Part shown: piece after piece, positions 1-64,000 of the stretch | Position numbering within the stretch: the stretch's first letter is position 1 | Layout of the letters: each line of letters starts with the position of its first letter | Assembly: GCA_963848135.1 (NCBI GenBank) | Contig: CAWKCK010000003.1 | Span: forward strand, 124,001 to 188,000 | From: an uncultured delta proteobacterium | Lineage (GTDB): Bacteria > Desulfobacterota > Desulfobacteria > Desulfobacterales > SG8-13 | DNA: 64,000 nucleotides | Direction: 5' to 3' | Program-made: the position numbers and the translations under genes | The notes under the pieces: generated by a model | What the model was told of the DNA's origin: nothing | Seen by the model: the letters and a program-made list of their open reading frames with translations, nothing else | Database searches by the model: none

Positions 1-644
1 TCCTTGAGTCTCGCGATCGATTTCTTGAAATGCGCCCGCATCATCTCTTCGGCCTTCTCGACATTTTTTTGGCAGATCGCATCGATTATGGCCCGATGCT
101 CCACGATGGTTTCATTTGGCGAGCGGACGAGTCCTTCGGACGACACCACCTGATAGGAAAAACTGATGATATTGTATGTCTGGAGAATGTTTTTTAAGAA
201 CTCTTTGGCCCCGATTTCGGTAACATAATTATGAAAACTACGGTCTTCTCGGGCATAGCCGCTGATATCGGTGATGACGCCGGAATTTGTAAAGGAATTA
301 AAGAATCCTTTTAATTTTCTGCTTTTTGATTCGGTGATGTAAAGTGCGGCCCGCCGGGCCGCAAGGCCTTCCAATACCTCCCGGAGTTCAAAGATACTGA
401 CCATCTCCTGCTTGGTAAAAAAACGGACAAAGAACCCGCGCCGGGGTTTGGCTTCGACCAGTTTCTCTTTCTCGAGATATTTGAGCGCACTCACGAGGGG
501 GGTGCGACTGATGCCCAATTCATGCGCCAGTTTTTCCTGGGGAATTTTGTCCCCCGGCAACAGTTTGCGCTCGATGATCATCTGTTTGATGATCTGGTAA
601 GCCTTCTGATCCAGGTTCGCGTGCATGCGGCCTAAATTTTCCAT
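1..644 (-). CDS. GntR family transcriptional regulator (FadR/FCD type), 3' end runs off the window
   Basis: Not in the ORF track. Hand translation from ATG 644 gives MENLGRMHANLDQKAYQIIKQMIIERKLLPGDKIPQEKLAHELGISRTPLVSALKYLEKEKLVEAKPRRGFFV, a GntR winged HTH. GGAGG RBS upstream. Confidence 0.92.
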   Translation of the reverse strand, partial: MENLGRMHANLDQKAYQIIKQMIIERKLLPGDKIPQEKLAHELGISRTPLVSALKYLEKEKLVEAKPRRGFFVRFFTKQEMVSIFELREVLEGLAARRAALYITESKSRKLKGFFNSFTNSGVITDISGYAREDRSFHNYVTEIGAKEFLKNILQTYNIISFSYQVVSSEGLVRSPNETIVEHRAIIDAICQKNVEKAEEMMRAHFKKSIARLK

Positions 645-720
645 TGATCAGACTTTCCTCCGGTTCGCTATCGGTATCCATCGCATCTTGATTGATGAAA
701 TCTACAGATTTACAATCTCA

Positions 721-750
721 TATTTGTATTTTGCATACAAAATTCAAATA
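721..750. promoter_or_regulatory. Palindromic operator, probable GntR autoregulatory site
   Basis: TATTTGTATTTTGCATACAAAATTCAAATA matches its own reverse complement at 26/30 positions. The core TTGCATACAA resembles GntR/FadR boxes. It lies about 80 nt upstream of the gntR start. Confidence 0.6.
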
Positions 751-799
751 TAGGAATCAGTATGGGGTGTCAACAATTTTGTTGGATAAAATTTAACTG

Positions 800-1777
800 T
801 CAAAAGGAATTGATCATCACGAGCAACAGCGGCAGCACGACGATGAGCAAGGTTGTGGTGAAAAACCAGCAGGAGTTGGCCAGGTCGAGGTCAAGATCGA
901 ATATAGACGGCGGTATGAGGGCATTGAAGGCCACCGGCATGGCGGAAAGGATCATTACAACCTTGAGGGGCAAACCATTATCAATCGTTCCATATCCGAG
1001 GAGGTATGCCAGTGTTGTTATGCATACCGGAACGATGAAAAATTTAATCGAGGATACGATCAAACATTCGCGAAAATAGTTACGGACGCTTCTGAACCTC
1101 ATCGCCAGACCGATCGAGACCAGAAGCAACGTCGTTCCCACCGGAATGAAAACAGAATTGATGGTCTTAAAATAAGCGGGCCGCGGAAGTCCGGACACGT
1201 TGAGAAGTGCGCCAATCGTAATGCTGGCTAACGCAACGACGATGAAGGGATCTCTGGCAAGATCCTTGAGGCGATCGCGGGTGCGCTCCGTTTTGCGGTC
1301 AGCGCGACTGTAAAACTTGGCCACCGGAAAACCAATGGCGTAATAGCTGAGCTCCTCAAAAATTTTGTAAATCGGAACCAGAGCGAACCCTTTTTCACCG
1401 AGGAAGATGAAGCAGACCAGGGCGCCGATGGATCCGATATTGGTAAAGGCCCCACAGGGAATCAAGGCACCGGTCTTTCGCGGTTCAAGCCTTATGGCGC
1501 GGGCAGCCCCCCATGCCAGAACGCCGCCCAAGGTTATTGCTGTAAATCCGATAAAAGGCAGGGCCGCAATCGAAACCGCCTTGATGTTGACGATCCAGAT
1601 GGCTCCCAGTACCGTTATCGGCAGAAAGAACAACAGGGCAAATTTCTGTAATAGTTTTCGAATCGTGTCCAGGGGTACCGGCAAACGAAGGACGCCGCGA
1701 TTGGAAAAAATCTGAATAGTATAACCCAAGGCGACGCCAAAGAAGATGAGACTGAAAGAATAGGCGAATTTGGTCAT
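800..1777 (-). CDS. AEC (auxin efflux carrier/malate permease) family transporter
   Basis: About 10 hydrophobic segments; FTNIGSIG and C-terminal ILSAMPVAFN motifs typical of the AEC family. Confidence 0.8.
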   Translation of the reverse strand: MTKFAYSFSLIFFGVALGYTIQIFSNRGVLRLPVPLDTIRKLLQKFALLFFLPITVLGAIWIVNIKAVSIAALPFIGFTAITLGGVLAWGAARAIRLEPRKTGALIPCGAFTNIGSIGALVCFIFLGEKGFALVPIYKIFEELSYYAIGFPVAKFYSRADRKTERTRDRLKDLARDPFIVVALASITIGALLNVSGLPRPAYFKTINSVFIPVGTTLLLVSIGLAMRFRSVRNYFRECLIVSSIKFFIVPVCITTLAYLLGYGTIDNGLPLKVVMILSAMPVAFNALIPPSIFDLDLDLANSCWFFTTTLLIVVLPLLLVMINSF

Positions 1778-2075
1778 GAATGTCCTTTACATTGCAGGTG
1801 GTCTGCAGAGGGTGGTGCTGAAAGATGTCCTTTTAATTGATATCACCGAATATTGCAAATAGCAGCCAGGCCAGCTGCCGCCGAGGCCCTCAAGGAACGC
1901 TTCCGTCTCCATACGCTGTTGACAGAAGGTTATTCGATTATCTAAACTCCACCCTGATAAAAGAAACAGCCGGGTGTCGAGTTATCAGCCTATTTTTCGG
2001 CCGAGATAATGACAAGCGGATATGTAACCCACCAACATGAGAACGGATATTTTCCGATTAGAGAGTTTGCACACT

Positions 2076-2906
2076 ATGAATAATACCCAGCGCCGCAAAA
2101 TTATCGTTGCCGTAGCACCGGTGGGAAAAGGCGATCCGCCGATTGACGGCAACCCCTTGAGCCCTGAAGAAGTGGCCCGGTCGGTCGTTGATTGTGCCCG
2201 AGCCGGGGCCTCGATGGTGCACTTGCACGTTCGAGATGCCACAGGGCAGCAAACGGCCGAGTTGGGTGCGTTTTCTTACACACTTGACCTTATCCGCAAG
2301 GAATCCGACATTATCGTTCAGGGATCCACCGGCGGGATAGCCGACCTGTCGCTCGAAGAGCGCTGTGTCGCCGTCGATGAACCCAGGGTCGAGGTGGCGT
2401 CGCTAAATATGGGGTCGGCCAATTTCAAGGAAACCGTTTACATCAACACGTTACCGGACATCCGTTATTGGGCCGGCCGAATGCGTCAAAACGGGGTTGT
2501 GCCCGAGCTCGAGATTTTTGAAGCCGGTATGATCCCGGCCGCCTTTCGCCTGATCCGCGAAGAGGCCATCACGTCCCCGTACTATTTCAATGTCTGCCTG
2601 GGGTTTCACCACGCTCTGCCGGCCGCTCCGACCAGCCTGTACTTCCTTAAATCCATGATACCGTCGGAAAGCCCCTGGGGTCTGGTTCACGACGGCATGA
2701 CCGACCTGTCACTGCTGGCAGCTGCCATTGGTTTGGGTGCATCCATCGTGCGGGTGGGGTTTGAAGATAGTATTTTTTTTGCACCGGGTGAATCGGCACG
2801 AAGCAATGCGGAGCTGGTGGAGAATCTGGGCGGCATGATTCGCCGCATGGGGTGCGCGTTGGCCTCACCGGAGGAAGCCAGGCGCATACTTAGTGTCCAT
2901 CGATAA
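2076..2906 (+). CDS. Beta-keto acid cleavage enzyme (BKACE/DUF849, Kce-like)
   Basis: AGASMVHLHVRD (Zn HxH), QGSTGG, ASLNMGS, PELEIFE and RVGFED motifs; start could be 2037. Confidence 0.9.
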   Translation: MNNTQRRKIIVAVAPVGKGDPPIDGNPLSPEEVARSVVDCARAGASMVHLHVRDATGQQTAELGAFSYTLDLIRKESDIIVQGSTGGIADLSLEERCVAVDEPRVEVASLNMGSANFKETVYINTLPDIRYWAGRMRQNGVVPELEIFEAGMIPAAFRLIREEAITSPYYFNVCLGFHHALPAAPTSLYFLKSMIPSESPWGLVHDGMTDLSLLAAAIGLGASIVRVGFEDSIFFAPGESARSNAELVENLGGMIRRMGCALASPEEARRILSVHR

Positions 2907-3128
2907 TGGACCATTTCCCGTTGGGTCCCGCCACAGGCAGAATTATCTGTATGGTTCCATCTGCGGCGTACAAAAAGTAAGCCTTGCCTCAAATCTTTTG
3001 CCCAGCGAAAAAAATGCTCATTTATGAATTTGACACTCGATATTACAATCACTATTTGCGGACGAACACTACTTAACACTCCCGGCCGTGAGAAATAATG
3101 CCGGCCGGTTTGGGGTGAAAAAGAGCCA

Positions 3129-3923
3129 TCATTTTGAATACCCCTCTCTTCCCCGTGGAATCACCTGTGGCAGCGAAGATCGCATCACCCGGTCGGCCTC
3201 GCGGTAAGTTTCCGGGCTACCGATGTCGAGTCGCCGGGCATCGAGCCTGAAGGCGGTTACCGGTTCTTTCTGGCAGAGGTAATCGATATAATATCCCGGC
3301 GCATCGACCGGACCGCAACATTCCAGGAACTCATCCAAAACGACCCGGGCAGAGGATCGCAGAAAGTACAGGGGAGGACAAATCCAGCCAGGTGTTGGGC
3401 GGTCTGGTTTTTCGAGCAGCCGCATTACGCGGTCGTTGTCACCGAAAACCGGCACGCCGCTTCTTTTCAGGATTTCCTCATTGTTTTCCGCCAGTGCCAC
3501 GATGCTGTGATCCGTCCCGGAAACGAACCGACCCCATAGTTCATGAACACTGAAAAGATAGATATTATCGCTAGCTGATACCAGTACCGGGCCGGTGGTT
3601 GACGAACGGCGAAATGCCAGCTGGAGATCGACACAGGCACCGAGACGGCTCTCCACACTTGACGCACCGTCGCTGTGAACGATGATGTTTAGATGGTTGG
3701 AATCCGTGCGGTTCAGCCGGGACTGACGCCAACGATGGAAATGGGTGGCAAACTTTTCGTTGGTGACGATATGGATGCCTTCCAAATCAGGCAACGCGGC
3801 CGTTTGGTCGACCAGGTAGTCGAGGACTGGCTTCCCGCCCACCGGAAGCAGGGGTTTGGGAAAACCGGCGGTCAGCGGGTACATGCGGGTTGCAAATCCG
3901 GCGCACAGCAGGATCGCTATCAT
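3129..3923 (-). CDS. Sugar-phosphate nucleotidyltransferase (NTP_transferase family)
   Basis: LCAGFATRMYPLTAGFPKPLLPVGGKP, LEKP and LDIGS motifs; GGAGG RBS before ATG 3923. Confidence 0.88.
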   Translation of the reverse strand: MIAILLCAGFATRMYPLTAGFPKPLLPVGGKPVLDYLVDQTAALPDLEGIHIVTNEKFATHFHRWRQSRLNRTDSNHLNIIVHSDGASSVESRLGACVDLQLAFRRSSTTGPVLVSASDNIYLFSVHELWGRFVSGTDHSIVALAENNEEILKRSGVPVFGDNDRVMRLLEKPDRPTPGWICPPLYFLRSSARVVLDEFLECCGPVDAPGYYIDYLCQKEPVTAFRLDARRLDIGSPETYREADRVMRSSLPQVIPRGREGYSK

Positions 3924-3976
3924 GCATCCAACCTCCACCGGGTGTTAAAATGAAAGAAAGAAAGGTGGCCGGAGCG

Positions 3977-4291
3977 TTATTTTTTCACGATCTGTTTATC
4001 GAGCTGACCGGCAATATCGAGGGCGATGTTCATGGCATCATTGATTTTAAACAGCATCACTTTCAGCGTTTTCAGTGACGCCGGTGTGGCCACAATCTCT
4101 TCCTTCCCGCCCAGCAGGGTTTGAAGCCGTAGAGACCGGTCGGTGAATCCATTCAGCTTCGTTGCGAAAACACCGATTTCATCGGCCCATTTTATCCGTT
4201 CTTCTTCCGGAAATACGACGTGGTTGTTCCCCATTCCCTCTTCCAGAACATCGATGCCGTAATCTTTAGGATCTGCGATTATTTCCCACAT
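3977..4291 (-). CDS. Hypothetical protein (104 aa)
   Basis: Purine-rich GGAGAAAGGA upstream, protein-like composition, ends 53 nt before the nucleotidyltransferase on the same strand. Confidence 0.7.
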   Translation of the reverse strand: MWEIIADPKDYGIDVLEEGMGNNHVVFPEEERIKWADEIGVFATKLNGFTDRSLRLQTLLGGKEEIVATPASLKTLKVMLFKINDAMNIALDIAGQLDKQIVKK

Positions 4292-4812
4292 TTTTCAATC
4301 ATCCTTTCTCCAGGCGATCGGTGGCCTCGAATTGATACGTTATGGTGCACATAGTTACCATCCAATACTTACAGCTTCCCACCCAGGGAAACAAGTGCTT
4401 TTTTGATGTACACACGTCCGTTATTTATCACCCCAACATACGATGGCATTGCGGAATTCAGGTGTGCAATGTTATAATGAGCTTTTTAAAAATAGTCACC
4501 CCAGTACAATATCCCGAACAATTCATGAAATCTTTTCACCAAGCGGCCAAAGATAAGTAATATCGGGGCATTGGTCAAACTTATAAACCGCATAACCGAG
4601 TGACACTTTGTACCTCCCCAAGATCTAATGAAAAAATTGGAAAGATTGCACCCTTCGGGTCAACCGGAGACTCCAATGGCCCTGCGTTATTCGAGGATCG
4701 CGTTAGACGACTACAGCATCACCTCGAAATGCCTTGGCCATAGAAGCCTCCAATTGATGAGATTTCCGGGATAGAATGACAACCCTTATTTGAATGCGAG
4801 AATGAATAAAAA

Positions 4813-5844
4813 ATGGAACTCCATTTTACGCACACTAACGGCCCTGCAGATGACGCCATTGATCGGCTGATGGAATTGGTGGGGGGAATAGAGCGCCAGG
4901 AGATCGTCCGTGAAATGATACTGGCGGCCCTCAAAGCCGGCCAGGAAGACGATCAGCAAGCTGACTTAAAACTGATGAACACCTCGCTGAAGGAAATGCG
5001 TTTTACCGCCAAGGTGTTCGGCCCCTACCGGCATGTCAAAAAGGTTACCGTATTCGGATCGGCCCGCACCAGGCCCGATGAGCCGTTATATAGTATGGCC
5101 CGGGAAATGGGCCGTCAACTTGTCGCGAACGGGTACATGGTGATTACGGGCGGTGGACCGGGCATCATGCAAGCGGTCAACGAGGGCGCAGGTATCGATC
5201 ACTCTTTTGGTGTCAATATCCGCCTCCCTTTCGAACAGAAGCCCAATCCGGTCATCGAAGGTAACCCCCGCTACATCATGTACAAATATTTTTTCAACCG
5301 CAAGGTGGCCTTTTTGAAAGAGGCCCATGCGGTCATCCTGTTTCCCGGCGGATTCGGAACTCTCGACGAAGCCATGGAAAGTATTACCCTGCTTCAAACC
5401 GGTAAGCGCTATTCCCTGCCGCTCATCCTGATCGAGGAGCCCGAGGGAAAATACTGGACCCAGTGCCTGGCGTTTTTCAAGAACGAGCTCTTGCAGCGCG
5501 GTTTCATCAGTGATACTGACTTTACCCTCTTTGAACGCGCGGATTCGATTGAAAAAGCCATTAAAAGGATCAACCGCTTTTACCGTTGTTATCACAGCTT
5601 GCGCTATGTCAAAGATCAGCTGGTCATCCGTTTAAATGCGCCTCCCAAACCGGAACGCATTCGGGAACTAAAAGGGCAATTCACCGACATCCTCAGGCCC
5701 GATGGAGACATGACCCTTGCGGCGGCCTTTCCCGATGAAGATGACGAGCCGGAAATTGCCCATCTGCCGCGCCTGGTGGTCGATTTTAATCAGGGAAATT
5801 TCGGACGGTTGCGTCAATTTATCGACGCACTCAACGCTGATTAA
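4813..5844 (+). CDS. LOG family (TIGR00730-like) nucleotide phosphoribohydrolase, long form
   Basis: VTVFGSAR, ITGGGPGIM, YFFNRK and PGGFGTLDE motifs. Confidence 0.9.
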   Translation: MELHFTHTNGPADDAIDRLMELVGGIERQEIVREMILAALKAGQEDDQQADLKLMNTSLKEMRFTAKVFGPYRHVKKVTVFGSARTRPDEPLYSMAREMGRQLVANGYMVITGGGPGIMQAVNEGAGIDHSFGVNIRLPFEQKPNPVIEGNPRYIMYKYFFNRKVAFLKEAHAVILFPGGFGTLDEAMESITLLQTGKRYSLPLILIEEPEGKYWTQCLAFFKNELLQRGFISDTDFTLFERADSIEKAIKRINRFYRCYHSLRYVKDQLVIRLNAPPKPERIRELKGQFTDILRPDGDMTLAAAFPDEDDEPEIAHLPRLVVDFNQGNFGRLRQFIDALNAD

Positions 5845-5877
5845 CTGAAGGCTTGTATTCAGCAGAACAATACAAAT

Positions 5878-6375
5878 CTATGGCTTCATCTCTTGCAGGA
5901 TTTGCTTGACCAGGTTGCCATCGGCCTGTTTACCGAAATGCTTCATGATAGGTCCCATCGCCTGCATCGGGCTCTTAATTTGGGCAAAATCAATGTTTGC
6001 CTTAATCCAGGCCGTAATTTCCTTTCTGGCGACCATTTGCGGTAAATATCGATCCAAAGTCTGCAGATACTCGGACGTCTCCTCCTGTTTGGCCTCCAGG
6101 ACGATTTTTTCGCTTTTCATGAGCTTGCGGATGATGTCGAGCACATCGTCGTCGGTTATCTCGGCCGGCTTTTTGGGCCGCGTTGTCTTCTTGCCGCTTT
6201 CCATAGTGATGGGCACTGTGAGACCGGGAAATTCGGACATTATCTGCCGCAGAGCATCCCTGACGCCATGGTCTTTGTTTTTCAGAGCGGTCTTGAGGTC
6301 GAGCCTGATCTTTCCGTGCAAAGTCGACCCGGATTTCTGGTCCCAGCCGTACGCGGATTGCTTTTGAACAGACAT
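5878..6375 (-). CDS. GatB/YqeY domain protein
   Basis: DLKTALKNKD...ITDDDVLDIIRK...LDRYLPQM...MGPIMKHF...ADGNLVKQIL pattern; AAAGGAG RBS before ATG 6375. Confidence 0.85.
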   Translation of the reverse strand: MSVQKQSAYGWDQKSGSTLHGKIRLDLKTALKNKDHGVRDALRQIMSEFPGLTVPITMESGKKTTRPKKPAEITDDDVLDIIRKLMKSEKIVLEAKQEETSEYLQTLDRYLPQMVARKEITAWIKANIDFAQIKSPMQAMGPIMKHFGKQADGNLVKQILQEMKP

Positions 6376-6428
6376 CGTCGACTCCTTTTCTATGCGTTTT
6401 GAATTCTTTAGCAATAAGAAGTGGTGCG

Positions 6429-6651
6429 AAAAGAAAACCCTGCCGCCGGATGGACCGGAAGCGACCAACCGATCGTCAATGACTGCGCCTTTCCGCTGAG
6501 CATGTCATTAGAAGGCATCTCAATAAAAGTCTTTCCGCCCGATATCGGCGTTGAGACCTCGTCTCAAGACCTCTATTTACTCGCGTATGCCCTGCGGGTT
6601 GCGACCCACAAGGAAGAAACGATCAGGCGGAAAGTTCCGCGCAGCGGGGTT
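6429..6651 (-). ncRNA. Candidate structured RNA (multi-stem, possible pseudoknot) upstream of the yqeY-like gene
   Basis: Six nested stems plus a crossing 10-bp helix. Most imperfect pairs are G-U on the minus strand. A U-rich tail follows the closing stem. Confidence 0.6.
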
Positions 6652-6795
6652 CCTTGAACTCGCTCTGATCTCGACCGAAAATCCAAACTTTGTTATAGCT
6701 TCTAATATTTTTACGTAACACGTCCGAAATAAACTTCCACTAAAGAATTCAGATGCCGAGACCGGTTTCAATCGACCCTGTTAATCACTATACTT

Positions 6796-7422
6796 TCAAG
6801 CTGTGACTTTGTAGAGGCAAATCTTGCATTTGGAACCCTCCTGTCGGATATAGTCAGTGGTGGTAAATTCCTGCCGCTTCCATGCGTCGTTAGATTCCAA
6901 ATCCCGTATCTTGGTGCGGTAATCACCCTCTTCCCAGGCTTGTTCCCGCACTGTAAAACAAATATACCCTTCGGGTTTGGTAATTCGAACGAGTTCATCT
7001 AAAGCCTCAGCGCCCACATGACCACAGGTGAAGGTGCCCACACTAATGACCGCATCGTAAGTATCGTCAGCGGTGTCGAGCTTTTGGGTCAGATCGCCCT
7101 GCTTCAACGTATCGTAAATGTGCTTTTCCCTGGCCCTGTCCAGCATCTGCTGAGAGTAATCCACACCCTCGATGTTGCCGTAACCATCTCGATGCAGGCA
7201 TTCCCCAACGATGCCGGTGCCGCAGCCGGCATCCAGAATGCGGGCGTCCTTGCGGATCACATATCTCTGCAGCAGTTTGCTGGTGATCATCGGTGCGACA
7301 TAGTCCATTTCGCCCAGAAGATCGTTGTCGTATTTGTCCGCCCATTCGCCGTATGCGGCCATGAGTTCTTCTTTGCTCGATGCTTTAAGGACCCTCTCAT
7401 GAATTTCTTTACGCTTGTTCAT
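6796..7422 (-). CDS. Class I SAM-dependent methyltransferase
   Basis: ILDAGCGTG motif I, GVDYS, YDAVISVGTF, KPEGYICF. Confidence 0.88.
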   Translation of the reverse strand: MNKRKEIHERVLKASSKEELMAAYGEWADKYDNDLLGEMDYVAPMITSKLLQRYVIRKDARILDAGCGTGIVGECLHRDGYGNIEGVDYSQQMLDRAREKHIYDTLKQGDLTQKLDTADDTYDAVISVGTFTCGHVGAEALDELVRITKPEGYICFTVREQAWEEGDYRTKIRDLESNDAWKRQEFTTTDYIRQEGSKCKICLYKVTA

Positions 7423-7494
7423 TGGACTCTCGTCACGTTGTCGTGCATGGGCACCATCTAAGAGTTAAAAAGTTAGGACCGCGGTTTATGATCT

Positions 7495-7527
7495 AAAAAG
7501 CCCGAAGCCGAGACGTCGACTCCGGGC
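7495..7527 (-). terminator. Intrinsic terminator after proX
   Basis: Minus strand GCCCGGAGTCGA-CGTC-TCGGCTTCGGGC followed by TTTTT. Confidence 0.75.
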
Positions 7528-7554
7528 CCGATGGTTTATCCCTACAACCAAAAT

Positions 7555-8589
7555 CTATTTGGCCGCTTTGCGTGCCTCTGCAAGCCAGCCATTCCATTTG
7601 TCCGTGTTTTTCGCGATCCACTCTTCCACGTGACGTTCGATGTCCTTCTGAGATTTTTCCCCTTCGTTCATACGGGTGTTTTGCCCGTTGATGTCTGACA
7701 GGGGAAGAGCAAACACCTCGAAGAACTTCTTGGCGGCCGGATTCTTCTCGACAAATTCCTTGTTAGCAACAATTCGAATATCAGAAACGACAAACCCGAG
7801 TTTCACAGGGTCGCTAACCGCACCTTCAACACCATCAACCGTCATTCGTTCTTCAGCAGGTTTCTGCGCATCGGTCGGCATGATTTCGGGTACATTAATC
7901 CACATCACATCCTGGCCGGGTTTGAGTTTATAGACCGTCCAGTTGGGCGTCCAGGTATAGAAGAAGACTGGCCCCCCGCTTTTGTAGTTTCCCAGGGCGG
8001 AGGCCATGCCGGCTTCATATGCCGCCTTGACCGGATTGATGTGATCTTCGAGACCGTAAACTTTCATGTGATGTCCAATGACTTGCTCGCATCCCCAGCC
8101 CGGTGGGCAAGCGGTCAAATCAGCTTTACCGTCACCGTCTGTGTCAAAAGCCTTTTTGACTTCGTCGCGCTTGAAATCATCCAACGATTTAATGTTGAAC
8201 TTATCGACCTCTTTTTTGGAAACCAGGTAACCCTGCAAACCGCCGGCCTTGACGACGTAACCGACCGTTTCGGCCTTATCGTCAAACCCCTTGGGTAGCT
8301 GGGCGTTGTGCATGGGGAACCAACCATTGGTCCAGTAATCCAAATCGCCGAGGGCGACGGACTTGTAAAAAATCGGATTCGCCAGGTCCTTTGCGTTTTT
8401 GACTTTGTAACCCATCTCTTCCAGGGCACGGCGCACCAGAGCTTCTTGAAAAAATCCGGTATTCCATGTGGCGCGTGCGGGCTGAACCGTAACACCCTTA
8501 CCCGGGGTCATGTCGTCCGCGGATGCAGGAATGACAGTGAGCGTCAGACAAACAAAGACTGTGATCAATAATCTTGGTAACAATTGCAT
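7555..8589 (-). CDS. proX: Glycine betaine/L-proline ABC transporter substrate-binding protein
   Basis: Signal peptide; GLQGYLVSKK, ACPPGWGC and FFYTWTPNW motifs; GGAGG RBS; operon context. Confidence 0.92.
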   Translation of the reverse strand: MQLLPRLLITVFVCLTLTVIPASADDMTPGKGVTVQPARATWNTGFFQEALVRRALEEMGYKVKNAKDLANPIFYKSVALGDLDYWTNGWFPMHNAQLPKGFDDKAETVGYVVKAGGLQGYLVSKKEVDKFNIKSLDDFKRDEVKKAFDTDGDGKADLTACPPGWGCEQVIGHHMKVYGLEDHINPVKAAYEAGMASALGNYKSGGPVFFYTWTPNWTVYKLKPGQDVMWINVPEIMPTDAQKPAEERMTVDGVEGAVSDPVKLGFVVSDIRIVANKEFVEKNPAAKKFFEVFALPLSDINGQNTRMNEGEKSQKDIERHVEEWIAKNTDKWNGWLAEARKAAK

Positions 8590-8635
8590 AAAAACCTCCT
8601 TGGTTGATTGATTTAATGGAGCCGACAAATGTTTT

Positions 8636-9481
8636 TCATTTGTGGGCTCGTTTTTTCAGTTGCGCCATGGACTGGGTGACCCGATCGAGCACGATTGCCA
8701 TCAACACGATGCTCAGCCCACCGATGACGGCCCGGCCGATATCCAGGGTGTTCAACCCCAGAATTACCGGTGATCCCAACCCGCCGGCGCCGATGAGCGC
8801 CGCAATCACGACCATCGACAGTGCCATCATGATGGTCTGGTTGAGTCCGGCGAGGATTGTGGGCATGGCCAGGGGCACCTGAACCCGGGTCAGCACCTGC
8901 CAGTTGGTGGCGCCAAAGGCCTGTGCGGCTTCCACCAACTCGGGATGGACTTGCCGGATACCCAGGCTGGTCAGGCGGATGATCGGCGGCAAGGCAAAGA
9001 TGATGGTGGCCAAAACACCGGCCACGTTGCCGACCGAGAAGAGCATGACAATGGGAACCAGGTATACGAACGCCGGCGTGGTTTGCATGGCGTCCAGAAC
9101 TGGGCGGATCGTGGCCTCGAAGGCATCATTCCGGCCGGCCCAGATACCGAGCGGTATACCTGCTATGGCGCAGAAAAAGACTGATGACAGCACCATGGCC
9201 AATGTCGTCATGGTATCTTCCCAAAGGCCGAGCAGCCCGATAATCGTCATGGTGATGATTGTGAAAATGGCCAGGCCTTTGCCGGAAAACCGCCAGGCCG
9301 CAAAAGCAATAGCCGCAATAACAATTAATGGTGAAAGCGCATTCAAACCGGCATCGAGTCCGTTCAGGGTCTGCTCCACCGGCCATTTGATGGCCTGAAA
9401 AAAATCCCGGTGGTTATCGACCAGCCAGTCGACAAACTGTGACACCCATGCATCGAGCGGAATTACTTTATCTTCAAACAT
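8636..9481 (-). CDS. proW: Glycine betaine/L-proline ABC transporter permease
   Basis: RPVLDAMQTTPAFVYLVP, ELVEAAQAFG (EAA loop), AGLNQTIMMALSM. Confidence 0.95.
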   Translation of the reverse strand: MFEDKVIPLDAWVSQFVDWLVDNHRDFFQAIKWPVEQTLNGLDAGLNALSPLIVIAAIAFAAWRFSGKGLAIFTIITMTIIGLLGLWEDTMTTLAMVLSSVFFCAIAGIPLGIWAGRNDAFEATIRPVLDAMQTTPAFVYLVPIVMLFSVGNVAGVLATIIFALPPIIRLTSLGIRQVHPELVEAAQAFGATNWQVLTRVQVPLAMPTILAGLNQTIMMALSMVVIAALIGAGGLGSPVILGLNTLDIGRAVIGGLSIVLMAIVLDRVTQSMAQLKKRAHK

Positions 9482-9547
9482 AGTTCCTCTCTACGATTAG
9501 ACCTTTGGCCCAAACAAAAAATGGTTCGTGTTTTTTTTAACCGATGT

Positions 9548-10771
9548 TTATTGGTTGATTGCATGTTCTTCCATGCTTTCTTCGGTGCGATGAAGGGTTC
9601 TTAGAAAGCGGTTTTTCGAAACAACGCCTTTATAGACATTCTGATCGTCCACGACCGGAACCGGCCAGCTACTCGAGGCAACCGCTGGCAATATATCCTG
9701 CATGGAGTCATTCAAATTGACAGGAGCGCCACCTTCGAGATAGGCCTGATCAATCGGACTGTCGGGTGCACCGCCTTCCAACGCCTCGCGCAGTGAATCC
9801 GAGGATACGATGCCCAAAAAGTGATGACGGGCATTCAGCACGTAGCAATGGTCGCGTTCACTGCCGCTCAACAATTCGTGGGTCGCACGCAGACTCCCCA
9901 CCTTGGTTTTGATGATCGTTGGATAGGTATCGCGCACGATATCGCCGGCCGATATGACATTCGTCGGATCGACCCCCCTGAAAAATGCGCGGACGTAATC
10001 GTCAGCCGGATTCTGCAAAATATCCTCCGGGGTGCCGACCTGGACCACGCGCCCCCCTTCCATGATGGCGATGCGGTCGCCGATACGCAGGGCTTCGTCC
10101 AAATCGTGGGAGATGAAAACGATAGTGCGCTGGTCATCCTCCTGGAGCTTGAGCAATTCATCCTGCATCTCCGTTCGGATCAGAGGATCGAGGGCCGAAA
10201 AGGCCTCGTCCATAAGCAGGATGTCGGGATCCACAGCCAGGCCGCGGGCCAGCCCCACGCGCTGCTGCATTCCTCCGCTGAGCTCTGACGGGTAAGAATT
10301 CTCCCATCCGGAGAGACCCACCTGTTCCAACGCCTGCATGGCGCGCTCTTTGCGTTTCGTTTTGTCAATCTTGGCAAGTTCCAATCCAAAAGCGGCATTG
10401 TCCAGCACAGACAGATGCGGCATGAGCGCAAAGGACTGAAAAACCATACTCATGTTGTGAAGACGGAACTTGACCAATTCATCCTGACCCATTTTTGTGA
10501 CATCTTTCCCATCAACGATCACCTTGCCGGCGGTGGGCTCTATGAGCCGATTGAGCATGCGGACAATGGTTGATTTGCCGGATCCGGACAATCCCATAAC
10601 GACGAATATCTCGCCGGATTCGATGGCAAAGCTGGCATTGTCGACCCCCACGGTCATACCGGTTTTTTCGAGGATGGCGTCCTTGCTTTGCCCTTCTTGA
10701 AGAAGTTGCATGGCCCTTTCCGGCTGGGTGCCGAATATTTTGTACAGATTCTCTACAACGATCTTGTCCAC
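9548..10771 (-). CDS. proV: Glycine betaine/L-proline ABC transporter ATP-binding protein with CBS domains
   Basis: GLSGSGKS, LSGGMQQRVGLAR, LLMDEAFSALDP; GTG 10771 chosen as start to avoid overlap with the MarR gene. Confidence 0.95.
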   Translation of the reverse strand: MDKIVVENLYKIFGTQPERAMQLLQEGQSKDAILEKTGMTVGVDNASFAIESGEIFVVMGLSGSGKSTIVRMLNRLIEPTAGKVIVDGKDVTKMGQDELVKFRLHNMSMVFQSFALMPHLSVLDNAAFGLELAKIDKTKRKERAMQALEQVGLSGWENSYPSELSGGMQQRVGLARGLAVDPDILLMDEAFSALDPLIRTEMQDELLKLQEDDQRTIVFISHDLDEALRIGDRIAIMEGGRVVQVGTPEDILQNPADDYVRAFFRGVDPTNVISAGDIVRDTYPTIIKTKVGSLRATHELLSGSERDHCYVLNARHHFLGIVSSDSLREALEGGAPDSPIDQAYLEGGAPVNLNDSMQDILPAVASSSWPVPVVDDQNVYKGVVSKNRFLRTLHRTEESMEEHAINQ

Positions 10772-10814
10772 GGATATCTGCCTTTGCTGCTCGGGTTGGT
10801 TATAAGCAACGCCG

Positions 10815-11360
10815 TCATAGAGGCGTCGGTTTGGCCTTATCTGTTTTGGCGGCCTGATTTCCAATCGGACGGGTCTCCAGAAAAGGCGCCGCCTGAATGG
10901 CTTTGGCATCCAAAATGGAAACCAGGCGCTGCAGGGAACTCAAGATCATGGTCTGCTCCCATTCTTGAAGGTTGGAAAACCGCTCTACGAAAGCCTCCTG
11001 CATCAATGGCGGCGCATCTTTCAGGACCTGTTTCCCGGTGTCAGTGATGCGCACCATGACCCGTCGTTTATCGTGCTCGCTGCGTTTCCGGGCGAGAAAT
11101 CCCCGTTTTTCCATTCGCTCCAGAATACCTGTCACCGTTGCCTGGCTGAGGCTGACCGCCCGCGCGATTTCCCCGGCCGTGACTTCTCCGCAGCGCGATA
11201 TCTCCTGTAAAATAACGAGTTGCGGACCGGTTAACCCGACCCGCTTGACAAGTTTTTTGGAATTCATGTCGATCGCCTGGATGATTTTCCGCAGGGCGAT
11301 AATGACCCTGTCACTGGTTGTGCGGTTTGGACCGGGTGTTGCCATTGGAGACTTATTCAT
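10815..11360 (-). CDS. MarR family regulator, CosR/EctR-like
   Basis: ALRKIIQAIDMNSKKL...GLTGPQLVIL...LSQATVTGILERME...DKRR; first gene of the proU operon; exact start uncertain (11345-11372). Confidence 0.88.
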   Translation of the reverse strand: MNKSPMATPGPNRTTSDRVIIALRKIIQAIDMNSKKLVKRVGLTGPQLVILQEISRCGEVTAGEIARAVSLSQATVTGILERMEKRGFLARKRSEHDKRRVMVRITDTGKQVLKDAPPLMQEAFVERFSNLQEWEQTMILSSLQRLVSILDAKAIQAAPFLETRPIGNQAAKTDKAKPTPL

Positions 11361-11399
11361 TTTTATTGGCACTCTTTATCGTTCGATCGCCAAAATTAT

Positions 11400-11609
11400 A
11401 TTGTGTTCAAAATAAATAATCTGAAAATGTATCATTTGACATCAAAATGTTTTGTGACATCATTTCGCCAACTGCTACAACAAAAAAATGCATGTCTAAT
11501 GCATATCGATAAGATTTGCAAGCCAATTGTAAGTTATAAACTATTTTGATGTGAATGTTTTATTTTTCACACCCGTCAAATTTCGAGAGTTTATTATTTT
11601 GATCTCAAA
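11400..11609. promoter_or_regulatory. Repeated TTTGA-NN-TCAAA palindromes, probable MarR operators
   Basis: TTTGACATCAAA 11435-11446 and TTTGATCTCAAA 11598-11609; degenerate copies at 11400-11411 and 11545-11556. Confidence 0.6.
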
Positions 11610-11823
11610 CAACATTTAGGGCAGTTTCCCATGTTTGTCAAAAATAAGTTCCGCTATTCAAACGCTTTTTTTCATCAACCAATTATTCCACCCTTCCGTA
11701 TCTCGAAATAAAATTTTGAATAGCAGTTTAATTTTGGGTTTTATTTTTTCCGTTAGCTCGATTATAATTTACTCAACGGGGATAGGAACAAAACATGACG
11801 CCATGATAAGGAATACCCGTCGA

Positions 11824-12612
11824 ATGCTGAACTTTTCATCCACCATCATAAAAAAGGCCAAAGAATTGGGGGCGTCACTGGCCGGAATTGCTCACATCGA
11901 TGACCTGAAAACCGCGCCATCCTTTACCTTCGCCCCAAAATTGGTCGCCGACAGCATCGGTAACCACGAGCATGTCCTGAAGGAAAAGCAGGAGAAAGGA
12001 ATCTGGCCCAATGACGCCAAAAGCGTCCTGGTAATCGCCGTCGAACACCCGGCAGATAAACCCGAGATGGACTGGTGGTTTCCTGTTAGCGGTCCGCCCG
12101 GAAACCGTTTTCTGACCCGAATCATAACGGAAATGTGCACCTGGGTCGAAAAAGTAAGCGGCATCCGCACTTTTCACATGCCCTACCAGGTTGAAAGAGG
12201 TGGCACTTATCTGAAGGATGTGTCGGTATGGGCCGGTTTGGGTTGCATTGGCAAAAACAATCTTTTGGTAACCCCGGAATACGGACCACGGGTGCGCCTG
12301 CGGGCGATGACCCTGAACGAAAGCTTCCCTTCGACCGGACCGCTCGGCTTCGATCCGTGTATCGGATGCGATACCACCTGCCGCCAGGCCTGTCCCCAGG
12401 ACGCTTTCGTCCATCAGGTCTACAAAACGGAAGAAGATGGTCTGGATCGGCTGCCGGGAAGAGACGGTTCCTTTTCACGCCCGATGTGTAACACCCAAAT
12501 GAGCAAGAATATTACGGCCGCAGAAGAGAAAAAGATCGAAGACACCGATAAGGCGGTTAAAGTCGTCAAATACTGTCGCTGTTGCGAATTTGCCTGTTCC
12601 GTGGGGAAGTAA
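11824..12612 (+). CDS. Epoxyqueuosine reductase (QueG)/reductive dehalogenase-like 4Fe-4S protein
   Basis: KAKELGASLAGIA, AGLGCIGKNNLLVTPEYGPRVRL, CIGCDTTCRQACP, CRCCEFAC; start uncertain. Confidence 0.8.
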   Translation: MLNFSSTIIKKAKELGASLAGIAHIDDLKTAPSFTFAPKLVADSIGNHEHVLKEKQEKGIWPNDAKSVLVIAVEHPADKPEMDWWFPVSGPPGNRFLTRIITEMCTWVEKVSGIRTFHMPYQVERGGTYLKDVSVWAGLGCIGKNNLLVTPEYGPRVRLRAMTLNESFPSTGPLGFDPCIGCDTTCRQACPQDAFVHQVYKTEEDGLDRLPGRDGSFSRPMCNTQMSKNITAAEEKKIEDTDKAVKVVKYCRCCEFACSVGK

Positions 12613-12672
12613 ATCCAATCATGCAATTTTTTTCTTTTAAAAGTCCTTGAGATGGTTCTATAATAACCGGTA

Positions 12673-13992
12673 ATGATCAAGCGCCTGAAATCCTTTTTCA
12701 CCGCCGGCATTTGGCAGATTCGCTCACGCGATCTGCCACCCGTAAAAGCGTTCTTTCTCCGCCAGCTGCGCATCTTAATTCTCACCGCTCGTGAATCCGT
12801 TAAAGACAAATGTCTCTTACGGGCCTCGGCCTTGACCTTCTACTCTTTGTTGTCCATCGGACCGCTGGCGGCTCTGGCATTGGGAATCGCCAAGTGGTTC
12901 GGACTGCAGGCCCGCTTCGAGAAGGAAGTCTTGACCAAGCTGCCGGCCCAGGAAGAAGTCCTCAATCAGATTCTGAATTACGCCACTGTTTTGCTCAACA
13001 ATACCCGTGGCGGCGTCATCGCCGGGGTCAGTGTCGCCGTGTTGTTGTGGTCGGCCATGAAGGTGTTGAGCCATCTCGAGCAATCCTTCAACGACATCTG
13101 GCAGGTAAAGAAATCGCGCTCCTGGAAAATGAAAATCAGCAACTACTTGGCCTTTCTAGTCCTGGCGCCCGTGTTTCTATTGATCTACAGTAGCATTCCC
13201 GCTTTCGTCACCCGGCAGCTCGATGATCTCTCAACCAGACTGACCCTGCTCGCCAAGGTCAGCCCGACAATATTGGAACTGCTGCAACTTTCACCATACC
13301 TGCTTGTCTGGGCCCTATTCTCGGTCGTCTACCTTCTGATTCCCAATACCCGGGTCAAAGCGACCTCGGGCATCCTGGCCGGAGTGCTGGCCGGCACAGC
13401 CTACCTGGTGGTTCAATGGGCACTCATCGATTTTCAGGTGGGCGTCACCCGTAACAATCCCATCTATGGCAGCCTGGCCGCACTGCCGTTGCTCCTGCTG
13501 TGGATGAATGTCGGCTGGATTGTCCTTCTGATCGGGGCGGAATACACGTATGCCCACCAGAACGTAAATTTGTACGAACTCGAACCGGACTACACCGGTA
13601 TCAGCCTCCGCTTCAAGAAGGTGTTGACCCTTCAAATTCTTCACCAGATGGTGACGCGGTTTTCCAGCGGTGATGAACCACTGAGTGCCAAACAGTTATC
13701 CCAGCAACTCGAAATACCGGTGCTCCTGGTACAGCATATCCTAAACGAACTGGTCGACACCGGCCTGGTCTCGCTGGCCAATACAAATGGCAGCCGCGAT
13801 CCCGTTTATCAGCCCTCGAGCGATATTCATCGCTGGACAATCAGGCATATTATCGATGCGTTGGAACTGCACGGTGTCAACCGGTTGCCGGTAGCCAAAA
13901 CCGAAACCCTGAAATCCATCATCCAGGCCGTGGAAGAATTGAATTCAGAAATGAACCGCTCCAAAGCCAACCGGTTATTGATGAACCTTTGA
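12673..13992 (+). CDS. YihY/virulence factor BrkB family membrane protein with a C-terminal winged-helix-like extension
   Basis: RASALTFYSLLSIGP, LEQSFNDIW, IYGSLAALP, IVLLIGAE. Confidence 0.88.
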   Translation: MIKRLKSFFTAGIWQIRSRDLPPVKAFFLRQLRILILTARESVKDKCLLRASALTFYSLLSIGPLAALALGIAKWFGLQARFEKEVLTKLPAQEEVLNQILNYATVLLNNTRGGVIAGVSVAVLLWSAMKVLSHLEQSFNDIWQVKKSRSWKMKISNYLAFLVLAPVFLLIYSSIPAFVTRQLDDLSTRLTLLAKVSPTILELLQLSPYLLVWALFSVVYLLIPNTRVKATSGILAGVLAGTAYLVVQWALIDFQVGVTRNNPIYGSLAALPLLLLWMNVGWIVLLIGAEYTYAHQNVNLYELEPDYTGISLRFKKVLTLQILHQMVTRFSSGDEPLSAKQLSQQLEIPVLLVQHILNELVDTGLVSLANTNGSRDPVYQPSSDIHRWTIRHIIDALELHGVNRLPVAKTETLKSIIQAVEELNSEMNRSKANRLLMNL

Positions 13993-14119
13993 TCCAAAGG
14001 TTTCATGACATCTTTTCAGAGGGTGCTATGATGAAAGGTTTTCGAGGTGTTTTCAGCGCAATTGATTGTCGGTACGCTCTCGGAGAGATTTTATTAACCT
14101 TGAAGCTGCTGGAGAAAGG

Positions 14120-15115
14120 TTAGATGCCCACCTCACCGGCAAAATGGCAGGCGGCAAAATGGTGCGGATCAATCTCACGCAGGGCTGGCTCGTCGATACT
14201 ACAGATACCTTTGGCATAAATACACCGGGTATGAAATCGACAACCGGACGGCGGCTCAATCGGGCTGGGAACATCTCCCTTGAGGATGATGCGCTGATGC
14301 TTGCGCTTCGGGTCCGGCATCGGGGACGCCGAAAGCAAGGCCTGCGAATAGGGATGAAGCGGTCTTTGGTAGAGAGCCTTTCCGGGGGCAAGTTCGGCGA
14401 TTTTACCGAGATACATCACCGCCACCCTATCGCTGATATGTTCGACCACGTGAAGGTCGTGAGAGATGAAGAGATAGGTCAGGCCGAATTCTTCTTGAAG
14501 ATCCTTCAAGAGATTGAGCACCTGGGCCTGAATCGACACATCCAGGGCGGATACCGCTTCGTCGCAAACAATCAATTTCGGATTCAAGGCCAGCGCCCGG
14601 GCCACACCGATCCGCTGCCGCTGACCGCCGGAAAACATGTGCGGATAACGCCGCATTTGCTCCTGCCTCAAGCCAACGACGCCCATCAAGTAACGGACCC
14701 GCTCCTCACGCTCCTGGCGATTTTTCATCCCGTGAATCAGGAGCGGCTCGCCGATGATTTGGGCAACTGTTTTTCTGGGATTCAGGGAGGAAAAAGGATC
14801 CTGAAAGATAACCTGCATTTTTTTGCGCAGCAGACGCATTTGCCTGCTGTCGTATTCAAGAATATTTTCACCTTCGAATAATATCGTGCCGGCCGTCGGT
14901 TCCTCCAGCCGTAGTATCGCCCGCCCGAGCGTGGTCTTGCCGCAACCGGATTCCCCGACCAATCCCAGTGTTTCTCCCGATTTAATGGCAATATTGACCC
15001 CGTCGACGGCCTTCACCGAGGCCATCTCCCTCAGAAATATACCGCCGCGGATAGGATAATGTTTTACCAGGTCCCTGGCTTCCACCAGATAGGCACTCTG
15101 ATTGCTATCAGACAT
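14120..15115 (-). CDS. dppF: Dipeptide/oligopeptide ABC transporter ATP-binding protein
   Basis: [40 protein letters not shown]. Confidence 0.9.
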
Positions 15116-16073
15116 ATTTCAGACACCGGGCAAGGTGGTTGTCGCCGACACTGACCATTTCAGGTTCGATGTGCCGGCAGTCATCGAAAACGTCCGGGCA
15201 GCGATCGCTGAACAGGCACCCGGTAGGCAGGTTGAACAGGGAGGGCACAATTCCCGCAATGGCATTGAGACGACCTTCCGGCGTTTTATGGCCTAAAACG
15301 GGGATCGACCGCATAAGGCCGACGGTATATGGATGTTTGGGCGTAGCAAAAAGAGGGCCCACATCAGCATATTCCATCACTCGGCCGGCGTACATCACGG
15401 CGACACGTTGCGCCATTTCGGCAATGACACCCAGATCGTGGGTGATGAAAAGTATGGCCGCCCCCGTCTCCTCCTTGAGTTTGTTCATCAGGTCCAGAAT
15501 CTGGGCCTGAATGGTCACGTCCAAGGCGGTGGTCGGCTCGTCGGCAATCATCAATCGGGGGTTGCAGGCCAACGCCATGGCAATCATCACCCGTTGCCGC
15601 ATACCGCCGCTCATCTGGTGCGGATAATCGGAAAGTCGTTTTTCGGGTGCCGATATTCCCACCAGGCGGAAAATTTCTGCCACCCGAGACCTGGCATCGC
15701 GACGTGATAGCCCCTGGTGAAGACGCAGCACCTCAGCCACCTGTTCACCGACCGTAAATACCGGGTTCAGGGAGGTCATGGGCTCCTGGAATATCATCGA
15801 TATGCGGTTGCCACGGATCCGGCGCATGCGGTCTTCGGGAATGGATAACAAATCGGTGCCATCGAAGATGATCCTGCCACTGACGATTTTCCCCGGCGGA
15901 TCCGGGATAAGCCGGATAATCGAATGGGCCGTAACACTCTTGCCGCAACCCGACTCGCCCACAAGTCCCAGCGTTTGCCCCGCCTGAATCTCCAGACTGA
16001 CATCATCCACCGCTTTGGCCACCTGGCCACGGACGAAGAAATGGGTTTTCAGGTTTTGGATGTCTAAAAGCAT
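15108..16073 (-). CDS. dppD: Dipeptide/oligopeptide ABC transporter ATP-binding protein
   Basis: [35 protein letters not shown]. Confidence 0.9.
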
Positions 16074-16238
16074 GCCAATGAGGTATTTTAATTTTGAAAC
16101 GGTTGTGTCAGTTGAGTCGGTTGGTCAGTTTTGCCAGTTAAAGATAGTATCGATCTTATCGACTAAATGCTTATTAACACAGGGACCGCCACGGTGCATG
16201 AAGATGATGCGCCGGCGCCCACCTCATCACCACAATCA

Positions 16239-17132
16239 TCAATCTCTCAAGCGCGGGTCCAGTGCATCGCGGAGACCATCGCCCAGCAGATTGAAACCGA
16301 GGACGGCCATCAGGATGGCGACACCGGGAAAGGTCATGACCCACGGTGCCCTCAGGATGAGACCCCGGCTCCTGGCAATCATGCCTCCCCACTCAGGAGT
16401 CGGGGGCTGAGCACCGAGCCCCAGAAAGCTCAGTGCCGCTGCATCCAGAATCGCCGAGGCCATGCTCAAGGTTGTTTGCACAATCAAGGGTCCCATGCAA
16501 TTGGGCAGTATACTCAGAAATATGATCCTCAGATTACCGGCACCGATGGATCGGGCGGCCATGACGTAGTCTTTTCCGCTCTCTTCCAAAACACTGCCCC
16601 GCACGATGCGGGCAAACCGGGGCACATATGTGACACCGATCGCAATCATGGCATTCTGCAGGCTGGGTCCCAGATAAGCGACCACAACAATAGCCAGAAG
16701 CAGATAGGGAAAGGCCAGTATCATATCCATGATGCGCATGATGAAGCTGTCGACCTTACCTTTGTAGTACCCGGCAACGGCGCCGAACAGAATGCCGAAC
16801 ACAAACGCCAGGCCAACACTGACGATCGCGACGATGAGGGAAACCCGCGCGCCAAAAATAATCCGCGACAGTGTGTCCCGTCCCAGTTCATCGGTACCCA
16901 GAATGTATTTGGTTGTGCCCCCTTCATGCCACAGGGGCGGCTTGAGTTGATCGTACAGCTCTGTCTCCAGCGGGTCATGGGGGCTGAGCAGGGGCGCGAA
17001 AATGGCGGTGAGGAAAAAAATAATGATAACCACCAGGCCGGCAACAGCGGTCTTGTTGCGCCACAGTTGGCTCATCTGTTCCAGCATCGGGTGGCGATCT
17101 TGGGGATTCTTGTTTTTTCGTTCCGTTTGCAT
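16239..17132 (-). CDS. dppC: Dipeptide ABC transporter permease
   Basis: LGTDELGRD, LSFLGLGAQPPTPEWG, GDGLRDALDP; start approximate. Confidence 0.9.
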   Translation of the reverse strand: MQTERKNKNPQDRHPMLEQMSQLWRNKTAVAGLVVIIIFFLTAIFAPLLSPHDPLETELYDQLKPPLWHEGGTTKYILGTDELGRDTLSRIIFGARVSLIVAIVSVGLAFVFGILFGAVAGYYKGKVDSFIMRIMDMILAFPYLLLAIVVVAYLGPSLQNAMIAIGVTYVPRFARIVRGSVLEESGKDYVMAARSIGAGNLRIIFLSILPNCMGPLIVQTTLSMASAILDAAALSFLGLGAQPPTPEWGGMIARSRGLILRAPWVMTFPGVAILMAVLGFNLLGDGLRDALDPRLRD

Positions 17133-17181
17133 GCGCTCTGATCTTGCCGGTTCGATCAACAGAGTTTGGTTGGTCAGGTCT

Positions 17182-17285
17182 GGTTTATTTTAGTGTTTGG
17201 TGTTTTGGTGATTTGTGTTTGACGTCAAAATTCGTTGGCTCGCAGAAGACCGGTATCAAAACATCAAACACGTAAAATGAAACCC
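17182..17285. repeat. Imperfect inverted repeat built from short TGTTTGG-like units
   Basis: GGTTTATTTTAGTGTTTGGTGTTTTGGTG pairs with TATCAAAACATCAAACACGTAAAATGAAACC in the dppB-dppC spacer. Confidence 0.55.
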
Positions 17286-17288
17286 GAT

Positions 17289-18294
17289 CTAATTCATACT
17301 GATTCTCGGGTTTATTACCGCATACAGAACGTCGACGCACAGGTTGATAAGAACAAAGAAGCCGGCAATAAGGAGCGTGCCGCCCTGGATAACCATGTAG
17401 TCTCTCTGCATGACCGCATCGTACATCCACTTGCCCACACCGGGCCAGGCAAATATGGTCTCGGTCAGTATGGCACCGCCCAGCAGAACGCCAAACTGAA
17501 GGCCGATGGTGGTGACAACCGGGATGAGGGCATTGCGCAGGGCATGTTTGAAGATGACGTTGAGGGTCGAAAGGCCTTTGGCTTTGGCTGTCTTGATATA
17601 ATCCTGGCGCAAGACGTCCAGCATGGCCGAACGGGTCATCCGCGCCACGATAGCCGTAGGGATGGTGCTCAGGGTCACCGCCGGCATGATAATATGCCAC
17701 ACGGCATCTCTCAGGGCCGCCCAATTACGGGTCAAAATGGCGTCCAAAATATAAAAATTGGTGATCACCTCCAGATCAATCCCGATGCTCAAGCGGCCCG
17801 ATAGCGGCAACCAGCCGAGGTTGAGGGAGAAAATCAGCATGAACACCAGCCCGAGCCAGAAAATCGGCATGCTGACCCCTGCAAGCGCCCCGAGCATGCT
17901 GAGGTAATCAAAAATCGAATATTGCTTGGTGGCCGAAATAATCCCTAAAATGACACCGAAGAAGCAGCTGATGCACAGCGCCACAAGGGACAGTTCGATG
18001 GTGGCCGGAAACCGTTGTCTGCACCTCGATCCAAACCTTCTGGCGGGTCCAGATGGTTTCTCCCAGGTCGCCCTTCAACAATCGCTTGAGAAAAAGGCCG
18101 TACTGAATATAAAGGGGCTCGTTGAGCCCGAGGTGCTCACGCATTTGTTCCAGGGACTCTACCGTGGCGCGTTCACCCAGGAGCAGTTCCGCCGGATCGC
18201 CGGGCGTCATGTGCAACATGAGAAAGACGATGACGGAAACCCCCAGCAGCGTGGGGATCAAGATCAATAATCTTCGAATCACATAGGCCAGCAT
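17289..18294 (-). CDS. dppB: Dipeptide ABC transporter permease (one frameshift near 18020)
   Basis: The N-terminal ORF MLAYVIRRLL...PGDPA joins ...QRFPATIELS...DYIKTAKAKG when one extra base is removed. Confidence 0.88.
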
Positions 18295-18470
18295 GATAAT
18301 CGCATATACCTATCTACTCAAAATTTCACGAAATTATTTCTGGATATTGAATAGACACAACTATTGTGGATGTCGCAACGCCAAAGAAAGACCCGAGGCA
18401 ATTTCACACCGTGGGGCAAAAGGGGATTTCGCCTGCAGGTCACCAATGTTTACGCGTACTGGAAGAGCAG

Positions 18471-18512
18471 AGCCGGTCCAAGGGAGGATGCCCTTCCTCC
18501 CCTTGACCGGTT
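18471..18512. terminator. Strong stem-loop after dppA (attenuator or mRNA stabiliser)
   Basis: CCGGTCCAAGGGAGGA / TCCTCCCCTTGACCGG imperfect inverted repeat. Confidence 0.55.
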
Positions 18513-18560
18513 TTCCCTTTTTATCTGATCGTTAACCCTTTTAGGGAGCGGTTAGGCGGG

Positions 18561-20165
18561 TTACTCCAACCAGACGTTCTTCATGCGCACCGAACTGGTG
18601 GGGTGCAGTTTGAAGTTCTTCACATTATTGAGCGCCGGCCAGATAACCGTCGAATGGGCCACCGATATGACTGGCATTTCATCGTAGATCAACTGTTGGG
18701 CCGCTTCGTAGATCTTCGCCCTTTCGTTCTGATCGATCGTCTGGCGCCCTTTGACCATGAGTTCGTGGTACTTCTCATTGTGCCACTGGGTTCGGATGGC
18801 CGATGAGGCCAAGCCGTCGAAGAGCACAGCCAGAAAGTTGTCCGGATCGCCATTATCACCGGTCCAGCCAAGTTGGAACAGATCCATGTCCGCTGGTTGC
18901 TCACGTTGACGTTTCAGGTAGGTGCCCCACTCGAAAGTGACCACCTTGGCCGTGATCCCAACCTTGGCCAGGTCTGCCGCCATGGCTTCGCCGATCTTCA
19001 GTCCATCGGGGTTGTAGGGCCGGGGAACTGGCATCGACCACAGGGTGATTTCGCCTAAACCTTTTCCGTCGGGGAAACCGGCCTTTTTCAGCAGTTCCTT
19101 GGCTTTTTCAGGGTCATAGGCATAACCCGGGATCTTGTCGTTGTATCCCCACATGGTGGGAGGAATCGGGTTCTTCGCCACCTGGCCCATCCCCTGGTAG
19201 ATGTTGTCCACAATCGCCTTACTGTTGATGGCGTATGCAATCGCTTTGCGCAGGTCGGTGTTGCTCTTCCAGGGCTCCTTGGTGTGATTGAAGGACAGGT
19301 AGCCAATGTTCATTCCCGGCTGGGTTGGCAGCCAGAGGTTTTTGTCTTTTTCTGCCAAGGCAATGTCGGCCGGGTTGGGGAACTGACAAATTTGGATATT
19401 GCCGGTTTTGAGTTCCAGAAAACGGACCGAGTTTTCCGGAATTGACCTGAAGATAAGCTGATCAAGGTATGGCCCGCCGGATTTGTCCCAATAATCCGCA
19501 TTTTTATCCAAAATGATCCGGTCGTCCTTAACCCATTTCACGAACTTGAAAGGGCCGGTACCCACCGGATTTCGGATGAACTCTTTGGGGTTTTTCATAA
19601 ATGCCGTGGGGCTGATGATGTCGGCAAAGTCCATGCCCAGGTTAGCCAGAAACGGCGCTTCCACCCGTTTAAGTTTGAAGACGACGGTGTATTCATCCGT
19701 CGCCTCGATGGCACCGACGGTTTCATCCATCTCCATGGACACCCAATACTCCGGTGGTCTCTCCTGGGCCGGTATATCAAGGGTTTTGCCAAAGAACTTC
19801 ACATTGCGGTCCTTCATCATGCGGCCGATAGAAAACACAACGGCATCAGCATTAAAAGGTGTTCCGTCGTGGAATTTGACACCCTTGCGAAGATGGAAGG
19901 TATAGGTCAGTCCGTCCGGTGAAATATCCCAGGATTCGGCCAATCCCGGCTCCAGCGCCGTGGATTCGTCCTTGTAGAAGACGAGCGCTTCGTAGATATT
20001 GTCACAGATCATAAATGAGTTGCCGTCCGTTTCATAGGCCGGATCCAGGCCAACGCTGTCTCCACCACGCCCGAAGACAAGGGTTCCCCCCTTCTTGGGC
20101 GCCGCGACGGCCGCACCGGCCAGGACAAACAAAAGCACGACCAACAAAATCGTCAACTTTTTCAT
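18561..20165 (-). CDS. dppA: Dipeptide ABC transporter substrate-binding protein
   Basis: Signal peptide; LAESWDISPDGLTYTFHLRKGVKFHDG, PVGTGPF, MPVPRPYNP, GWTGDNGDPDNF (DppA-like). Confidence 0.93.
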   Translation of the reverse strand: MKKLTILLVVLLFVLAGAAVAAPKKGGTLVFGRGGDSVGLDPAYETDGNSFMICDNIYEALVFYKDESTALEPGLAESWDISPDGLTYTFHLRKGVKFHDGTPFNADAVVFSIGRMMKDRNVKFFGKTLDIPAQERPPEYWVSMEMDETVGAIEATDEYTVVFKLKRVEAPFLANLGMDFADIISPTAFMKNPKEFIRNPVGTGPFKFVKWVKDDRIILDKNADYWDKSGGPYLDQLIFRSIPENSVRFLELKTGNIQICQFPNPADIALAEKDKNLWLPTQPGMNIGYLSFNHTKEPWKSNTDLRKAIAYAINSKAIVDNIYQGMGQVAKNPIPPTMWGYNDKIPGYAYDPEKAKELLKKAGFPDGKGLGEITLWSMPVPRPYNPDGLKIGEAMAADLAKVGITAKVVTFEWGTYLKRQREQPADMDLFQLGWTGDNGDPDNFLAVLFDGLASSAIRTQWHNEKYHELMVKGRQTIDQNERAKIYEAAQQLIYDEMPVISVAHSTVIWPALNNVKNFKLHPTSSVRMKNVWLE

Positions 20166-20514
20166 ACTTATCCTCCTTTACGGTAGCAAATTACGTGCTG
20201 AAGGGCGCACGCCGCCCTTAGCTTTACGAACCGATTCTTGCACCATTTGGCGCCTTAGCAGAATCATCAGGGCAAGTCAAAATCTTCACCGCGTCGTTTC
20301 ACGCGTCGCATTCGCCGACCGGCAAAGCATCGGGGTTGCCGCCGTGCTCGTCTGTAGTAAGTTAAGGGACAAGGCACCCGCCGAAAATTAACACCGAAAC
20401 ATATTCATCACACCGATATCATATCTTTGTGGACACGGATGAAAAGTTTAATTAAACATTCGGATCAACGGCCAATGTCGCCGCTCTTCCCAGGGAGTGA
20501 ATATTGGCCGGCGC

Positions 20515-21600
20515 TCAGGCCTTTCCTTCAGCCACCAAAGTGTCCATAAACGTTTCGAGAAACCGGTAGAGCTTATAAACGCTGGCAATGTTCACGTGCT
20601 CCTCGGCGGTGTGCTGGCTCATATCTCCGTCGGCACCCCACACGATCCCTTTGATACCGTACTGGAAGAGGTGGCGGGCATCGCTGGCCCCGTGTTCGAA
20701 ACCGAGTCGCGTCACGCCGGTAATTTCCACGAGACGATCCAGATAGGGTGATTCTCCACCCATAAAAAGCGGTTCCCTTTCTTCAATGACGAGGCGACCG
20801 CTGATCTTGGCCTGCATATTTTTCACCAGCGGGTCGATATCATCGTTTTCCGTGTAGCGGATGTCAAACATCGCCTCAGCCAGGTCCGGGACCTGGTTGA
20901 TCGAAGTTCCGGCCTGGATCCGGCTGAAATTTACAGTGCGGTGCCAGTGGTCTGGAATGGATTCTTTGAAGAAAGATTTGATTATGCGGTAATCCTCGAT
21001 CAACTTTTCAATCGCATTTTCACCAAGCCAGGGTCGGGCCCCATGGGCGGATTTGCCCTCCGAAATGAGTTTGAGCCGCAGAATACCCTTTTCCTTGATG
21101 ACGATTTTATCGAGACTGCCGCCGTCCAAGGCTATACAGAAGTCGGCTTTCACCAGGGGCAAAACCTTCTGAGCGCCATTGGCGCCGCCGATTTCTTCAT
21201 CGCCGGTGATCAGGATACCGAAGGGTAGATCCCTCTGGCTCCCCCCCCGCTCGCGGTGCTTCTCGAGCTGTTCTTTGAAAAGAACCAGCGACAGGGCAAC
21301 CGCATATTTGTCGTCAATACTGCCGCGACCAAACAGCTTTCCATCCTGTTGCCACGGGTCAAACAGCTTCTCGGAGCCCGCTACCACGTCGATGTGGGTC
21401 ATCAGGAGAACAGGAAACCGCCCGGTGTTCGGAGCGACCAGCAGGGAAGGGACGTTCTGAAAATTCAGTCGTTGAAATTCAACGCTGTGGGTGTTGAGAT
21501 AGTTCTCAATGAAATCCGCACAGTCTTGAATTTCAGCCGGATTGGCGTGGGTGGATTTGAATCGGATAAGTTCTTCGGTCAGATGAATAATTTCATCCAT
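20515..21600 (-). CDS. M20/DapE-ArgE family metallopeptidase
   Basis: THIDVV, GRGSIDDK, DEEIGG, AHGARPW, HTAEEH. Confidence 0.9.
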   Translation of the reverse strand: MDEIIHLTEELIRFKSTHANPAEIQDCADFIENYLNTHSVEFQRLNFQNVPSLLVAPNTGRFPVLLMTHIDVVAGSEKLFDPWQQDGKLFGRGSIDDKYAVALSLVLFKEQLEKHRERGGSQRDLPFGILITGDEEIGGANGAQKVLPLVKADFCIALDGGSLDKIVIKEKGILRLKLISEGKSAHGARPWLGENAIEKLIEDYRIIKSFFKESIPDHWHRTVNFSRIQAGTSINQVPDLAEAMFDIRYTENDDIDPLVKNMQAKISGRLVIEEREPLFMGGESPYLDRLVEITGVTRLGFEHGASDARHLFQYGIKGIVWGADGDMSQHTAEEHVNIASVYKLYRFLETFMDTLVAEGKA

Positions 21601-22086
21601 GAGATTATGGCTCCCGATAGGAATCGTAATCGCTATTTTTCTATATTATTTGATCCCGGAATTGGACATTTTTTTATTCTTATCAGTGGAAATCCTGCAC
21701 GGCAAGAACTTTTAGCTGCTATTGAAAGGGCGGTGAAACGTAATTTTTTTCAGGCGATATGCGAACGGGATGGATCACGAGGCCTTTACGGGTATACCGC
21801 TGGGCCAAACGCCACAGTCCGAGGTCCGTCGCTATCGCCGTCGGCTGGCAAGCCGCTAAAAAAGCAAGCCTTGCCTATTTCTACGGCCGTGCCTTCGACA
21901 CGGCCAGCCGGGGACTGGAATCGGTCTATCGGGCATCTCAGCGGATGCAAAAATAGCGGTTCGTCATCAGGAAAAGAAATTTGAGATTGCAACCCCGATC
22001 TGATATAATACCAAGCAGATCCGGGGTAATACAATCATCGAAACTTTCCAACAATCACCATGAAAAGCCCCCGGACCGGTGAAATC

Positions 22087-22854
22087 ATGAAAATATACAT
22101 CCCGCCCGTGCGCATCATCGCCATTGCGATCGCGCTATCCCTGACCCTCATCGGGATAGGAATTGCGGCTGAGCCTTCCGAAGCGCTGGTAAATGCCGCC
22201 GAAATGGGCTTGGAAGATGAAGTCAAGCAATTGCTTGATTCGGGGACGGATCCAAACGGCATTAACGCATCGGGGTGGACCGCCCTGATGCAGGCCGCCA
22301 TGAACGGTCACACGAAAATCGTTCAGCTGCTGATTTCCCGCGGCGCTCGCATCAATATCAAGGGTGATGCGGGATGGGAAGCGCTGATGCTGGCCGCCCA
22401 GTTCGGCCACCGGGAAATCGTTCACCTCTTGTTGAAGCAGGAGGCGGATGTCAACGCGACGAGCCGAAACGGTTCGACCGCATTAATGTTTGCTGCCGGC
22501 AACGGTCATGACAACATTGTTAGGGACCTTTTGAAGCAGGGCGCCGACGTCTCCATGAAGGATTACTTGGGTCGTACGGCATTGATGTTCACAGCTATCG
22601 ACGGATATAGCAAAATAACCGATGTCCTACTTAAACATCGGTCGGACATCAATGCGGTTGACACGGAGGGTAACACAGCCTTACTGCTGGCCGTCAAAAG
22701 CAACCACGAAGGGGTTGTCCGTGCCCTGCTGACCGACTGTCCAGACCTTAGTGTCAAGGATCGTAGTGGGAAAACCGCGATTCAATGGGCTGCCGAAATG
22801 AAAAAGACGTCTCGCATTCTCGATCTGCTTAACGCCGCAGCGCCGTGCAATTGA
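22087..22854 (+). CDS. Secreted ankyrin repeat protein
   Basis: Signal-like N-terminus; about six GxTALxxA repeats. Confidence 0.9.
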   Translation: MKIYIPPVRIIAIAIALSLTLIGIGIAAEPSEALVNAAEMGLEDEVKQLLDSGTDPNGINASGWTALMQAAMNGHTKIVQLLISRGARINIKGDAGWEALMLAAQFGHREIVHLLLKQEADVNATSRNGSTALMFAAGNGHDNIVRDLLKQGADVSMKDYLGRTALMFTAIDGYSKITDVLLKHRSDINAVDTEGNTALLLAVKSNHEGVVRALLTDCPDLSVKDRSGKTAIQWAAEMKKTSRILDLLNAAAPCN

Positions 22855-23155
22855 CACTCAGAATCATCTGCTCCCAGAATTAGACCGCCTATAGGGCGGA
22901 GCGCTCATTTCTCAACCCATATCTGGATTGACCGGCCGAAAACGATTTTGTTATAATGCTGATAGTTGCCCTTAAACGCCGCAGGCACCTTGGCCGGCAA
23001 ACGAACCGCCTGCCATCGGCTTACGGAAGCCGAATGCCGTATTGTGGCTACCAGAATGAACAGGATGTTGTAAATCATCACGAAGGTCGTCTTGCCAATT
23101 GCAACAGTTTATTGCAGCCTGTTAGGAAGCTCCCCAAAGGAAAGGATGTGAGTGC

Positions 23156-23548
23156 ATGCCAAAACAGGTGAAAAGAGTCATACAAGATGAAACCAGGATC
23201 ACGGCCCGATTGATTGACCTGGTTTGTGATATGAGCATTCCGCAGCAATTGGAATTGCTGGAGAAACTGGATAGAAAACGATATAAGGGGGCACGAGCAG
23301 AGTCCAGGCACGACCGCAAAATCTTGGTCGCTTATGAGATCGATGACTATATCCACAAAGATATTACCCGCGACATCAGTAACACCGGCGTGTTTATAGA
23401 AACCCATTCTCCCCCGGCGATCGGCGAAACCATTACCCTTTCCTTTTCATTCTCCGAAGATAAAAAACCGGTTAAGGTTTCAGGCCGGGTTGTGAGAACG
23501 ACACCAGATGGTTTTGCCGTCAAATTTCAGCGCCGACCTCGAAAGTAA
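23156..23548 (+). CDS. PilZ domain protein
   Basis: RAESR (RxxxR) and DISNTG (DxSxxG), VSGRVVR, GFAVKF. Confidence 0.88.
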   Translation: MPKQVKRVIQDETRITARLIDLVCDMSIPQQLELLEKLDRKRYKGARAESRHDRKILVAYEIDDYIHKDITRDISNTGVFIETHSPPAIGETITLSFSFSEDKKPVKVSGRVVRTTPDGFAVKFQRRPRK

Positions 23549-23830
23549 CCTTCCTTGGGCTGCTGCGCCAAGCCGATGGTACCGCCCTGAATAATATCAA
23601 TCCGTAAATATTAGCTCCATTGTCTTCAAGCGACCCCTCGTTTTGACTTTTACCGAAACAGTCATAAATTACTGGGGGATTGAATGACTCATCCTAAATG
23701 CGTTGATGGATCTTTTGATCACCCAATTCATCAATAATATCCTGTTGGTGCGATTGAATTTATATCTGAGTACACAGAATTAATAAAAAAATATAGCTGT
23801 TAATTACTGACTGAAAGCGGGCATGAAAAC

Positions 23831-24679
23831 TTGAAATGTGATGCGTCCTCGAAGTATCTTTTTGTAAACGGTGAGTTGTTCACCGCCCCTGAAGCAACAG
23901 TATTTGATCACATCGGCGGTGAATCCGTATATGAAGTGATCAAGCTGCTGGGGGGGGTTCCATTGTTCTTCGAGGACCATATGGACCGCCTGCGCCGATC
24001 CATCGCGCTGCTGGGAATAAAATTTAACATATCAAACCACCGTATCCGAACGGAAATCAACTGCCTGACAGAGAAGACCGACTGCCGCAATATCAACGTA
24101 AAATTGGTTTGGACACCGGCGGGTGAAGAATCGATGTTTTTGACGTACTTCATACAACAGGACATACCGGCAATAGAAGACTACCAGAAAGGCGTGCACA
24201 CAATCCTGTTTAGTGCTGAACGTAAAAATCCACATGTTAAGGCGATCCAAACATCCTTTCGCGAGCGCGCCGCAACGACCCGGGATACGACCGGGGCCTA
24301 TGAAGCGTTATTGGTGGATAGCAGTGGCTATATATCCGAAGGGGCGCGCTCAAATATATTCTACCTGCTCGACAATCAGCTCTGCACGCCACCGTCCGGA
24401 AGTGTGCTCCTCGGTGTCACACGCCAGCACGTAATGTCCATTTGCCGCGAAATCGGCCTTAAAATCAGGCAAAGAAAGCTACACCGCGACGAACTCAACC
24501 GATTGGCAGGGGCCTTCATCACTGGTACAACCATCGATGTTTTGCCGGTCAGATCCATTGAAAGCGTGAATTTCGACTCGGCCGTGCACCCCGCCATTGT
24601 AAAAATTGCGAAGGCATTCGACAAACACGTGACGAACTATGTAAAGAAACAATTTGGAGATCAAAGGAGTTTGTTATGA
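23831..24679 (+). CDS. Aminotransferase class IV (IlvE/PabC/D-amino acid transaminase-like)
   Basis: VYEVI, HMDRLRRS, ISEGARSNIF, LLGVTR, AFITGT; TTG start. Confidence 0.88.
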   Translation: MKCDASSKYLFVNGELFTAPEATVFDHIGGESVYEVIKLLGGVPLFFEDHMDRLRRSIALLGIKFNISNHRIRTEINCLTEKTDCRNINVKLVWTPAGEESMFLTYFIQQDIPAIEDYQKGVHTILFSAERKNPHVKAIQTSFRERAATTRDTTGAYEALLVDSSGYISEGARSNIFYLLDNQLCTPPSGSVLLGVTRQHVMSICREIGLKIRQRKLHRDELNRLAGAFITGTTIDVLPVRSIESVNFDSAVHPAIVKIAKAFDKHVTNYVKKQFGDQRSLL

Positions 24680-26689
24680 AAAGTGGATTGAAATGGGGGC
24701 TGATTGCCGTGGGTGGTACAATTGCATTGGTGATTCTGATCCTCTTGATTTTACCCGTATTCGTCGATGCAAATAAATTCAAGCCGGTCCTCGAAAAAAA
24801 GGTCACCGAAATGACGGGTCGACCCTTTTCCGTGAGCGGGAAGGTCGACATATCTTTTTTCCCCTTTGCCGGTGTCTCCTTTTCTGATCTTAATCTCGGC
24901 AATCCACAAGGATTTGCCGAAAAGGATTTTGTAACCATAAAATCCTTTGACGTGCGGGTTAAACTACTGCCGCTCCTGTCCAGAGATGTCCAAATTAAAC
25001 ATTTTATTCTGAAGGAACCTCAAATCTTTTTGATTAAGGACAAACAAGGCCGCACGAACTGGGACTTTTCAACACAGAAAGAAAACAAGCCGACGACAGC
25101 GACGAATAAAGACGCATCCGAAAGCGAATCTGTGGCGGGATTACCCATCCGTTCATTAACCGTCGGCGATTTTTCGATCAAAAATGGAACTGTCAAATGG
25201 ATCGACATCCCTTCCGGTACTCGCAAAACGATCGATCAGCTGGATGTGGTGTTCACAGACCTCTCCCTCGATCGACCGATCGGGGTGAATTTGTCTGCCC
25301 GATTGGATGGCAAACCAATTTCCCTGAACGGAACCCTCGGGCCCGTCGGTCAGGATCCGGGTAAAGCCACCATACCATTGGATATATCCTTAAAGGCTTT
25401 TTCGGAACTGGCTCTATCACTAAAAGGCACCGTCGCTTCCCCGGCAGCAAATCCACGGGCCGATTTAAACATCGATGTGGCGGAGTTTTCACCTCGCAAA
25501 TTGCTTGTAGAACTGGGGCAGAATCAGCCGATTGCCACCCGGGATCCCGGGGTCTTGAATAAGGTGTCACTGCAGGCTGGAATTTCGGCGTCTTCCGATC
25601 GAATAAGCGTATCGAATGGCAAGCATGATCGTCGATGATTCTAAATTAACATTCACCAGCCGGGTTACTCGATTCTCCCGTCCGGAAATCGCTTTTGAGG
25701 CTGAAATTGACAGAATCGACGTTGACCGTTACCTGCCACCAACCGCCGAATCGAAAGCTGATGCTTCTCCCGGATTATCGAAGAGCAAATCGTCACCAAC
25801 TGCCGGCGGAGGGAAGAAAACCGATTACGAGCCCCTCCGGCGTCTAATACTGGCCGGAAAACTGAAGGCCGGCGATATGATAATTCAAAAAACCAAACTC
25901 TCCAATCTTAGCGCCAAATTTTTCGCAAAGGACGGCATCATTCGCATTGCGCCGCTTCAGGCCGATCTATACAAGGGCAGCCTCATCCTGAACTCTGATC
26001 TGAATGTCAGCCAGAATGTACCTCGCAGCGCTGTCAAGTTGGAACTCAAAAATATTCTTGCCGGACCCTTTCTAAAAGACCAGATACAAAAGGATGTTCT
26101 GGAAGGCGTCACGAACGGCAGCATCGATCTATCTTTCCGCGGGGAAGATCCCGAACTCATTCGCAAAACCTTAAACGGAGGTGGTGAACTCCGGTTCAAC
26201 GATGGTGCCATTAAAGGCCTCGATCTGGCCGGCATGATTCGCAGTGCCCGGGCCATGTTAAGCGGTGATGCCCAAAGCATCGAAGTCGGCTCCCGCACGG
26301 ACTTTACTGAGATGAAGATCCCTTTCAAAATAAGTGACGGGATCTTCAGTACGGCCCAGACCAGCCTGCAGTCGCCTTTGCTGCGTGTCAAAGCTGCTGG
26401 GGACGCGAATTTGGTGAATGAAACATTGAATTTCCTCTTGGAGCCGACAGCTGTCGGTACGATCAAAGGGCAGGGTGATCAGGGAGACCGCCGGGGGGTA
26501 AAAGTTCCTATCATCGTGAGCGGCACCTTCACTGATCCAAAGTTTACCGTGGACACGAAAGCGATCGCCGGGGAACAAATCGAAAAACAGGTTTTTGAAA
26601 ACGAAAGGGTTCAGAAGTATATGGAAAAGAAAGGGCTCAAAGAATATGAGGAACCGGTCAAGGGCCTGCTGAAAAAGTTTCTGAACTGA
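24676..26689 (+). CDS. AsmA family protein (frameshift near 25621)
   Basis: N-terminal TM anchor, DANKFKP, GRTNW; C-terminal DGAIKGLDL and VPIIVSGTFTDPKF. Removing one A joins the two ORFs. Confidence 0.85.
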
Positions 26690-26971
26690 TTACGATAGTT
26701 ACTTACTAGGCTGATCCACTTCGATAACAAGATCGAATCCACGCCGTTCGCCATTGTGCAAAACCAGTTGATAGTTGGTCGGAATTTTTATACTGCCCGA
26801 GACGAGGGTACTCACGACTTCGGCTTTGGTATCGGTAAGCATGATATTCCTCTTTCCATCTCGTTTTACTTCTTGACATACTATCAGGCCGCCCTATGGT
26901 ATTTCTAATGGATGCTGCCGGTAGAAAGCCGACGGTAAAAACGTCTTCGGATAACATAAGAGAGGTGACAC

Positions 26972-27493
26972 ATGAAACTCGCAGTCATAATAGTAACGGC
27001 GATTTTACTGGCTACAGGGCCGGCGTGGTCCGATGATATGCTGGTCGAAATTTACGCCATCGACGACACCGGTACGGGATCATCCCTCGGGACTATCGCC
27101 GTTTCCGCAACCCCCTACGGCACACTTTTCTCACCGGCGTTAACCGGTTTGACGCCCGGCCTGCACGGATTTCACGTTCACGAAAACCCTGATTGCTCTG
27201 CAGCTGTAAAGGGGGGTAAAACGGTTCCGGGACTCGCTGCGGGCGGGCATTATGATCCTGCAGGTACCGGACGGCATGAAGGTCCCTATGCAAACGGCCA
27301 CCTGGGAGATCTGCCGCCACTGTTCGCAGACATGAACGGCCAGTCGACTTTGCCGGTCCTGTCTCCCCGTATCAAGCTTTCCGATTTGACGGGGCGATCG
27401 CTCATGATTCACGCCGGTGGTGATAACTATTCAGATAGCCCCATGGCCCTCGGCGGCGGCGGCGCGCGAGTGGCTTGCGGGGTAGTCAAGTAG
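26972..27493 (+). CDS. sodC: Periplasmic Cu/Zn superoxide dismutase
   Basis: Signal peptide; HGFHVH, AGGHYDP, HLGDLP, LMIHAGGDN, GARVACG. Confidence 0.96.
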   Translation: MKLAVIIVTAILLATGPAWSDDMLVEIYAIDDTGTGSSLGTIAVSATPYGTLFSPALTGLTPGLHGFHVHENPDCSAAVKGGKTVPGLAAGGHYDPAGTGRHEGPYANGHLGDLPPLFADMNGQSTLPVLSPRIKLSDLTGRSLMIHAGGDNYSDSPMALGGGGARVACGVVK

Positions 27494-27603
27494 CAAACCA
27501 GCCCCTATATCGAAGATAAAAGCGCGTGTTCGCAAATCCCCCAATGGCATAGAAGTGAAAAATGGTGGGCGGGACCCGTCAAAATTCGACAGAGATCCAC
27601 TGT

Positions 27604-28689
27604 TTATGGGAGGGATTTGTGAACGATGTTGAGCGCCTCTGTGACCAGGACTTCATCCGCCTGGGTTCCCATATGCCCAATCCGAAAGATTTTCCCAGCC
27701 AACGCGCCATAGTTCCCCCCCAGTACGAGACCATTTTCCCGCAACCGGGCATCGAAGTCCTCCCATTTTACCCCGTGGGGCAGGTAGGCGGCGGTCACCG
27801 TCGGAGATGGAACTGAACTGTGTGCCGGGAAAAGGGTTATCCCCATTTCGCGCAATCTCTGGCGGCAAAGAGACGCCACGGTCGCGTGCCGCTCAAAACA
27901 GGCTGGCAGGCCTTCAGAGAGGATGAGTTCGGCGCCGGCATTTAAAGCCGCTAGGCCATGCCAGTTGGGTGTGTATGGAAAATAGTGTTTATCCGTGACT
28001 TCCCTGAACGGTTTTAGGGCATCGTAGCCGACATAATCAACCTTCTCAATGATTTCCCAAGCCGATTCACTCACCGACAGGAAAGCCGTGTCCGCTGGTG
28101 CTGAAAGACATTTCTGGGCGCCACCAAGGCAAAGATCGATGTTCCATAAATCGGTCATCACTGGTGTACCGCCGATACTGGAGACCGCGTCCACATACAG
28201 AAGTGGCACATGATAATTATCTTTCAGCCGTCCCAGATCCATCAATGGATTCAGAGTGCCCGATGGTGTCTCGCAGTGAACTGCGGTGATCATTTTGGGT
28301 TTGAACGTATCGATGGCCGTTTCAATTTCGGACGTATCGGATAGGGTCTGATCGTCTGGCAGGCTTACTTTGTGGACCTCGGCACCGATCGACTGCGCCA
28401 TATCGGCAATACCGTGGCCGAAAAGCCCGGTGGCAACCGCCAACACTTTATCGCCACGAACAATGCTACTTTTCACCGCTCCCCAAAGAGCCGCCATTCC
28501 CTCACCGGAAAGTACGACCACCGAATTGGCAGTGTCCATAATCTTCTGCAGATTGGCAGTGGTTTTATGGTACAGCTCGAAAAACTCGGGTTCCAGATCG
28601 GCCGATCCGTAGTTGACACTAAAAGCGTCGATGACCCTCTGAGGAAGTTTAACGGGGCCGGGAACCATTGGGATGGGATAACTTTGCAT
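27604..28689 (-). CDS. Class V PLP aminotransferase (alanine-glyoxylate/serine-pyruvate type)
   Basis: MVPGP, VHCETPSG, VDAVSS, GAQKCLS, FRIGHMG; GGAGG RBS. Confidence 0.9.
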   Translation of the reverse strand: MQSYPIPMVPGPVKLPQRVIDAFSVNYGSADLEPEFFELYHKTTANLQKIMDTANSVVVLSGEGMAALWGAVKSSIVRGDKVLAVATGLFGHGIADMAQSIGAEVHKVSLPDDQTLSDTSEIETAIDTFKPKMITAVHCETPSGTLNPLMDLGRLKDNYHVPLLYVDAVSSIGGTPVMTDLWNIDLCLGGAQKCLSAPADTAFLSVSESAWEIIEKVDYVGYDALKPFREVTDKHYFPYTPNWHGLAALNAGAELILSEGLPACFERHATVASLCRQRLREMGITLFPAHSSVPSPTVTAAYLPHGVKWEDFDARLRENGLVLGGNYGALAGKIFRIGHMGTQADEVLVTEALNIVHKSLP

Positions 28690-28746
28690 ATCGATTACCC
28701 TCCGATCGAAACCAAATTGACCAAATTCGCATGGCATAAAGAAATG

Positions 28747-29511
28747 TCATTTTGATCGATTCAATTTAAGATAGACTTTACGGGCATATTTCTGGATGAC
28801 AGGCGTGCCGGCGCCATGTCGAACGGCCCGCAACACCCGCTCCTTGTCTATTGGGACAGTGCCGGCCAACAGATCGACCGGCAGAGACAGAAACGCGTCC
28901 GCCGACATGGGGGTGCCGGGTCCAATGACGACGGTTTTCACAGACGGCGCAGCGTGACAAAGAATTTCTTCGGTTGTGTGGTTGAGAATCGATGTAGAAG
29001 TCATGATCAGAACGTCCACAGATCCCTGAAGCTGCTGGTAGAAATCCGCCGGCCGTCCAATATGGCGGGCAGCATCGAGAACCACAAGCTTTGCCCCCAC
29101 GGACTCACAGCGCCTGGCCAGAGGCTTCATCAAGCCCACCATCGCCACCCGGGTATCCTGTTCGATTGCCAGGGTCTCGAGCAGGATACGGTTATCGGAA
29201 TCTTCCGGTAATTCGAAAGCGAACGGGTAATTCAAGGCGTTAATCAACGCGAGCGCCATGCTACGACGGATGGTATCAGAACCGGTCAGGCATGCCAACA
29301 GGCCATCGGCCGGTTGTCCTTCCCAGTCAACATAATCCCGCTTTAATCCACATGCTTGCTTGGTCCTGAAATAAGTGTAGGCCAGGCCAATACCGCCATC
29401 ATCCGTTACCACGGCCGTGTATCCCAGTCCGACCGACACCAGCGCAATTCGCAATCGGGCGGCTTTGTCGACAAACAGATCATAAAGCCTCTGGCATAGT
29501 TCCATACGCAT
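28747..29511 (-). CDS. DUF364/Rossmann-like domain protein
   Basis: VGLGYTAV, LALINAL, VAMVG, TSTSILNHT, IGPGTPM. Confidence 0.75.
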   Translation of the reverse strand: MRMELCQRLYDLFVDKAARLRIALVSVGLGYTAVVTDDGGIGLAYTYFRTKQACGLKRDYVDWEGQPADGLLACLTGSDTIRRSMALALINALNYPFAFELPEDSDNRILLETLAIEQDTRVAMVGLMKPLARRCESVGAKLVVLDAARHIGRPADFYQQLQGSVDVLIMTSTSILNHTTEEILCHAAPSVKTVVIGPGTPMSADAFLSLPVDLLAGTVPIDKERVLRAVRHGAGTPVIQKYARKVYLKLNRSK

Positions 29512-29634
29512 CCGCTTTCTAAATATAAATTCCTCTGTTATTACAGTTAATGGCTGGGACTATTTTTTCCACAGGGTGTGTGTTAGAATAATCAAGCCGA
29601 CGCGGAAGCGCTGTAAAGGCGGCATAGAAAATCG

Positions 29635-29742
29635 GTAAGCATTCACAGGGCATCGCATCTGCTTTGTTGTCGGGCACTTGAAGTACAAAAGTACGTCTGC
29701 GCGCCCCGCGCCTTGCATCCGCGGCACCCTGTAAACGCTTAC
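29635..29742. repeat. Palindromic MITE/REP-like intergenic element
   Basis: Terminal inverted repeats GTAAGCATTCACAGGG / CCCTGTAAACGCTTAC (14/16) with internal partial symmetry. Confidence 0.6.
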
Positions 29743-29854
29743 AGTTCTGTGGTCTTAAGCACATTGGTCGTTGAAACCCTGCGAATCGATACGAAAATCG
29801 TTGTGAGCGCCTGAAAAGTAGCGCTAAATTCGAAAAGGAATTACGTTTACTTCA

Positions 29855-30445
29855 ATGCACATTCCTACCCGAGAAATGAGTTACCGCTTGATCCGCAAAA
29901 TGGCGATGCCTGATCACATTATTTGCCACTCCCTTCAGGTCTGTCGTGTCGCCTTATTGCTGGTGCGCGAGCTTGCAGGCCAGGGTATATCACTCAATGG
30001 GCCACTGGTTCAGGCCGGTGCTTTGCTTCACGATATCACCAAATCCCGCAGCTTCAAAACCGGTGAAAGGCACACGGATAGCGGTCATGAACTTCTCGTT
30101 AATTTGGGACACCCTGAGGTCGGCGACATCATCCGGCAACACGTCAAGTTGGATACTTATTCCGAAAACGGCGCGCTGGCCGAGGCAAATATCGTCAATT
30201 ATGCCGACAAGCGGGTCCTTCATGACCGCATCACCAGCCTGGATGAGCGGATGGAATACATTCTATCACGTTACGGCACCACAACGGAATACCGCACCCG
30301 CCTTCGTTGGCTGTGGGGCGTATCAACCGAACAGGAGAAGAAGATTTTTACCGGCCTATCATTTTCACCGTCCCAAATAGAGGACCATATGGACAGTCTT
30401 GACATTCCGATGCAACTCATGCAGATAAAAACCACCCCGCTATGA
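29855..30445 (+). CDS. HD domain metal-dependent phosphohydrolase
   Basis: HSLQV, LLHDI, RQH, YADK. Confidence 0.88.
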   Translation: MHIPTREMSYRLIRKMAMPDHIICHSLQVCRVALLLVRELAGQGISLNGPLVQAGALLHDITKSRSFKTGERHTDSGHELLVNLGHPEVGDIIRQHVKLDTYSENGALAEANIVNYADKRVLHDRITSLDERMEYILSRYGTTTEYRTRLRWLWGVSTEQEKKIFTGLSFSPSQIEDHMDSLDIPMQLMQIKTTPL

Positions 30446-30575
30446 CTTGATACCGAAAAGCGTTGAGATCGCTATCGGAAGCGCCGCCGATCGACCTCAT
30501 AATTGGTTGTTGATATCTGACCGATCTTCAACAATGACGGCCTTCCGTATCGAACTTATCTATTTCCGACCGTCT

Positions 30576-31165
30576 TCAGGGTTGTCGCCTGGCGGTTTCA
30601 ATAAACACCGTTTCGACGGGAACATCCCGCATCATACCCGAATTTTTGGTTTTCGCCCCTGAAATAGCATCCACGACATCCATCCCCTTCACAACCTTAC
30701 CGAACACGGCATAGCCCCAGTTTTGACCGGATTTACCGCGGTGGTTAAGGAATTCATTATCGGCCGTATTGATGAAGAACTGCGCCGTGGCACTATGAGG
30801 ATCTTGCGTACGGGCCATTGCGACGGTCCCACGAGTCATTTTTCAAACCGTTGTCGGCCTCATTTTGAATGGGCGACTCCGTCGATTTACGCTTCATTTC
30901 GGCAGAAAAGCCACCACCTTGAATCATAAAATTCGGTATGACCCGATGAAATATCGTGCCGTCATAAAATCCATTGTCAACGTAAGATAAAAAATTTTTT
31001 ACTGTTAACGGTGCTTTTTCCGGATAGAGCTCGATCAAAATGATGCCTTTGGACGTTTGTAATGTGACCTGTGGAGTCACCGGCAAAACTGTTCCCGGTT
31101 GATGTTACCTGTGCGATAATCAGGGAAATCATGAAAATCAAATTTGTCATTAACCGAATGCTCAT
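30576..31165 (-). CDS. ppiA: Periplasmic cyclophilin-type peptidyl-prolyl isomerase (two frameshifts, near 31075 and 30835)
   Basis: Three fragments: signal peptide; [29 protein letters not shown]...SATAQFFIN...GYAVFGKV. Confidence 0.85.
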
Positions 31166-31677
31166 CGTATTACCTCCGCTGAATAATTGGGGTTGAACCC
31201 CATAAGGCCCAACACCGGAAGTTGAGGGTTTTACCGCTTTTCAATAATAAATTCCGAAATATGTCAGGGTGGTATAAATACTTGAAGAAAACACTTTCGA
31301 ATAACGGAACGGTTTATTGACAACCACGGTATCTACCTTTGTCTACCGAATCAGATTTTTCCATACACTACTCTTATTTATTCGGAAAGCAAGCCGCGCA
31401 GCCGACTGCCAAACCCATTTGGAAAACGAGCAATCTTTTTTTCGTTCACGGGAACAGCGCAGTTGAACCATCTGGTGCTTGACCCCAGAAGAATAGATTG
31501 TTATTAATAACGGGTTCACTGTCGCACTTGGCGATCTGGCGGCTCACGTCTTCACGGCAATAGGCCATGTGGTTCCCTCGACCCGAGGGAATCTCCAACG
31601 AGCGCTCAGCTTGCCGGTAAATACGGGAAAATATCGACAAGCAACGGCCATATACGGATTTCTAACAGATTCGGTTT

Positions 31678-33513
31678 ATGGAAGACAACCCAATAGATTC
31701 CCCCGAATTTCTCTCCGGAGAGCGCTTCTCAATGTCGGAAAAACCGGCTGCGGCAGCCAAAGTCCCTCAGGACAATCTCTCGGCTGCAGGTGTGTTGCCA
31801 CAACGCTATGCGGTCAAGGAAATAAGGGGCAAAAAAGTACTGAACTGCCTCGAAGCCCCTAATCTTACCGTTGTAATTCAACGCGGCTTGACAGTATCGG
31901 CTGCGACCGCACGCAAATCCCCTCCCGGGACCATATTTCTGGACGGCGTCGCCCAGAGCGAACCCTTTATGGACCACGAAAAAAAAATCTATAACCTCGA
32001 CCACCACGAGGGATGTGTACGGGCGTTCACCTTCTCCAGCTGCGAGCAGGTGCTGGTCATGATCCTGAAAGGGCTCGACTTGCGTGACCGTGAATGGTTC
32101 ATCTATGCCAATGAGCCCGACCTGGATACGATCCTGGCGATCTGGTTATTATTAAACCATCAGCGCATCAGCCGCAAGGAACCGATGCATCTGCGATTTT
32201 TATATGCACTGATCCGCCTTGAGGGTGTGATCGACGCACTCGGCTTGGAACTCAAAGAGTTCAGCGGTCTGCCCCCGGAATTGATGCGAAAAACCCAGCG
32301 TGTGATAGACCATCTGCGTAAGGGCGAAATCCAACTGAAAAAAGATGGTCTCTGGGAAGAAACGGAATTTCCGGAGTACACGGCAACGATCCTGCACAAA
32401 ATCGACCGAATCATTTACAAGTCCACGGAATTCAGTGATTTCAAAGGTATTAAGGAACTTGCACGGGTAGACCTCACAGATGATCGAATTGTCGTCGTCG
32501 TCGAGGCTGATACGGGGATTTACGAAATTGAACCGCACCTGAACAAGCTTTACGGCAACCGGCTTGGCCTGGTTGTTCTGCAGAGATCCCCCGGATCATA
32601 CACTTTGAGACAGATGGACCTTTTCATGCCAGGTGATCTCGAACCGGTATATGAAAGGTTGAACTTCCTCGACTCGTCCGTGAAATGTCGTTCAGAAAAC
32701 AACCGCTGGGGCGGCTCTTCCGACATCGGCGGGTCTCCCCGCACGACCGGAACTGACCTCAAACCGCTCGATATTGCCCAAGCCTGCCGTGATGCTTTGC
32801 AGAAACCGAGCATGCGGTTGCAGGCCTCTGGATTGATGAAAGCCGCCCTGTATGTTCTAGCTATCCTGGTCCCAGCCGAGGCCTTACGACTTTTTGTGCG
32901 CCCGGATACCTGGCTGGGAGAAAACCCGAGTGGCCTGCTCAGTTACCCGGGGGTCGATGCAACCTTACTGATCATCGCTTTGACCGCTATTTTTCTGATC
33001 TTCCTGGCCTATCGCAAAACGTGGCAGTACGGCCTGACCTTGCCAATGGGCACCTCCTGGTGGCTTTTACTTCCGGGCGCCGTCTTGTGTGGTTTTTTGG
33101 GTGGTGTGTGGCTGCCGGACATTTCGTCATGGAATTTAACCGTTATTGAGAAGGTTCTCTACCTCATTCTCATCCTGCCCTTGTCCCTGGAGCTGCTGTT
33201 CAGGAGTTTGGCACATGGGGTACTGGCCCGTACGACCCGGGTTCAACATTGCAGCAGTCAATGGTTTTTATCCTGGCCGACCGTCGGCGCAGCATTTCTA
33301 TATGCCGTAACCACCAGCTATGCTATTTTCCTCGCGAGCGGTTCCCTTGAAACCGTTTTCACCGGTTGGACAACCGGAAACATCTTCGGGGCCTTTGCAT
33401 TCGGCATCGCGGTCGGATTCGTTCGGGAGCGGTCTCAGAGTTTTATTCCCGCCTATCTTTTTCATCTGCTAACCGCACTCGCATTGGCTGTTGAAATGGG
33501 GGCCCTGTGGTAA
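31678..33513 (+). CDS. Membrane protein with a soluble DHH-like N-terminal domain and a degenerate CPBP/Abi-like C-terminal domain
   Basis: IFLDG, NLDHH, EPDLD, WGGSSDIGGSPR, then about seven TM segments with LELLFR and RERSQSFIPAYLFH. Confidence 0.7.
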   Translation: MEDNPIDSPEFLSGERFSMSEKPAAAAKVPQDNLSAAGVLPQRYAVKEIRGKKVLNCLEAPNLTVVIQRGLTVSAATARKSPPGTIFLDGVAQSEPFMDHEKKIYNLDHHEGCVRAFTFSSCEQVLVMILKGLDLRDREWFIYANEPDLDTILAIWLLLNHQRISRKEPMHLRFLYALIRLEGVIDALGLELKEFSGLPPELMRKTQRVIDHLRKGEIQLKKDGLWEETEFPEYTATILHKIDRIIYKSTEFSDFKGIKELARVDLTDDRIVVVVEADTGIYEIEPHLNKLYGNRLGLVVLQRSPGSYTLRQMDLFMPGDLEPVYERLNFLDSSVKCRSENNRWGGSSDIGGSPRTTGTDLKPLDIAQACRDALQKPSMRLQASGLMKAALYVLAILVPAEALRLFVRPDTWLGENPSGLLSYPGVDATLLIIALTAIFLIFLAYRKTWQYGLTLPMGTSWWLLLPGAVLCGFLGGVWLPDISSWNLTVIEKVLYLILILPLSLELLFRSLAHGVLARTTRVQHCSSQWFLSWPTVGAAFLYAVTTSYAIFLASGSLETVFTGWTTGNIFGAFAFGIAVGFVRERSQSFIPAYLFHLLTALALAVEMGALW

Positions 33514-33599
33514 GCATCATTCGGAACGTCATATTAGAGGGAAAATAAGTCGCGGTTTTGGAAGGAAACGCAGGGGTTTTCGGCGGTACCGGCTCCTCA

Positions 33600-34055
33600 C
33601 TATTTAAAACGCTTGCGGATCGATTCTCTTTCCTTGGGTGATAAATTGTCCCAGTTATCCAACGCGCGTTCAATTTGCCGGTGCTCACCAGGGGAAAGCT
33701 GTTGCCATTCATCAAAAAGGCGTTGAAAATGTTGGCGGTCTTTGGGTGGCATCTGGTTCAGCTGGTTCATCCGGTGCCGCATGGTGTCTTTTTCCTGCGG
33801 TGTCAGAGACTGCCATTCCTGGTATTTCTTCTCGAACCCTCGCTTCTTCTTGTCGGCAGTGAGGATAGACTCCTTGTAATTTCCAATATCCTGAAGGATC
33901 GACGGGATGTTTACAGCATTCGTTGATCGCACGTTTTGTAGTGCACACCCGGCATTCGCATCGAAAAAGATAGAAACAACCGCAACCAGAACCGCGATAC
34001 CATTGCGCCGGGTACAATGGGTCAGGCGTTTAAGCCATCCGCTTTTTAATCCCAT
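33600..34055 (-). CDS. DUF3106-like exported protein
   Basis: Signal/TM segment followed by repeated W-x-x-L-[ST]-P-x-E helical units. Confidence 0.75.
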   Translation of the reverse strand: MGLKSGWLKRLTHCTRRNGIAVLVAVVSIFFDANAGCALQNVRSTNAVNIPSILQDIGNYKESILTADKKKRGFEKKYQEWQSLTPQEKDTMRHRMNQLNQMPPKDRQHFQRLFDEWQQLSPGEHRQIERALDNWDNLSPKERESIRKRFK

Positions 34056-34605
34056 ACGGAATTTCCCCCTGCGCCCCCTGGTTTTTTTGATCGGTAGAAT
34101 TTCGACCCTGAGAATCGTTGACCACTTGACTGAGTTTTTCTAGAGTGTTGAAGCTTTTCAACAGATCCAGATTCTGAATGATTTCCACATCATTTTCGGG
34201 CAATTGCTTTGAAATGTCAAGTATAGGCACCATGGGTTTTTCTAAGGTATCAAAGCGTTCGTACCCCAAAAAAGTCGTCAGCAACACCAGCAGACAGACG
34301 GTTGCAGCAGCCGGTAACCACAGCGTCCGTTTACTCAGGAAAAAATCCTGCCACCGCCGCGCTAATCGCGGTGATGCTAACTTTTGCTGCACGCCTTTCA
34401 CCAGGGTTGCCGATTCCATCATCGTCAGGGGTGGTGGAACGATATTTTCCTTTACCCGTTCAAGAATGACCTCCAGGCGCTCCTTTTCACGACGACAATC
34501 CACACAGGTTTTCAAGTGCTTATCCAATTCCGAACGTGTGTCGGCATCGAGTTCTTCGTAGACATCGAGCAGTAAATATTCGTTTTGGTCAGGGCAGGCC
34601 GGCAT
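34030..34605 (-). CDS. Zinc-binding (zf-HC2/ZAS) anti-sigma factor
   Basis: HLKTCVDC (HxxxCxxC), one TM segment, directly after the ECF sigma; AGGAGG RBS. Confidence 0.88.
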   Translation of the reverse strand: MPACPDQNEYLLLDVYEELDADTRSELDKHLKTCVDCRREKERLEVILERVKENIVPPPLTMMESATLVKGVQQKLASPRLARRWQDFFLSKRTLWLPAAATVCLLVLLTTFLGYERFDTLEKPMVPILDISKQLPENDVEIIQNLDLLKSFNTLEKLSQVVNDSQGRNSTDQKNQGAQGEIPYGIKKRMA

Positions 34606-34616
34606 GTGGTCCCTCC

Positions 34617-35294
34617 TCACTTGGCCCAATCGGCCAGTGCGCCGCGAACGATCTGGGTTGCCCTGAAAAGGTGGCTTTTCACAGTTCCTTCGGCCAGTCC
34701 CATCATTTGGGCGATCTCAGAAATTCGCATTTCTTCGAATATCTTCAATTGAAATATCATCTTTTGCCTTTCGGACAGTTGCTTTAATGCTTCATCGACT
34801 TCAGATCGGAGTTCCCGAGCATCGTGGGCGGAACCCGGGTTCGATTCAAGATCCGCACTCGGAAGGTCTTCGAGGACGTCAGAAAACCCTCTCTTATCAT
34901 CGGGGTTCGGCCGGCGGCGGAAAAACAGACGGCGCCAGCGGTTGCGACGTCTGAGAGCGTCCAGGCAGGTATTGACCAAGATCCGGTAAAACCAGGTGTA
35001 AAATGATGATTTGCCTTCAAACGTTTTTATCTTGCGAAGAGCGGTCAAGAATGCTTCCTGGGTGAGTTCCATTGCTTTTTCCCGATCTCCCGACATCATC
35101 CGCAATACAAGTGCAAAAGCCCTGTCCTGGTAACGCCTAATCAGCTGATCGGAAGCTCGGCGATCGCCAATTTTCACCCGTTCAACGAGATCATCATCGG
35201 CATCAACCCGGCCTAATGCCGGCATCGCCTGCGAGGTGCCCCTGTTTTTATGGCCGATCCTTTCGGCCGACTCGGCTCCTTTACTCTTTACCAT
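34617..35294 (-). CDS. ECF RNA polymerase sigma factor
   Basis: ELTQEAFL, SSFYTWFYRILVNTCLD, EIAQMMGLAEGTVKSHLFRA. Confidence 0.95.
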   Translation of the reverse strand: MVKSKGAESAERIGHKNRGTSQAMPALGRVDADDDLVERVKIGDRRASDQLIRRYQDRAFALVLRMMSGDREKAMELTQEAFLTALRKIKTFEGKSSFYTWFYRILVNTCLDALRRRNRWRRLFFRRRPNPDDKRGFSDVLEDLPSADLESNPGSAHDARELRSEVDEALKQLSERQKMIFQLKIFEEMRISEIAQMMGLAEGTVKSHLFRATQIVRGALADWAK

Positions 35295-35536
35295 AGGTTC
35301 CTCTGACCAGCTCCCGACCCCCGAATATCAGCTCAGAGGATAAACCGGCCGGCGGCGTCCCCCGTTCCATCTCCATGGTTACAGCATCTGCGCGTCCATC
35401 GGCAGAAATTGGCAGAGATCCCCACTGGCGTCACCAACCCCACCTATACGTTGTTCGACCACAACCCCCGTTTATGAATTCATTCTAAAAAGTGGTTTCA
35501 AAGGGTGCCAACACCTTTCCGTTCGGCTTCACATTT

Positions 35537-35565
35537 TTAGACGCTTCACCGAGCGAAAGGTTTAC
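35537..35565 (-). promoter_or_regulatory. Putative ECF-sigma promoter (autoregulatory)
   Basis: Minus strand GTAAAC-N16-CGTCTAA, the AAC/CGT pattern typical of ECF promoters, about 240 nt upstream of the sigma gene. Confidence 0.6.
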
Positions 35566-35712
35566 CCGCCAACGAATTTTTGCCAACCAGGTAAAAAGGA
35601 TACCAGCAGTTTTGATTATATACCAAGAGGATACGCAGCGCTCATCGGCCATTGTATTCGTGGCTGACCGGTCGTTTGAAGGAGGAAAAGGGGGCTGCTC
35701 AAAACCGGGTAT

Positions 35713-36817
35713 TCAATTGAAAAACTTTAAATATTCACCGTATCCCTCTTTATCCAACACATCTTTAGGAACGAATCTGAGGGCCGCGGAATTGATGCAG
35801 TATCGCAAACCGGTAGGGGGGGGACCGTCCGGGAAAAGATGTCCCAGGTGAGAGTCTCCGTGCTTGCTACGAACCTCCGTGCGAACCATGAAAAGGCTAC
35901 GGTCCTGTATTTCAACGATATTTTCTGGTTCAATCGGCTTTGTGAAACTGGGCCATCCCGTACCGGATTCAAATTTATCGACGGAACTGAACAAGGGCTC
36001 ACCGGAAACAATATCAACATAGATGCCATCTTGGTGGTTGTCCCAGAACTCATTTCGAAAAGGCGGTTCAGTTGCATCTTTCTGGGTGACCTGAAATTGC
36101 AGTGGCGTCAATTTTTGTTTCAATTCATTTTCGCCGGGTTTGGAATAGGTTTTTTCGCGTTTGGCGGTCTGTGACAACAACGGAATTGGTCTTCCAGTTT
36201 TTCTCGACAAACTGGTCTCGGCCGGAAGCATAGCGATAGTATTTATAGCGTAATGGGCTCTTTACGTGATAGTCCTGATGATACTCTTCAGCATTGTAGA
36301 AGGTCGAAAAGGGAAGAATTTCGGTGACAATCGGCACTTTGAATCGACCCGAAACCTGAAGTTCTTTTTTGGAGGACTCGGCCAACCGTTTTTGTTCCTC
36401 GTCATGGTAAAAGATGGCCGTTCGATACTGGGGCCCCCTGTCGACGAATTGGCCACCCGCATCGGTAGGATTTACATGGCGCCAGAACGCCTCCAGAAGC
36501 TCTTCGTAGGTCACCCTGTCGGGATCGAAAACGACCTGAACCGCCTCGTAATGGCCCGTTTGCCCTGAAGATACCTCTTCGTAAGTCGGGTTCTTTTCTT
36601 GCCCCCCGGTGTAGCCCGATATCACATCCACCACACCTTCGACTTTTTCGAAGTCCGATTCTGAACACCAGAAGCAACCACCGGCAAATGTTGCGGTTTC
36701 AAGACGTTTAAATGACTGATCCATGGAATTACTCTTCGCGTTTACAATGGTTAACGAACTGGAAATGAACGTTATTACAATGAGATGTCGCAGAATCGTC
36801 GAGATACTGATTTTCAT
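35713..36817 (-). CDS. msrAB: Peptide-methionine sulfoxide reductase MsrA/MsrB fusion (frameshift in the linker near 36170)
   Basis: MsrA FAGGCFWC and AEEYHQDY; Msr[18 protein letters not shown] and RYCINS. The MsrB frame lacks a convincing start. Signal-like N-terminus. Confidence 0.88.
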
Positions 36818-37062
36818 GACGCTCACCCTGATCGGATTTAATTGGTCGTTTGTTTCCCCAGCTCTTCCGATTTCAGCGCCTCGTTCCTCCCCCGGCCATT
36901 CATTGAGCGAAGCGATGACCGTTCGGTTTGGTGGGGCCTCTGTTTGGCTGAATAGACCCGCTGCAACCGGGGAATTAAACCGTGCCCCAATAAAGATGGT
37001 ATAACCATTGAATGCGAGGTTGTCAAAGGTGCCACGCTGTCTGAGTATCAGGACTTGCGGGT

Positions 37063-37998
37063 TCAATACGCGGCCTGGGCTGCATCCACGATCGCCCTGA
37101 TCGAACCGGGATAAACCCAGGTGTCGATACTGCACCCGTTGGCGAGGAAAAACCGACGACGCCCTCCCAATTGTCGGCCTTCACGAACGTGATTCTTCAG
37201 AAAACCGGGGCTGGTCCGTGCCACTAAGGTCTGATCGATACCGCCCATCACGCAACCGGAGATTCTCTCCTTAACCGCTGCGAGGGTTGGGCCTTTCGGA
37301 CCCCTGTCCCACCAGCTGAACACCCGGGCGGGAAAATCAAGACAGTCATCCATAAATAGGCTTTGGCCGTGAATGTGGACCGTATTCATTTTTCCTGAAG
37401 TTGATATGGCCGATAATACTTTCATTGCCGGCGGCTTCACAAAGGTCAGGAATTGATCACGGGTGAGAATTTCAGCGGCGGCAGGAACAGACATGAAAAT
37501 GCCGGCAGACCCGATAGCCAGGGACTTGTGGCAATAATCGATCAAGGTATCGGCCACCACATCCATTGCATCCAAAAGGGCCTCAGGGGCTTCTTCCATT
37601 AGAGCCTTCATGTTTTCACCCGCCATGTTGCGCTTGATGCTCTGCCAGGGGTCAAAGACCGTATCGATAAAATAGGCCCGATCTTTAAGTTCTCTTGCAA
37701 TTATTTCCAAGGCTCTTAACTGTCGCGCCCAATCGGTATCCTCCACATTAAGCGCGTAGAATCGCTTAAGATCCGCCGCGGTTCTGACCGATTCGAGGCC
37801 ACGGGGTAGCGGATAAAAATAATCGTTCATAACCTTGAGAAAATCAAAATCGTAGTATTGGAAATATTCCAGACTTAAGCGTGCAAATTGCTCCCCGGAA
37901 CCGTGCTGAACCCCAAAATGGTACCACAGTGACAGTGGTGCTCGATCCGGTTCGCGGTCATTCAGAACGGCATCGACCCGTTCGCGTTTGTTCGTCAT
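37063..37998 (-). CDS. Uroporphyrinogen decarboxylase/MtaA-CmuA superfamily protein
   Basis: MTNKRERV...PDRAP start, VHIHG, VMGGID, FFLANGCSI. Confidence 0.82.
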   Translation of the reverse strand: MTNKRERVDAVLNDREPDRAPLSLWYHFGVQHGSGEQFARLSLEYFQYYDFDFLKVMNDYFYPLPRGLESVRTAADLKRFYALNVEDTDWARQLRALEIIARELKDRAYFIDTVFDPWQSIKRNMAGENMKALMEEAPEALLDAMDVVADTLIDYCHKSLAIGSAGIFMSVPAAAEILTRDQFLTFVKPPAMKVLSAISTSGKMNTVHIHGQSLFMDDCLDFPARVFSWWDRGPKGPTLAAVKERISGCVMGGIDQTLVARTSPGFLKNHVREGRQLGGRRRFFLANGCSIDTWVYPGSIRAIVDAAQAAY

Positions 37999-38409
37999 TT
38001 ATAGATTTTCCTTTTCGTAGACATTGCAGATGCAGCATAGGAAGGTCGCCGGTTCAGTAGCGCTGATGTTCTTCATTCCGTGTGGCTCCAGGCTGGGAAT
38101 ATATATCGAAACCCCCGGTTCGCAGACCACGGTCTTGACCGGTTTGTCGGTTTGGGGATCATACTGGTAGCATTCGAAACGTCCGCTGATGATATACATG
38201 GTTTGGCTGTAAAAATGGTTGTGAATCGGAATTTCACCCCCGGGTTGGGCGGTAAAATACCTCAGCCCGTATTCGGGTTGCCCCATATCATCTTCCCCGG
38301 CTTTTGATAGCCAGCGTACACTGATGCCACTGACATCGAGCGGTTTTCCGCGGTAGGGGAATTTTTCTATCTTTATTTCTTGGCAATCTTTCATCTTAAC
38401 GACTTCCAT
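37999..38409 (-). CDS. Cupin domain protein
   Basis: PGGEIPIHNH...MYIISG...YIPSLEPHGMKN; abuts the UROD-like gene. Confidence 0.85.
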   Translation of the reverse strand: MEVVKMKDCQEIKIEKFPYRGKPLDVSGISVRWLSKAGEDDMGQPEYGLRYFTAQPGGEIPIHNHFYSQTMYIISGRFECYQYDPQTDKPVKTVVCEPGVSIYIPSLEPHGMKNISATEPATFLCCICNVYEKENL

Positions 38410-38626
38410 GGCTCCTCCTAAGCGTCAGTCGATTCGATTCCTTAATTTTTTCATCGACCAACCGTTGGCGAATGGGAGCGCCGGCGGCTTCGAGCACTCC
38501 ATTGACGATCCGCTATCTCAAAAATCAGATGGTTTCCAAGAATATAGGCCGAAAAAACGCATGCCTGGGAACTCTTAAGAAACCATTTCTTCCAGAATCC
38601 ACGGGCCAGCACAAGCCCGTTCGGCC

Positions 38627-40348
38627 TCAAGCGCCTGCGGCACTGACCCCGATGGCATTCTTACCCCTTTTCTTTATGGCGAACATGGCTTTATCGGCCA
38701 AGGCAAGCAACGAAGTACGATCGGCAGCGTCTTCCGGAAAGGTTGCCACCCCGAAGCTCGCGTTGAGGTGCACGCTGTGCCCCTGCTCCTCGAGATAGGT
38801 GGTCTCCCGCATGCGGGCTTGTATCTCTTTGGTCTTCGCTAAGGCCTGCGATTTATCTGAACCGGGCAGGACGACGACGAATTCATCGCCGCCATAGGCC
38901 ACGCCGAATGCCGGTTCAATCAAGGCACTCATTATCGTCGCCGCCACTTCCTGTAATGCCCGGCTACCGTTTAGATGGCCATAGGTGTCGACCACATACT
39001 TGAAATTGTCCATGTCCATGAAGATCAGTGAGAACGGCATACCAGAGGCCTCACTTTCGAGGATCAGATCGGCCAATGCCTTATACATGTAACGCGTATT
39101 GTAAAGTCCGGTAAGGTTGTCGTGAATCGACAACTGACGGAAATTCTCTTCACTTTTGCGGAGTTCTTCTTCCGCCAGCTTCTTGGCCGTGTTGTCGATG
39201 GCAATACCCTCGATCAACGGATCGCCGCCATCGCCGTCGGTCAGTCTGACGTTGAACAGCAACCAGATGGGTTGTCCATCTCGGCGTTTCAGTTTGACTT
39301 CATAATTGGCCAGTACGCCATTCGACTTCAAGGTCTCGATGAATTTCTGGCTCTCATCGTCGCTGAATTGCAAGGCCGAAAACTCACCACGCTGGGCCAA
39401 AACCTCAGCCGGGGAATCGAAGCCCAGGATCCGAGCATAAGAAGGATTGGCCCTTATCAGCCTCCCGGAAAGAGTACTCTGGAACATTCCCTGTACGGCG
39501 TTTTGATACATGCGTCGATAACGCTCTTCCGCTCGTCCCAATCGCTCGCGTACGATTTTCAGTTCTGTTAAATCAGACAGGAACGCCACGTACCCGGTAA
39601 TCTCTCTCTGCTCGGTTCGCAGTGTACTTCGGTTGTAAAGGAGAGGGATATCACCACCCTGCTTGACAGCAAAGAGAGCCTCGAAGCTAAAGTGGTCGCG
39701 GTCGGCTGAATAGAACACGACAGATTGGCTGTTATAGAGTGACTCCGGTTGCTTTCCGATGAGTCTATCGCGCCCACAGCCAAGCATTTTCAACAAGGAC
39801 TGATTCACGTCGATAATCGAGAACTCTTTATCCATCAGGATGTAACCGCCCGAAGTTGAATCGATGACGCTACGGTACCTCTTCTCACTTTGGCGAAGTT
39901 CGTCCTCAGCCACCTTGCGGCGTGTCATGTCCGTCATGAAAAAGAAAACTGCCGGGTCAACATCCTCTGAGAACCGGGAAATCCTTAAATTGACCCACTT
40001 GATATTACCGGAGCGATCGACGACTCTGACCGGCGGCACCCGGACACTCCCACCGCTTTCGATGGCGGAAGCATATTCCTGCATCACGAGTGGACGGTCA
40101 TCGGCATGAATAAACGGCTCAATCGTATGACCGATCAACTTGTGTTCCGCTATTCCAAAAAGTTCTTCGGCCTTGGGATTGGCAAACACGATTTCATTTT
40201 TCCGGGCCACCAGTATCGCCTCGCTCGCATGCTCGATCAGTGTCCGATACAATGGCAGAACCTCCGTGGCGGCCAGACATTTGGCAGCCTCGGCCTCCAA
40301 AGTGGCAAATTTGTTTCTAAGGTCTTTGCAGTTTGGGTTATGAGCCAT
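38627..40348 (-). CDS. PAS-domain diguanylate cyclase
   Basis: Three PAS domains; DNLTGLYN, DMDNFKYVVDTYGH, YGGDEF. Confidence 0.93.
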   Translation of the reverse strand: MAHNPNCKDLRNKFATLEAEAAKCLAATEVLPLYRTLIEHASEAILVARKNEIVFANPKAEELFGIAEHKLIGHTIEPFIHADDRPLVMQEYASAIESGGSVRVPPVRVVDRSGNIKWVNLRISRFSEDVDPAVFFFMTDMTRRKVAEDELRQSEKRYRSVIDSTSGGYILMDKEFSIIDVNQSLLKMLGCGRDRLIGKQPESLYNSQSVVFYSADRDHFSFEALFAVKQGGDIPLLYNRSTLRTEQREITGYVAFLSDLTELKIVRERLGRAEERYRRMYQNAVQGMFQSTLSGRLIRANPSYARILGFDSPAEVLAQRGEFSALQFSDDESQKFIETLKSNGVLANYEVKLKRRDGQPIWLLFNVRLTDGDGGDPLIEGIAIDNTAKKLAEEELRKSEENFRQLSIHDNLTGLYNTRYMYKALADLILESEASGMPFSLIFMDMDNFKYVVDTYGHLNGSRALQEVAATIMSALIEPAFGVAYGGDEFVVVLPGSDKSQALAKTKEIQARMRETTYLEEQGHSVHLNASFGVATFPEDAADRTSLLALADKAMFAIKKRGKNAIGVSAAGA

Positions 40349-40612
40349 TCATGGGTCTCCTGCCCTGAACCGTCTTTTCGATCCGAAATGGATCCTTCTT
40401 TACCGCAGCATTGAAAATTTCGGAGAAATATACCCTGCGGCATTGTATCGTGTGGTGTAAGAGAATATTATGCCGTTCCAAAATGATTCAAGACTGTACG
40501 GGTAATTTTCTGGCCGAAAGGCAGTTGCATGGCAGAATCACTCAGTGCATCCACGATAGCGGCAGCTGGCAATCATCATTATCGGTTACCTGAGCGATGT
40601 CCGCTGGTCATA

Positions 40613-42097
40613 TCACCTCTCAGCAACGATCCGTCGGCGAGACCATTCATACAAAGCGACGGTGGCGGCGGCAGCGGCGTTCAAGGATTCAACACCGGTT
40701 TCAATCGGTATTCGCCAGGCGGCCTTACGCCAGCTTTCCGGCAACCCGTGCCCCTCGAGCCCGACCAAAAGACCAAAATCGGGAGGATAGACTGCCGAAC
40801 GAATATCGCAACCTTCCGCTGAAAGCGCCACGATCGGCAATCCCTCGGGAAGTTCGTTTATGGAAGGACCATTCCGCAACCGCACCGAAAGTACCGCTCC
40901 GCCAGAGGCTCTCAAGGACTTGGGGTGAAACGGATGGGCGCTCTCGGTCAGCAGGATCACCTGCTTGATGCCGAATGCCGCCGCCGATCGGATAACGGCC
41001 CCGACATTTTCAGGGTCCTGGAAAGGGATCAGTAGGTTGCAGCCTTCCCGAAATCCGTCTTCCGGTCGCCAGGAGCGAATTTCGGGAAACCTCAGCAGGA
41101 GCAAGGGCATGTGCGTTCCGGATACATCGAGATGGTGAAATAGCCCGGGAGCCATTTGGAACCAGCTCATATTGTTCGGTCCGTCTGCCGGTGGCGGATG
41201 TCTGTCACCGGCACTTATCCATGCCTCACAGCTTTGCGGAAATCGGTACAAGATTTCTGCAATCGGTTTGCTACCGGCAACCAAGGCTCTGCCGGCTTTC
41301 TTGATTCCGCGGCTGTTCAACAGTTTTTTCAAGCTCTTGAAACGAGGGTTCTGCTCACTCTCGATTATTAGTACCGGAAATCGCAACATGGCTCTGGACT
41401 TTTGAATATAGTGCGGTTGGTCCAAACGCTCGAACACTACCAACCGCCGATGGTGCCGCGTCTGCGGAATCACATAGGGGTGGTCCATAACCAAGTCATA
41501 ATTAGACCGCGGACCGTAACGAACTTTTTTCAGCTCGATATCGCAGCCGGGCCCTTTCATGAAAATCACCTTTCCGCCGGAGGATAAACAGCCGCGCACT
41601 CGCTCCAGGGTCTTCGACATTTCTTCCACTGCCCGGGTTATGACACCGGCAACCGGTTCCTGAAACTCTAAATCGATTTTCTTTTCGATAACCCGAACAC
41701 CCTGCAGGTTCAAATTCCCGATCGTTTTATTAAGGAAATCCAAACGCTTGCGACGGCTTTCGGCCAGCAGAATTTCCATTTGAGGTCGAAAAATTTTGAG
41801 GGGAATTCCCGGCATTCCGGCACCGGTTCCCAAATCGAGTAACGGGCTGGGAAGCTGCAGCAGATTCGCCGGAAGGATCGAATCCACGTAAAGCTTAATG
41901 ACCATGTTCTCGAAATTGTGTATGCGTGTTAGATTGAGCTCAGGGTTGAACTGTCGCAGCTGCAAATGATAGGCCCATATTTGCTGCAGTTGCAAGTCTG
42001 TCAGCCACACGCCGGACCGCTCGAACAATGCGCCCATTTGCTGAAGGTTCGGTGCCCCGGGCTCAGCGGGTGAAAATTGATCTTTAGTGGCCATCAT
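40613..42097 (-). CDS. rsmG: RsmG (16S m7G527 methyltransferase) fused to a TrmH/SpoU RNA methyltransferase
   Basis: NLTRI, LLDLGTGAGMPGIPL, VITRA, FMKG; then QDPENVGAVIRSAAAFG, VGLEGHGL, VESLNAAAA. Confidence 0.9.
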   Translation of the reverse strand: MMATKDQFSPAEPGAPNLQQMGALFERSGVWLTDLQLQQIWAYHLQLRQFNPELNLTRIHNFENMVIKLYVDSILPANLLQLPSPLLDLGTGAGMPGIPLKIFRPQMEILLAESRRKRLDFLNKTIGNLNLQGVRVIEKKIDLEFQEPVAGVITRAVEEMSKTLERVRGCLSSGGKVIFMKGPGCDIELKKVRYGPRSNYDLVMDHPYVIPQTRHHRRLVVFERLDQPHYIQKSRAMLRFPVLIIESEQNPRFKSLKKLLNSRGIKKAGRALVAGSKPIAEILYRFPQSCEAWISAGDRHPPPADGPNNMSWFQMAPGLFHHLDVSGTHMPLLLLRFPEIRSWRPEDGFREGCNLLIPFQDPENVGAVIRSAAAFGIKQVILLTESAHPFHPKSLRASGGAVLSVRLRNGPSINELPEGLPIVALSAEGCDIRSAVYPPDFGLLVGLEGHGLPESWRKAAWRIPIETGVESLNAAAAATVALYEWSRRRIVAER

Positions 42098-42169
42098 GAT
42101 ATTGCGTGCAAAGGTTAAATAATCGATTGATTATCACAAGAGTGCACCCGAAAGCACACCGATACCGAT

Positions 42170-42967
42170 ATGTATTTTTATCATCCGAATTGGCCGGTCT
42201 TTCACGAGGACAATCATCTGCTTGCCCTCTATAAACCGGCCGGCCTGCTCGCCCAGGGAGACCATACCGGGGCTCCGTCTTTACTCGACCTGGCCAAACC
42301 CTGGATGAAAGAACGCTATCAAAAACCCGGAGGGGTGTTCCTCGGATTGGTACACCGCCTGGACCGACCGGTGGCCGGGGTCATGTTGTTTGCCCGCACA
42401 TCTAAAGCGGCAGCACGGTTGAGTGCTCAGTTTCGCACCGGATCGATCCACAAGGTCTACCTGGCGGTTGTCGAGGGTGTGCCTTTAAGGCGATCAGAAT
42501 CCCTCATCGATAACATCGAGCGTCAGGGGCGTATTTGTCGAATCGTGCCATCAGCCACCGATCGCAGCCGGGAAGCGCGCCTGCATTTTCATTTGATCGA
42601 AAGCAACGCGGAACGCAGCTTGCTGAAAGTGGTGCTGGAAACCGGCCGCCGGCACCAGATCCGTCTGCAATTGTCCCATGTCGGTCTGCCGCTGGTAGGG
42701 GACGTGCGCTATGGTGCTCGTGCGCCCCTGGAAGCACGTCAAATCGCCCTGCTGGCCAGGGAATTGACTATCGAGCACCCCACCCGCAGGCGACCCGTAC
42801 GATTTGTCTGTCCACTACCGAGCGGATGGCCTTGGCCGGCATCCCAAGCGGATGGCATATCGCCCTTCTGGAACTGGAGTGACTTCGATTCTATTAAAGA
42901 AAGATTAGAAACATCCCGAATCGAATATCGCCACCAAATTACTTGCGGGTTAACTGACGGTACTTGA
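42170..42967 (+). CDS. RluA family pseudouridine synthase
   Basis: [30 protein letters not shown]. Confidence 0.93.
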
Positions 42968-44629
42968 TTCTGCGCGGTTGATCGGCCTCATTGCCCAAAC
43001 GGCGCCGCCGATCGGTTTCATAATCCGAGTAGTTTCCTTCGAACCACTCGACGCTGCTGTTGCCTTCAAACGCCAGGATGTGGGTGGCAATCCGATCCAG
43101 AAACCAGCGATCGTGGCTGATAACAACCGCACAGCCGCCAAAATTTTCAAGGGCTTCTTCAAGGGCCCGCAGGGTATTCACGTCCAAATCATTGGTTGGT
43201 TCGTCGAGCAGCAATACATTGGCCCCTTGTTTCAGCATTCGCGCCAGGTGAACCCGATTGCGTTCCCCCCCGAAAGCATGCCGACCAATTTCTGCTGGTC
43301 GCTTCCCGAAAAATTGAACCGGGCCACGTAAGCACGAGATTTGATGGTCAATCCACCAAGATCGATGACATCGCCACCATTCGAGATCGTTTCCCATACC
43401 GATTTTTGGGGATCCAGAACATCTCTGTTTTGATCGACGTACGCCAACCGTACGGTTTCTCCCAAGCGAAAATGACCGGAATCAGGTTGGTCCTGGCCGG
43501 TAATCATTCGAAACAAAGTGGTTTTCCCGGCCCCATTGGGACCGATGACGCCGACGATGGCACCCGGTGGAAATGTAAACGTTAAATCCTCCATGAGCAA
43601 CCGGTCGCCATACCCTTTGGTGAGGTTTTCGGCCTCCACAACCAGGTTTCCCAATCGCGGCCCTGGCGGGATATAGATTTCCAGATCTTCGATCCTCTTT
43701 TCGCTTTCCTGGGACAACAGTTTTTCGTAAGCACTGATGCGCGCTTTCGACTTTGTTCGGCGGGCTTTGGGTGACATGCGGATCCATTCAAGCTCGCGTA
43801 CAAGCGTCCGCTTGCGTTTGCTCTCTCCCTTTTCTTCCTGCTCCAGGCGGTTTTGTTTTTGCTCGAGCCAGGAGGAGTAATTCCCTTTCCAAGGTATCCC
43901 CCGACCACGATCGAGTTCTAGAATCCAGCCGGCAACGTTGTCGAGAAAATAACGGTCGTGGGTCACGGCAATTACGGTTCCCGGATATTTCTGGAGGTGA
44001 TTCTCCAGCCAAGCGACGGTTTCAGCATCGAGATGGTTCGTCGGTTCATCGAGCAAAAGGATGTCAGGCTTCTGAAGCAACAGGCGGCAAAGCGCTATCC
44101 GTCGCCGTTCGCCGCCTGACAAGACCTTAACTGGCGTGTTACCCGGTGGACAGCGCAGAGCATCCATGGCCATTTCCAACCGGGAATCGAGGTCCCAGGC
44201 ATCAGCGGCATCCAACTGTTCCTGAACGTCACCCTGTTGTTCCAAAAGACGATTCATGTCGTCCTCAGACATCGGTTCGGCCAATGCTTCGTTGATGCGG
44301 TTATAAGCCTGCATGAGCTCCACTGTTGCATTCAATCCCTCCTGGACGATCTCAAGGACTGTTGTGGCGTTATCCAAAACAGGTTCCTGTTCGAGGTAGC
44401 CGATGGAAAAACCGGGGGAAAGGATGGTCTCACCGACAAACCCACGCTCGACTCCAGCCATGATCCGCAGAAGCGTGCTCTTGCCGGAGCCATTGAGGCC
44501 CAGTACGCCAATTTTTGCACCATAAAAATAGGATAAAGAGATGTCCTGAAGCACGGGACGTTTGTCATGGTATTTACCGACGCCGACCATGGAGTAAATA
44601 ATCTTATTGGGTTGATCACTCATTGACAT
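42939..44629 (-). CDS. ettA: Energy-dependent translational throttle ABC-F protein (frameshift in a G-run at 43265-43271)
   Basis: [45 protein letters not shown]. Adding one G restores [12 protein letters not shown] through to YRQLTRK. Confidence 0.93.
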
Positions 44630-44827
44630 GAATTCCTTATCTGTTACTGGACTAAAAAATCTGTTATGGTCGAGTTTCCCCTCTATTGTGGCGCCTGCTG
44701 AAAAAATGGGAACGGATTCGCGCCACGTTGCAGATCGACAAATATGATATTTTGAGTAAATTTGCAACGGGCCGGCGCCGAATGGTGTTCAGCATGGACC
44801 GAATCCAAGCATACAGAGTTATTCGTG

Positions 44828-45754
44828 ATGGATTTCGAAACAACCTTAAGGCAAAGCCGTTTGATTCTGGCAGAAGGTGCAGTAATCGAATTGCTGCGCC
44901 GATCCGGCAATGTGCCGCTGCACCCGCATCTCGAAAACGCTCTTCTCATCTATGACAAGGTCGGAAGGTCCGCCCTGACTGACATTTACGCCGATTACAC
45001 GTCCATTGCCGCACGGGCAGGTGTCCCTATGGTTTTGTTCACCCCGACGTGGCGGGCCAACCCCAACCGTATCGCGGCAGCGTGCGTCAACCCGAACCTC
45101 AATTCAGATGCCGTCGCATTTCTCTGTGACTTGAGGGCTTCCTGGGACGCGGATATCCCGATTTTCATTGGCGGCCTTGTTGGATGCAAATACGATTGCT
45201 ACAAACCGGATCTGGGTTTAACGATGCCGGCGGCCCAGGCGTTTCATCAAGAGCAGGTTGATCAACTGGCCGATACCGGCGTCGATTTCCTGCTGGCAGC
45301 CACCCTGCCCGCCGTATCTGAAGCAGGCGGAATCGCTCTTGCCATGGCGTCAACCGCCATCCCGTACGTCATCAGTTTCGTCATCGACCGGCAGGGTCTC
45401 ATTATGGACGGAAATAGTCTGGAGCAGGCTTTCGACGCCATCGATGCGGCATGCAGTCGTCCACCGCTGGGATATATGATCAACTGCGCCTATCCATCGT
45501 TTCTTCAAGCACATCGGTTGGCGCCCCGGATTCTCGCGCGCCTGCTGGGTTATCAAGCCAATGGATCATCGCTGGATCAGGCGGACCTGGATGGAAACGC
45601 CCAACTGCAGTCTGATGCCATCGATGACTGGAGCCATCGCATGATCCGCCTGCACCGCCGATACGGTTTGAAGATACTGGGCGGCTGCTGTGGTACCGGG
45701 CCTGCCCACCTAGCCTATCTGGTAAGTAAACTCAGTTTTTGTGGGGAGCGATAA
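44828..45754 (+). CDS. Homocysteine S-methyltransferase family protein
   Basis: TPTWRAN, YMINC, ILGGCCGT (Zn-binding Cys residues). Confidence 0.88.
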   Translation: MDFETTLRQSRLILAEGAVIELLRRSGNVPLHPHLENALLIYDKVGRSALTDIYADYTSIAARAGVPMVLFTPTWRANPNRIAAACVNPNLNSDAVAFLCDLRASWDADIPIFIGGLVGCKYDCYKPDLGLTMPAAQAFHQEQVDQLADTGVDFLLAATLPAVSEAGGIALAMASTAIPYVISFVIDRQGLIMDGNSLEQAFDAIDAACSRPPLGYMINCAYPSFLQAHRLAPRILARLLGYQANGSSLDQADLDGNAQLQSDAIDDWSHRMIRLHRRYGLKILGGCCGTGPAHLAYLVSKLSFCGER

Positions 45755-45858
45755 AATTCCCCTCTCACACCGGGATCATCCATTATTTACTGTGTTCAGG
45801 TCCGACGCTCACCGTAGATATAGTAAATACGACGGCTTTTTAAAAAAAGAACGCTTTA

Positions 45859-46299
45859 ATGAACATCTTCACTTACGGCTCTCTCATGTTTGACCAGGTA
45901 TGGTCGAAAGTTGTCAAAGGCACCTACACCAAAACCAGGGCCCGCCTATTTTGTTACCAGCGTCGCAGACTCAGCGGAGAAACGTATCCGGCCTTGATTC
46001 CGGGCTCACGTGATGATTATGTCGACGGGATTGTCTACTTTAATATCGATCCCACCGACAGCAAACGCCTCGATCGGTTTGAAGGCATTTACTACGCAAA
46101 AAAATTGGTGACATGTATCCTCCCGGACGGTCGTTTGGTTTCGGCACATGTTTACGTATTCAAACAAGAATACAGCGCGCTTGTCGACGAAGAATCCTGG
46201 AACCCGGAATGGTTCGAAAGCATCGGTATTCACCGTTTCATGGCCGCTTACGGAGGATATGATTGGATAGAATCGACCCGCAGCAAGAAGGCGCCCTGA
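45859..46299 (+). CDS. Gamma-glutamylcyclotransferase (AIG2-like) family protein
   Basis: FTYGSLM, YPAL, LDRFEG. Confidence 0.88.
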   Translation: MNIFTYGSLMFDQVWSKVVKGTYTKTRARLFCYQRRRLSGETYPALIPGSRDDYVDGIVYFNIDPTDSKRLDRFEGIYYAKKLVTCILPDGRLVSAHVYVFKQEYSALVDEESWNPEWFESIGIHRFMAAYGGYDWIESTRSKKAP

Positions 46300-46572
46300 C
46301 ACGCGCGCTCTTTTAAACTGGCAGTTGCTTTAATCTATCTACAATGGTTTACCGTTGACTATCAATCTGGCCAAATCATAACGACGAAAATTTATACATG
46401 TCTTCAATCGATCACGGATCAGGAGGGCGCGAACCAAGTCGATCTATCCAATTACTACCGGCTCTGCAAAATCACAACGCCTGCCCGGGTCGGATCAATT
46501 GACAAATTACAGCCGCTCAACGTAAGATGACCAGAATCCGTAAATATCACTTTATAAATTGAGGAATATTCG

Positions 46573-47139
46573 ATGCAGAAATCTCTGGGAGCAAAAACGA
46601 TGGTGTTTCCCACCCCGGTCTGGGTCGTCGGGTCGTATGATCAGAATGACCGCCCCAATGCCATGACAGCCGCGTGGGGTGGAATCTGCTGTTCCAAACC
46701 ACCATGTGTTTATGTCGCGCTTCAAAAGCCGCGGTTCAGCTTCAACAATATCACTGAAAAGCAAGCGTACACGATAAACGTCCCGTCCGAAAAATATGTC
46801 AGGGAAGCGGACTATTTCGGAATGGTCAGTGGCAGAAATACGGACAAATTCGCCGCCACCGGGCTGACCCCCGTCCACGGCGATCTTGTGGATGCCCCCT
46901 ATATCGCCGAGTTCCCAATGGTTTTGGAATGCCGGTTGATTCAAACGGTGGAAATCGGTCTCCACACACAGTTTATTGGTGAAATCATGGACCTAAAGGC
47001 CGATGATTCGGTCATCGGCGCTAAAGGGCTCCCTGACATAGAAAAGGTGCAGCCGATCGTATTCGGGCCTGAGATCCGCACCTATCATGGAATCGGTCGT
47101 TACCTGGGAAGAGCATTCGAGATCGGAAAAGGCATTTGA
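46573..47139 (+). CDS. Flavin reductase family protein (flavoredoxin-like)
   Basis: PNAMTAAWGG, SGRNTDKF, APYIAEFP, LEC, HTQFIGEI. Confidence 0.9.
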   Translation: MQKSLGAKTMVFPTPVWVVGSYDQNDRPNAMTAAWGGICCSKPPCVYVALQKPRFSFNNITEKQAYTINVPSEKYVREADYFGMVSGRNTDKFAATGLTPVHGDLVDAPYIAEFPMVLECRLIQTVEIGLHTQFIGEIMDLKADDSVIGAKGLPDIEKVQPIVFGPEIRTYHGIGRYLGRAFEIGKGI

Positions 47140-48530
47140 CCGATAAGAGTGTGGAGGTCAGTTTGGATTTTACCCCTCTATTTCACCCGAAGACCATTGC
47201 CGTTATCGGCGTGTCCTTGACGAACGACAGTCATCCGGCCAATGTCATCTATAACAAGATTCACCTGCGGTACCCGGTGAAGGTGTATCCGGTAAATCCC
47301 CGCGGCGGAAAATTAAAGCGAGACCGGGTTTATACCGACATCGCCGATGTTCCAGTCCCGATCGACCTCGCAGTGGTGGCTGCCCGTGCTGAATTCGTGC
47401 CGGATATACTAAAGCGCTGCATCGAAAATGATGTCGGTAGCGCGGTGATCATTTCCGGTGGGTTCGCCGAGAGCGGCCGGAGCGATCTGCAGGAAAAAAT
47501 GGTTTTGATGGCTCGGGACGCCGGTTTTCCATTCATTGGGCCCAACTGTTTAGGTATTTATGCACCAACCCGTTTCGATACTTTCTTTTTACCAGGCGAA
47601 CGTCTGGTTCGACCCGATCCGGGACGGGTCGCCATCGTCAGCCAAAGCGGCGGCGTTTTGGTGGACCAGATGGTCAAATTCGCAGAGCAGGGGGTCGGAT
47701 TGTCTCTCGCGGTGAGCATCGGCAATAAAGCCCTGATTCGTGAACTGGATCTGCTAAACTACCTTGCGGATGATCCCGAAACCCGAGTGATCGCCTTTTA
47801 TATCGAAGGCTTCGAAAAAAATGAAGGCCGGCGTTTCGTCCAGTTGGCCGAAAGAATTCCAAAGCCGATCATCGTGCTCAAGGCCGGAAAAAGTAGCGAA
47901 GGCCGGCGAGCGGCATCCAGTCACACCGCATCACTTGCCGGTGACTACAGAGTCTTTTCCGAAGTTTTATCGCAACACGGTATTGTGGAAGCCCAAAACG
48001 AGTTTGAAATGGTTTCCTTCTGCGAATCCCTTAGCTGCTACCGGAAATCGATTCAGGGGCGCGTCGGTATAATCTCCGTCAGCGGCGGTCACGGTGTGTT
48101 GGTGACGGACATCTGCATCGCCAGGGGGCTGGCGGTCCCCCAACTTTCGAAAAGTGTTCAGCAACAAATCCGAGAATCGCTGTCGACCCGCATTCAGCCG
48201 ATCGCCTCATTGGAAAATCCGATCGATTTAACCGGGAGCGCAAAGGACGATGATTTTGTCGCTGCAGCGAATGTCCTCAGCCGGGCACCGGAGGTCGATA
48301 GCGTGATACTGTTATTGCTGCCCTATTCGCCGGGGATCAGCTCCGATCTTGGCGCGCGTTTGAGCTATGTGTTTGGCCGCGAGGGCAAACCCCTCGTGGC
48401 CTACGTGCCCCACCATGAAAAATACCGTATGTTGATCGAAGGCTTCGAGTTGAACAATGTCCCGGTATCTTCCTCCATCGATGGTGCGGTGCTGATGGTC
48501 GAGGCCATAAGGAGGTGCCGTCCATGTTGA
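47136..48530 (+). CDS. ADP-forming acyl/acetyl-CoA synthetase, alpha (CoA-binding) subunit
   Basis: IAVIGVS, ISGGFAE, IGPNCLG, SQSGG, SIGNKA, AASSHTASLAG (phospho-His), NPIDLTG. Confidence 0.9.
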   Translation: MTDKSVEVSLDFTPLFHPKTIAVIGVSLTNDSHPANVIYNKIHLRYPVKVYPVNPRGGKLKRDRVYTDIADVPVPIDLAVVAARAEFVPDILKRCIENDVGSAVIISGGFAESGRSDLQEKMVLMARDAGFPFIGPNCLGIYAPTRFDTFFLPGERLVRPDPGRVAIVSQSGGVLVDQMVKFAEQGVGLSLAVSIGNKALIRELDLLNYLADDPETRVIAFYIEGFEKNEGRRFVQLAERIPKPIIVLKAGKSSEGRRAASSHTASLAGDYRVFSEVLSQHGIVEAQNEFEMVSFCESLSCYRKSIQGRVGIISVSGGHGVLVTDICIARGLAVPQLSKSVQQQIRESLSTRIQPIASLENPIDLTGSAKDDDFVAAANVLSRAPEVDSVILLLLPYSPGISSDLGARLSYVFGREGKPLVAYVPHHEKYRMLIEGFELNNVPVSSSIDGAVLMVEAIRRCRPC

Positions 48531-49201
48531 ACCAAGAAATGGAGAAAATCATCCACCAGGCACAAAAAACCGGTTGGATTATGGAGCCTGTAGCGAAACG
48601 CCTGCTTGCTCTGGCCGGAATACCGGTACCTGAATTTCGTTGGGTCGCCACCCTGCCGGAAGCCCTCAAAGCCGCTGAAGCTATCCGCTACCCACTCGTC
48701 GCCAAAGTCGTCTCACCGGACATCATTCACAAATCCGAAGTCCGCGGCGTGGTGGTCGGTATCAAGGATAGGGCTCAACTCACGAATACGTTCAGCGCGT
48801 TCAGCAAATTGAAAGGATTTTGCGGGATTCTGATCGAAGAACTGGTCCCGGGAATCGAGTTGATCGTTGGTGCGAAAATCGACTATCAGTTCGGCCCGGT
48901 AATATTAATGGGTATCGGCGGAACGGGTGTCGAAATTTACCAGGACACGGCCTTGCGCATGGCACCCCTGTCTGAAAAAGATGTCACCTCAATGATTGAC
49001 AGCCTGAAAGGCGATAAACTTTTGAAAGGATATCGGGCGGCCGAACCGGTCAACCTGAACGCATTAAAGCAGTTGATGGTTAATTTTTCAACTCTCGTCA
49101 TGGCGCTCGAAAATCGGTTCGATTCGATAGATTTGAATCCGGTGAAATGTACCGCCAATGGCAGTATCGTCGCCGATGCCCGCATCATGCTCAGCGGCTG
49201 A
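48524..49201 (+). CDS. ADP-forming acyl/acetyl-CoA synthetase, beta (ATP-grasp) subunit
   Basis: KVVSPDIIHKSEVRGV, ELIVG, FGPVILMGIGG, IDLNPV, VADAR. Confidence 0.9.
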   Translation: MLNQEMEKIIHQAQKTGWIMEPVAKRLLALAGIPVPEFRWVATLPEALKAAEAIRYPLVAKVVSPDIIHKSEVRGVVVGIKDRAQLTNTFSAFSKLKGFCGILIEELVPGIELIVGAKIDYQFGPVILMGIGGTGVEIYQDTALRMAPLSEKDVTSMIDSLKGDKLLKGYRAAEPVNLNALKQLMVNFSTLVMALENRFDSIDLNPVKCTANGSIVADARIMLSG

Positions 49202-49208
49202 CAATCCG

Positions 49209-49241
49209 AAAAAAATACCCGGCCATTCAATGACCGGGTAT
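49209..49241 (-). terminator. Intrinsic terminator ending the F0 operon (possibly bidirectional)
   Basis: Minus strand ATACCCGGTCA-TTGAA-TGGCCGGGTAT followed by a T-run. Confidence 0.75.
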
Positions 49242-49261
49242 GGCATCAAAATCAGATCGTC

Positions 49262-49852
49262 TTAATCGGTCCCCGCCCGTGCCATGTAGCGCTGCAGCAG
49301 TTTCTGATTGTCCTCCGCCGTAACGATACCGGGTAATTTTTCCAAGGCAAGATCGGCAGCGGTATCGATCATCTCTGCGCGCAAGGTGCTTTGAGCCTGA
49401 CGGAGCCGCCCCGCGATCTTTCGCTTGGCATTCGCCATGATAATTTTGCTCTCTTGATGGGCTTCGTTGATTATCTCCTGTTTACGTCGTTCTCCCATCT
49501 TAACGATCCGCTCTCTAACTTCATCCAATCGACCCGAATTATCTTCAAGATCCTTTTCAGCTTGCCGGACACGCTGGACCAGTTGGTTTTTCTCTTCTTC
49601 GAGATTCTGTATTTTAAGTGATATTTCTTTTCCTTTTCCGGATAGAAAGTTCTTCAACGGCAGGCGGGCGAACTTGACAATCACAAAGACCAGGATAGCA
49701 AAGTTGACCCAACGCATGACCAGATCGTAGGTAGGCCTCCAGCCTCCGCTGCTCTCGGCGGCAAAAACCTCTAACACTCCGGAGAAAAAAACGAGAAGAG
49801 TAATTGAGACAACAATCCCCGTCAGGTGACGACATCTCTTCTTGCACGTCAT
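49262..49852 (-). CDS. atpF: ATP synthase F0 subunit b
   Basis: RWVNFAILVFVIVKFARLPLKNFL followed by a long coiled coil. Confidence 0.88.
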   Translation of the reverse strand: MTCKKRCRHLTGIVVSITLLVFFSGVLEVFAAESSGGWRPTYDLVMRWVNFAILVFVIVKFARLPLKNFLSGKGKEISLKIQNLEEEKNQLVQRVRQAEKDLEDNSGRLDEVRERIVKMGERRKQEIINEAHQESKIIMANAKRKIAGRLRQAQSTLRAEMIDTAADLALEKLPGIVTAEDNQKLLQRYMARAGTD

Positions 49853-50304
49853 GATGTGAGCCTCCGCTCCAGCAGTTTTTCCATCATTCCAACGGCAAGC
49901 GATTGGGCTTCTTTTTGTACCGACTTTCTGGCTTCGGCAACGAGTGCCGTAACCTGCTGGCGGTCTTCTTGCGACAGTTTTTCCACTTCGCGCCGGACAG
50001 CGTTAACGATTCCGTCCGCTTCCTGCTTACCGGATCCTTCAATTTTCTCCCGGATTTCATGGGCCTCGCGAATGACTTCGGTTTCCTGCTTTTTTAACCG
50101 TTTCATCAAGCGCACTATCTTTTTCTCAGCCTCCGTGGCATCATCCTGGATATTTTGGATGTGGCCCTCCCTTTCCTGAACCACACTGCGCAGCGGCTGG
50201 ATCATGACCCGGTTGATGATGTACAGAAAAATCAGAAAAGATATCAATTGAATGATGAGGGTCTCATTGATACTGATCAATGCAATGTTGCTGATGATCT
50301 GCAT
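49849..50304 (-). CDS. ATP synthase F0 subunit b'
   Basis: INETLIIQLISFLIFLYIINRVMIQPL...ERE, then a coiled coil. Confidence 0.88.
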   Translation of the reverse strand: MQIISNIALISINETLIIQLISFLIFLYIINRVMIQPLRSVVQEREGHIQNIQDDATEAEKKIVRLMKRLKKQETEVIREAHEIREKIEGSGKQEADGIVNAVRREVEKLSQEDRQQVTALVAEARKSVQKEAQSLAVGMMEKLLERRLTS

Positions 50305-50516
50305 AGCATCCGTCCAAAATATAATACGGCCCAGTTTACCCGCCGAGAACGATCACGCACCATGGCCAATGATGGTTTCATGACCGCCAGCGAAGAAATT
50401 AAACCCGTCAAAGGTGTCGCTATACGCCGAACCCGCCGCAGGGTCATCCCCAATGCGATCGAGTCACCCTTTTTTAATTCAGGCCCTTGCGTAGCGTATG
50501 GATATATTTAGTCCGT

Positions 50517-50765
50517 TTAAACGACAAACAGAAGCAGGAGCGCAATGACCAGAGAATAAATTCCCGTTGACTCCGAAACCGCCTGTCCCACCAGCATGGT
50601 ACGCGTCAGCAAACCGGCTTCCTGGGGATTTTTTCCGATGGCTTCACATGCTTTGGCAGCCACCATCCCTTCCCCGACACCGGGACCGATTGCTCCAAGC
50701 CCCATGGAAATTCCAGCACCGATGAATGCTGCTGCTTTTACGAGATCTGCACCTTCGATTGCCAT
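50517..50765 (-). CDS. atpE: ATP synthase F0 subunit c, Na+-type signature
   Basis: Glycine zipper GPGVGEG, KNP loop, AVSESTGIY (E-S-T-x-x-Y); strong CAGGAGG RBS. Confidence 0.95.
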   Translation of the reverse strand: MAIEGADLVKAAAFIGAGISMGLGAIGPGVGEGMVAAKACEAIGKNPQEAGLLTRTMLVGQAVSESTGIYSLVIALLLLFVV

Positions 50766-50891
50766 TTTATGTACCTCCTGAAAGCGACAAAATTAGATTG
50801 ACCGTCTACTTTGAAATTATTGATTCAGCCGCCGCTGTCCCGGTCGCGAAATCGATGCTTCGCAGTGTCAAACAGAGCGGGGTTTTCAATT

Positions 50892-51866
50892 TTAAAGCAC
50901 AAAAATGAGAACCAGGCTTATCACCATGGCATAAATAGCGGTGGATTGAGACACAGCTTGCCCCACAAGCATGGTCCGCATTAAATCACCGGCCCGTGAC
51001 GTATTTCTGGCAACCCATTTTACGGCACCCTCGGCAGCCATCCCGTTACCGATACCGGGACCGATACCTCCCAGGCCAGTGCATAAACCGGCAGACAGCA
51101 ATGCCATGGACGCACTGAGCGCCTGGGATTCTGGAAAGGCCTTGAAAAGCAGGATGAAGCTAACCAAAAGGCCGAAAATAGATGGTGTCTGGGCCACGGC
51201 CTGACCCACCAGCATGGTGGTGGTGACATTGGCAACCGATTCCGGGTTTCGGGCGATTCCATCACAGCTGACACCTGCCGCCATGCCGCCACCGTAACCG
51301 GACCCGATTGCCGCCAGACCGGTACTCAGGCCCGCGCCAATCAAGGCCGCCCATGTCGGAAATAATGGTGAGCTACTGAAATCCATGAAGATCAACATCA
51401 ACGCCACCACCATGGAAAAGATTGCGGGCGTCTGGCACACGGCCGACCCGATCAGCATATTGGTGGTCAGACGGGAACCTATGGCCGGCTGGCGTGAAAT
51501 CCCCAGGCAACACTGGCCGCCCGGAAATCCTGATCCGATACCGGATCCTATGGCGCCAAAACCCATGCTGAGGCCGGATCCGAACAGGGCGGCCGCCTTC
51601 AGCGGTGTCGCACCGGGAGCATCGAGAAAAAGAAGCAAAATAGCAATCACCAGAGCGAAGATAGACGCGGATTCCGCCACTGCCTGGCCCACCAACATAT
51701 TTTTGAAAATATCACCGGAAATCTTCGGATTGCGGGATACTGCCAGGTTGGCCTGAGCGGCGGTGTACCCTTCACCAATAGCCGCACCGATGGCTCCGAG
51801 ACCCATCGCAATTCCACCGCCGACGAAGGCACTCAACTGTACGATTGTTTGTACGTCAAACTGCAT
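50892..51866 (-). CDS. atpE: Quadruplicated ATP synthase subunit c (four hairpins, eight TM helices)
   Basis: Four ~81-aa repeats, each with a glycine zipper, an R-[NQ]-[PT] loop and ML[VI]G[QS]AV-x-[EQ]. Confidence 0.92.
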   Translation of the reverse strand: MQFDVQTIVQLSAFVGGGIAMGLGAIGAAIGEGYTAAQANLAVSRNPKISGDIFKNMLVGQAVAESASIFALVIAILLLFLDAPGATPLKAAALFGSGLSMGFGAIGSGIGSGFPGGQCCLGISRQPAIGSRLTTNMLIGSAVCQTPAIFSMVVALMLIFMDFSSSPLFPTWAALIGAGLSTGLAAIGSGYGGGMAAGVSCDGIARNPESVANVTTTMLVGQAVAQTPSIFGLLVSFILLFKAFPESQALSASMALLSAGLCTGLGGIGPGIGNGMAAEGAVKWVARNTSRAGDLMRTMLVGQAVSQSTAIYAMVISLVLIFVL

Positions 51867-51869
51867 ATT

Positions 51870-52544
51870 CTACTTCACCTGTACGGAAATGTAGACCACA
51901 GTGAGCATGGTAAACACAAATGCCTGTATTGTTCCGACAAAAAGGCCGAAGAACCCGTTTAGGAAAGGGGGTAATATGATACTGTAGCTCAAATAAGATA
52001 CCACCAGGATGATGATGGAGCCGCCCATAATATTTCCAAAGAGCCGGAATGAAATCGAAATAATCTTTGCAAGCTCACCGATAAGATTAAGAGGCATCAT
52101 AAAGAAAATCGGTTGAAAGTATTCCTTGGCGTAGTTTTTGAACCCTTTGCTCTTGATGCCGGCATAGTGGGCAATTACGAAGCCCATAAGACCTAAACTC
52201 AGCGGGGTGTTCAGATCTTTGGTTGGTTCTTCGAGATGGGGAATGATTCCCAGCCAGTTGGAAAGCAAAAGAAACATGAAGAGCGCGCAGACCATCGGAC
52301 CGTACTTCCGGGCCTTTTCCCTGTCGAGGGCATCCTCGGTCAATTTGTAGAACTGCTCCACAAAAATTTCTCCCAAGACCTGAAGTGGTTGGGGGACGAT
52401 TTCTTTTTTTCGGGCAGCAGACATACCGAAAATAATGAGGAAAGTGATAACGATCCATGTCATAATGATCACATCCAGGTTCAGTGTGATCGTGTAGCCG
52501 AATACAGGTATGATCAGCTGATGGACAAGCCCAAGTTCACCCAT
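51870..52544 (-). CDS. atpB: ATP synthase F0 subunit a
   Basis: PTKDLN, SISFRLFGNI (essential Arg), IQAFVFTMLT. Confidence 0.95.
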   Translation of the reverse strand: MGELGLVHQLIIPVFGYTITLNLDVIIMTWIVITFLIIFGMSAARKKEIVPQPLQVLGEIFVEQFYKLTEDALDREKARKYGPMVCALFMFLLLSNWLGIIPHLEEPTKDLNTPLSLGLMGFVIAHYAGIKSKGFKNYAKEYFQPIFFMMPLNLIGELAKIISISFRLFGNIMGGSIIILVVSYLSYSIILPPFLNGFFGLFVGTIQAFVFTMLTVVYISVQVK

Positions 52545-52557
52545 GAAAGGTTTTCCC

Positions 52558-52944
52558 TCACGAAACTTTATTTGGAATGACGTGAATATATTTGCAGAAA
52601 TGCTCTGCAAGGATAACGAATTGCACCATGAAGATACCGGTGATCGTCGTCGCCAGATGAAACTGCTCAAATTTGACAGCGACAACCAGTGGAATCGCCA
52701 GAATGAGGTAGCGGATAAACATAGAGGACATAGAAAGCACAAATGTTTTTCTGCTCGACCGGCCGAACTTGAGCGGCAGCGTCTCACCCATAAGGACGAA
52801 ATTGATCACGCTGAACAGCGTCCCCAGAACGAGTCCTTTTCCTAAGGCTGTTTGTCCGGTGAAGATAATAACGAGGGCAATAATTACAGCCGTCGCCATG
52901 GCTCGGGAACCGTATTTTTTCTGTGTCGCCCTAATCGATTCCAT
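52558..52944 (-). CDS. atpI: ATP synthase protein I
   Basis: Four TM segments, GTLFSVINF, IRY motif; immediately before atpB. Confidence 0.85.
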   Translation of the reverse strand: MESIRATQKKYGSRAMATAVIIALVIIFTGQTALGKGLVLGTLFSVINFVLMGETLPLKFGRSSRKTFVLSMSSMFIRYLILAIPLVVAVKFEQFHLATTITGIFMVQFVILAEHFCKYIHVIPNKVS

Positions 52945-53206
52945 TATCCCGCCCTTTTTCCTCCTTTTCCTTGACGTCCTTGTCTCGAACGATCTCCATG
53001 ATTTGCCGGTAGGCCACATTCCCACCGCCAATGATACCCAGGATGGTAAAGACAGCGATGAAGATCCCCCTGGTGCCTAACCACTGATCAAGTTTGTAGC
53101 CGATAAAAAAACAGAAGGCGATACAACCGACCATTGTCAATCCGAGTTGCATGACAATCGTCAGGTGTTCGGCCCATGAACGGTTTTTTTTGTAATTAAT
53201 GACCAT
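52931..53206 (-). CDS. atpZ: AtpZ/AtpI (gene 1) family protein
   Basis: GYKLDQWLGT...LGIIGG motif, first gene of the operon. Confidence 0.85.
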   Translation of the reverse strand: MVINYKKNRSWAEHLTIVMQLGLTMVGCIAFCFFIGYKLDQWLGTRGIFIAVFTILGIIGGGNVAYRQIMEIVRDKDVKEKEEKGRDNGID

Positions 53207-53506
53207 TAAATCGCTCCGGCGGCGGAGCGGACCTTACCGCGGATTTACCGAAGCAAAGTTGATAACACACAAGAAAAAAAATGCAACCGTTAATTATGTT
53301 TATATTGCTAATTAAATAACAAATATTGTTCAGTTTTTATATTCAGTTCAAATTTCACGAAAACTAAATGACGCCCAAGGATCTCACGCTGCATGGATAG
53401 GTACCATCAGATGAGATCAAAAGAGTGTTGAAATTTCACTGCGTAGCCGCTACGATATTGAGTAGAATTTTCGGGTAAACCAATTTTCTTCACAGGAGAT
53501 GTAAAA

Positions 53507-54118
53507 ATGGCAGTCATAACGATCTCCAGGCAGTTCGGGGCCGGTGGATTAACTCTGGGCAAAAGAATCGCCAAACGACTCGACTATTCATTTTTCGACA
53601 GCGAGATCATCCAGATGGTCGCTCAGCAGGCGAAAGTATCAACCCGTTGGGTGGAATCCATGGAAAAGGAAGCCGGAGGGAAACTGGAACGTCTAATTTC
53701 AGGCCTGGTTTCGAAAAGTTTCATTGATCGCTTACTGGACGACCGCCGGGGCTATATTGATGAAGAAATTTATGTCGACCTGCTTGGCAAGATCATCAAA
53801 AAGATTGCCGAAGATGGCAACGCAGTCATTCTCGGCCGGGGTAGTCAGTATATCCTCAAAGATTATGATCGTGTTTTTCACACCCTTCTGGTTGCCGACA
53901 AGGAATACCGCATAAAGTTCATAGAGGAAAAATACGATCTGTTCACCAAACACGCAATCCAGACCGTCAACAATGAAGACAAACGCAGGATTAACCTATA
54001 CCGCAAATTCGGAAAGGGGGACTACGACAACTGGTCCCACTATCATCTGGTTCTCAACATGAGCCGCGTCGACTTGGACATGGCGGAGAATCTCGCTTGC
54101 CGGCTGGTACAACAGTGA
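53507..54118 (+). CDS. Cytidylate kinase-like family protein
   Basis: VITISRQFGAGG, VILGRGSQYIL, YHLVLN. Confidence 0.85.
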   Translation: MAVITISRQFGAGGLTLGKRIAKRLDYSFFDSEIIQMVAQQAKVSTRWVESMEKEAGGKLERLISGLVSKSFIDRLLDDRRGYIDEEIYVDLLGKIIKKIAEDGNAVILGRGSQYILKDYDRVFHTLLVADKEYRIKFIEEKYDLFTKHAIQTVNNEDKRRINLYRKFGKGDYDNWSHYHLVLNMSRVDLDMAENLACRLVQQ

Positions 54119-54266
54119 TCGACCGCACCGACAAACCGATAATATATTCAAATGATTGCTGTGATTACCTTCCTTTCCCCGTGGCGGATAGCTGCCGGGG
54201 AATTCTTTCCGACTATGAGTCCTTTATGTACTCCCGATAAGTGTCCATCCGTATCGCTTTCGGACC

Positions 54267-54877
54267 TCAGGAATTGACCGTGTCCAAAACGAGTTTAACC
54301 GCCTTTTGCATGTCCAGTTTTCCCATATTCAAAACCAGGTGGTAAAGGGCGGGGTTGTCATAATCGGTCTTGCCTATTTTTTTGTAAAGGTTGGTCCTTC
54401 GTTTTTCTTCCCGATTGACGACCTGAACCGCGCGGCTTTCCGATAAATCGTATTGCTCCATCATAAATTTTACACGGTTTTCGAATTCATTGATCAACAG
54501 GATATGGCATGCATCGGGGTGGTCATGCAGAATGTACTGGCTGCCCCGACCGAGAATGACTGCGTTTCCTTCTTCAGCAATTTGCGCGATAATGACCACC
54601 AGATAGTCCAGATAGAGTCTTTCATCGATATAACCGCGCTCATCTTTGAGTATCCGATCCACCAATCGCTTTGAAACCATGCTGGTTATGGCCCTGGAAA
54701 TCTTGCCGCCGGCTTCCCTTTCAACCGATTCGACCCAGTGGGGGAAACATTGGCCGCTTCAGCAACCATCTGAATAATGTCATCATCGGCAAAAGTGTAA
54801 CCCAGTTTATCGGCAACCATTTTCCCGAGAGTTTTTCCTCCTGCGCCAAACTGTCTTGATATGGTGATTACCGCCAT
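54267..54877 (-). CDS. Cytidylate kinase-like family protein, paralog (frameshift in a C-run near 54742)
   Basis: Adding one C gives NVSPHWVESVEREAGGKISRAITSMVSK, collinear with the 53507 paralog. Confidence 0.85.
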
Positions 54878-55038
54878 CTAATCCTCCTGTTGTCAATCCG
54901 CTGCAGCGATTTGCCGTTCCTATCGGTATTTTTCAAGGTAACCATCCGCCTCATTCCGCCGCTGTTGGATTCTGCCGCTTATTGGGCTCGCTTATCATGG
55001 TCTCAAGCGAAAGGGGTCTTCATCTCCTGGTGTCCGTG

Positions 55039-55920
55039 TCACTTCTTTTTCTCCGGAGGGATAAGCAGGGTCGGGTAAGCCGACTTTTCAGCGATGTGGC
55101 GTGGTGTACTGCCGAGCCAGCGTTCCACCCAGCCCGTCTTCCCGGATGAACCCATTACAATGATCGTTGCCTGGCATTCCCTGGCGGCCTTTTCGATCTC
55201 GTGCTTCGGGTCCCCAATGTACACATGGGCGCGTGTTTCGATACCTTCGGATTCGAAAACATCGCAGATCGCATCCAGCTTGCGGCGTTTCGCCTTGCGC
55301 GTTTTCTGGATATCCATGGCGGAAGAGCCGGTGATTTCCTTCTCGCTGGCAACGTGAATCACATTAATTTCTTTTATGATCTTGGACAGCCCTTTGAGAT
55401 AATCAACCGCTTTCAAGCTGGCCGGTGACCAGTCTATCGCCAGCAGAGGTCTTTCAAACGGTTTGTCGAGGGCAAACGAATACTCAGACATATATTTGTA
55501 CACCAGGACTGGTGTGGCCGTGCGATGGAGTAACTCAGTGACATCCGAGCCTGCATACAACTGTTCGAGAACGCCCTTCTGGGAGCGACCAATAACGATC
55601 AGATCGGATTCTTCCTTTTGGGCCGCCTTGATCACCTCGGCAACCAATTTTCCCACAACAATGTAAACGCCGACCTCCAGACCCTGTTCGAACAAATTCT
55701 CCGCCCACTGGATGAAACGGATATTCGCCGTTTCCCGCAACCGGATCTCTTCTTCCTTGTTGTATCCGGTACCGCGGCGCATCGCCACCCGATCTCTCTC
55801 GATGACGTTGACGAACACCACGTGTTCAAGACCCGCCTGCCGCAAACCCAGCAAGGATTTCAGTGCATCGAATCCCAGTTCCTCGAATTTCGTAACAAAC
55901 AGCAGTTTTTTCGTGTTCAT
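55039..55920 (-). CDS. Universal stress protein (tandem USP domains)
   Basis: DLIVIGR...AGSDV; IIVMGSSGK...LGSTP...PTLLIP. Confidence 0.9.
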   Translation of the reverse strand: MNTKKLLFVTKFEELGFDALKSLLGLRQAGLEHVVFVNVIERDRVAMRRGTGYNKEEEIRLRETANIRFIQWAENLFEQGLEVGVYIVVGKLVAEVIKAAQKEESDLIVIGRSQKGVLEQLYAGSDVTELLHRTATPVLVYKYMSEYSFALDKPFERPLLAIDWSPASLKAVDYLKGLSKIIKEINVIHVASEKEITGSSAMDIQKTRKAKRRKLDAICDVFESEGIETRAHVYIGDPKHEIEKAARECQATIIVMGSSGKTGWVERWLGSTPRHIAEKSAYPTLLIPPEKKK

Positions 55921-55969
55921 GATCAGTGCCGTTCTCTACGGTTAGATTTCGAATAGGCAAACCTGCATA

Positions 55970-56362
55970 TCAACCCAGAACCTTTTGGATCATTGCCGCC
56001 AGTTCTTCCGCTTCAACCGGCTTTTCCAGATAGGCTTCGGGCTCCGGAACCTCTTTGTCTCCGAATTCGGCCAACACCTTCTGGGAGCGCAGGAACGACT
56101 TTTCGGCGATGCCCGAAAGCATGATCACGGGAATATGCTTTAGGGCCTTGTCCGTTTTAAGTTCGCGGTACAGCCGTATGCCGCTTTCGCGAGGCATGAG
56201 GACATCGAGGATGACAAGATCCGGTTTCTCTTGTCGCGCAAGGTTTTTACCCTCTTCGCCGTTAGTGGCCACAAGAGGTGTATATCCGTGCTCTTCAAGG
56301 ACCGTTACGTTGAACAGACGTACATCCGGGTCATCATCGACGACCAGAACTTTTTTCCCCAT
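55970..56362 (-). CDS. Single-domain response regulator
   Basis: LVVDDD, ILDVLMP, MLSG, LEKP. Confidence 0.93.
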   Translation of the reverse strand: MGKKVLVVDDDPDVRLFNVTVLEEHGYTPLVATNGEEGKNLARQEKPDLVILDVLMPRESGIRLYRELKTDKALKHIPVIMLSGIAEKSFLRSQKVLAEFGDKEVPEPEAYLEKPVEAEELAAMIQKVLG

Positions 56363-56460
56363 GATAAAACCTCCTTGTCCATATAGATTTCAATCGGTTG
56401 CAGATTCGATCGACCCAGCCCAAAAGATGCGGCAACCAATTCGTGAAATCAGCCTCGTCG

Positions 56461-57981
56461 CTATTTCTGCTCAGGTGCCCTCAAGGGCAGACGGATGGTG
56501 AAGGTCGTCCCGATTGCCGGCTTGGATGCCACCGTTATTTGTCCCCCTTGCTCTTCGACAAGTTTGCGGGTGACCATCAGTCCGAGTCCTGTTCCCCGGT
56601 GACCCTTCGTACTGAAAAAAGAGGTAAACAGTTTTTCTTTAACCTCTTCACTCATTCCGGCACCGTTGTCGGCCACATCGAATCTGAGAATATTATCATT
56701 TTCGCGAATGGTCTTAAGGACGACCTGCCAGCTCTTATCGGTTTCCTTATCGAACAGACAGGCGTCAATGGCGTTTGTCATCAGGTTCAGCAAGGCACTG
56801 TGAAGGGTTCGCGGATCCGCCGAAACCTTACCGATCGATGGGCCAAAATCCTTGATAATTTCAACCTGGTTCTCTCGGGCTCTCTGGGCCATTAGATCAC
56901 AAACGTCATTGGCGATATCATTGGGGAAACAATCTTCAAACTCGGGCTCTCTCTCCTTGGAATAGGTCAGCAGGTCCAAAACCATTCCCGATGTCCGCCC
57001 AATGTTTCTTTTGATCATATCCCATCCGCTTTTGAGCTTTTCAGTATCGTCCTTTTTGATTCCCAAGTCAACCAAGTAGCTGCCGCCCTTGAGGCCGTGC
57101 AATATGTTCTTCAACCCGTGGGACAGACCGGCCACCGTCTGGCCGACGGCGGCCAGACGCTCTGACCTTAGCAATTCACGCTCCAAGCGCTTTATTTCCC
57201 TCAGATCCTGAAAAAAAGCAACGCTGCCCATCTTCTGCCCTTTTTCGTGCAGTATCGAGCCAGAAAACCTTACAGGAATACCCTCGCCATTTCGGTCCAG
57301 AATCGTGGTTTCATGCCTGGGGATTTCCTTTGGGCCGTTGTCTGCGTCCATGGCCGCCATGAATCGTTGGGTTATTTCCAAAGTGAAGATATCCTGCAAC
57401 CGCATCTGTTCGATGACATCCTCGGCAGGGTAGCCGAAAATCCGTTCAGCTCCGGGATTGTAGATAACCACCGACAGATCCTTGTCAGTTGCAACAATAC
57501 CGTCATTGGAACTTATAATCAGCTTGCTCTGAAAGTTCGACTTTCTCCGAATCTCGCGCGTCGCTTCAGCCACTTTGTGTTCGAGCCCGACAGTATACTC
57601 CTTGAGTTGCTGCTTGATATCAATCTTTTCTCTGGCCCTTCTCAAGGCGATGGAAAGGGCTTCATCGCGAACTGGCTTGTTGATAAAGTCTGACGCGCCG
57701 TAGTGGAGTGCTTCGATCGCCGAGTCGATATCGCCATGTCCGGTGATGATAATAACTTCCGTTTCCTCATCGATGTTTTTTACTTCTCTGAGGACTTCGA
57801 TGCCGTTCATACCGGGCATCTTGATGTCGGTGATGACGATGTCAGGTTTCTCGTTGCGGAATATTGCCAGAGCGTCCTCGCCACTGGGAGCCGTCTGCAC
57901 ATCGTAGCCATCGGCTTTCAAAGAAATGCTCAGCACTCGCAGGATATCCGGTTCGTCATCGACGAGCAGTAACTTGTTCAT
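56461..57981 (-). CDS. Hybrid histidine kinase (REC-PAS-HisKA-HATPase)
   Basis: LLVDDE/ITDIKMP receiver; AGLSHGLKN H-box; NLMTNAIDA, DNGAGM, GTGLGL. Confidence 0.93.
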   Translation of the reverse strand: MNKLLLVDDEPDILRVLSISLKADGYDVQTAPSGEDALAIFRNEKPDIVITDIKMPGMNGIEVLREVKNIDEETEVIIITGHGDIDSAIEALHYGASDFINKPVRDEALSIALRRAREKIDIKQQLKEYTVGLEHKVAEATREIRRKSNFQSKLIISSNDGIVATDKDLSVVIYNPGAERIFGYPAEDVIEQMRLQDIFTLEITQRFMAAMDADNGPKEIPRHETTILDRNGEGIPVRFSGSILHEKGQKMGSVAFFQDLREIKRLERELLRSERLAAVGQTVAGLSHGLKNILHGLKGGSYLVDLGIKKDDTEKLKSGWDMIKRNIGRTSGMVLDLLTYSKEREPEFEDCFPNDIANDVCDLMAQRARENQVEIIKDFGPSIGKVSADPRTLHSALLNLMTNAIDACLFDKETDKSWQVVLKTIRENDNILRFDVADNGAGMSEEVKEKLFTSFFSTKGHRGTGLGLMVTRKLVEEQGGQITVASKPAIGTTFTIRLPLRAPEQK

Positions 57982-60977
57982 TGGATCAACGTTTCACGCA
58001 GATAAGGGAATTTAAGTTTAAAGACGGTACCCTCTCCGACCTTGCTTTCGATATCGATCGTTCCATCATAGTCCTTAACGATACCATAACTGATACTGAC
58101 ACCCAGTCCGGTTCCTTTGCCCACGTCCTTTGTGGTAAAAAAAGGTTCGAATATTTTCCTCATAACCTCATCGGACATGCCGCTGCCGGTGTCCGCAACG
58201 ATGACAGACACATATCCGTCTTGCTCGAAAGATTTAATCGTCAGTTTTTTCTCGGCCTGCCGACATTCCGGCTCGCTGCACCTGTCATCCATGGCATCAA
58301 CGGCATTGGTCACAAGATTGATAAACACCTGTTCGAGTCGGTTGTGATCCGCCAGAATAGACGGTATTTTCTGATCGAGGTCGAGATCGACCTCGATCTG
58401 GTGAACCCGCAATTGGTGACCGAGCACTTTGAAAACATCACGAATGGGGTCATTTATATTTACCTTTTCCTTAACGACATTCGACTGCCGCGCAAATCCC
58501 CGCATGTGCTGGATGATGGCGGCCGCCCGCTGGACATTGTTGCTGATGTCGTTCGCCATGGACGTAAGGTCCTGATCGCTGATGGCCTGCCCCCGAGCAA
58601 TCATCTTGTTGAAAAAGTCGGCGCAGACCTGAATGACATTCAGTGGCTGGTTGATTTCATGGGCGATGCCCGCTGCCATCTGGCCCAGGGTTGTCATCTT
58701 GCTGGCCTGAATCAGCTGGGTTTCTTTTTCCACGCTTTCTGTAATGTCAGTGGTGGAAGCGATGACAACGTTGCTTTCACCATATTTGGCGGAACCGATA
58801 TTCACGTTGACGTAGAACGGTCGGAGCCCCTTGCGATAATGTAGTTTTTTGGTAAAGAGCATCGAATGGTCTTCCGCCAGGCTGCTCAGGCCTTCAGCGA
58901 GTTCTTCATCGGTCTCTTCACCCAACTCCAGAAACGGAATCCCCAGCAATTCTTTGCGTGAATATCCGTAAGTGTCCTGGGCGCGCTTGTTTGTATCGAG
59001 AATTTTGTGGGTTATGCTGTCGAGGATGAAGATCGGATGGGGGTCGCTGTTAAAAAGTGTGCGGTACTTCTCTTCAGATTTGACGACCTGTTCCTGCAGC
59101 ATCGCATTTTCGATGGCGACACCGATCCTGTTGCCGATAAGTTCGAGTACATCTTTTTGATCTTGCGAGAACCGTTTCGGTTTCTGGCTGCCGATCCGAA
59201 TCACGCCAAAGGTTCTTTTTTCCTTCGAGCTGATGGGAATATATACCATTGATGCCAGTTTGTTTTCATCTAGAAATCGGATCTCCTCCGAACGTCCATC
59301 CGGCAAATCTTCATACAAGGTGAAGGCACCGCTCTGGGCCACCTGGTGAACGATACTGCTTTCATCGACCACAGGAATATTACGACAGGCCTCCTCGGAT
59401 AACCCAGAGCTATAGCGCATATGATATTTACCGTCTTTTTCCAGCAGGTAGATGCATAGTCCATCAGCTGATAGAAATTCAAGGACGGTCTGGATCGCCA
59501 GGTGAATGCCTTCTGCCAGTGTTTCCGCTGTGTTCAGAGAGGAGTAAATCGAGCACAGTGCACTCAATTCGCGGGTGTGCAGCTCGCGTTCCTGTTCGGC
59601 ATTTTTATCTTCGGTTTTGTCCCATAGAGTTTCAACGGCACCGACAATTCTTCCATTCGGCGCCTTGATCGGCGCTGCAGTGAACCAGAGCCAGGTGCCT
59701 TTTTCTCCGAAACGCGGAAAGAAGTCTTCGGCCTCGTAGGCCCCTTCGATGAGACCTGATTTGCGCCACTTGGTGCCGTAGAGTTTCTTGATTTCCGCTT
59801 CACTGACCTGGTCCAATATGACGTCGGCCATGGTGGCGCGTTCGTTTTGGTAAAACGCTTTCCATTGCCGGCGGGTTCCGACAAATTCATCCGCGCTGTA
59901 GCCGGTGAGCTTTTCCAGGGCGGTGTTCCAATGCGTGACTCGGTGGTTTTCGTTGATGACAAAAGTCGGTATCGTGCTGCCCTGAATGATCTGGGTCATG
60001 GTCTTTTCGCTCTCAGCCAGTGCCCTTGCCGTTTCGGTCAGCAACCGGGTTTGTCGATCCCGATCCTGTTCGGCCCTCTTGTCCTCGGTTTTGTCCCAGA
60101 GCGTTTCGATGGCGCCGATCAGGGTGCCGTCGGGCGACCGAATCGGTGCGGCCGTAAACCAGATCCATTTACCGTCATCGCCGAGGTTGGCGAAAAACAC
60201 CTCGGCCTCATAAGCGCCTTCGATCAGAAATGATTTTCGCCACTTGGTGCCGTATAGCTTCTTTATTTCCGCTTCGCCGACCTGATCCAGGATGACATCT
60301 GCCATTGACGGCCGGGCGGTGTCCCAGAAAGGCTTCCATTGTTTGTCTGTGCCGACGATTTCTGCGGCCGGGACCGCGGTCAGCCGTTCCAAGGCCCTGT
60401 TCCAGTGGGTCACGATGTGATCCCGGTTGATGACAAAAGTTGGAATGGTACTGCCTTGAATGATTTGGCCCAGGCTTTCGATATGTCCTCTCTCGATCTC
60501 CTGGTAGCGCATATTGCGTTTATGAATCACGTCTGCCAGACGGTCGGCGTATTTCTCAAAATACGTCACAATCTCCGGTGTCGCGTTCTCTTTTTGCTGC
60601 AACTCATCCAGGGCCCTGTACTTTTCCCCGGTCAGTTGCAACGCACTCCAAACGGTTCTAATTTCGATATGATCGATGAAATCAACCCCTGCCGGCTTGG
60701 TTTTTCTGATGACATCCCAGAGCGTCGCATCACCGGTCAACTCGATTAGAGCCTGGAGGCCCTCGAGAGAATAAAGGTCCCTATAATTCTGGGTGGTCAA
60801 AATTCCCAACGAATCGGCATATCGCAATCCTTCGGCCTGAGGGTTGATGTCGGCGACGCCCAAAACCGCTGAACGATGGCCCGCGTAGCTCTTGTCGAAC
60901 AGATATTCGAGGAATATTTTGCAGAAGCGACCACCACCGATGATGGCGATATTAGAATCCAGAAAATTTATGGCCAT
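57978..60977 (-). CDS. Cytoplasmic multi-sensor histidine kinase (Rossmann-like-PAS-PAS-GAF-PAS-HK)
   Basis: GIAHEINQPL H-box, NLVTNA, FEPFFTTK, GTGLG; duplicated PAS; no TM segment. Confidence 0.93.
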   Translation of the reverse strand: MAINFLDSNIAIIGGGRFCKIFLEYLFDKSYAGHRSAVLGVADINPQAEGLRYADSLGILTTQNYRDLYSLEGLQALIELTGDATLWDVIRKTKPAGVDFIDHIEIRTVWSALQLTGEKYRALDELQQKENATPEIVTYFEKYADRLADVIHKRNMRYQEIERGHIESLGQIIQGSTIPTFVINRDHIVTHWNRALERLTAVPAAEIVGTDKQWKPFWDTARPSMADVILDQVGEAEIKKLYGTKWRKSFLIEGAYEAEVFFANLGDDGKWIWFTAAPIRSPDGTLIGAIETLWDKTEDKRAEQDRDRQTRLLTETARALAESEKTMTQIIQGSTIPTFVINENHRVTHWNTALEKLTGYSADEFVGTRRQWKAFYQNERATMADVILDQVSEAEIKKLYGTKWRKSGLIEGAYEAEDFFPRFGEKGTWLWFTAAPIKAPNGRIVGAVETLWDKTEDKNAEQERELHTRELSALCSIYSSLNTAETLAEGIHLAIQTVLEFLSADGLCIYLLEKDGKYHMRYSSGLSEEACRNIPVVDESSIVHQVAQSGAFTLYEDLPDGRSEEIRFLDENKLASMVYIPISSKEKRTFGVIRIGSQKPKRFSQDQKDVLELIGNRIGVAIENAMLQEQVVKSEEKYRTLFNSDPHPIFILDSITHKILDTNKRAQDTYGYSRKELLGIPFLELGEETDEELAEGLSSLAEDHSMLFTKKLHYRKGLRPFYVNVNIGSAKYGESNVVIASTTDITESVEKETQLIQASKMTTLGQMAAGIAHEINQPLNVIQVCADFFNKMIARGQAISDQDLTSMANDISNNVQRAAAIIQHMRGFARQSNVVKEKVNINDPIRDVFKVLGHQLRVHQIEVDLDLDQKIPSILADHNRLEQVFINLVTNAVDAMDDRCSEPECRQAEKKLTIKSFEQDGYVSVIVADTGSGMSDEVMRKIFEPFFTTKDVGKGTGLGVSISYGIVKDYDGTIDIESKVGEGTVFKLKFPYLRETLIQ
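59589..60467 (-). repeat. Intragenic tandem duplication of a PAS module (offset 474 nt)
   Basis: QIIQGSTIPTFVIN, MADVILDQVxEAEIKKLYGTKWRKS, LIEGAYEAE and ETLWDKTEDK each occur twice. Confidence 0.9.
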
Positions 60978-61053
60978 GATGACTTAAACTCATAAGAAAT
61001 AGGGTCATTATGCTTAAGGCTCTTTCCACGGGTCTTTGTGGCGAGCGTTTTCT

Positions 61054-61941
61054 TCAGGGCACGAGGAGTACCGGAAGTTCGGAAAGCTCCGCTACTCTGT
61101 GTGAAACGCCTCCCAGCCAGTATTCCTGGAACCAGTCCTTACCGGTTCGCCCCATGACGATGAGAGTGGCTTTGTGTTCCCGAGATTGCCGAATAATTTC
61201 GGACACCGTTTTACCAATGGAAAGGCAAATCTCGACGGTCACTCCCGCCTCATTCAGTCTCCGGCTATAGGTTGCCAGCCGTTTTTTGCTCTCTTCTTCC
61301 AATTCCTTAAGCGCCGCTATCTCCATACCTTTGGACAACTTATCGTCGATGTTATGAAGCACGATGGTTTTCTGCGCCAGTCCTTTGAAAGCTTTGAGCA
61401 GCTCCAGGGCATGCTCCGACGGCTCCGACCAATCGGTCGCCAGGAGAGGCGTTTCGAATATGTGGTCGTTGACCCGCGTCAGCACCTCTCCCGCCCATTC
61501 ATACTGTACCATGTATTTGCCCATCAATACCGGCAGGGGGCTGCGCCGCAAGATATCGAGAACGTGGGACCCCACATAGATTTTTTCAATCGCCGTTCGT
61601 TTTTTGCGTCCGGTGACGATCAGGTCAACTTTTTCCTCACCGGCAATCGACAAAATTTTGCTGTTAACCGCTCCGGTCTCGATCCTGATCGTACTGCGAA
61701 CCCCTTTGTCAGCAATGTTCTCCTGCCACTGCTCGAGGCGCAGCCGCGCGACTTCCTCCAATCGCTTCGCTTCATCCTTGAGATAGCCGCCATAAGGAAC
61801 GAAAGCGACATCATCTCTGGGAATGATGCTGGTCAAAACGATTTCTTTCAAACCGGCTTTCTTCAATTCAAGAACGGCCTCGAGAGCGTTAAAGGCCAGA
61901 TCTCGGAACCGCGTATGGAAAAGCACTTTTTCGATTTTCAT
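61054..61941 (-). CDS. Universal stress protein (tandem USP domains)
   Basis: DLIVTGR...VGSHV; LIVMGRTGK...LGGVSHRV...PVLLVP. Confidence 0.9.
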   Translation of the reverse strand: MKIEKVLFHTRFRDLAFNALEAVLELKKAGLKEIVLTSIIPRDDVAFVPYGGYLKDEAKRLEEVARLRLEQWQENIADKGVRSTIRIETGAVNSKILSIAGEEKVDLIVTGRKKRTAIEKIYVGSHVLDILRRSPLPVLMGKYMVQYEWAGEVLTRVNDHIFETPLLATDWSEPSEHALELLKAFKGLAQKTIVLHNIDDKLSKGMEIAALKELEEESKKRLATYSRRLNEAGVTVEICLSIGKTVSEIIRQSREHKATLIVMGRTGKDWFQEYWLGGVSHRVAELSELPVLLVP

Positions 61942-61959
61942 GGCTTCCGCTCCTGTGCC

Positions 61960-63525
61960 TTAGAAGAAAACCAGGGTGACAATCACAAAGCTGGGTATCA
62001 AAAAGATGAGGCTGTATCGGAGAATGTATCCGAAAAAGCTTGGCATCGGTGTTCCAGCCTCTTCCGCTATGGACCGCACCATGAAGTTGGGCGCATTTCC
62101 GATGTAGCTGCAGGCTCCGAAAAAGACTGCACCGGCAGAAATCGCTTTTAAATACAGCGCTTTCTCAGTCATTAATAGCGGGACCGCATCAGCTTCCGCC
62201 ATCCCGGAGAAAAAACTACCGAGGGCCGTGTTAAAAAAAGTAAGATAGGTGGGGGCATTGTCCAGAAAAGCCGACAGGGTGCCGGTCACCCAGAAATAAT
62301 GGGCCGGCTGTTTGACGCCGGCGATCAGAACCGCCAGAGCCCCTTGCGAGCCGGCTTTGAGAATGAGCAGGCACGGAATCATCGTGATGAAAATTCCGAT
62401 AAAGAGGTAGGCGACCTCGATGATGGGAAACCAGGTAAAATCGTTATCCTCCCGAATCGTTATTGATGTCGTTACCAACGACAGAATTCCCATGCCAATC
62501 AACAGCCCATCTCGCACCCAATCCTGAACCGCACGATGAATGCCGAAGGTTGTGACCTCCCCCCAATCCACAATACCGCTCATCAAAACAGATATGACAA
62601 CACCTGCAAGAAATATGAAATTATGGATGCCCACCAACTTCAGGGGTTCTTTAACACCGTCGTCGGGAGCCTTGGCTCCCTCCTTACGATAATAATAGGT
62701 ATCTAACAGAAAGTAGATCAATAGAAGCAGAATCGATGCCACCAGCATGTGCGGTAGGATGTTGAACGTCCAGAAAAACGAAACGCCATGCAGAAATCCC
62801 AGAAAAAGGGGGGGATCTCCAAGTGGCGTCAACGATCCGCCTATATTGGCAACCAGGAAAATGAAGAATACAACCATGAATGTCCGATTTTTACGATGGG
62901 AATTGGCTCGCAGAAACGGCCGGATCAATAGCATGGCCGCCCCAGTGGTGCCCATCCAGGACGCCAACAGGGTACCGATTAACAAAATGGCCGTATTGAG
63001 AACCGGTGTGCCGCGCAATGTACCGCGCAGGAGAATGCCACCCGATACGGTATAGAGCGACCACAGCAGTATGATGAAAGGCACGTAATCAGCCAGAATG
63101 ATATGCAGGATTTCATATACGGCAAGTCCTCGAAAGGCCACAAGAAAGGGAATGCCGAGGGTGGCCGCCCAAAATGCGGAGACCTTGCCGAAGTGGTGGT
63201 GCCAGAAATCAGGGGCCAGCAGGGGAAATAAGGCGATCGACAGCAGCATGCCAGCAAAGGGAATACAGCTCCAGAGGGGCAAGACTTCGCCCAGGTTGTC
63301 ATGACCATGGCCACCGTCATTCACGGAGGAGCCGGTCGCGGTCTCTTCTGTGTGGCCGGAGCCAGAATTGGTGGCCGCATGAGCGGTCGCCGACAGCCAG
63401 CCTCCTTCATCTGTCGTACGGGCAACGGCTACAGCTTCAGCTTCATGCCCGTCAGTACCCGCTGTTGCTAAAGATACCGAGAGGATCATGATGAAAACGG
63501 CCATCACCTGTATCACCAATTTCAT
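61960..63525 (-). CDS. Ion transporter (IT) superfamily protein, putative Na+:H+ antiporter or carboxylate transporter
   Basis: ANIGGSLTPLGDPP, SAFLDNAPTY, YIGNAPNF, many TM segments; signal-like and His-containing N-terminal extension. Confidence 0.85.
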   Translation of the reverse strand: MKLVIQVMAVFIMILSVSLATAGTDGHEAEAVAVARTTDEGGWLSATAHAATNSGSGHTEETATGSSVNDGGHGHDNLGEVLPLWSCIPFAGMLLSIALFPLLAPDFWHHHFGKVSAFWAATLGIPFLVAFRGLAVYEILHIILADYVPFIILLWSLYTVSGGILLRGTLRGTPVLNTAILLIGTLLASWMGTTGAAMLLIRPFLRANSHRKNRTFMVVFFIFLVANIGGSLTPLGDPPLFLGFLHGVSFFWTFNILPHMLVASILLLLIYFLLDTYYYRKEGAKAPDDGVKEPLKLVGIHNFIFLAGVVISVLMSGIVDWGEVTTFGIHRAVQDWVRDGLLIGMGILSLVTTSITIREDNDFTWFPIIEVAYLFIGIFITMIPCLLILKAGSQGALAVLIAGVKQPAHYFWVTGTLSAFLDNAPTYLTFFNTALGSFFSGMAEADAVPLLMTEKALYLKAISAGAVFFGACSYIGNAPNFMVRSIAEEAGTPMPSFFGYILRYSLIFLIPSFVIVTLVFF

Positions 63526-64000
63526 CGCCTGCTCCCTTCCAGCAGTTGGATTCGTGTATTTTTTTGTCAAGTTTATGACCCTGAGGGAAGTGACTCTTTG
63601 CCAATGCCGTTTTGGGTAATATTAATTCGCGACCCGTCAGTCCCCATTGTTTGGAAACGAATGAAATTATCGTATTCGCGCAGTTACCCTGAAACTATAG
63701 ATAGAACACCCCCATGCGTGACCCGCCTGACAGACACAATCGAATGGTGTCAGAAAAGACAAGCCGAACATGCAATTTACCGTGCAGGTCCAAAACGGCC
63801 GGAGTCGAATCTCCTCCTTCTTTTGTAAGTGCCTCCTGTATGCTGTTCAAGAATGGCACCGTTCTCTTCAACGGAATCGGCGCGGCCGATTCCGGCCCCC
63901 AGATTCACCAGATAAACAAAGACATGTCAAGTAAATAAAGATGGTTGCCGCATAAACCATTGCTCGGGTATATATGGGGCAGGGGGCCAACTCGTCGGGC

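Follow-up and report, generated by a model that had tools for sequence, protein, structure and literature searches.

A four-hairpin c subunit with one carboxylate beside a Na+-type c subunit in an Fo-only operon of a marine sulfate-reducer order

How many ions a rotary ATP synthase moves per ATP is set by how many ion sites its rotor has, and to our knowledge the sole bacterial route to a lower ratio that has been studied so far in an F-type enzyme is the two-hairpin c1 subunit of Acetobacterium woodii. A 64,000-nucleotide stretch of DNA from an uncultured delta proteobacterium (the window) encodes a much larger fused c subunit, here called c4, directly upstream of a conventional one-hairpin c subunit. 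This raises the question of whether the two proteins can share one rotor, how many ions such a rotor would carry, and which F1 part it would work with. The genes and sites of the region are as follows:

53293..53322, minus strand: sigma-70-like promoter match upstream of the AtpZ-like gene (consensus scan, 9/12; weak)
52931..53206, minus strand: AtpZ-like small membrane protein (ATPase_gene1; PF09527, E 3.6e-15)
52558..53031, minus strand: AtpI-like protein (PF03899, E 3.9e-09; start uncertain, the listed frame overlaps the upstream gene)
51870..52544, minus strand: subunit a, 224 aa from the ATG at 52544, with the SFRLFGN arginine motif
50892..51866, minus strand: c4, 324 aa, four fused F-type c hairpins with eight helices
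50517..50765, minus strand: c, 82 aa, a single hairpin with E32/E65/S66/T67/Y70
49849..50304, minus strand: subunit b', 151 aa (PF00430, E 8.5e-17)
49262..49852, minus strand: subunit b, 196 aa (PF00430, E 3.3e-14), with a 4-nt overlap with the end of b'
49215..49241, minus strand: terminator-like hairpin, 12 pairs and a T run, directly 3' of b (consensus scan, pattern match only)

The gene order AtpZ-AtpI-a-c4-c-b'-b represents a complete operon for the membrane part (Fo) alone, and the same seven genes occur in the same order in 20/20 loci from different families of the order, c4 always being followed by c; in this count, one locus has an over-long b' frame from the ORF caller (L033) and another has subunit a split over two frames (L022). 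All neighbours of the c4/c pair are of the F-type, with matches to PF00119, PF03899, PF09527, and twice to PF00430. The open frame of subunit a extends upstream to a GTG at 52787, and PF00119 matches residues 107-301 of this long frame (E 4.9e-52), with the orthologs being 224 aa long in 16/20 loci. The ATG of the 82-aa c is preceded by AGGAGG at a distance of 8 nt. The operon likely ends at the terminator-like hairpin after b, beyond which the next gene lies on the opposite strand; promoter- and terminator-like sites found by the consensus scan are not more numerous in the region than in shuffled sequences.

No alpha, beta, gamma, or epsilon gene adjoins the operon, neither in the window nor in any of the 20 related loci. 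The host genome has a further, ordinary locus for a and c and a single F1 operon, which carries its own b' and b: there are two a genes, c genes at two loci, and a single gamma match, a count that rests on a draft of 18 contigs with 98.65% completeness. Alpha and beta are found on contig C18 only, as the match on contig C4 is FliI in a flagellar cluster; PF00006 also matches a 420-aa frame on contig C9. Comparison of the two sets of membrane genes gives 37% identity between the two a subunits, 24% between the b subunits, and about 24% over 51 residues between the b' subunits. Four closed genomes (G282, G308, G133, and G093) have two a genes and one gamma gene each, and G062 has three a and two gamma matches. 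As F1 genes are missing from the operon and a single F1 operon occurs in the genome, we infer that the encoded motor docks to the same F1 as the ordinary one, and by these gene counts one F1 seems to serve two membrane motors. The preliminary description of the c genes had not noticed that the operon lacks F1 genes and would constitute a second membrane motor beside the ordinary one.

The c4 protein matches the ATP-synt_C profile PF00137 in four stretches (E 3.7e-59), and the 82-aa c in one (E 2.4e-18), which bears out the four repeats counted in the preliminary description, and the segments quoted there are present in the translations (AVAESASIF, AVCQTPAIF, AVAQTPSIF, and AVSQSTAIY in c4, GVGEG...ESTGIY in the 82-aa c). 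When the hairpins are aligned and positions 32/65/66/67/70 are read in Ilyobacter numbering, hairpins R1 to R4 of c4 have E-E-S-A-F, S-Q-T-P-F, G-Q-T-P-F, and N-Q-S-T-Y. The carboxylates E32 and E65 are thus confined to hairpin 1, with Gln at the second-helix position in hairpins 2 to 4, and the S-T-x-x-Y motif occurs only in hairpin 4, as had been noted before, with hairpins 2 and 3 having Q-T-P-x-x-F instead. A second-helix carboxylate in every hairpin, as in F-type c subunits, is found in the 82-aa c and is lacking in c4. In c4, the full Na+ set (Q/E32, E65, S/T66, T67, and Y70) can only be assembled across subunit borders, with the E32/E65 half coming from hairpin 1 and the S66/T67/Y70 half from hairpin 4. 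The 82-aa c, in agreement with the earlier assignment, has a complete two-carboxylate Na+ motif of the Fusobacterium nucleatum type, and its best PDB sequence matches are 4bem_J, 4bem_A, 1yce, and 3zk1. The AlphaFold2 model of c4 has eight helices (pLDDT 95.4, pTM 0.91), and the glycine packing motifs and, in the model, the c fold are retained in all four hairpins. The closest solved chain is A. woodii c1 (4bem_J), both in sequence (E 3e-22) and as the best fold match of the model (rmsd 1.4 A over 166 columns); the solved chains extend over about half of the model at best (TMq at most 0.48). An ESM Atlas look-up returned the same family and phylum.

These residue patterns are conserved among relatives. 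Glutamate in the first hairpin and Gln in the other three is found in 56/56 close four-hairpin proteins (55 homologs and the query), and the sequence SAF-TPF-TPF-STY in 55/56. Relatives with five or six hairpins obey the same end rule, with E-Q-Q-Q-Q in 49/50 and a final STY in 50/50 of the five-hairpin proteins, and E followed by five Q in 13/15 of the six-hairpin proteins (122 proteins in total for the counts by hairpin number). In an alignment of 36 sequences down to 44% identity, 52 columns of c4 are invariant, including E32, E65, S308, T309, and Y312, and conservation reaches 90% or more at the loop Arg/Pro pairs of hairpins 1 to 3 (R45/P47, R125/P127, and R206/P208), which is what one would expect if these hairpins are oriented toward the central stalk. 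The partner c is even more uniform: it reads E-E-S-T-Y in 20/20 loci of the order, these five residues are invariant in 17/17 aligned orthologs, and the mean column identity is 94% for the 82-aa c (17 orthologs of the order) versus 75% for c4. Together with the Pfam E-values, this conservation places the c4/c pattern far beyond chance. The expectation that homologs keep E/Q/Q/Q with a terminal STxxY was therefore borne out among close relatives, whereas 8/20 of the more distant loci of the order keep Glu in later hairpins as well, seven having E-Q-Q-E and one E-Q-E-E; in three of these eight, the preceding half is T-P-L and not a full Na+ half. On the whole, the earlier interpretation stood in all parts that can be tested in silico, except that the pattern is not fixed in distant members.

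The extra hairpins of the longer relatives are copies of the silent hairpin 2. Hairpin identities are 0.67-0.71 within and 0.40-0.48 between the four classes, and on these values the four hairpin classes predate the sampled lineages, a relative age taken from the identity table only, since R1-R3 were not cleanly separated in a FastTree of the hairpins. A multi-hairpin c was detected in 18/20 genomes of the family of the host and, at E <= 1e-35, in 185/301 genomes and 102/147 genera of the order.

Whether the terminal hairpins can complete sites with neighbors depends on the direction in which the halves pair. In the Ilyobacter tartaricus ring, the site is formed by Glu65 and Gln32 of one subunit (A) with Ser66, Val63, and Tyr70 of another (B), and in Enterococcus hirae by Glu139 and Gln110 of the second hairpin with Thr64, Leu61, and Tyr68 of the first (both from figure legends of PMC2359735); Ser66 and Val63 are likewise assigned to the adjacent subunit in PMC3692424. 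Covariation among 107 cluster representatives agrees with this, as a carboxylate-less hairpin comes after a degenerate S/T-T-Y half in 140/141 cases and a full half is followed by a carboxylate hairpin in 5/6, with the opposite pairing direction giving 16/50. At the level of sequence, this supports a pairing of the Glu half of hairpin i+1 with the Ser/Tyr half of hairpin i. The published structures and the covariation count thus support the half-site logic of the preliminary description, according to which the end repeats of c4 keep the half-sites needed by neighboring subunits.

We think it rather likely that a second complete Fo has its rotor encoded by c4 and c, and that this Fo would contain a mixed Na+ ring and use the shared F1. 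The 82-aa c would be the main building block of this ring, with a full two-carboxylate Na+ site, and c4 would be a ring member that occupies four neighboring hairpin places with one carboxylate. Hairpin 1 of c4 would provide the Glu32/Glu65 half, to be completed by the Val63 carbonyl, Ser66, Thr67, and Tyr70 of the preceding hairpin, which could be that of a c or hairpin 4 of a second c4 copy, and the Glu of the subunit that follows would find its Ser/Thr/Tyr half in the last hairpin of c4. Within c4, the three interfaces have Gln in place of Glu and degenerate partners and would remain ion-free. As c4 fills four places with one carboxylate, N-3k sites would result if k copies of c4 are present in a ring of N hairpins; as an illustration, a ring with N = 11, as in the closest solved rings, and one c4 would have 8 sites and transport about 2.7 instead of 3.7 Na+ per ATP. 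In the five- and six-hairpin relatives, hairpin 2, which is silent, is present in further copies, so evolution would act on the number of silent places. The F1 used by this second Fo would be the one that also serves the ordinary a/c/b/b' set. The presence of c4 in a mixed ring, its copies per ring, the ion, and the proposed role as an "adjustable gear" or in pumping are suggested by analogy with A. woodii.

As to the working direction, a four-place silent arc covers 131 degrees in an 11-place ring and thus exceeds one 120-degree step of F1, which would make ATP synthesis mechanically awkward. We lean slightly toward a Na+ pump that resembles V-ATPases and is driven by ATP, or toward a motor suited to large Na+ gradients, over the main ATP synthase. 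A more far-reaching picture is tentative: most members of this marine sulfate-reducer order might equip one F1 with two interchangeable motors, an ordinary one and a Na+ motor with three to five silent places per block, and the copying of silent hairpins might then act as a stepwise gearbox that leads to roughly 2-3 Na+ per ATP, perhaps even to a V-ATPase-like Na+ pump made from F-type parts.

Other explanations must be weighed against the mixed Na+ ring. The two c proteins might never mix, so that the gear would depend on whether the cell assembles a ring of c alone, with a site for each hairpin, or a ring of c4 alone, such as one of three copies with 12 hairpins and 3 sites. Adjacent c4 copies could indeed complete a site from the S-T-Y half of the last hairpin and the E32/E65 half of the first, and c4-only rings are therefore conceivable. 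However, in A. woodii, the one precedent that has been studied, c1 and c2/3 are combined in one ring (PMC9171764; PDB 4BEM), c comes directly after c4 in 20/20 loci, and an all-c4 ring would transport about one ion per ATP, with which ATP synthesis would hardly be feasible, so that we regard separate rings as unlikely. Slightly less likely still is a coupling by H+ or by promiscuous ion use, which would mean that the motif-based call of Na+ is wrong. The assignment is based on only five residues, and some c subunits with a partial Na+ set run on H+ (PMC2359735), but the 82-aa c has the whole set of the Na+-binding F. nucleatum ring (PMC3692424) in each of its aligned orthologs, and its closest solved relatives (4bem, 1yce, and 3zk1) are all Na+ rings.

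It appears improbable that c4 acts outside the rotor, whether as a scaffold for assembly, as a plug or regulator of the ring, or in a role unrelated to ATP synthases. The same operon encodes an AtpI-type assembly factor, so ring assembly is evidently assisted, which would fit a scaffold; against such roles, the confidently predicted c fold and the glycine packing motifs are preserved in all four hairpins, as is the loop Arg/Pro in hairpins 1-3, the end hairpins retain exactly the residues that would complete sites with neighbors, and c1, to which c4 is most closely related, is part of a ring (4BEM). A decaying duplicate that has lost its function is scarcely credible: three of the four carboxylates are gone, but the frame is intact, the fusion is widespread among the genera of the order, and each hairpin class is conserved across lineages in addition to the invariant columns. 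This candidate was rejected, as it is contradicted by the conservation of c4.

Among known systems, the A. woodii enzyme comes closest to the proposed mixed ring. The c1 subunits of A. woodii and Clostridium aceticum have Q..ET in hairpin 1 and Q..QT in hairpin 2 (PMC7911925), and the A. woodii ring consists of nine one-hairpin c and one c1 (PMC9171764). As with c4, the fused hairpins of c1 (4BEM) are encoded in an F-type operon between a and a Na+-type c, c1 adjoins a one-hairpin c with the full Na+ motif, and the Glu is in the first hairpin, with Gln later (PMC7911925 for the polarity of c1). The differences are that c4 has four hairpins and 324 aa (five or six hairpins in relatives) versus two hairpins and about 180 aa in c1, that at least three silent places follow each other instead of one, that the site is of the two-carboxylate E32/E65 type instead of Q..ET, and that the operon is a second Fo without F1 genes beside an ordinary one, unlike in A. 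woodii.

The c11 rings of F. nucleatum (3ZK1) and I. tartaricus (1YCE) are both among the best PDB matches of the 82-aa c. They are built from one kind of one-hairpin subunit, unlike a ring of c4 and c, and we know of no fused c partner for either of them. The N-type ATPases, F-like enzymes of the Na+ or H+ type that certain bacteria have in addition, share with the c4 operon the occurrence as a second rotary set, an AtpZ/AtpI-like gene, and a Na+-type c. N-ATPase operons carry their own F1-like genes, whereas no F1-like genes adjoin the c4 operon and the genome has one gamma, and an N-type assignment was therefore rejected. The N-ATPase is described as a separate atp operon in PMC5376962, and the F. 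nucleatum ring has the same E32/E65/S66/T67/Y70 set as the 82-aa c (PMC3692424). Fusion of hairpins is also known from V/A-type proteolipids, with two hairpins in E. hirae NtpK and the eukaryotic c, and 2, 3, or 13 in archaea, and there, as proposed for c4, hairpin fusion with loss of sites lowers the number of ions per turn (PMC9171764, PMC2359735). These proteolipids also match the fold of the c4 model (TMt about 0.8). The NtpK site, however, lies within one polypeptide, whereas the sole site of c4 would be completed by a neighboring subunit, and the c4 hairpins, a, b/b', AtpI, and AtpZ are all F-type, unlike in V/A systems. On the basis of these neighbors, a V/A-type proteolipid was rejected.

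We found no description of 3- to 6-hairpin F-type c subunits in our literature search; such genes could be mentioned in the genome survey of a review on hybrid rotors. For Desulfatiglans relatives, the text searched in PMC13343851 mentions only 2-4 atpE copies; one supplementary file of PMC11887813 has no AtpE/AtpB entry, and its other supplements may list them. The residues searched for in PMC9586324 were not found there.

The c4 family would extend the principle of A. woodii c1 to blocks of three to five consecutive silent places, which should reduce the number of Na+ moved per ATP. Many members of a major marine sulfate-reducer group have such c subunits, on a separate motor that apparently shares F1. 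If the mixed ring is real, the natural series of 2 to 6 hairpins would probe how long a silent arc is tolerated and would permit tests of whether such rings support ATP synthesis or only pumping, and it would bear on how ion cost and driving force are matched near the thermodynamic limit in water of high Na+ content. Desulfosarcina names among the matches indicate that there are cultured carriers, and the question is therefore directly testable. In a marine-sediment metatranscriptome (X20), contigs were found that are 90-98% alike to parts of c, c4, a, and the upstream genes; they come from relatives and cover 21/30 bins, gaps in this cover are uninformative, level and strand cannot be read from the contigs, and DNA may be present in the library. 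Close relatives of the operon are also present in two DNA runs of sediment metagenomes (X1 and X2).

The four-hairpin c protein (c4, or the fusion) is encoded in a run of seven consecutive minus-strand genes of the window:

52931–53206 (−), AtpZ-like gene (PF09527)
52558–53031 (−), AtpI-like gene (PF03899)
51870–52787 (−), open frame of subunit a (PF00119, E 4.9e-52)
50892–51866 (−), c4, 324 aa (ATP-synt_C, four matches, E 3.7e-59)
50517–50765 (−), small c, 82 aa (ATP-synt_C, one match)
49849–50304 (−), b' (PF00430)
49262–49852 (−), b (PF00430)

The coordinates and ion-site segments that the preliminary description had given for the two c proteins are correct, as judged by ORFs, translations and alignment, and the HMM search it had proposed found the c domain four times in the one and once in the other. 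Subunit a has 224 aa when read from the ATG at 52544, a length shared by 16 of 20 related loci. The start of c4 lies 3 nt past the stop of a and is preceded by a weak site, and c has a strong AGGAGG. 3' of b, a hairpin of 12 pairs is followed by a run of T, and the neighbouring gene beyond it is on the opposite strand. No F1 genes were found near the operon in the window. While a/c4 and b'/b nearly abut or overlap, small c and b' are separated by a 212-base gap (50305–50516), in which a site scan of the minus strand detected no terminator-like site; this gap could govern the balance between c and the stator subunits.

We aligned the hairpins R1–R4 of c4 to the small c and read off the Ilyobacter numbering directly. 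Positions 32/65/66/67/70 are E-E-S-A-F in R1, S-Q-T-P-F in R2, G-Q-T-P-F in R3, N-Q-S-T-Y in R4, and E-E-S-T-Y in the small c, the latter being the two-carboxylate Na+ site that PMC3692424 describes from the solved ring of Fusobacterium nucleatum. The preliminary description had proposed that the end hairpins retain half-sites that are completed by neighbouring subunits, which requires that a Glu half pairs with the Ser/Thr/Tyr half of the preceding hairpin. Residue pairings in PMC2359735 place the partner half in exactly this hairpin: in Ilyobacter tartaricus, subunit A contributes Glu65 and Gln32 while subunit B contributes Ser66, Tyr70 and the carbonyl of Val63, and in the two-hairpin NtpK of E. 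hirae, Glu139 and Gln110 of the second hairpin pair with Thr64, Leu61 and Tyr68 of the first. Counts over 107 informative cluster representatives, which are related sequences and thus descriptive without a test statistic, agree with this: of 141 carboxylate-free hairpins, 140 come after a degenerate half, and of 6 full S/T-T-Y halves, 5 stand before a carboxylate, whereas with the pairing reversed a carboxylate would be opposite only 16 of 50 full halves. In c4, the sole Glu half is at the N-terminal edge, the sole full Ser/Thr/Tyr half is at the C-terminal edge, and all three internal interfaces combine Gln with degenerate halves. By the pairing rule this layout makes sense, because the edges are the places where the partners belong to other subunits, and at the level of sequence and published pairings the half-site logic is thus supported.

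The AlphaFold2 model of c4 (36-sequence alignment) has eight helices with a pLDDT of 95.4 and a pTM of 0.91. The two-hairpin rotor subunit c1 of Acetobacterium woodii (PDB 4BEM, chain 4bem_J) is the top solved match both in fold (rmsd 1.4 Å over 166 columns, target TM-score 0.84) and in sequence (E 3e-22), and among solved chains the coverage of the model did not exceed about one half (query TM-score ≤ 0.48). The A. woodii ring is described as one c1 combined with nine c of a single hairpin each (PMC9171764), with Q..ET in hairpin 1 and Q..QT in hairpin 2 of c1 (PMC7911925), and V/A-type proteolipids are listed with 1, 2, 3 or 13 hairpins (PMC9171764). A two-hairpin F-type c was already known, but our full-text search, which covered the hybrid-rotor literature in part, returned no description of F-type c proteins with three to six hairpins or, for these bacteria, of an additional Fo operon lacking F1. 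Judged by its sequence, c4 would extend the A. woodii hybrid rotor to three or more silent places and to a second membrane motor.

The preliminary description had asked whether homologs conserve E/Q/Q/Q and the terminal STxxY, and they do so among close four-hairpin proteins. In a word-indexed search, 2414 of the 8000 proteins scored reached E ≤ 0.001, and the best 120 of these were parsed into hairpins together with the two window proteins; those named among the matches listed belong to Desulfosarcina and to Desulfobacterales or Thermodesulfobacteriota genomes. E-Q-Q-Q was present in 56 of 56 four-hairpin proteins and SAF-TPF-TPF-STY in 55 of 56; five-hairpin proteins had E-Q-Q-Q-Q in 49/50 and the terminal S-T-Y in 50/50, and six-hairpin proteins had E plus five Q in 13/15. 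In six proteins examined, the added hairpins of the longer forms are copies of the silent hairpin 2, with neighbour identities of 0.71–0.77 among these copies versus about 0.4–0.5 elsewhere. In the 36-sequence alignment, which reaches down to 44% identity, E32, E65, S308, T309 and Y312 of c4 are invariant, and the loop Arg/Pro of R1–R3 are at least 90% conserved. The four-hairpin build is old, because each hairpin class is closer to its counterparts in other lineages (identity 0.67–0.71) than to other classes (0.40–0.48). However, the pattern is not universal: 20 loci from different families of the order comprise 12 E-Q-Q-Q, 7 E-Q-Q-E and 1 E-Q-E-E, so 8 of them differ. The small c adjoining the fusion is E-E-S-T-Y in all 20, and its mean column identity is 94% (17 sequences), compared with 75% for the fusion. 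Sequences in the genus of the window's genome suggest that hairpin number varies from four to six among close relatives; frames there over matches 89–91% identical to c4 are 325, 393, 441 or 483 aa long, values that only set an upper limit for the genes.

Across the 18 contigs of the window's genome (98.65% complete), subunit a is encoded twice, c is encoded at two loci, and gamma is matched once. Contig 17 carries the other a/c locus, an ordinary set in the order AtpZ-AtpI-a-c with a 93-aa c (Q32, E65, S66, L67, Y70) and no adjacent b gene. The sole alpha/beta pair belongs to the operon b'-b-delta-alpha-gamma-beta-epsilon on contig 18; as to the other PF00006 matches, the third is FliI in a flagellar cluster and the fourth is on contig 9. 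Together with the lack of an F1 gene nearby, these gene counts indicate that the window operon encodes an additional, complete Fo but no F1 to go with it, and we infer docking to the one F1 present in the genome. The two Fo sets share 37% identity in a and 24% in b, which marks them as old paralogs or sets of different origin. In four closed genomes with the fusion (G282, G308, G133, G093), a is likewise present twice and gamma matched once, and a fifth (G062) has three a and two gamma. Of five closed or nearly closed fusion-free genomes, two carry a single a and a single c, another two carry a and gamma twice each, and G072 carries a twice but gamma once. G072 is closed and has no multi-hairpin match; about 430 bases separate its additional a from its additional small c (G072:C1:2561282-2562487), and this locus may be a second Fo without a fused c, or with a lost or shortened one.

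By analogy with A. woodii, c4 would most likely enter a ring made mainly of the 82-aa c. The AGGAGG of c, the start of c4 just past the stop of a behind a weak site, and the far higher conservation of c fit such a major and minor part, each a hint at most. One c4 would fill four ring places with one ion site; in an illustrative ring of 11 places, the size of the closest solved rings, one c4 would leave 8 sites and 2.7 Na+ per ATP, and two would leave 5 sites. The direction of working is the weakest step. For pumping speaks that an ordinary Fo is already there for synthesis, that fewer sites are the design of V-ATPases, and that a silent arc exceeding one 120-degree F1 step would give no torque in the direction of synthesis. 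For synthesis speaks that such rings make ATP in acetogens (PMC9171764), that Rnf is assigned to the core genome of Desulfobacteraceae (PMC11887813), and that in sea water the Na+ gradient per ion may exceed the proton gradient. We lean slightly towards pumping or gradient matching. For parts of c, c4, a and the genes upstream of them, a marine-sediment metatranscriptome (X20) contains contigs that are 90–98% alike. This is a weak hint at expression, as the contigs stem from relatives and such libraries may contain DNA. The observation in the preliminary description is thus confirmed by ORFs and motifs and its interpretation is supported as far as sequence reaches, with the assembled ring being a proposal.

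The seven genes occur in identical order in all 20 loci fetched from the order, where the ORF caller gave an over-long b' frame in L033 and two frames for a in L022. With the fusion as query, matches were obtained in 18 of 20 genomes of the family (E ≤ 1e-20) and in 185 of 301 sampled genomes, or 102 of 147 genera, of the order (E ≤ 1e-35). A scan of 1.84 billion cluster representatives yielded 1651 matches with E ≤ 0.001, of which 98 had E ≤ 1e-30; the best 150 of the 1651 include forms with 2, 3, 4, 5, 7, 8, 10, 12 and 14 hairpins. P0155, P0187, P0246, P0231 and P0190, with 14, 12, 10, 8 and 7 hairpins in 1139, 968, 784, 631 and 524 aa, retain Glu in nearly every hairpin; they are whole or half rotor rings as single chains and resemble the 13-hairpin Methanopyrus protein in this respect. 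A separate four-hairpin family of about 45 representatives (about 315–323 aa, e.g., P0265, P0271, P0272) is about 30% identical to c4 and reads E-Q-E-D at position 65, typically QETAL-SQTPF-LETPF-SDTFY, with three carboxylates and one silent hairpin.

Upstream of the operon, a 203-aa ORF at 53507–54118 (+) begins MAVITISRQFGAGG. Its divergent paralog at 54267–54877 (−) appears to be split into ORFs of 63 aa (54686–54877) and 137 aa (54267–54680); it shares the N-terminal motif of the 203-aa ORF, resembles it in the C-terminal part, and may be a frameshifted copy. In the closed genome G133 (G133:C1:928645-930601), the a gene (PF00119 match) is flanked by the four-hairpin gene and the small c, giving the order c4-a-c, whereas the window and all 20 loci fetched have a-c4-c.
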